From assembly GCA_002269645.1 (NCBI GenBank), contig NIVC01001142.1, positions 1 through 35,252 of the forward strand: DNA of 35,252 nt, written 5' to 3'. The DNA is from Macrostomum lignano (Eukaryota). Positions within the stretch are counted from its first letter, which is position 1, and every line of letters starts with the position of its first letter. This document shows, one piece after another, positions 1-35,252 of this stretch. A program made the translations under genes and the position numbers. Under the pieces are notes generated by a model. That model was given only the letters and a program-made list of their open reading frames with translations, had not been told where the DNA came from and did not search any database.

Positions 1-716
1 CTTAAGCTCGCGGCCCGTCTGCATGGCCAGCAACTGGTACATGGCACAGCGCTCCAAGTAGTAGGAGTAGTGGAAGATGGCCGCGGTTTCCGCTAGCACC
101 AGGTAGCCGTGGTTGGCCATCATCAGGCAGGTCTTGTCAGGTGCCAGGCAGGAAGCCAGCCGAGCGCCCTCTGAGTCCTGGACGGAGACGCCGCTGTAGT
201 CCAGATCGTAGGCAATGCTGTTGAGAAAGTACAGGCAGTTCTGGTGCACCATGCGCAGTCGGGAGTCTGCAGGGCAGCTGAGGGCGGTGGCGTACGGGAC
301 TGTGCAGGTGGAAGACCGCCTTGGCCTCGGGCCGGGCCTCGTGCAGCGGTCGGTGGATTGTGGCCGCGGACGTCTCGGCGCGACCGTTGCCCTCCACCCG
401 ACCTGCAGCGTCGAGGCCGACCAGGTCGGAGGCACGCACGCGGACCAGTGCAGGCCGTAGGGCACCAGCAGCATCAGCTCGGCTCCGGAGCCGTCAGCCG
501 ATGGCGTCATCAGGCTGAGATGGTTGCAGATGCCCTCGTTGTAGCCCAGCTGGTCCAGGGCCCTGTAGGCTGCCGCCAGGTCCACCCGGGCCTGCCAGTT
601 CTGCTGAGCCGCTGTTGTGGCACCCCGGTTCCCGCTGAGCTGGCGGATGCGAAGGCCACCGGCTGCAGCAGCAGGCGGCACCGCGTCCAGCCATTGCGTA
701 CTGCTACAGTCAACAT
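1..716 (-). CDS. Class II aldolase/adducin N-terminal-domain protein, intronless in the visible part, 3' end beyond the window edge; three apparent 1-bp indels
   Basis: Joining frames at ~660, ~442 and ~297 gives MLTVAVRNGWTRCRLLLQP..LRIRQLSG..NWQARVDLAAAYRALDQLGYNEGICNHLSLMTP..VPYGLHWSRVRASDL..TIHRPLHEARPEAKAVFHLHSPYATALS..MVHQNCLYF..IAYDLDYSG..GARLASCL..LMMANHGYLV..YYLERCAMYQLLAMQTGRELK. The HxH and NHG metal-binding histidines are typical of the family. The Arg-rich N-terminus resembles a mitochondrial presequence. Confidence 0.85.
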
Positions 717-3700
717 TTTTCACTCGGCTTAGTATTTAACAGTCTGTCTCACCTCGGCCTAGAAAAGCTTTAATGGCATTTGTTCTTCTCTTTATCTGGG
801 TAGCAAGATAAGTGTACACTGCTTTGTACACCCTCCGTGCAGAGAATATGACACTCTACGCTCGTACACTGTTGCGAGAATATGAAAATTAGCTAATAAT
901 CTTCAAGTATGTCTGTTTATGCACCTGGCTGAGCCTATATTGTGCCCTGCTGCAGCTACAACTCTTGCACCCCCATTAGCTGACCTGCCCTTCGCCACCA
1001 CGATTCTGCTATTCAAGACAGTTATTTGGCAAAGTACTTTAAAGAAAAATGATGCCTCGGGTTAGCCAATGCTACACTGTCTGCAGTCAGCCACTGTGCA
1101 GGATGCAGGCTACCCTTTCAAGTAAAAGCCGTTTTGGAGTCTTTATTGTAGTTTAAAGAAGCCAGAGAGCCAAAGGGCTTGAGATCCACTTATGAATTGC
1201 GCTGAAAATTAAAGAGGACAGAAAGCCAGCCGTCGTGCTGGGCAGGAAGCTCTCAGTCAAAGGCGATCCTTTTTTAGAAAGTTCGCACAAAGGGAGATCG
1301 GGATAGGGAAGGGGCAGCGCGGGCGCCTGCTGCAGCTCACTCGACCAGATCTATCGCTACGAGACAGCCGTTGCTGTCTTATAAAAAATCTGGCAAGCAA
1401 TTATAGAGCGGCCATTCCGATGGAAGACACTGCAGTGAACCTGGTAGGCATGTTGAGGCCATAAAGCTGGATGTGGGTGGCTATTATCTTTTTATTCCCA
1501 TTTTCATTGATGGAGAATATTGAATTCTGCATTCTCTAGGTGTTTTATTGATGCAGCATCCCAAAATAAACTCTGCCAAGCTTTGTAGTGAAAAGTACAA
1601 ACAAGATCTTCTCAATGGAGAGAGGAGGCACGGGCAGAGCACAAGCAAATTTATGCTCTGCATGCCCTAGCACTCAGCCTAGCGGAGATTCGCTTACCTG
1701 AACTATTATAATATCCGCTGCTGCAATACCTCGCATGCCAAAGCTAGCATGCAGTGCTCAACAGCCCCGCTGCCGCTCATTAAGACAGAGTAGAAGCTGC
1801 TCTACTGAGCAACTGCAGGTCAGACGAACTCTGCCCAGCCGAGTCCCCGTGGCCCCCCCCCGCCCTGGCCGAGCGCCCAGCCAGCGAGGAAAAGGCAGCG
1901 TCTTCCGTTTCGCGAGGCAATTTCCCGTTTTCACGCGTAATGCGAAGTGACACGCCTTCCCTCCTCTGTCGCGGGTGCGAGAGAGGGGCAGCTGAGACAG
2001 GCAGAGAAATAGGCCTCCACAGCGGCTGCAGCTGAGGGGTAGATGATGCTTGGATTCCAGAGCCTCTAGTCCGATGCAGCGAGTTAATCCGATTGTGTGT
2101 CATAAGTTGAGAGCAGGCATCACGGGATCTTGCTGAGCTCCCTCTCGAGTTGCAGCGCTTCAAGTCGTGCAGAATTCTTATTAGTAGATTTCTTTTGAAT
2201 TCACAGTCAGTTATTTCGGCAAAAATACAAATTATAGCGCATGTCCCTCTTGAGCGAAGCCGTTGCCTTGTTTGAGTCCGAGGCTATGAGAGGCAGGTGT
2301 CGGTTGCTCTCGTGTTGAAGTGGCTCGCAGCTCCAGCCGGAATTCACGCCGGGAGAAAATTTTGAAGGCCGCTGTGCTGCACTTTCTCTCAACCAACGAG
2401 TCAGAGACTCGTGAGGGGCTCAGAAATTCTCATCAGCTTTTCTGTCCCCTGAAGTTCCGCCCCATCCCCTGTGTCCCTGGGGTGAGGCGCCGGATTAAGC
2501 TGAAATCGGGAGCAGATTAGTGACAACTTCGCCCGGGCGGGCCGCCAGCCTCAAAAGCAAATTGGGATTAACTTCATCGCGAACGCCGCTCAGGACTGCG
2601 TGATGAAGATGCAAACTTTTATAACTCGCAGGGCTGGCTAAGCATGCGGCTGACTCCATCTCGGAGCAAATTACGCCCACATCGACTCAAGGATTTTTTT
2701 AGTGTAGGAGAGGTGAGAGACGGAGGAGCTCTCTGAAGGCTCTCAGCTTTGAAATGAGTTCTCATGTTCAAAAACGCTTTCTCAATGCATGGGCGGGCAG
2801 AGCAATTTTTCGTTCCTAGAGTAGCTGCTGGGATCGGAATCTCTGGAGAATCTCCCGCCTAAGACTGATGGGACTTTTAAAGCTGCCCCAACGTGATGGC
2901 CGAGCGCGGGCTAATTTACCGATCTCTGCTCTTGCATGATCTGCGGCTCCGCGCAGCTCGAGAGTTTGAGAAGACAGACAGACAGAAACTAGGAGAAAGT
3001 GGAAGAGGCACAGGCAGCTTCTTGGGAGGGCAAGCGAACCTATTACTAGAGACCGTCACTCCAGCGCGCTGCCGGTGTTCCCGCAGTGGTCGCTAGTCTG
3101 GGACTTCGGAGGGGGGAGGCAGCTCGCGTGTCGCCTTGAGGCAGGCTGGGATAGATGAACAGGGAGTGGGCTGCATGCTGCCACTCCACTTGCCTCTGAG
3201 TCTCCCGGCAGGCCTCAAATTCAAAGTTGGGTGCGCTGGCCCGGGAGAGGGCTGAGGTTTCTCCGGAGCAGCAGGGCAGGCGGCCAAAGAGATTCCTGAG
3301 GGGGGGAATCGCAGCAGCCTTCGCGACTCTTCCGCCGCCCACCCGGGCTGGCAAACAGAGTGAAAGTACGAGCAGCGCTAGGCCCCCTTCGCTGCCATTC
3401 GACTCCGTATGGCACGCGGGGCTTCAAATATTAATTTCATGCCACGGGTCATGCAGCTCTCCTTATGACTGTCGGTGCTTCATTTTCTTCTGCTCGGTGC
3501 TCGGTCCGCATGAGCCTGGCTCTGCTGAAAGTCATCGGTCTCGATTAATCCTTGATGTAGAAGCGCGCTATGAGCTTGTGGCCAAAGCCTGTGTAAAAGC
3601 CGAGACCAACAATGGAGACAAAAGTGCAAGTCTGGGGTTCCGGAGGAACTAATGAAATCAGTGCGATAAAGCTCAGCTGCTCAAACTAGCTCGAGGTGAT

Positions 3701-4860
3701 CAGCCTAAGCGGCAATAATTATTCAATTATTTCGGCTTTACCGCTCGCTGGAGCCACCAGCCCGTGACTAAATGCATTAGTAAAAGTGCACCGAAGGGTG
3801 ACCGCTACTGAAAGCGCACCGCGTCGGCTGGGAGAAACTGCGGATCGTGTCTGACTCTGCGCTAACATGCCAAGGGCTCCAGCGAAAAGTGCCAGACCTG
3901 CCTGTTGCCGACTTCGCTGTGCTGGTTCCCAGTCCGCGAGAATCTGTCGTCAGGGCTTTGCTAATTGGCTTCGCCCGCCTTATGCGGACGACTTCCTGCC
4001 GGCTGCATTCCTCTTGCGGGAGGGGATTGTCGCTTGAATAATCTCTCTCTTGTTTACCTGTCAGGCTGCGAATCTTTTAGGGGTGTTAGGAGAGGCTGGG
4101 GCTGAGGTGCCGGCCAGGCAGAACACAGAACCATTAGGGAGTACTCTGCAGATAAGCAAGAATTTCCCAGCTGCCTTGTTCCAGGAATTCAGCTGCGCCA
4201 TCTGTATTTAACTGTCTTCCTGCGTCGAAACTGAATACAAGGCACCTTGCTGGCTTTCTGCTGAGCAAAAAATTTTCAGCATAGCATGAACAGCTCCCTC
4301 AGGCTTTGCACTAACACTGAGTTCTCAAATTCTGCTGCGAGTTTCCCACTGAGCCATCGATCACGGCAACAACAATGGGAAGGCGGGTTGTGGCGACCGC
4401 TCGCTGGGGGGGACAGAGGGCAAGGGGAGACCCTGCCCGTCCGCTCCGGATCGCACCGGTTTCCCTGCGTGAGCGCCACCTCACCTCCGACCGTTCATCC
4501 CTAAACAGTCTGGCGGGCCAATGGGAGCCGAGCAGGCCCGCGCTGCTCTGCAGCCCCTCCCAGAGGGGATTCTCCCGCGGCCTTCTGCAGCAACTCAGCC
4601 CGTGACCTGTCCATAGCAGCCTCGCCAAGCCTTTGCGCACAAGCGAGCTGAGCGGCTGTACGCCAGTCCCCGCGGGCTGATACTTCAGAGAGTTGGAATT
4701 CGGCCCACCGAGCGCCGCCGAATTAGCACGGCCATCCAAAGTTTCAGCGGGAATTCAGACACCGACAGCTCGGATCACCGGCCTGGTCCCAGGGTTTTCC
4801 GTCCTCTGTGCGGCAGTTGCAGCGAGGCCTCCAGCCGACCAAAGCCGCATGGGCGTCGGG

Positions 4861-5054
4861 GCCCGCGATCGCGCCAGCAGAAGCCGCTAGCCTCCGTCTG
4901 AGGCGCCCGCGATCGCGCCAGCAGAAGCCGCTAGTCTCCATCTGAGGCGCCCGCGATCGCGCCAGCAGAAGCCGCTAGCCTCCGTCTGAGGCGCCCGCGA
5001 TCGCGCCAGCAGAAGCCGCTAGTCTCCGTCTAAGGCGCCCGAGATGGCGCCAGC
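4861..5054 (+). repeat. 44-bp tandem repeat (4 units plus a partial) in the 5' leader of GluCl exon A; the last partial unit contains the ATG
   Basis: Unit gcccgcgatcgcgccagcagaagccgctagcctccgtctgaggc starts at 4861, 4905, 4949 and 4993. At 5037 it reads gcccgagATGgcgccagc. Confidence 0.95.
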
Positions 5055-5987
5055 GCGGCTGCTCCTGGTTCTGTTGGCCGTTCTGCTGGCCTGGGTGCAG
5101 GTTGCGGACTGCGGCGCCGCACCCAACTACACGAACATCGTGGACCGCATCGTGTTCCACATCTTCCGCGGCTACAACAAACACCAGCGGCCCGTGCCCG
5201 CTAGCCGGCAGAAGCCAGACGGCACCATAGAAGAGGATTCGACCGACGTGGACGTCAACATGAAGATTCTCAGCATCAACAAGGTGGACGTCATCAACAT
5301 GGAGTTTACGCTGGACATGTACCTGCGTCAGTTCTGGAAGGACACGCGGCTGCGCTGGGATCATTACAAAGACTTCAGTTTCTACAACGAGTCCATCGCC
5401 ATCCCCGCCAAGAAGGAGCACCTGTGGCTTCCAGACCTGTTCTTCCGTAATGGAAAGGAGGGTTACCTGCACAAAATGACTCAGCCTAACTATCTGATCA
5501 GAGTTGAGCCCGACGGGCAGATCCTGTATTCGCAGAAGGTTACCATGAAGTTCTCGTGCCAGATGCAGTTGCAGACATTTCCCATGGACACGCAGACGTG
5601 CTTCGTGAACATCGGCAGCTACGGATACACCACGAGGAACCTGCTGTTCAAGTGGAAGCGGGACGGGCTGAAAGACCCGGTGGAGCTGGACGGCTCCATG
5701 CAGATTTCCGAGTTCAACGCGCCCGACTTTGCTGAGAGCCACGACTGCACGCAGGGCAGCGCGACCAGCACAGGGAGCTACGCGTGCCTGAAGGCGATCT
5801 TCAAGCTGGAGCGGCAGCTGGGCAGCTACCTGTCCGGTACCTACATCCCTGCCATCCTCATCGTGGCGGTCTCTTGGCTCAACTTCTGGATCAGTATTGA
5901 AGCCGTGCCAGCCAGGGTCTCCCTGGGCCTGCTCACCCTGCTGGGCATCCTCACCCAGGGCATGTCAGTCATCAACAACCTGCCCAG
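5044..5987 (+). CDS. GluCl: Cys-loop ligand-gated chloride channel (GluCl-like) exon A: signal peptide, extracellular domain, M1-M2; ends at a phase-2 donor with no private M3-M4 exon visible
   Basis: Signal peptide MAPARLLLVLLAVLLAW; loop D YLRQFW; loop A WLPDLFFRN; Cys-loop CQMQLQTFPMDTQTC; loop B GSYGY; loop C C..TGSYAC; anion-filter PAR. Donor CAG|GTAGGC at 5987/5988. Confidence 0.92.
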
Positions 5988-6943
5988 GTAGGCCATTCTT
6001 AGTCAGCTGTTTTCAAGAAAATTGAGGTTACTTTTCTTTCTTAATTGGTGCCCTTTTTGAGCATTTGACGGCTCACTGAAAGTGCCCATCCAGTCTGCTC
6101 ACTGCGGTCTCTCATGCCAGTTTTCAGTCTTGCCCTGTCAGCAAGTCATGCGCCCGTTTCGCGGGCTCAGGCCCAGAGCTTGTGGTGCTCAGCTCACCGA
6201 TATCTAGAAATCCAGCTCCTCTCCGCTTACTCACCCAGCCTCTCTCGGCATCTTCATTCCCTCCTCAATCCGCGGCTGCATAAGTTCAGAAGCGACCCTA
6301 ATCCTCAGGCTGAGCCTTCTTTCTCACGGGACAGGTGAAGAGAGCCCACCAGTGCGATCTCAAATCATTATTTATGCAAGCCAGGTGGGCCGCCCGAATC
6401 CCAGCTGTAGGCGGTCAGAAAGCCGCGCCCTGCGCCGGACTGTCGCCGGAAACGGCCCAGTTTCTCCATAAATGCATCAAAACAGCCAAGCTCAGTTTTT
6501 TCATCTGGCCTCTGCAAGCCTTTGAGGAGCTTTTCCTCTACAAAGACACAAGCTTCAAGACGCATTCGCTTCTTGAGTGCCTTCTGAACATGCAGGCTGA
6601 CGGCTGTTGCGATTGCCTATTAATTTCAGCTCCGATGAGAACTGTGCTCAAAGCCCCGCTTTTCATCTTTTAATATCCGAATCCCCTTTGAGGGCCTCTT
6701 TTTCGAGAAGAGGCAGGGAAAGCTCAGGCCAGATTATCCCCTTGGCTCCGTCATGGCGCTCTCCTAATCCGTCTTGTGCGGGATCAGAGCGGTGGGATCT
6801 GAAACTCCTTGCCGATTTCTCTGCGCCGTTAAAATCCAGACGCCAATTATGTTCACTTTTCATCCCACATCATCTCTCACGCACCATCCTATGTTTGCAT
6901 CCCCTTCTCCCGTCTCCTGCATCTCCTCTCCCTGCCTCTCCCG

Positions 6944-7166
6944 CATCTCATCACACTCTCCTCACTCCACCATCTCATCACACTCTGCTCACTCCACCAT
7001 CTCATCACACTCTGCTCACCCCACCATCTCATCACACTGCTCACTGCTCCATCTCATCACACTCTGCTCATTCCACCATCTCATCACACTCTGCTCATTC
7101 CACCATCTCATCACACTGCTCACTGCTCCATCTCATCACACTCTGCTCACTGCTCCATCTCATCAC
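6944..7166 (+). repeat. ~27-bp CA-rich minisatellite, ~8 units, downstream of the exon A donor
   Basis: Unit ccaccatctcatcacactctgctcact with variants. Confidence 0.9.
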
Positions 7167-8164
7167 TTCTTCCCGTCTCACTATAGCTTCCCACCACCTT
7201 GCAAAGTCTAAGCAGCTGCAAGCTCACACAACAGGAGTGGCGCACAGGGCAGAGTGTACTTTGTGGTGGCGTTGGTTTCGGTAACTGCGGGCTTTGACTT
7301 GCGCAGCCTCCAAAATCAGTGGCGATGCACTCTAAATCATTTAGAATTTGAAAAGCTGTCTCTGTTACTCTGTTGCCATTTATTCCTACCTGTTCTCGTG
7401 ACAGGGTCGCATGAACTGCAAATATTCCAAAAGCAACTTCACACCTCTTCAAAGCTATGGGACTCGTTGCTCTGGATTAAAATAGACGAGAACCACTAGC
7501 AAAACGTTTCCCCAAAAATCCTTGAAGAAAGTGCTCACTATGTAGGAGCTGTTTCGCTTTTGAGCTTAAAATGAGAATGACAACATCCATTGGTTCAGTC
7601 CCTGTCCCAATGGATTCAACTCTCCTTTCACCCTGATTTTTAATCCCCGGGCACTCAATAAGCGACGAGATTCGACATGGAATTCAAGACCCGGGCCAGT
7701 TTTGCACCGACTACGGTACAGCAGCTGCAAACTGCTGTTTCATGCATCAGTTCGACCACAGGTCAATAATCATGAATTTATGAAATGCTCAATCAGCCCG
7801 TGCGCAAAATGAAGTACATTGGAATAAGCTCAACTGTACCGCTCTAGCCAAAGCCTAGCCAATTATCGAAATTAAACAGCAAGTAGTTCGTTGAAGAAAG
7901 CAAAGTCCTACTCATGCACTCTGCCTGTGTGAGCTGGACTGCTCAGAATGAAGCATTTCAATGCTTCCTACTGAAGTCCCCTGAGCCACCGGCTTTGCTA
8001 CTCATTCTACTGTAAGTAGTCTGCTTGGTTGAAAATTCACTGGATTTTTAAATGCACCAGCGTGTAAGAAGCTCAATTTTTAGTTAAAGGCTTGCGCGGA
8101 CCATTCAGATATGGAATTTTTTTTTATTTTTCAAAGAGGAAGGTTTGACTCTCCGACGATTCTT

Positions 8165-9377
8165 ACAGTGTTCAGGTCTATGATTGTGTGCTGTGCACAG
8201 TGTTCCATGTCTATGGTTTTGTGCTGTACACAGTGTTCCATATCTATGATTGTGTGCTGTACACAGTGTTCCATGTCTATGGTTGCGTGCTGTACACAGT
8301 GTTCCATGTCTATGGTTGCGTGCTGTACACAGTGTTCCATGTCTATGGTTGCGTGCTGTACACAGTGTTCCATGTCTATGGTTGTGTGCTGTGCACAGTG
8401 TTCCATGTCTATGGTTGTGTGCTGTGCACAGTGTTCGATGTCTATGGTCGGTTGTGTGCTGTACGAGTACACAGTGTTCCATGTATATGATTGCGTGCTG
8501 TACACAGTGTTCCATGTCTATGGTTGTGTGCTGTACACAGTGTTCCATGTCTATGGTTGTGTGCTGTGCACAGTGTTCTATGTCTATGGTTGTGTGCTGT
8601 GCACAGTGTTCCATGTCTATGGTCGGTTGTGTGCTGTACGAGTACACAGTGTTCCATGTATATGGTTGCGTGCTGTACACAGTGTTCCATGTCTATGGTT
8701 GTGTGCTGTACACAGTGTTCCATGTCTATGGTTGTGTGCTGTGCACAGTGTTCTATGTCTATGGTCGGTTGTGTGCTGTTCGAGTACACAGTGTTCCATG
8801 TCTATGGTTGTGTGCTGTACACTGTTCCAGGTCTATGATTGTGTGCTGTACACAGTGTTCCATGTCTATGTTTGCGTGCTGTACACAGTGTTCCATGTCT
8901 ATGGTTGTGTGCTGTACACAGTGTTCCATGTCTATGGTTGTGTGCTGTACACTGTTCCAGGTCTATGGTTTTGTGCTGTACACAGTGTTCCATGTCTATG
9001 GTTGTGTGCTGTACACAGTGTTCCATGTTTATGATTGTGTGCTGTACACTGTTCCATGTCTATGGTTGTGTGCTGTGCACAGTGTTCCATGTCTATGATT
9101 GTGTGCTGTACACTGTTCCAGGTCTATGATTGTGTGCGGTGCACAGTGTTCCATGTCTATGGTTGTGTGCTGTACACAGTGTTCCATGTCTATGATTGTG
9201 TGCTGTACACAGTGTTCCATGTCTATGATTGTGTGCTGTACACAGTGTTCCATGTCTATGGTTGCGTGCTGTACACAGTGTTCCATGTCTATGGTTGCGT
9301 GCTGTACACAGTGTTCCATGTCTATGGTTGCGTGCTGTACACAGTGTTCCAGGTCTATGGTTATGTTCTGTACTCAG
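8165..9377. repeat. 33-bp minisatellite, first copy
   Basis: Unit tgtgtgctgtacacagtgttccatgtctatggt with shorter and longer variants. It explains the many low-complexity ORFs here. Confidence 0.97.
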
Positions 9378-10200
9378 CTCTTCGGTTGAGCTGCAGATCA
9401 TTTAGAAAATTAAATTCAATTAAGTAATTTGCTTAGCAGAAGCTCCTCAAAACCCGGTCCCCAGGAACCCAGGTGTGGAACAGGCTGATGAGCTGCAGGT
9501 CCAACACCGGCAAAAGTCGGTTCAGTCTCTCTCGCATCGACAGTCGCCCAGCCCTGAATTGGTGCCAAATTGCTCGACAATTTGCTCCAGCGGGGATCGC
9601 ATGCGCCAAATTGATTAAAGTAATATGGGAGCTTTTTGGCCGAATCCAGTCAGACCCGGAGTTGCTGAGCGCAGATAAGAGAGGCTGGGCTGAGCTGCAG
9701 CTCACCACTCAGAGTGAGGAAGTGGCAGTGCGGACTCACTCTGCTGCTGTTGTCTGCCTGGCAGCGGTGGGGCTCTAATGGCCGGCCGGTGTGGCTGCTG
9801 ACAATGCGGGGCAGAGGCCAGGGATAATGAAACCGGGTCGGGGCAGGCCGGATTAAAGCCGGCTCGCCGAGCCGCTGCGGTCATTGGCTACCAAAGGCCA
9901 GGGAAGAGAATGAGCGGGAGAGGAAAATGGGAAGCGGATAAGAGTGTTGTTTGCGCGAGACTGATCCCCAGAACAGATATAGGAAATACTCAAATAGCGA
10001 CTGCAGCCCCGCATGTCCTCCTGGCTCACCGCTACCGGCATTTGAGCTGGGAGCTAAGCTGCTCTGCTCCCATTAGCCCGGGCTGGCAGGTGCTGACAAT
10101 TCCTGCTCCCAGCCTCGCACTTGCTGGGATAGCCGCTCCCAGGAGAGCGCAGAGACAGCCGGAGAGAAGAGCATCGAGAGCCAGCCATAGGCCGATCGCG

Positions 10201-11195
10201 ATGCACTTTTGGTGCCGCCTGCTGCCCGCCCTGCTGGCGGTCGCTGCTGTGTTCGCCACCGAGGAGATTCAGCCGACCAGCGGGTCGGTTCGGCCGAACT
10301 ACACCAACATCGTGGACCGCATCGTGGAGGCGATCTTCCGCGGCTACAATAAGCACCAGCGGCCGGTGGAGATGCCGCCGAAGCCGGACGGCCAGCCGGC
10401 TGAGCCCGCCCCAGACGTGTCCGGCTCCAGCAAGCCGGTGCAGCCATCCACGGCCGTGGACGTCAACATGAAGATTCTCAGCATCAACAAGGTGGACGTC
10501 ATCAACATGGAGTTTACGCTGGACATGTACCTGCGTCAGTTCTGGAAGGACACGCGGCTGCGCTGGGATCATCGCAAAGACTTCAGTTTCTACAACGAGT
10601 CCATCGCCATCCCCGCCAAGAAGGAGCACCTGTGGCTTCCAGACCTGTTCTTCCGTAATGGAAAGGAGGGTTACCTGCACAAAATGACTCAGCCTAACTA
10701 TCTGATCAGAGTTGAGCCCGACGGGCAGATTCTGTATTCGCAGAAGGTGACCATGAAGTTCTCGTGCCAGATGCAGTTGCAGACGTTTCCCATGGACACG
10801 CAGACGTGCTTCGTGAACATCGGCAGCTACGGATACACCACGAGGAACCTGCTGTTCAAGTGGAAGCGGGACGGGCTGAAAGACCCGGTGGAGCTGGACG
10901 GCTCCATGCAGATTTCCGAGTTCAACACACCCGACTTCGCCATTGTGGAGGACTGCACGCAGGGCAGCGCGACCAGCACAGGGAGCTACGCGTGCCTGAA
11001 GGCGATCTTCAAGCTGGAGCGGCAGCTGAGCAGCTACCTGGCTGGCACCTACATCCCCGCCATCCTCATCATTGCCGTCAGCTGGCTCAGCTTCTGGGTC
11101 AATATAGAAGCCGTGCCCGCTCGAGTTACGCTGGGCCTGCTCACCCTGTTGGGTATCCTCACCCAGGCATCCACCGTGATGGCCAACCTGCCCAG
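10201..11195 (+). CDS. GluCl: GluCl-like subunit B, exon 1 (signal peptide, extracellular domain, M1-M2)
   Basis: The ATG at 10201 begins the signal peptide MHFWCRLLPALLAVAAVFA; the upstream ATG at 9910 in the ORF track gives no signal peptide. Same Cys-loop motifs as exon A. Donor CAG|GTAGGG at 11195/11196. Confidence 0.93.
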
Positions 11196-11279
11196 GTAGG
11201 GACTGCAGACTCTCCTAGGCATCTACCTTGATGGCCAATCTGCCCAAGTAGCAGGTGCTGATACAACAGGAGGAGGGGG

Positions 11280-12032
11280 CTGCAGGTCTCACACAGGTCT
11301 GCAGCTCTCACACAGGTAGGAGGGACTGCAGGTCTCACACAGTTCTGCAGGTCTCACACAGTTCTGCAGGTCTCACACAGTTCTGCAGGTCTCACACAGT
11401 TGTGCAGGTCTCACTCAGGTCTGCAGGTCTCACACAGGTCTGCAGGTCTCACTCAGGTCTGCAGGTCTCACACAGGTCTGCAGGTCTCACACAGGTCTGC
11501 AGGTCTCACTCAGGTCTGCAGGTCTCACACAGTTCTGCAGGTCTCACACAGTTCTGCAGGTCTCACACAGTTCTGCAGGTCTCACACAGGTCTGCAGGTC
11601 TCACACAGTTCTGCAGGTCTCACACAGGTCTGCAGGTCTCACACAGTTCTGCAGGTCTCACACAGTTCTGCAGGTCTCACACAGTTCTGCAGGTCTCACA
11701 CAGTTCTGCAGGTCTCACACAGTTGTGCAGGTCTCACTCAGGTCTGCAGGTCTCACACAGGTCTGCAGGTCTCACTCAGGTCTGCAGGTCTCACACAGGT
11801 CTGCAGGTCTCACACAGGTCTGCAGGTCTCACTCAGGTCTGCAGGTCTCACACAGTTCTGCAGGTCTCACACAGTTCTGCAGATCTCACACAGTTCTGCA
11901 GGTCTCACACAGGTCTGCAGGTCTCAAACAGGTCTGCAGGTCTCACACAGTTCTGCAGGTCTCACACAGGTCTGCAGGTCTCACACAGGTCTGCAGGTCT
12001 CACACAGGTCTGCAGGTCTCACACAGTTCTGC
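11280..12032 (+). repeat. 19-bp intronic minisatellite, ~39 units
   Basis: Unit ctgcaggtctcacacag(t/g)t. Confidence 0.97.
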
Positions 12033-12817
12033 TACAAAGTGATTAATCAAATTAATCTCCTTTTCCGACTGTTTTAAGCGACCGCTAACTTCACACAAAG
12101 GGTGCCCGATTAAAGAAGTCTTGACTGTTCGCCTCAATGAGTAATAAAGAATCTGGGCAAGGATCGAGGGTGAGGCCGGTGAGATCAAAGTCCTCACGGA
12201 GCCTTGGCGCCGGCGAGTCCGGGCTGAGCAGTTCTCATTAGCACTGGCTGCCAGATCTCGCTGGCTGATTAAAGACTGCTAAAAACTCAATTTTATCGCC
12301 CACGGCACGAGTCCGGGGAGTCTCTGGGGCTGCTGCGGGGTTGATGGGGCTGCCAGCACTCTGGGCTGAGCTGCTCAGTCTGGCTTAATCCTGGTCCTAT
12401 CGCTGAGTTCGGCAGAAAGTGCAGAATGAGGGCGTCATAAATCCCCTCCGCTGAGCTCAGATTAAGTGTCTAAGCTGCTTCTCCCTGTGGCTCCGTCAGC
12501 TTTCAAGCCTGCTTGCGGTGGTGGCTCCTGATTTATGGAGCAGGGCTGGGCCTAAGCAGCCTCAGGAGTCACTCACTTTGCTCAGTTTGCCTTCTCAATT
12601 CGCCCTATGCCCAGAAATGTTTCTACAAGGACCGCGTCGCGGCAGGCCAATTTGCAGAGGAGAGATGGGAATTTTCAACTCCAAGATTTTGCTGATTTTT
12701 GCAAACTTCGAAACTGATAAACTTGAGAATGCAACACTGCTAATTTTTTCGAGGTTGTTTTGAAAAAAGCAGAAAATATCAAACAGGGCTCTGCAGTGCC
12801 TTTTTTATTCAGTCTAC

Positions 12818-12849
12818 CTGACTAACCCTCCGCCCCGCCGCCTTCACAG
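12818..12849 (+). promoter_or_regulatory. Branch point and 3' splice site of the M3-M4 exon
   Basis: ctgACTAAC at 12818-12826, then a C-rich tract and cacAG ending at 12849. The duplicated copy is at 18796-18827. Confidence 0.75.
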
Positions 12850-13330
12850 GGTTGCCTACATCAAGGCCATCGACATCTGGATCATCGCCAGCATCATGTT
12901 CGTCATCGGCGCCCTCATCGAGTTCGCCGTGGCCTCCTTCCGGGCGCGGCGCACCAAGATGGAGAGCTGGCAGCAGGAGATCCGCAACGTCGTCCGCTCC
13001 GAGCTGCAACGCCTCGCCGTCATCCGCGGCCCGCCGCCCGGCCTGCCGTGCGGCCACATCGGCGGCGGCCACGGCTATCCCGGCTTCCCGGAGGAGCTCG
13101 AGGATCTCCTGGCTGTCAGCGTCGAGGAGGGCGGCGTCGGCGGCGGCGTCAGTGGCGGCGGCAAAGGCGGCGCGCCGCCAGCCTCGCCAGTGCCCGCGCC
13201 GGACTCGGACATCGACGCGTACAGCCGCTTCCTGTTTCCCGCCTGCTTCCTGCTGTACAACTGCTTCTACTGGCTGTACTACCTGGTGCTGGTGGTCAAG
13301 ATCAACCCGCCGAAGGCCGAGGCCAAGTAG
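12850..13330 (+). CDS. GluCl: GluCl-like exon 2 (M2-M3 linker, M3, intracellular loop, M4, stop); joined to B exon 1 gives a 491-aa subunit
   Basis: The splice restores LPR-VAYIKAIDIWIIASIMFVIGALIEF. M4 reads DIDAYSRFLFPACFLLYNCFYWLYYL. TAG at 13328-13330; 995+481 = 1476 nt. Confidence 0.93.
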
Positions 13331-14376
13331 CCGCTGCCGCCATCTGCCAGGTGACTTCAGATGACCTCTCCGTCTTTGCAGGGATGACAGCCGTTTAACA
13401 GTCGTTTAACAGCCTTCTACTTCTGCAGCTTTGGGAGTAGTGCGGAAATCAATGTGGCTGGCTGACTTGAATGGCTTCTCACTGATCTGTTTGAATGCTC
13501 CCCGAGTCCCGCTCCAGAATTTGAGTTTAACTGTATTCGAAATGGCGCCCAGTCCAATGAATGGGGTTTGAAGGCTGTTCATGCCCGTTCTGCCGCTCAC
13601 CTCTCTGTTGCTGTTAAATCGCATAAAAGTACACCCCAGTCGCTGTTAAATTAAAACAAATCCAGTTTTGTTAGGCGACTCTCCCGTGCTGACTTTGGAT
13701 GGCGCGAATTTCTGTAGCGAGCTGCGTTTTGTTTGGCGTCGCGCTTTTTTGGCTGCCACGAGCGCAGGTTTGCTAATGCGCACGAGCACCCTGCATGCGT
13801 ATGCAGCCCCTCTCCAATAACTGCATGCATCTGTTGATTAGCTGTGCTGATTGTAGCAAATGCTTCACTTATTCTATTCAAATTGTATTGTCAGTCCCCA
13901 TCCCAACTTGCTAATTATTGAAGCCCTTTCTATCAGGCAGACACTGAGGACAAAAATATATTTCGCTCGCTCTGATTCGCGATATAAATGCACATTTAAT
14001 TAGCCGCTGTCATGGAATTGATTTTCGCTGTTCTACCAAAATCATGGCGTTCGTTTTATGCTTCTAATATGTTTTACTTCTTTGCTGCTTTAAAGGCTAA
14101 AGGCAAAGATATGTGCGGCCGTTCCGCTGTACGCAGATGCCCTTATTGCAGGGTGCACAGCCGCCATGGCTTGATATTGTGTAGCTGGGGTGCGCTCGTC
14201 GCCTCCACAGCCGAGCCCTGGTCCGCTGGCTCGTGTTCGATAGGCTACTAACCTAAAGGCTTGTAAAACGCGTTTGGTTAGTCTTTGGCCATAGACATCT
14301 CAGCGGGCGGGCTGCTGTAGGCTGACCCGTAGGCTGACTAAACACTACTGTCTATGGCCATAACTGCTGTACTGTA

Positions 14377-15334
14377 TGTGTGCTGTACGAGTACACAGTG
14401 TTCCATGTATATGATTGCGTGCTGTACACAGTGTTCCATGTCTATGGTTGTGTGCTGTACACAGTGTTCCATGTCTATGGTTGTGTGCTGTGCACAGTGT
14501 TCTATGTCTATGGTTGTGTGCTGTGCACAGTGTTCCATGTCTATGGTCGGTTGTGTGCTGTACGAGTACACAGTGTTCCATGTATATGGTTGCGTGCTGT
14601 ACACAGTGTTCCATGTCTATGGTTGTGTGCTGTACACAGTGTTCCATGTCTATGGTTGTGTGCTGTGCACAGTGTTCTATGTCTATGGTCGGTTGTGTGC
14701 TGTTCGAGTACACAGTGTTCCATGTCTATGGTTGTGTGCTGTACACTGTTCCAGGTCTATGATTGTGTGCTGTACACAGTGTTCCATGTCTATGTTTGCG
14801 TGCTGTACACAGTGTTCCATGTCTATGGTTGTGTGCTGTACACAGTGTTCCATGTCTATGGTTGTGTGCTGTACACAGTGTTCCATGTCTATGGTTGTGT
14901 GCTGTACACTGTTCCAGGTCTATGGTTTTGTGCTGTACACAGTGTTCCATGTCTATGGTTGTGTGCTGTACACAGTGTTCCATGTTTATGATTGTGTGCT
15001 GTACACTGTTCCATGTCTATGGTTGTGTGCTGTGCACAGTGTTCCATGTCTATGATTGTGTGCTGTACACTGTTCCAGGTCTATGATTGTGTGCGGTGCA
15101 CAGTGTTCCATGTCTATGGTTGTGTGCTGTACTCAGTGTTCCATGTCTATGATTGTGTGCTGTACACAGTGTTCCATGTCTATGATTGTGTGCTGTACAC
15201 AGTGTTCCATGTCTATGGTTGCGTGCTGTACACAGTGTTCCATGTCTATGGTTGCGTGCTGTACACAGTGTTCCATGTCTATGGTTGCGTGCTGTACACA
15301 GTGTTCCAGGTCTATGGTTATGTTCTGTACTCAG
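14377..15334. repeat. 33-bp minisatellite, second copy (5'-truncated relative to the first)
   Basis: Same unit and variant order as 8453-9377, with one extra unit. Confidence 0.97.
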
Positions 15335-16157
15335 CTCTTCGGTTGAGCTGCAGATCATTTAGAAAATTAAATTCAATTAAGTAATTTGCTTAGCAGAAGC
15401 TCCTCAAAACCCGGTCCCCAGGAACCCAGGTGTGGAACAGGCTGATGAGCTGCAGGTCCAACACCGGCAAAAGTCGGTTCAGTCTCTCTCGCATCGACAG
15501 TCGCCCAGCCCTGAATTGGTGCCAAATTGCTCGACAATTTGCTCCAGCGGGGATCGCATGCGCCAAATTGATTAAAGTAATATGGGAGCTTTTTGGCCGA
15601 ATCCAGTCAGACCCGGAGTTGCTGAGCGCAGATAAGAGAGGCTGGGCTGAGCTGCAGCTCACCACTCAGAGTGAGGAAGTGGCAGTGCGGACTCACTCTG
15701 CTGCTGTTGTCTGCCTGGCAGCGGTGGGGCTCTAATGGCCGGCCGGTGTGGCTGCTGACAATGCGGGGCAGAGGCCAGGGATAATGAAACCGGGTCGGGG
15801 CAGGCCGGATTAAAGCCGGCTCGCCGAGCCGCTGCGGTCATTGGCTACCAAAGGCCAGGGAAGAGAATGAGCGGGAGAGGAAAATGGGAAGCGGATAAGA
15901 GTGTTGTTTGCGCGAGACTGATCCCCAGAACAGATATAGGAAATACTCAAATAGCGACTGCAGCCCCGCATGTCCTCCTGGCTCACCGCTACCGGCATTT
16001 GAGCTGGGAGCTAAGCTGCTCTGCTCCCATTAGCCCGGGCTGGCAGGTGCTGACAATTCCTGCTCCCAGCCTCGCACTTGCTGGGATAGCCGCTCCCAGG
16101 AGAGCGCAGAGACAGCCGGAGAGAAGAGCATCGAGAGCCAGCCATAGGCCGATCGCG

Positions 16158-17152
16158 ATGCACTTTTGGTGCCGCCTGCTGCCCGCCCTGCTGGCGGTCG
16201 CTGCTGTGTTCGCCACCGAGGAGATTCAGCCGACCAGCGGGTCGGTTCGGCCGAACTACACCAACATCGTGGACCGCATCGTGGAGGCGATCTTCCGCGG
16301 CTACAATAAGCACCAGCGGCCGGTGGAGATGCCGCCGAAGCCGGACGGCCAGCCGGCTGAGCCCGCCCCAGACGTGTCCGGCTCCAGCAAGCCGGTGCAG
16401 CCATCCACGGCCGTGGACGTCAACATGAAGATTCTCAGCATCAACAAGGTGGACGTCATCAACATGGAGTTTACGCTGGACATGTACCTGCGTCAGTTCT
16501 GGAAGGACACGCGGCTGCGCTGGGATCATCGCAAAGACTTCAGTTTCTACAACGAGTCCATCGCCATCCCCGCCAAGAAGGAGCACCTGTGGCTTCCAGA
16601 CCTGTTCTTCCGTAATGGAAAGGAGGGTTACCTGCACAAAATGACTCAGCCTAACTATCTGATCAGAGTTGAGCCCGACGGGCAGATTCTGTATTCGCAG
16701 AAGGTGACCATGAAGTTCTCGTGCCAGATGCAGTTGCAGACATTTCCCATGGACACGCAGACGTGCTTCGTGAACATCGGCAGCTACGGATACACCACGA
16801 GGAACCTGCTGTTCAAGTGGAAGCGGGACGGGCTGAAAGACCCGGTGGAGCTGGACGGCTCCATGCAGATTTCCGAGTTCAACACACCCGACTTCGCCAT
16901 TGTGGAGGACTGCACGCAGGGCAGCGCGACCAGCACAGGGAGCTACGCGTGCCTGAAGGCGATCTTCAAGCTGGAGCGGCAGCTGAGCAGCTACCTGGCT
17001 GGCACCTACATCCCCGCCATCCTCATCATTGCCGTCAGCTGGCTCAGCTTCTGGGTCAATATAGAAGCCGTGCCCGCTCGAGTTACGCTGGGCCTGCTCA
17101 CCCTGTTGGGTATCCTCACCCAGGCATCCACCGTGATGGCCAACCTGCCCAG
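16158..17152 (+). CDS. GluCl: GluCl-like subunit C, exon 1 (duplicate of B)
   Basis: Same translation as B in the ORF track. One synonymous difference noticed (ACA at 16742 vs ACG at 10785). Donor at 17152/17153. Confidence 0.9.
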
Positions 17153-17236
17153 GTAGGGACTGCAGACTCTCCTAGGCATCTACCTTGATGGCCAATCTGC
17201 CCAAGTAGCAGGTGCTGATACAACAGGAGGAGGGGG

Positions 17237-18008
17237 CTGCAGGTCTCACACAGGTCTGCAGCTCTCACACAGGTAGGAGGGACTGCAGGTCTCACACAGT
17301 TCTGCAGGTCTCACACAGTTCTGCAGGTCTCACACAGTTCTGCAGGTCTCACACAGTTGTGCAGGTCTCACTCAGGTCTGCAGGTCTCACACAGGTCTGC
17401 AGGTCTCACTCAGGTCTGCAGGTCTCACACAGGTCTGCAGGTCTCACACAGGTCTGCAGGTCTCACTCAGGTCTGCAGGTCTCACACAGTTCTGCAGGTC
17501 TCACACAGTTCTGCAGGTCTCACACAGTTCTGCAGGTCTCACACAGGTCTGCAGGTCTCACACAGTTCTGCAGGTCTCACACAGGTCTGCAGGTCTCACA
17601 CAGTTCTGCAGGTCTCACACAGTTCTGCAGGTCTCACACAGTTCTGCAGGTCTCACACAGTTCTGCAGGTCTCACACAGTTCTGCAGGTCTCACACAGTT
17701 GTGCAGGTCTCACTCAGGTCTGCAGGTCTCACACAGGTCTGCAGGTCTCACTCAGGTCTGCAGGTCTCACACAGGTCTGCAGGTCTCACACAGGTCTGCA
17801 GGTCTCACTCAGGTCTGCAGGTCTCACACAGTTCTGCAGGTCTCACACAGTTCTGCAGATCTCACACAGTTCTGCAGGTCTCACACAGGTCTGCAGGTCT
17901 CAAACAGGTCTGCAGGTCTCACACAGTTCTGCAGGTCTCACACAGGTCTGCAGGTCTCACACAGGTCTGCAGGTCTCACACAGGTCTGCAGGTCTCACAC
18001 AGTTCTGC
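17237..18008 (+). repeat. 19-bp intronic minisatellite, second copy (one unit longer)
   Basis: Offset to copy 1 changes from 5957 to 5976 across the array. Confidence 0.96.
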
Positions 18009-18827
18009 TACAAAGTGATTAATCAAATTAATCTCCTTTTCCGACTGTTTTAAGCGACCGCTAACTTCACACAAAGGGTGCCCGATTAAAGAAGTCTTGA
18101 CTGTTCGCCTCAATGAGTAATAAAGAATCTGGGCAAGGATCGAGGGTGAGGCCGGTGAGATCAAAGTCCTCACGGAGCCCTTGGCGCCGGCGAGTCCGGG
18201 CTGAGCAGTTCTCATTAGCACTGGCTGCCAGATCTCGCTGGCTGATTAAAGACTGCTAAAAACTCAATTTTATCGCCCACGGCACGAGTCCGGGGAGTCT
18301 CTGGGGCTGCTGCGGGGTTGATGGGGCTGCCAGCACTCTGGGCTGAGCTGCTCAGTCTGGCTTAATCCTGGTCCTATCGCTGAGTTCGGCAGAAAGTGCA
18401 GAATGAGGGCGTCATAAATCCCCTCCGCTGAGCTCAGATTAAGTGTCTAAGCTGCTTCTCCCTGTGGCTCCGTCAGCTTTCAAGCCTGCTTGCGGTGGTG
18501 GCTCCTGATTTATGGAGCAGGGCTGGGCCTAAGCAGCCTCAGGAGTCACTCACTTTGCTCAGTTTGCCTTCTCAATTCGCCCTATGCCCCAGAAATGTTT
18601 CTACAAGGACCGCGTCGCGGCAGGCCAATTTGCAGAGGAGAGATGGGAATTTTCAACTCCAAGATTTTGCTGATTTTTGCAAACTTCGAAACTGATAAAC
18701 TTGAGAATGCAACACTGCTAATTTTTTCGAGGTTGTTTTGAAAAAAGCAGAAAATATCAAACAGGGCTCTGCAGTGCCTTTTTTATTCAGTCTACCTGAC
18801 TAACCCTCCGCCCCGCCGCCTTCACAG

Positions 18828-19308
18828 GGTTGCCTACATCAAGGCCATCGACATCTGGATCATCGCCAGCATCATGTTCGTCATCGGCGCCCTCATCGAG
18901 TTCGCCGTGGCCTCCTTCCGGGCGCGGCGCACCAAGATGGAGAGCTGGCAGCAGGAGATCCGCAACGTCGTCCGCTCCGAGCTGCAACGCCTCGCCGTCA
19001 TCCGCGGCCCGCCGCCCGGCCTGCCGTGCGGCCACATCGGCGGCGGCCACGGCTATCCCGGCTTCCCGGAGGAGCTCGAGGATCTCCTGGCTGTCAGCGT
19101 CGAGGAGGGCGGCGTCGGCGGCGGCGTCAGTGGCGGCGGCAAAGGCGGCGCGCCGCCAGCCTCGCCAGTGCCCGCGCCGGACTCGGACATCGACGCGTAC
19201 AGCCGCTTCCTGTTTCCCGCCTGCTTCCTGCTGTACAACTGCTTCTACTGGCTGTACTACCTGGTGCTGGTGGTCAAGATCAACCCGCCGAAGGCCGAGG
19301 CCAAGTAG
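18828..19308 (+). CDS. GluCl: GluCl-like exon 2 duplicate (M3-M4)
   Basis: Acceptor cacAG at 18826-18827. Translation matches 12850-13330. Confidence 0.9.
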
Positions 19309-21155
19309 CCGCTGCCGCCATCTGCCAGGTGACTTCAGATGACCTCTCCGTCTTTGCAGGGATGACAGCCGTTTAACAGTCGTTTAACAGCCTTCTACTT
19401 CTGCAGCTTTGGGAGTAGTGCGGAAATCAATGTGGCTGGCTGACTTGAATGGCTTCTCACTGATCTGTTTGAATGCTCCCCGAGTCCCGCTCCAGAATTT
19501 GAGTTTAACTGTATTCGAAATGGCGCCCAGTCCAATGAATGGGGTTTGAAGGCTGTTCATGCCCGTTCTGCCGCTCACCTCTCTGTTGCTGTTAAATCGC
19601 ATAAAAGTACACCCCAGTCGCTGTTAAATTAAAACAAATCCAGTTTTGTTAGGCGACTCTCCCGTGCTGACTTTGGATGGCGCGAATTTCTGTAGCGAGC
19701 TGCGTTTTGTTTGGCGTCGCGCTTTTTTGGCTGCCACGAGCGCAGGTTTGCTAATGCGCACGAGCACCCTGCATGCGTATGCAGCCCCTCTCCAATAACT
19801 GCATGCATCTGTTGATTAGCTGTGCTGATTGTAGCAAATGCTTCACTTATTCTATTCAAATTGTATTGTCAGTCCCCATCCCAACTTGCTAATTATTGAA
19901 GCCCTTTCTATCAGGCAGACACTGAGGACAAAAATATATTTCGCTCGCTCTGATTCGCGATATAAATGCACATTTAATTAGCCGCTGTCATGGAATTGAT
20001 TTTCGCTGTTCTACCAAAATCATGGCGTTCGTTTTATGCTTCTAATATGTTTTACTTCTTTGCTGCTTTAAAGGCTAAAGGCAAAGATATGTGCGGCCGT
20101 TCCGCTGTACGCAGATGCCCTTATTGCAGGGTGCACAGCCGCCATGGCTTGATATTGTGTAGCTGGGGTGCGCTCGTCGCCTCCACAGCCGAGCCCTGGT
20201 CCGCTGGCTCGTGTTCGATAGGCTACTAACCTAAAGGCTTGTAAAACGCGTTTGGTTAGTCTTTGGCCATAGACATCTCAGCGGGCGGGCTGCTGTAGGC
20301 TGACCCGTAGGCTGACTAAACACTACTGTCTATGGCCATAACTGCACCAAATGCAAGTCTTTTGTGCAGTGTGGCTTGAACCTGATGAAGTTGGCCATGG
20401 ACAGCACAGAATTCTTATTGCATTTCAGCCTCAGATTAGACAACAAGGATTTAAGTTAGCATCCAGAGAGACCAGTGTCTCTGAACCTTACTGTAAGAAT
20501 TAAAACAGAATATTTGTTTACACTGATGTCGTAGAAATGTTCTGCCTAAGCAGATGTTCTGCCTCAGCTGCACAGACTACAGTGCAAATCTATTTCACAG
20601 CATACGCATTAGCCCACTGGGTAAGTTCAGAATGTTCTTTAAAACGCAGTTCTCAAAGCTTCACCAAATGTGCAGGAAAAGTTGATCCAGTTTTACCTTC
20701 AATGCTGCTCATTGGAATCAATATTTTAAAGCGGGTTGCGGGTCTGTGGCACGGCCGAGTGATGAATAATTCCTGCTTTGCGTTTGTTTTGAGCCTCGGC
20801 TACCCGCAATTATTGCTGCACCGTGAGAGTCCCAGCGGGGATGTTGCTAGGCTTGGGGCTGTCAGCGGAGTTCCACACACAGTTGCTGGACTCGCGGCAC
20901 ATCAAGAGCTCACCCGACCGAGGCGCTGCGCACTGGGCCGACGCCGCCGCCTCCCCCCCCCCCGGTTCGCTCGAAAAGATCGGAATGGACTGACCAATTT
21001 GCTGGGACTGCCTGAGTGCTCGCTCAGTGACAGGCCGGGTGCCTCTGGCCTGAGTCGGACTGAGTTCGCGAATCTGAGCACTGGCTGAGCTCTTGAAGTA
21101 GCTGTAACAAGGTCTCACTGCTGATGACGCCCGGGTTGTATCAGAGTCTGGCCAT

Positions 21156-21347
21156 GTTGGTGTCTGAGTCTCAGTCAGTTGGTGTCTGAGTCTCAGCCAG
21201 TTGGTGTCTGAGTCTCGCCCAGTTGGTGTCTGAGTCTCAGTCAGTTGGTGTCTGAGTCTCAGCCAGTTGGTGTCTGAGTCTCATCCAGTTGGTGTCTGAG
21301 TCTCACTCAGTTGGTGTCTGAGTCTCGCCCAGTTGGTGTCTGAGTCT
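21156..21347. repeat. 22-bp minisatellite, ~8.7 units
   Basis: Unit gttggtgtctgagtctcagcca. Confidence 0.95.
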
Positions 21348-21965
21348 GAATATCTGTATCTCATCATCCTGCTGCTTTGATTCAAACTCTTCGTTTAGAA
21401 ACTCCCAGCCGAAGTCCGAGGGGCACCCTGGGAAAATTCGGACGTGATCTCCCGGCAGTGAAAGTGCAGCTGCATATGGTGAAGTTTCCAATGAATTTGA
21501 AAGTTGATGGCGCTGGCTACCGCGGCACCTGCACTTCAGATGCCTTAAATGGATTTGGATTGGTTCGCCTTTACAACTGACTCGATTTTGAAATCTGCAC
21601 ACGGCGTAGCAGTGACGCGGTGGGGATTAAAATATTTTACCGGTTTACTTCGATGGAAACCGCGGTGCATTTTGGACAGATCGAATTTTCTGGAACATCT
21701 GCAAAAATTGGCGCTCCGCAATTCGGATGGAAACTCTTCAGGACGGCCGCAAGTCTAGAAAAAGCCTTGAAAATCCGTTTTAAAATTGAATTATCAAAAT
21801 GTTTGACGGCAGGAAAGTTCCGCAGATTGAAGAATTGATGAAGCAAAGGAATAATTATAGGCTGGCAAAATTTGGACAAGCAACAATAATAAGTTTCCGT
21901 TTTGACACAGTTAAATTTTTATAAAACGTTATAAGCTATATAAGGAGGAGACAGATAGATGGGAT

Positions 21966-22570
21966 GACAGACAGGCAGACAGACGGAGACACACAGACAG
22001 GCAGACGGACTGAGACACACAGACAGGCAGACGGACTGAGACACACAGACAGGCGGACGGACTGAGACACACAGACAGGCGGACGGACTGAGACACACAG
22101 ACAGGCGGACTGAGACACACAGACAGGCGGACTGAGACACACAGACAGGCGGACGGACTGAGATACACAGACAGGCAGACGGACTGAGACACACAGACAG
22201 GCGGACGGACTGAGACACACAGACAGGCAGACGGACTGAGACACACAGACAGGCGGACGGACTGAGACACACAGACAGGCAGACGGACTGAGACACACAG
22301 ACAGGCAGACGGACACACAGACAGGCAGACGGACTGAGACACACAGACAGGCAGACGGACACACAGACAGGCAGACGGACTGAGACACACAGACAGGCAG
22401 ACGGACACACAGACAGGCGGACGGACTGAGACACACAGACAGGCGGACGAACTGAGATACACAGACAGGCAGACGGACTGAGACACACAGACAGGCGGAC
22501 GGACTGAGACACACAGACAGGCAGACGGACTGAGACACACAGACAGGCGGACGGACTGAGACACAGAGAC
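21966..22570. repeat. ~26-bp minisatellite just past the annexin stop codon
   Basis: Unit cagacaggcagacggactgagacaca with deletion variants. Confidence 0.95.
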
Positions 22571-22610
22571 AATCGGAGCATGTTCGTCCAATCGGAGCAG
22601 CTTCAGCCGG

Positions 22611-25348
22611 TCACGACGTCCTGCCGGAGTTCGCAGGCAGCAGGCCGCTCACCACGGGCCCCGTGTCGCCCGGGCAGCGGGCCACAAGCAGCTCGCGGAG
22701 ACTCATGGAGCGGGACTTCTCAACCTGGCTGCCGACCTCCGACAGCAACGTCGGCGACTGCGGTGTGGCATCGGATCGGGTAGGGGGCTGATTGTACATG
22801 CATGTATAGGATGAGCCCGTGCATCTATTAGATTCAGCTGTTTCTCCTAGGACAAAGCCTTGCATAAGTGGAAAACTAGCGCAAGACATATCCGATACTC
22901 TTAAATGCATGCTTCTATCTGTTGGGGTGTATCCATTGGTGTATCTATTGGTGTACTGATTGATTGCGGCAACTATTGGTGTATCCATTGGTGCATCTAT
23001 TGGTGCATCTATTGGTGCATCTTTTGGTGTACTGATTGATTGTGGCAACTATTGGTGTATCCATTGGTGCATCTATTGGTGCATCTATTGGTGCATCTAT
23101 TGGTGCATCTATTGATGCATCTATTGGTCCTTCTTTTGGTGCATCTATTGGAGCATCTATTTGTCTATCTATTGGTGTATCTATTGGTGTATCTATTGGT
23201 GTATCTATTGGTGCATCTTTTGGTGTATCTATTGATGTATCTATTGGTGTATCTATTGGTGTATCTATTGGTGTATCTATTGGTGTATCTATTGGTGTAT
23301 CTATTGGTGCATCTATTGGTGTATCTATTGATGTATCTATTGGTGTATCTATTGGTGTATCTATTGGTGTATCTATTGATGTATCTATTGGTGCATCTTT
23401 TGGTGTATCTATTGATGTATCTATTGGTGTATCTATTGGTGTATCTATTGGTGCATCTTTTGGTGCATCTATTGGTGTATCTATTGGTGCATCTTTTGGT
23501 GTATCTATTGATGTATCTATTGGTGTATCTATTGGTGTATCTATTGATGTATCTATTGGTGTATCTATTGATGTATCTATTGGTGAATCTTTTGGTGTAT
23601 CTATTGGTGTACTGATTGGTTGTGGCAGCTATTCGTGTATCTACATGTACATATGCATCAATGAATGCTCGATGGACCCCAGCTACTCCGCGCACCTCGC
23701 TGAGCAGCTGCAGGAGGTGCATGAGCTCGCACAGGTTGCCGGACATCAGCGCCTCCAGCCCGTTAACGATGGCCTCCACCTGCGGCCGCCTGGCCGTCAG
23801 ATCCAGCAGGTGCCGGTACACCGCGCCGGCGCCCCCGCTGCGGTCGGCACCGTCCAGGCCAGAGGGCGCCAGGCCGGCCGCCTCCAGCTCGGTGAGGAAG
23901 GCGGGGCCGTGCAGCCGCAGGCCGCGCATCAGCAGCCCGTCTGGCTCGAAGGGCGCCGCCTCGTCGCGAAGGTCGCCGAGCTCGGCGGCGGAGGTCAGCG
24001 GCCGCTGGCTGACGAGGCCGGCCAGGGTGGAGCAGGTCAGCTCGCGGGTGTCTGCGTCACCGAAGAAGTCCATCACGTCCGCCTCCACGGTGGAGCTGTA
24101 GTCTGGCGTGGGAGAGGGCAGCTGCGCTCTTTGCATTCAAATCGAAGCATTCCCGGGGATTCAGTCATATGTTTGTAAATCGGAAGTATTCTTAGAAACA
24201 GACTGTGCTTTTCTCTACTCAACTTCGATAATTCCCAAAAAAATTGTCATCATTAATTCGAATTGGAGGCGTTCCTAACAACCAAAATTCAACTGCCTTA
24301 AACTTAAAAATTTAAATCGAGAGCATTCCTAGAAACCGAAATACGTCATGAATTCAAATCGGAAGCTTTCTTAGAAACGTAATGTGCCATCCCATTATGA
24401 GTTTGCATGAAAGAAATTAGTGGAAACGCAAAAGTTTATCGAGTTTAGCATCCTAGAGACATAGTTGCTGGGTAAAACACTTTTTAGCGCTAACATATTC
24501 AAATTACGGTTCCTAAGCCTCGGTCAGGCCTCATGGCAGCAGGCAAATCAACAAGAGAATCAATTACGTTTCTTGTAGACGTCCAGCAGTTTTTTCAAGC
24601 AGGCCTTGTCGTGCTGGGTGCAGCGGGTCAGCAGAGCGAACGGGTCAATGTCCTGCAGTTCAGTACAGCAGTGCAGGTGTCAGTCAGAACTGACAAATTG
24701 GCATATTTCATGAGCTTATACAGGTGTATTCAAAGTGCCATTCGCTTAATACTTCAAGTATTTGCTACTGGCTTGTAGGCGATCCCAAATTACAACACAC
24801 CTTGATGTTTGCGTGGATCTCAGTGACCACCTTTAGGTAGGGGTTGTGCAGCAGGCCCTCGACCAGGCCTCGGTACTCCTTGGGCAGCGACTGCTTCAGC
24901 TGGCTCTCCAGGTCCTGGGTAGGTTGGGCACGGGGGCATTGCATGCGGGATGTACCGTAAATTCCAAATTCACCTAAACTCCTCAATCTGCGCTCAAAAC
25001 CAGCAAGGCTGTCCGGCAGCTCACCAGGTCGTACAGCTCCCTGAACCGCACCCGGATGGCCTGCCGCTGCTTCGGCGACTTCTTCACCAGGCACTTCAGG
25101 AGAATCTCGTTTGGTTGAACTGCAAAAAATCAATTAAAAAAAGCAGTTTTCACTACTCTTGAAAAGTAGCATGATGCAGTATTGATTATATTTTATGCAA
25201 TAAAAGAAGAAACTCTCCCACCTATTTTATTGCAGACTTTCATCAACATTCTGGCTTCGTTGTCGTAGAGCTTCTGCGGCACCTGGCGCGGCTTTGCCTG
25301 CTCGTGAGGAAATGGCAGGGACTTATTGGTGTACTGGCTGACTGCCAT
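22611..25348 (-). CDS. Divergent annexin-like protein, 6 exons, 324 aa
   Basis: Exons 25348-25222, 25119-25025, 24914-24801, 24652-24568, 24102-23696 and 22757-22611. All are GT-AG and phase-consistent, 975 nt total, with no frameshift needed. Start accATGG has an in-frame TGA just upstream. Annexin-like helices: ILLKCLVKKSPKQRQAIRVRFRELYDLDLESQLKQSLPKEYRGLVEGLL, YKKHYSSTVEADV, LSEVGSQVEKSRSMSLRELL..PGDTGPVVSGLL. The 95- and 114-nt exons match conserved annexin exon sizes as I recall them. Confidence 0.8.
22926..23640. repeat. 12-bp minisatellite in annexin intron 5
   Basis: Unit ggtgtatctatt with gca, gat and ttt variants. Confidence 0.96.
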
Positions 25349-25453
25349 GGTTCAGTAAAGGCTGCAGGAGTCTCACCTGTTTGGCATTCGCTCTCCACGG
25401 CTTCGAGTGGCCCTCTGTTAGCTGTAATGGTTCGCAGATGTATTGCGTCATCA

Positions 25454-28805
<3,352 letters not shown>

Positions 28806-29734
28806 GGCGGGCTGCTGCAGTCGTCTTGACGTCTCGGCCCAGTTTGGCGGGCAGTTACGGCAGCTGCTCACTCAGAGTTTGCTGCGAGATCGGCCACCTG
28901 CCCGCCTCTTCATCCCGAGAAGCCGCTGCAACCCTCCTTCCCCCGGCCTCCTTCTCTTACCCTCGGCTTTGTCTTGCAGCTTCTGTGTCCGATGTGGCCT
29001 TGGCAACAGCGGAGGCTGGGGAGGCGGTCTGTGAGAAGTCGCGAGCTCAGGGAGCTGGGATCCGTACTCTGGGCTCAGCCGGATGAAGAAAGTGGGTAAG
29101 CGGCGCGACACGGAGCCGGGGAGCTGGAGATGCTGCAGGAAACTGTGGAGAGGGCAATTTTTGCCGGGAGATGCTGGAACAATATCCGCTTCATCCCTCT
29201 CTCTTCACGGAGACTTGAGCAGAACTTTTTCTTTCCCCCGGGGGCAGAGCCACGGGATGGCAACCCGGCTTGTCCTCGGCTGCTCTCCTCCTCAGTTGAC
29301 TGCAGGTGTGGGGTGGCTGGGAGCTTTGAGAGTCGGGCAGGTGGGCCCGCGCCCCCAGCCTCCTCTGCGCGCCTGCCGAGTGTCTTCACCCTTAATCTGC
29401 TTTTTGAAGCCGCTGGTAGCAGGGCGCGTGGAGGCTGGCGTCACTGCCTGCCTGCCTGAGGGTTGCTTGGTTTTTGCCGGCTGACAATTCCTTTGCTGCA
29501 TATCTGCATGGTCTCAGGATTTTGCTAGGGAAAAAGAGAGAGGTAAAGACAGTGCTTGCAGCGAAAGGTTAGCTTTAGAATAGCCTGAGAGCAATTGGCA
29601 AAATTTATTACAGTGCAACTTCAGACTGCTTTTTATATTTTACCTTTTTTAATTAAGATCTGCAGCCATTGTCTGCAGCTCCAGAAGATTTTGATGCAAA
29701 GCTGAAATTTGGTGAACAATTTTGCTGCACACCG

Positions 29735-30290
29735 ATAGTGGCACTGGTGGGATAACAGTGACAATTAATAGTGGCACCGGTGGGATAACAGTGGCAATTA
29801 GTGGCACCGGTGGGACAACAGTGACAATTAATAGTGGCACCGGTGGGATAACAGTGACAATTAATAGTGGCACTGGTGGGATAACAGTGACAATTAATAG
29901 TGGCACCGGTGGGATAACAGTGACAATTAATAGTGGCACCGGTGGGATAACAGTGACAATTAATAGTGGCACTGGTGGGATAACAGTGACAATTAATAGT
30001 GGCACCGGTGGGATAACAGTGACAATTAATAGTGGCACTGATGGGACAACAGTGACAATTAATAGTGGCACCGGTGGGATAACAGTGACAATTAATAGTG
30101 GCACCGGTGAGATAACAGTGACAATTAATAGCGGCACCGGTGGGATAACAGTGACAATTAATAGTGGCACCGGTGGGATAACAGTGACAATTAATATTGG
30201 CACCGGTGGGATAACAGTGACATTTAATAGTGGCACCGGTGGGATAACAGTGACAATTAATAGTGGCACCGGTGGGATAACAGTGACAGT
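29735..30290. repeat. 33-bp minisatellite, ~17 units, unrelated to the 8165-9377 array
   Basis: Unit aatagtggcaccggtgggataacagtgacaatt. Confidence 0.96.
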
Positions 30291-30460
30291 TCAAGAAAAA
30301 TGTAGTTTTCATGCCAATACTTTAGCCTTGACTAAGCATTTCTAACACTCAAATTAACGAAGTTGCTAGATATCCATCTATCTATCTATCAACGTATCAA
30401 TCGATTAATAAATAGATCAATCGATCAACTAGTCAATCAATCAGTCAATCAGTTAGTCGA

Positions 30461-31008
30461 TCAATCGTCATCTTGCACGTGCGCCTCTGTCGCCAGGCAA
30501 CGCGGCCGGCCAGCCCGCGGGCACCGCCGGACATGCTTCTCCAGCGTGCTGGACACGATGAGCGGAGCGCCGCAGTAGCGGCAGGAGAAGCCGGCGCTGG
30601 CGGTGTTGCTGGAGCTGGCGGTTCCGCCGTGGGTTCGCATGTGGCGGGTGAGCTTGCTGCTCTGGGCGCAGGCGTAGCCGCACAGCTGGCAACGGTAGGG
30701 CTGCTCGCCCGTGTGGCTGCGGCGGTGCACGGTGAGGTTGGAGCAGTTGTTGAACAGCTTGCCGCAGAACTCGCACCGGTTCGAGCGGCGGCGGGGCGCC
30801 GGCTTCGGCGGGGTTGGCGGCCTCGGCAGTGACGGCGGCGATGGCAGCGACGGGGGCGGCAGCTGCGGCAGCGGTGTTAAAGGAGGCGATGAAGGATCTG
30901 ACGGAGACGGCGGAGGCAGAAAATTCGGTGGAGTCGGCAGCTGCCAGGAGGCTGGGTGGTGCAGCGCACCGCCGCAAGTTGGGCTGACCATCAGCGGCTC
31001 CCGCAGCT
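30461..31008 (-). CDS. BCL11: BCL11-type C2H2 zinc-finger transcription factor, terminal exon with the C-terminal three-finger cluster
   Basis: [50 protein letters not shown] followed by [21 protein letters not shown] matches the diagnostic BCL11A/B C-terminal fingers. Acceptor ccgcAG at 31009-31010; stop at 30461. Confidence 0.88.
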
Positions 31009-31037
31009 CTGCGGCAAATTTGATTGGAACTGAGTGG

Positions 31038-31187
31038 CCTTATCTACCTTGTCTACCTTATCTACCTTGTCTACCTTATCTACCTTGTCTACCTTATCTA
31101 CCTTACCTACCTTGTCTACCTTGTCTACCTTATCTACCTTATCTACCTTGTCTACCTTGTCTACTTTATCTACCATGTCTACCTTCT
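31038..31187. repeat. 9-bp minisatellite in the BCL11-like intron
   Basis: Unit ctacctt(g/a)t. Confidence 0.93.
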
Positions 31188-31336
31188 AGGCAGATAGACT
31201 AGATCAGAGACAGGGTGGTAGGCAGATAGACTAGATCAGAGACAGGCTGGTAGGCACATAGACTAGATCAGAGACTGGCTGGTAGGCACATAGACTAGAT
31301 CAGAGACAGGCTGGTAGGCACATAGACTAGATCAGA
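31187..31336. repeat. 32-bp minisatellite, ~4.5 units, in the BCL11-like intron
   Basis: Unit gcacatagactagatcagagacaggctggtag. Confidence 0.93.
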
Positions 31337-31343
31337 TTCTCAC

Positions 31344-31735
31344 CTGTCCATTCGGTGTTGGTGGCAGCATCCCTCTGCTGCATCCCGAGCAGCTCAACTG
31401 GAGCAGTGGCAGTCCCCGTTCGGCTTTGTGAGCCCCAGGGTTTTTGGATCAGAGCTGACCGCTCTGGCCGTGAATGGCCACTCAGCAGCGACTGTCTGGA
31501 TCTCACTGCCTCATTGTTGTGCCCCCCGCCTCATCTCCACTCCTCTGTCTGGCGAAGCCCGCTGTCAGCCCTCCTCAGCCGTATCAAAATGGAATCAGAA
31601 TATCCTGGGGTCGCTGCTCCTGCGGGCCGGTGCACAGGGGTCAGCGGCCCGGCCCCGCTCAAACTGACTAACGCCAGAGTGCACCGGCGTGGCCCCTGCT
31701 GAGCGGCCGCCCGCCCTGTCCAGCCATTCTGTCTG
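31344..31735 (-). CDS. Possible upstream exon of the BCL11-like gene; 5' boundary uncertain
   Basis: Strong donor ACAG|GTGAGA at 31344/31343, phase-compatible with the 31008 acceptor (..TNTEWT-E-LREPLM). That frame has an in-frame TGA near 31530 and no recognisable motif. Confidence 0.3.
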
Positions 31736-31874
31736 AACTTTCATTCGACCGAGGATTTAAGGAGGATTGGCCGCACATTAAGGAAGATTTGGGAGAGGAT
31801 GGGCGATAAGAGAGGGTTTTGAATAAGGTGTTTTACTGCAGATTGGTCTTTTATGGAGGCCAAAGAGACATGTT

Positions 31875-32640
31875 CTTAAAGGCCACAGAAACCAGTTTAC
31901 AGAGGCCAGAGGCCTGTTTATAGAGACCACAAAGACCAGTTTATAGAGGCCACAAAGACCCGTTTATAGAGGCCACAGAGACCAGTTTATAGAGGCCACA
32001 AAGACCAGTTTACAGAGGCCACAGAGACCAGTTTGCAGAGGCCAGAGGCCTGTTTATAGAGACCACAGAGACCAGTTTATAGAGGCCACAAAGACCCGTT
32101 TATAGAGGCCACAGAGACCAGTTTATAGAGGCCACAGAGACCAGTTTAAAGAGGCCACAGAAACCAGTTTACAGAGGCCAGAGGCCTGTGTATAGAAACC
32201 ATAGGCCTGTTTATAGAGGCCAGAGAGACCCGTTTATAGAGGCCAGAGAGATCTGTTTATAGAGGCCAGAGAGACCAGTTGATAGAGGCCAGAGAGATCT
32301 GTTTATAGAGGCCAGAGACCTGTTTATAGAGGCCACAGAAACCAGTTTATAGAGGCCACAGAAACCAGTTTACAGAGGCCAGAGGCCTGTGTATAAAAAC
32401 CATAGGCCTGTTTATAGAGTCCAGAGAGACCAGTTGATAGAGGCCAGAGAGATCTGTTTATAGAGGCCAGAGACCTGTTTATAGAGACCAGAGAGACAAG
32501 TTTATAGAGGCCAGAGAGATCTGTTTATAGAGGCCAGAGACCTGTTTATAGAGGACAGAGAGATCTGTTTATAGAGGCCAGAGAGACCTGTTTATAGAGG
32601 CCAGAGAGATCTGTTTATAGAGGCCAGAGACCTGTTTATT
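31875..32640. repeat. Degenerate ~19-23-bp tandem repeat
   Basis: Core agagaccagtttatagaggcc(ac/ag). Confidence 0.92.
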
Positions 32641-32875
32641 AACTACAGAGAGGCTGTTACGTATGAGTCGAATTCAACAGCAAGAGGTCGACTTTAACTG
32701 TAAAGGAAATAGTTAGAAATTCGTTTAAAATGCTTTCAGATTTTCGCTGCAGTAGTCTGAAAAATTAGTCAGGCTTATTTAAACAAAAAACTGAGAAAAA
32801 AGTTGGGGTTTCAAAGTTCTTTCAAATTATTCCAAGTTTTTAGAGTCCGTTTCAGTGCGCATCTCAGCGGCGCGC

Positions 32876-35252
32876 TCAAATTCGCGCCACGACGCAGCGA
32901 ACCGCAGCGGCGAACAGCACGCCGAGCGCCATTTGAGTCTTGGCGGCGCGCTGCATGGCGCCGGATTTTTTTATGTAATTGCCAGCCGAGTCGAACGCTG
33001 GGTGGTCGCAGCTTTTCTCTTTGCACTCCCGACAGTCCGACAGCTTGAATTCCTTGCAGTTGCTGGCGCAGCCGCGGAACCGCTTCTGCCGAACAGGCAG
33101 GCAGGGCGGTACGGTGGATTGTAGGGTGGCTTGTAGGGTGGCTTGTAGGGTACCTTGTAGGGTGGCTTGTAGGGTGGCTTGTAGGGTGGATTCTAGGGTG
33201 GCTTGTAGGGTGGCTTGTAGGGTGGCTTGTAGGGTGGCTTGTAGGGTGGCTTGTAGGGTGGCTTGTAGGGTGGCTTGTAGGGTACCTTGTAGGGTGGCTT
33301 GTAGGGTGGCTTGTAGAGTGGCTTGTAGGGTGGCTTGTAGGGTGGCTTGTAGGGTGGCTTGTAGGGTGGCTTGTAGGGTACCTTGTAGGGTGGCTTGTAG
33401 GGTGGCTTGTAGGGTGGCTTGTAGGGTGGCTTGTAGGGTACCTTGTAGGGTGGCTTGTAGGTGGCTTGTAGAGTGGCTTGTAGGGTGGCTTGTAGGGTGG
33501 CTTGTAGGGTACCTTGTAGGGTGGCTTGTAGGGTGGCTTGTAGGGTACCTTGTAGGGTAGCTTGTAGGGTGGCTTGTAGGGTACCTTGTAGGGTGGCTTG
33601 TAGGATACCTTGTAGGGTACCTTTTAGGGTGGCTTGTAGAGTGGCTTGTAGAGTGGCTTGTAGGGTGGCTTGTAGAGTGGCTTGTAGGGTACCTTGTAGG
33701 GTGGCTTGTAGGATACCTTGTAGGGTACCTTTTAGGGTGGCTTGTAGAGTGGCTTGTAGAGTGGCTTGTAGGGTGGCTTGTAGAGTGGCTTGTAGGGTGG
33801 CTTGTAGGGTACCTTGTAGGTTGGCTTGTAGGGTGGCTTGTAGGGTACCTTGTAGGTTGGCTTGTAGGGTGGCTTGTAGGGTACCTTGTAGGGTGGCTTG
33901 TAGGGTGGCTTGTAGGGTACCTTGTAGGGTGGCTTGTAGGGTGGCTTGTAGGTACCTTGTAGGGTGGCTTGTAGGGTGGCTTGTAGGGTACCTTGTAGGG
34001 TGGCTTGTAGGGTACCTTGTAGGGTACCTTTTAGGGTGGCTTGTAGAGTGGCTTGTAGAGTGGCTTGTAGGGTGGCTTGTAGAGTGGCTTGTAGGGTGGC
34101 TTGTAGGGTGGCTTGTAGGGTACCTTGTAGGGTGGCTTGTAGGGTGGCTTGTAGGGTGGCTTGTAGGGTACCTTGTAGGGTGGCTTGTAGGGTGGCTTGT
34201 AGGTACCTTGTAGGGTGGCTTGTAGGATACCTTGTAGGGTACCTTTTAGGGTGGCTTGTAGAGTGGCTTGTAGAGTGGCTTGTAGGGTGGCTTGTAGAGT
34301 GGCTTGTAGGGTGGCTTGTAGGGTGGCTTGTAGGGTGGCTTGTAGGGTGCTTGTAGGGTACCTTGTAGGTTGGCTTGTAGGGTACCTTGTAGGGTGGCTT
34401 GTAGAGTGGCTTGTAGAGTGGCTTGTAGGGTGGCTTGTAGAGTGGCTTGTAGGGTGGCTTATAAGGTACCTTGTAGCGTGGCTTGTAGGGTACCTTTTAG
34501 GGTGGCTTGTAGAGTGGCTTGTAGAGTGGCTTGTAGGTGGCTTGCAAGGTCTATTGCAGGTCTCATCCTACTGCTCACTGAGCCCTCTTACCTTCGGGTG
34601 GTCGACATGACGGCCGCCATGCAATTCTCCTTGGGCTTGCAGAGAATGGTGCCTTTCGAGCCGGTTGCGTCCTCAAATGAGCAGACCTCAGATTGGAGAA
34701 CATAGCTCTTAATCTTGTTCCCCCACTTGGTGTTGGACAGGCCGGAGCCGGAGGTCTCCGAGCAGTCGGAAATGGTTAACTTTTTTGCTCCAAAGTCGTA
34801 CTTCACGCTCTTTATTGCGTCAGGGCATTTGTCGCAGCCCATAAACAGTCTCTGAAATCAACAGGTGTTGAAGCTGAGCTTGAGAGGACCAGCAGCAGTG
34901 CAGGGAGCCAGCAGCAGTGCAGGGAGCAAGCAGCAGTGCAGGGAGCCAGCAGCAGTGCAGGAGCAAGCAGCAGTGCAGGGGAGTCATCAGCAGTGCAGGG
35001 AGCCAGCAGCAGTGCAGGGAGCCAGCAGCAGTGCAGGGAGCCAGCAGCAGTGCAGGGACCAGCAGCAGTGCAGGGAGCCAGAAGCAGTGAAGGGGAGCCA
35101 GCAGCATGCAGGGAGCCAGAAGCAGTGAAGGGGAGCCACAGCAGTGCAGGGAGTCAGCAGCAGTGCAGGGGAGCCAGCGGCAGGTTGGTCACTGCAAATA
35201 CGACCAAACACTCACCAAGACTCAGTGAATTTGTGCAAAATCTCGTAGCAAT
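32876..35252 (-). CDS. Cysteine-rich, probably GPI-anchored surface protein (Ly6/uPAR/DUF753-like); 5' end beyond the window
   Basis: Exons >35252-35216 (NCYEILHKFTES), 34851-34592 (RLFMGCDKCP..CKPKENC..) and 33085-32876 (KRFRGCASNCKEFKLSDCRECKEKSCDHP..QMALGVLFAAAVRCVVARI*). The NC..x..RxFxGCxxC pattern repeats and the C-terminal tail is hydrophobic. Joining the exons needs about two 1-bp corrections. Confidence 0.55.
33115..34545. repeat. 12-bp G-rich minisatellite, ~119 units, intronic
   Basis: Unit gtagggtggctt with gtagggtacctt and gtagagtggctt variants. Confidence 0.98.
34885..35178. repeat. ~19-bp minisatellite, intronic
   Basis: Unit gcagtgcagggagccagca. Confidence 0.93.

What the first reader, a model, noticed from the sequence alone, without database searches (positions are those of the whole stretch)
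5044..13330. Candidate protocadherin-like 'variable first exon + shared constant exon' chloride-channel locus
Seen: exon A (5044-5987) and B exon 1 (10201-11195) each encode a complete signal peptide, ligand-binding domain, M1 and pore-lining M2. Both end at the same phase-2 donor (..NLPR, CAG|GTAG). I found no M3-M4 exon (YIKAID.W, ID..SR..FP) between 5988 and 10200. The only downstream M3-M4 exons are 12850-13330 and its duplicate at 18828. A joined to 12850 is in frame (944+481 = 1425 nt, 474 aa). Exon A has an intact ORF. Known: clustered protocadherins and UGT1A use promoter choice among large first exons spliced to shared constant exons; I am not aware of this design for a Cys-loop receptor, but cannot search. 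Inference: one locus could make subunits with different pores (2'/16'/20' residues S/M/N in A, T/S/A in B) on a shared M3-M4.
Basis: partly seen in the sequence, partly recalled or inferred. Interest (0 to 1): 0.85.

Follow-up and report, generated by a model that had tools for sequence, protein, structure and literature searches.

The report
Flatworm chloride-channel gene with alternative first exons

Summary
The window is the whole contig NIVC01001142.1 of the M. lignano Mlig_3_7 assembly. Exon A (5044-5987) and exon B (10201-11195, copy at 16158-17152) each encode signal peptide, ligand-binding domain, M1 and M2, and end at the same phase-2 CAG|GTAGG donor. The only M3-M4 exons are C (12850-13330) and its identical copy C' (18828-19308).

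The predicted A+C protein (474 aa) is already in GenBank (PAA70662.1/PAA71747.1). That annotation was built only from transcripts.

A is under purifying selection (6 synonymous, 0 nonsynonymous changes against a 2-3% diverged sister copy), and so are B and C. No B+C product is deposited anywhere, so sharing of exon C by both first exons is inferred, not shown.

The locus has only two first-exon types. The second B-C unit is a 99.9% identical recent duplicate that is absent from a sister copy. A 472-nt gene-conversion tract homogenises the cores of A and B, while loop C and M1-M2 stay different.

Verdict: a real, partly documented alternative-first-exon design, unusual for a Cys-loop receptor. 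The protocadherin comparison overstates it.

The parts
4861..5054 (+). 44-bp tandem repeat (4.4 copies) that runs into the start codon of exon A. The upstream copies carry ATC where the last copy has ATG.
5044..5987 (+). First exon A: ATG, signal peptide, ligand-binding domain (Cys-loop C-x13-C and loop-C Cys pair), M1, M2 (PARVSLGLLTLLGILTQGMSVINNLPR). It ends two bases into a codon. This is the annotated first CDS exon of BOX15_Mlig000841.
   Evidence: 6 synonymous/0 nonsynonymous vs L001
5988..5992 (+). 5' splice site GTAGG of exon A. The intron's first codon completes AGG-TAG, so an unspliced message would end at ..NLPR*.
5247..5718 (+). Gene-conversion tract in A: 472 nt with only 5 differences from B 10455-10926. 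It is followed by a divergent loop-C island (5719-5742, 11 differences) and another identical block (5743-5820).
5988..10200 (+). Spacer between A and B, which is the 5' part of the A intron. It has no M3-M4 relic and no AATAAA. It contains a 27-bp minisatellite (6944-7166), a 33-bp minisatellite (8165-9377) and the region upstream of B.
10201..11195 (+). First exon B: own ATG and signal peptide, 17 residues longer at the N-terminus, M2 PARVTLGLLTLLGILTQASTVMANLPR, same phase-2 donor. 83.9% protein identity to A.
   Evidence: 13 synonymous/2 nonsynonymous among 4 copies
11196..12849 (+). B-C intron, with a 19-bp minisatellite (11280-12032, 39 copies, unit CTGCAGGTCTCACACAGGT).
12850..13330 (+). 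Constant exon C: completes the Arg codon, then M2-M3 loop (VAYIKAIDIW), M3, cytoplasmic loop, M4 and stop. An ATTAAA lies at 13650.
8467..14367 (+). Tandem unit 1 (minisatellite, B upstream region, B, intron, C, downstream sequence).
   Evidence: 98.5% overall; 99.9% outside minisatellites
14424..20345 (+). Tandem unit 2, a recent copy of unit 1.
16158..17152 (+). First exon B' (1 synonymous difference from B).
18828..19308 (+). Constant exon C' (identical to C). This is the exon to which the GenBank annotation joins exon A on this contig.

Best explanation
This is a two-exon gene for an anion-selective Cys-loop receptor subunit of the flatworm GluCl (SmGluCl-2-like) clade in Macrostomum lignano. 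Its first exon exists in two diverged versions, A and B, arranged in tandem upstream of one kind of last exon, C. Each first exon carries a start codon, signal peptide, ligand-binding domain, M1, M2 and a 5' splice site, but no 3' splice site. Exon C carries the only suitable 3' splice site and supplies M3, the cytoplasmic loop and M4. Transcripts that start at A read through B, and the A donor pairs with the acceptor of C or of its copy C', giving a 474-aa subunit; this step is documented by the public transcript-based annotation. Transcripts that start at B would give a 491-aa subunit with a different N-terminus, loop C, M1 and outer pore on the same M3-M4; this step is inferred from an intact ORF, the identical donor and purifying selection. 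The arrangement most likely arose by tandem duplication followed by loss, or non-duplication, of A's own 3' exon (inference). Ongoing gene conversion homogenises the cores of A and B. The extra B-C unit on this contig is a very recent structural variant.
For: 1. The exact A+C protein is deposited (PAA70662.1/PAA71747.1).
2. Its gene spans 5044..19308 on this contig and A..C on sister locus L003.
3. The annotation uses only RNA evidence (PMC5730564).
4. In a third copy (L001) the same A donor is annotated as spliced to a cryptic acceptor inside an inserted DIRS-like retroelement. This is independent evidence that the donor is used and that transcription runs kilobases past A.
5. No private M3-M4 exon for A exists in any of the three assembled copies.
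6. Substitutions between 2-3% diverged copies are A 6 synonymous/0 nonsynonymous (p=1.4e-4), B 13/2 (p=3e-7) and C 4/0 (p=4e-3).
7. Within the A-specific segments the count is 4/0, and within the B-specific segments 5/0 (positions).
8. No AATAAA lies between A and B. By a crude pyrimidine-tract filter there are only two acceptor-like sites between the A donor and C, one of them 12850.
9. The A-C junction recreates the family's conserved LPRV(A/S)YIKAIDIW motif.
Against: - No B+C product is deposited in any variant. B is annotated only as a frameshifted 261-aa fragment in L001, so use of C by B is unproven.
- I could not inspect reads.
- A and B share the last 12 nt before the donor, and the annotation pipeline allowed up to 1000 multimapping positions. 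Short-overhang B-C reads could therefore in principle have been assigned to an A-C junction.
- The choice of C' over the nearer, identical C in the annotation is probably arbitrary.
- Separate promoters are not demonstrated.
Confidence: 0.6

Rival explanations
1. Only A-C is a working gene. The B exons, and the first C on this contig, are untranscribed or non-productive duplicates inside its long intron, so nothing is shared.
For: On this contig and on L003 the only called gene is A..C. No B+C protein is deposited. The one B annotation is a frameshifted fragment. Neither the older ML2-based UniProt set nor GenBank contains a B-type protein.
Against: B keeps an intact ORF, start codon, signal peptide and donor in all four copies. 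It shows 13 synonymous against 2 nonsynonymous changes, and 5/0 in the B-specific segments that gene conversion from A cannot maintain. One of the two nonsynonymous changes is itself a conversion from A. A B-containing transcript was assembled at least once, and the L001 gene starts exactly at the B ATG.
Confidence: 0.25
2. B-C is the real gene and A is a leftover 5' fragment. The annotated A-C join is a read-through chimera or a multimapping artefact without function.
For: A has no private 3' exon. A and B share 12 nt before the donor, and the pipeline tolerated massive multimapping. In L001 the A donor is annotated as joined to a retroelement exon that gives a nonsense tail, showing that A can make junk products.
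Against: A shows 0 nonsynonymous against 6 synonymous changes, with synonymous divergence (2.8%) equal to the flanking non-coding divergence (2-3%). A decaying fragment would not look like this. If B-C were the abundant message it should have been assembled and called, yet A-C was called on two contigs and B-C on none.
Confidence: 0.1
3. Assembly error: A's own M3-M4 exon was collapsed or deleted, or the second B-C unit is an assembly artefact.
For: The contig is small (35 kb), rich in minisatellites and comes from a redundant PacBio-based assembly. Units 1 and 2 are 99.9% identical.
Against: Three separately assembled copies (window, L001, L003) are collinear from upstream of A to B and all lack a private exon. 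L001 also shows a two-unit-like layout (minisatellite and B upstream region twice), which supports a real duplication. The artefact question affects only the copy number of B-C, not the A-without-3'-exon layout.
Confidence: 0.05

Closest known systems
Schistosoma mansoni glutamate-gated chloride channels SmGluCl-2/-3 (flatworm GluCl clade; Dufour et al. 2013, PMC3757052)
   Same: Closest characterised relatives: about 50% identity over about 91% of the protein (P0020). They share two Cys loops, the PAR motif before M2 and four TM segments. All the top hits are flatworm proteins.
   Different: [quoted passage not shown] The Macrostomum gene has an intron in the M2-M3 loop, which is what permits exchange of first exons. 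Glutamate gating is not tested here.
Clustered protocadherins / UGT1A (variable first exons spliced to constant exons; from general knowledge)
   Same: The logic is the same. Each variable exon has its own start and a donor but no acceptor, and the constant exon downstream supplies the only acceptor, so an upstream variable exon skips the downstream ones.
   Different: Only two variable exon types rather than 9-50. One constant exon. Joining to the constant exon is documented for A only. No evidence for individual promoters or for stochastic or regulated choice. The variable exon here carries part of the pore, not only an ectodomain.
Nematode unc-49 GABA-receptor locus (several subunits from one gene; Bamber et al. 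1999 from memory; shared and subunit-specific exons shown for Dirofilaria in bioRxiv 10.1101/2025.10.30.685166)
   Same: One Cys-loop receptor locus produces distinct subunits by combining shared and alternative exon blocks.
   Different: The polarity is opposite. In unc-49 the 5' (N-terminal) exons are shared and the 3' blocks with the channel domain alternate. Here the 5' block (binding site, M1, M2) alternates and M3-M4 is shared.
Read-through / conjoined transcripts after partial tandem gene duplication (general knowledge)
   Same: An upstream exon without its own 3' exon splices to the second exon of the downstream paralogue. In copy L001 the same donor instead captures a cryptic acceptor in a retroelement.
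   Different: Such chimeras are usually neutral noise. Here the upstream exon is under strong purifying selection, and A-C is the only product called.

Membership tests
Cys-loop (pentameric) ligand-gated ion channel, anionic GlyR/GluCl/GABA-A branch | Neur_chan_LBD followed by Neur_chan_memb domain | tested here: met
   Pfam E=2e-45 and 1e-26 for A+C, 5e-44 and 4e-27 for B+C. Closest solved structures are GlyR alpha1 (E=5e-73) and GluCl alpha (2e-66).
Cys-loop (pentameric) ligand-gated ion channel, anionic GlyR/GluCl/GABA-A branch | Signature Cys-loop C-x13-C and second Cys pair in loop C | tested here: met
   CQMQLQTFPMDTQTC and DCTQGSATSTGSYAC are present in both A and B.
Cys-loop (pentameric) ligand-gated ion channel, anionic GlyR/GluCl/GABA-A branch | Four transmembrane segments, with Pro-Ala-Arg before M2 (anion selectivity) | tested here: met
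   M1, PAR and M2 are in exon A/B; M3 and M4 are in exon C. The protein is complete only after splicing.
Flatworm GluCl clade (SmGluCl-2-like) | Closest relatives are flatworm GluCl-type subunits | tested here: met
   The top 100 hits are almost all platyhelminth proteins at 42-56% identity, including SmGluCl-2 isoform 2. No phylogenetic tree was built.
Flatworm GluCl clade (SmGluCl-2-like) | Gated by L-glutamate | not testable with these tools
   Needs heterologous expression. Shown for SmGluCl-2.1 and SmGluCl-3 only.
Variable-first-exon / constant-exon locus (protocadherin, UGT1A type) | Tandem variable exons, each with ATG, signal peptide and 5' splice site but no 3' splice site | tested here: met
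   A, B and B' meet this by sequence. There are only two distinct types.
Variable-first-exon / constant-exon locus (protocadherin, UGT1A type) | Every variable exon is found spliced to the same constant exon in mRNA | tested here: inconclusive
   A-C and A-C' are deposited from transcript-based annotation. B-C is absent from the collection in three variants.
Variable-first-exon / constant-exon locus (protocadherin, UGT1A type) | A separate promoter in front of each variable exon, with regulated or stochastic choice | not testable with these tools
   No TSS, RAMPAGE or SL data were accessible. One weak YTNCAG site lies 195 nt upstream of the B ATG.
unc-49-type multi-subunit locus | Shared 5' exons with alternative 3' channel-domain blocks | tested here: not met
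   Here the 5' block alternates and the 3' exon is common.

The most novel reading that the evidence does not exclude
Both first exons are used in vivo, through separate promoters or through a choice between cis-splicing from A and SL trans-splicing onto B. One locus would then supply two subunits that differ in loop C of the binding site, in M1 and in the outer pore, but share M3, the cytoplasmic loop and M4. Gene conversion would keep their cores identical while selection preserves the divergent islands. This would be the first Cys-loop receptor locus with exchangeable 'binding site plus half-pore' modules, the mirror image of unc-49.
Probability: 0.45. Interest if true: 0.6.

Novelty: new variant of a known kind. 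Interest (0 to 1): 0.45.

Why it matters
If both first exons are used, the flatworm diversifies agonist site and pore lining from one locus while keeping the M3-M4 and cytoplasmic-loop module constant. That would be a compact route to receptor diversity not described for this superfamily. It would also be a natural domain-swap experiment on which half of the transmembrane domain sets channel properties.

The locus shows how a single intron makes such modularity possible: the schistosome and tapeworm orthologues checked (SmGluCl-2/-3, one Echinococcus gene) lack this intron. It also shows gene conversion and selection acting side by side.

Practically, it flags that GenBank annotates only A-C' here, skipping three intact, conserved exons. 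It also shows that a retroelement insertion can hijack the A donor in a sister copy.

The A-C product itself is already public, so the new element is the architecture, and half of it (B-C) is still inference.

Tried and rejected
- A hidden or degenerate M3-M4 exon for A: tblastn at E up to 100 found nothing.
- A as a recent segmental copy of B: rejected, because homology is limited to the exon and the flanks are unrelated. The A-type M1-M2 and N-terminus are shared with another paralogue (P0028 cluster).
- The tail of P0001 as evidence for a different 3' exon in the window: it is not encoded here. It lies in a DIRS-like element present only in L001.
- The locus of the A-type paralogue P0028: not on record.
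- Exact look-ups of B+C, the B ORF and guessed versions of the 261-aa B fragment: none found.
- Expression data by gene ID: no mention in full texts. Nothing in the supplements of PMC5816591 or PMC12896417, and no supplements are held for PMC8629364. 'Mlig000841' does occur in the PMC7336406 tables, but with v3 gene numbers (g7-g25) that I could not map to GenBank g2/g5, so I did not use them.
- Rfam on the window: no hits.
- The long ORF upstream of the B ATG (9910-10200): not conserved in L001 or L003, so it is chance.
- Intron-position conservation in a deuterostome homologue: look-up failed.
- A candidate acceptor at 6128 gives a non-homologous reading frame (own translation).
Full report
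**1. What the sequence is**

The window is eukaryotic, GC-rich and full of minisatellites. A protein search with the B+C product returns almost only flatworm Cys-loop receptors. The best hit, P0001, is a GenBank protein of Macrostomum lignano.

A look-up of the gene for protein P0121 returns contig NIVC01001142.1 of assembly GCA_002269645.1 (Mlig_3_7). It is 35,252 bp long, the same length as the window, and the gene coordinates coincide with the window's exon A start and C' stop. The window is therefore that contig.

**2. Checking the observation**

- Exon A (5044-5987) is an intact 944-nt ORF from ATG to ..NLPR with donor CAG|GTAGG.
- Exon B (10201-11195) ends the same way.
- The acceptor ..cacag|G is at 12850 and the stop at 13328-13330.
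- A+C is 1425 nt, 474 aa, in frame; B+C is 491 aa.
- Pfam finds Neur_chan_LBD and Neur_chan_memb in both joined products.
- The closest solved structures are glycine receptor alpha1 and C. elegans GluCl alpha.
- A permissive tblastn with the M3-M4 peptide hits only 12851-13327 and 18829-19305.
- The A and B peptides hit only A, B and B'.

**3. Structure of the locus**

- A 5.9-kb unit (8467-14367) is repeated at 14424-20345.
- Outside the minisatellites the two copies differ by 1 mismatch in 1851 nt, and by 0 mismatches and 2 gaps in 2318 nt.
- B and B' differ by one synonymous base, and C and C' are identical.
- The layout is therefore A, then [B-C], then a very recent second [B'-C'].
- A and B are similar in DNA only within the exon (5122-5992 vs 10294-11200, 87.7%). 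Homology stops 5 nt after the donor and the flanks are unrelated.

**4. Public annotation**

An exact-sequence look-up shows that my conceptual A+C protein is already deposited. It is P0121 = PAA70662.1/PAA71747.1, 'hypothetical protein BOX15_Mlig000841g2/g5'.

On this contig the gene spans 5044..19308. It is the only gene called in the first 29 kb.

A sister locus, L003 on contig NIVC01001215.1, has a single B-C unit. There the same 474-aa product spans A to that single C.

The Mlig_3_7 annotation was made only from RNA evidence. It used STAR/StringTie/TACO assemblies and BLAT-mapped de novo transcripts, with transcript boundaries from spliced-leader and poly(A) reads and ORFs called by TransDecoder (PMC5730564). 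The A-C join therefore rests on transcripts, not on gene prediction.

**5. A third copy gives independent evidence that the A donor is used**

Locus L001, on the same large contig, is 96-98% identical to the window. It carries a 4.2-kb insertion with reverse-transcriptase and tyrosine-recombinase ORFs, i.e. DIRS-like, ending 8 nt before where the first B start codon would be.

There the annotated product P0001 (381 aa) is exon A joined to a 66-aa nonsense tail. The tail is encoded at a ttgcag| acceptor inside the retroelement. It is absent from the window.

So transcription from A proceeds kilobases downstream, and its donor takes the next usable acceptor.

**6. Selection**

The window differs from L001/L003 by 2-3% in non-coding flanks. 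The coding exons show these substitutions between copies:

| Exon | Synonymous | Nonsynonymous | p under neutrality |
|---|---|---|---|
| A | 6 | 0 | 1.4e-4 |
| B (four copies) | 13 | 2 | 3e-7 |
| C | 4 | 0 | 4e-3 |

Synonymous divergence in A is 2.8%. One of the two nonsynonymous changes in B is a conversion to the A codon.

Restricting the count to segments that differ between A and B, and so cannot be rescued by conversion, gives 4/0 for A and 5/0 for B.

Both first exons, including their M1-M2 parts, are therefore maintained as coding sequence. A Cys-loop subunit that stops after M2 lacks half its membrane domain. The simplest way for both exons to be useful is to be joined to C.

**7. Concerted evolution**

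Codon-by-codon comparison shows a 472-nt core (A 5247-5718 = B 10455-10926) with only 5 differences. By contrast, the first about 200 nt carry 83 differences and the last 268 nt carry 46.

Beyond the core's 3' end lies an 11-difference island at loop C (5719-5742..NAPDFAESHDC vs ..NTPDFAIVEDC), followed by a second identical block (5743-5820).

The pattern of differences varies among the homeologous copies, so conversion is ongoing.

The A-type N-terminus and M1-M2 also occur in another M. lignano paralogue (P0028 cluster). A and B are therefore old paralogous exon types whose middle parts have been homogenised. That the divergent islands are kept by selection is my inference.

**8. What is not shown**

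- No B+C protein is in the 15-billion-sequence collection, whether with the window, L001 or L003 version of B.
- B is annotated once, in L001. The gene starts exactly at the B ATG but ends at a +1-frame TGA, implying a 13-nt gap in the mapped transcript. This is weak evidence that B is transcribed at all.
- A and B share the last 12 nt before the donor, and the pipeline kept reads with up to 1000 mapping positions. In principle a short-overhang B-C read could be placed on an A-C junction.
- Against that, B-C was called nowhere and A-C on two contigs.
- The annotation's use of C' rather than the nearer, identical C cannot be discriminated by reads and is probably arbitrary.
- Promoters are untested. 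One YTNCAG motif, the M. lignano trans-splice acceptor consensus, lies 195 nt upstream of the B ATG. That is not evidence for a promoter or for trans-splicing.

**9. Mechanism proposed**

- Shown: exon A is spliced over B to a C exon, giving a complete four-TM subunit.
- Inferred: transcripts beginning at B, or trans-spliced upstream of it, use the same kind of C exon.

First exons have no acceptor, so an upstream first exon automatically skips a downstream one. This is the logic of the protocadherin and UGT1A loci (general knowledge).

The likely origin is tandem duplication, after which A was left without its own 3' exon.

The intron in the M2-M3 loop is what makes this possible. SmGluCl-2/-3 of Schistosoma are single-exon genes, and the Echinococcus orthologue is one uninterrupted 1437-nt ORF.

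**10. Comparison with known systems and novelty**

The protein is a member of the anionic Cys-loop family and of the flatworm GluCl-like clade. It is about 50% identical to SmGluCl-2, and glutamate gating is untested.

The gene architecture works like a minimal variable-first-exon locus but fails or leaves open several defining features of the protocadherin type. It has only two variable types, B-C joining is undocumented, and promoters are unknown.

It is the mirror image of nematode unc-49, where 5' exons are shared and channel-domain blocks alternate (and memory of Bamber et al. 1999).

I found no paper describing this locus or this design in a Cys-loop receptor. The library is incomplete, however.

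The A-C product itself has been public since 2017. I rate the finding a new variant of a known kind, of moderate interest.

**11. Verdict**

The predicted junction and product are real according to transcript-based annotation. Sharing with B is plausible (about 0.6) but unproven. 'Protocadherin-like' overstates a two-type locus whose extra B-C unit is a recent structural variant.

Noticed in passing
L001:16132-20384 (GCA_002269645.1 NIVC01001215.1); insertion point corresponds to window ~10193: A DIRS-like retroelement (SAP-domain gag-like ORF, RVT_1, tyrosine recombinase) replaces the first B-C unit in a sister copy. A cryptic acceptor in it (L001:16314) is annotated as the 3' exon of exon A, giving the 381-aa chimera BOX15_Mlig026840g2.
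   Followed up: yes
window 5719-5742 vs 10927-10950: An island of 11 nucleotide differences at loop C of the binding site, flanked on both sides by sequence that gene conversion has made identical between A and B. This may reflect selection keeping two agonist-site variants apart.
   Followed up: partly
window 4861-5054: A 44-bp tandem repeat (4.4 copies, 94% matches) overlaps the start codon of exon A. Earlier copies read ATC instead of ATG. Copy number differs in L001.
   Followed up: partly
window 11280-12032 and 17237-18010: A 19-bp minisatellite in the B-C intron (about 39 copies, CTGCAGGTCTCACACAGGT). Each unit contains two CAG|GT motifs, so there are dozens of splice-site-like sequences between B and C.
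   Followed up: no
window 8165-9377 and 14391-15337: A 33-bp minisatellite (36 copies) upstream of each B. Unit 1 of the 5.9-kb tandem duplication starts inside the first array (8467), and the junction between units (14368-14423) lies at the start of the second.
   Followed up: partly
NIVC01001215.1 51026-79662 (L003, reversed) and 89717-116230 (L001): Two copies of the whole neighbourhood (glutaredoxin, class II aldolase, channel locus) lie head-to-head on one contig. Their A exons are identical but their B-C structures differ. This is either a real inverted duplication or an assembly chimera.
   Followed up: no
proteins P0028, P0122, P0123 (UniProt, older ML2 assembly): Another M. lignano paralogue has an A-type N-terminus and M1-M2. 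All its predicted forms also stop just after ..NLP(R) with unrelated tails. Its M3-M4 exon may likewise be distant or shared. The locus could not be fetched.
   Followed up: partly
L005:2001-3437 (Echinococcus granulosus) and PMC3757052: The tapeworm orthologue (one Echinococcus gene checked) and schistosome SmGluCl-2/-3 are intronless, so the M2-M3 intron is special to the Macrostomum gene among those checked.
   Followed up: partly
window 30461-30991 (-) and 137-439 (-): A C2H2 zinc-finger ORF and a fragment of a class II aldolase/adducin-domain gene on the minus strand. Much of 21-35 kb is minisatellite arrays (periods of roughly 8-33 bp).
   Followed up: no
window 9910-10200: The reading frame of B is open for 97 codons upstream of its ATG, starting from an in-frame ATG at 9910. 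This extension is not open in L001 or L003, so it is probably chance.
   Followed up: yes
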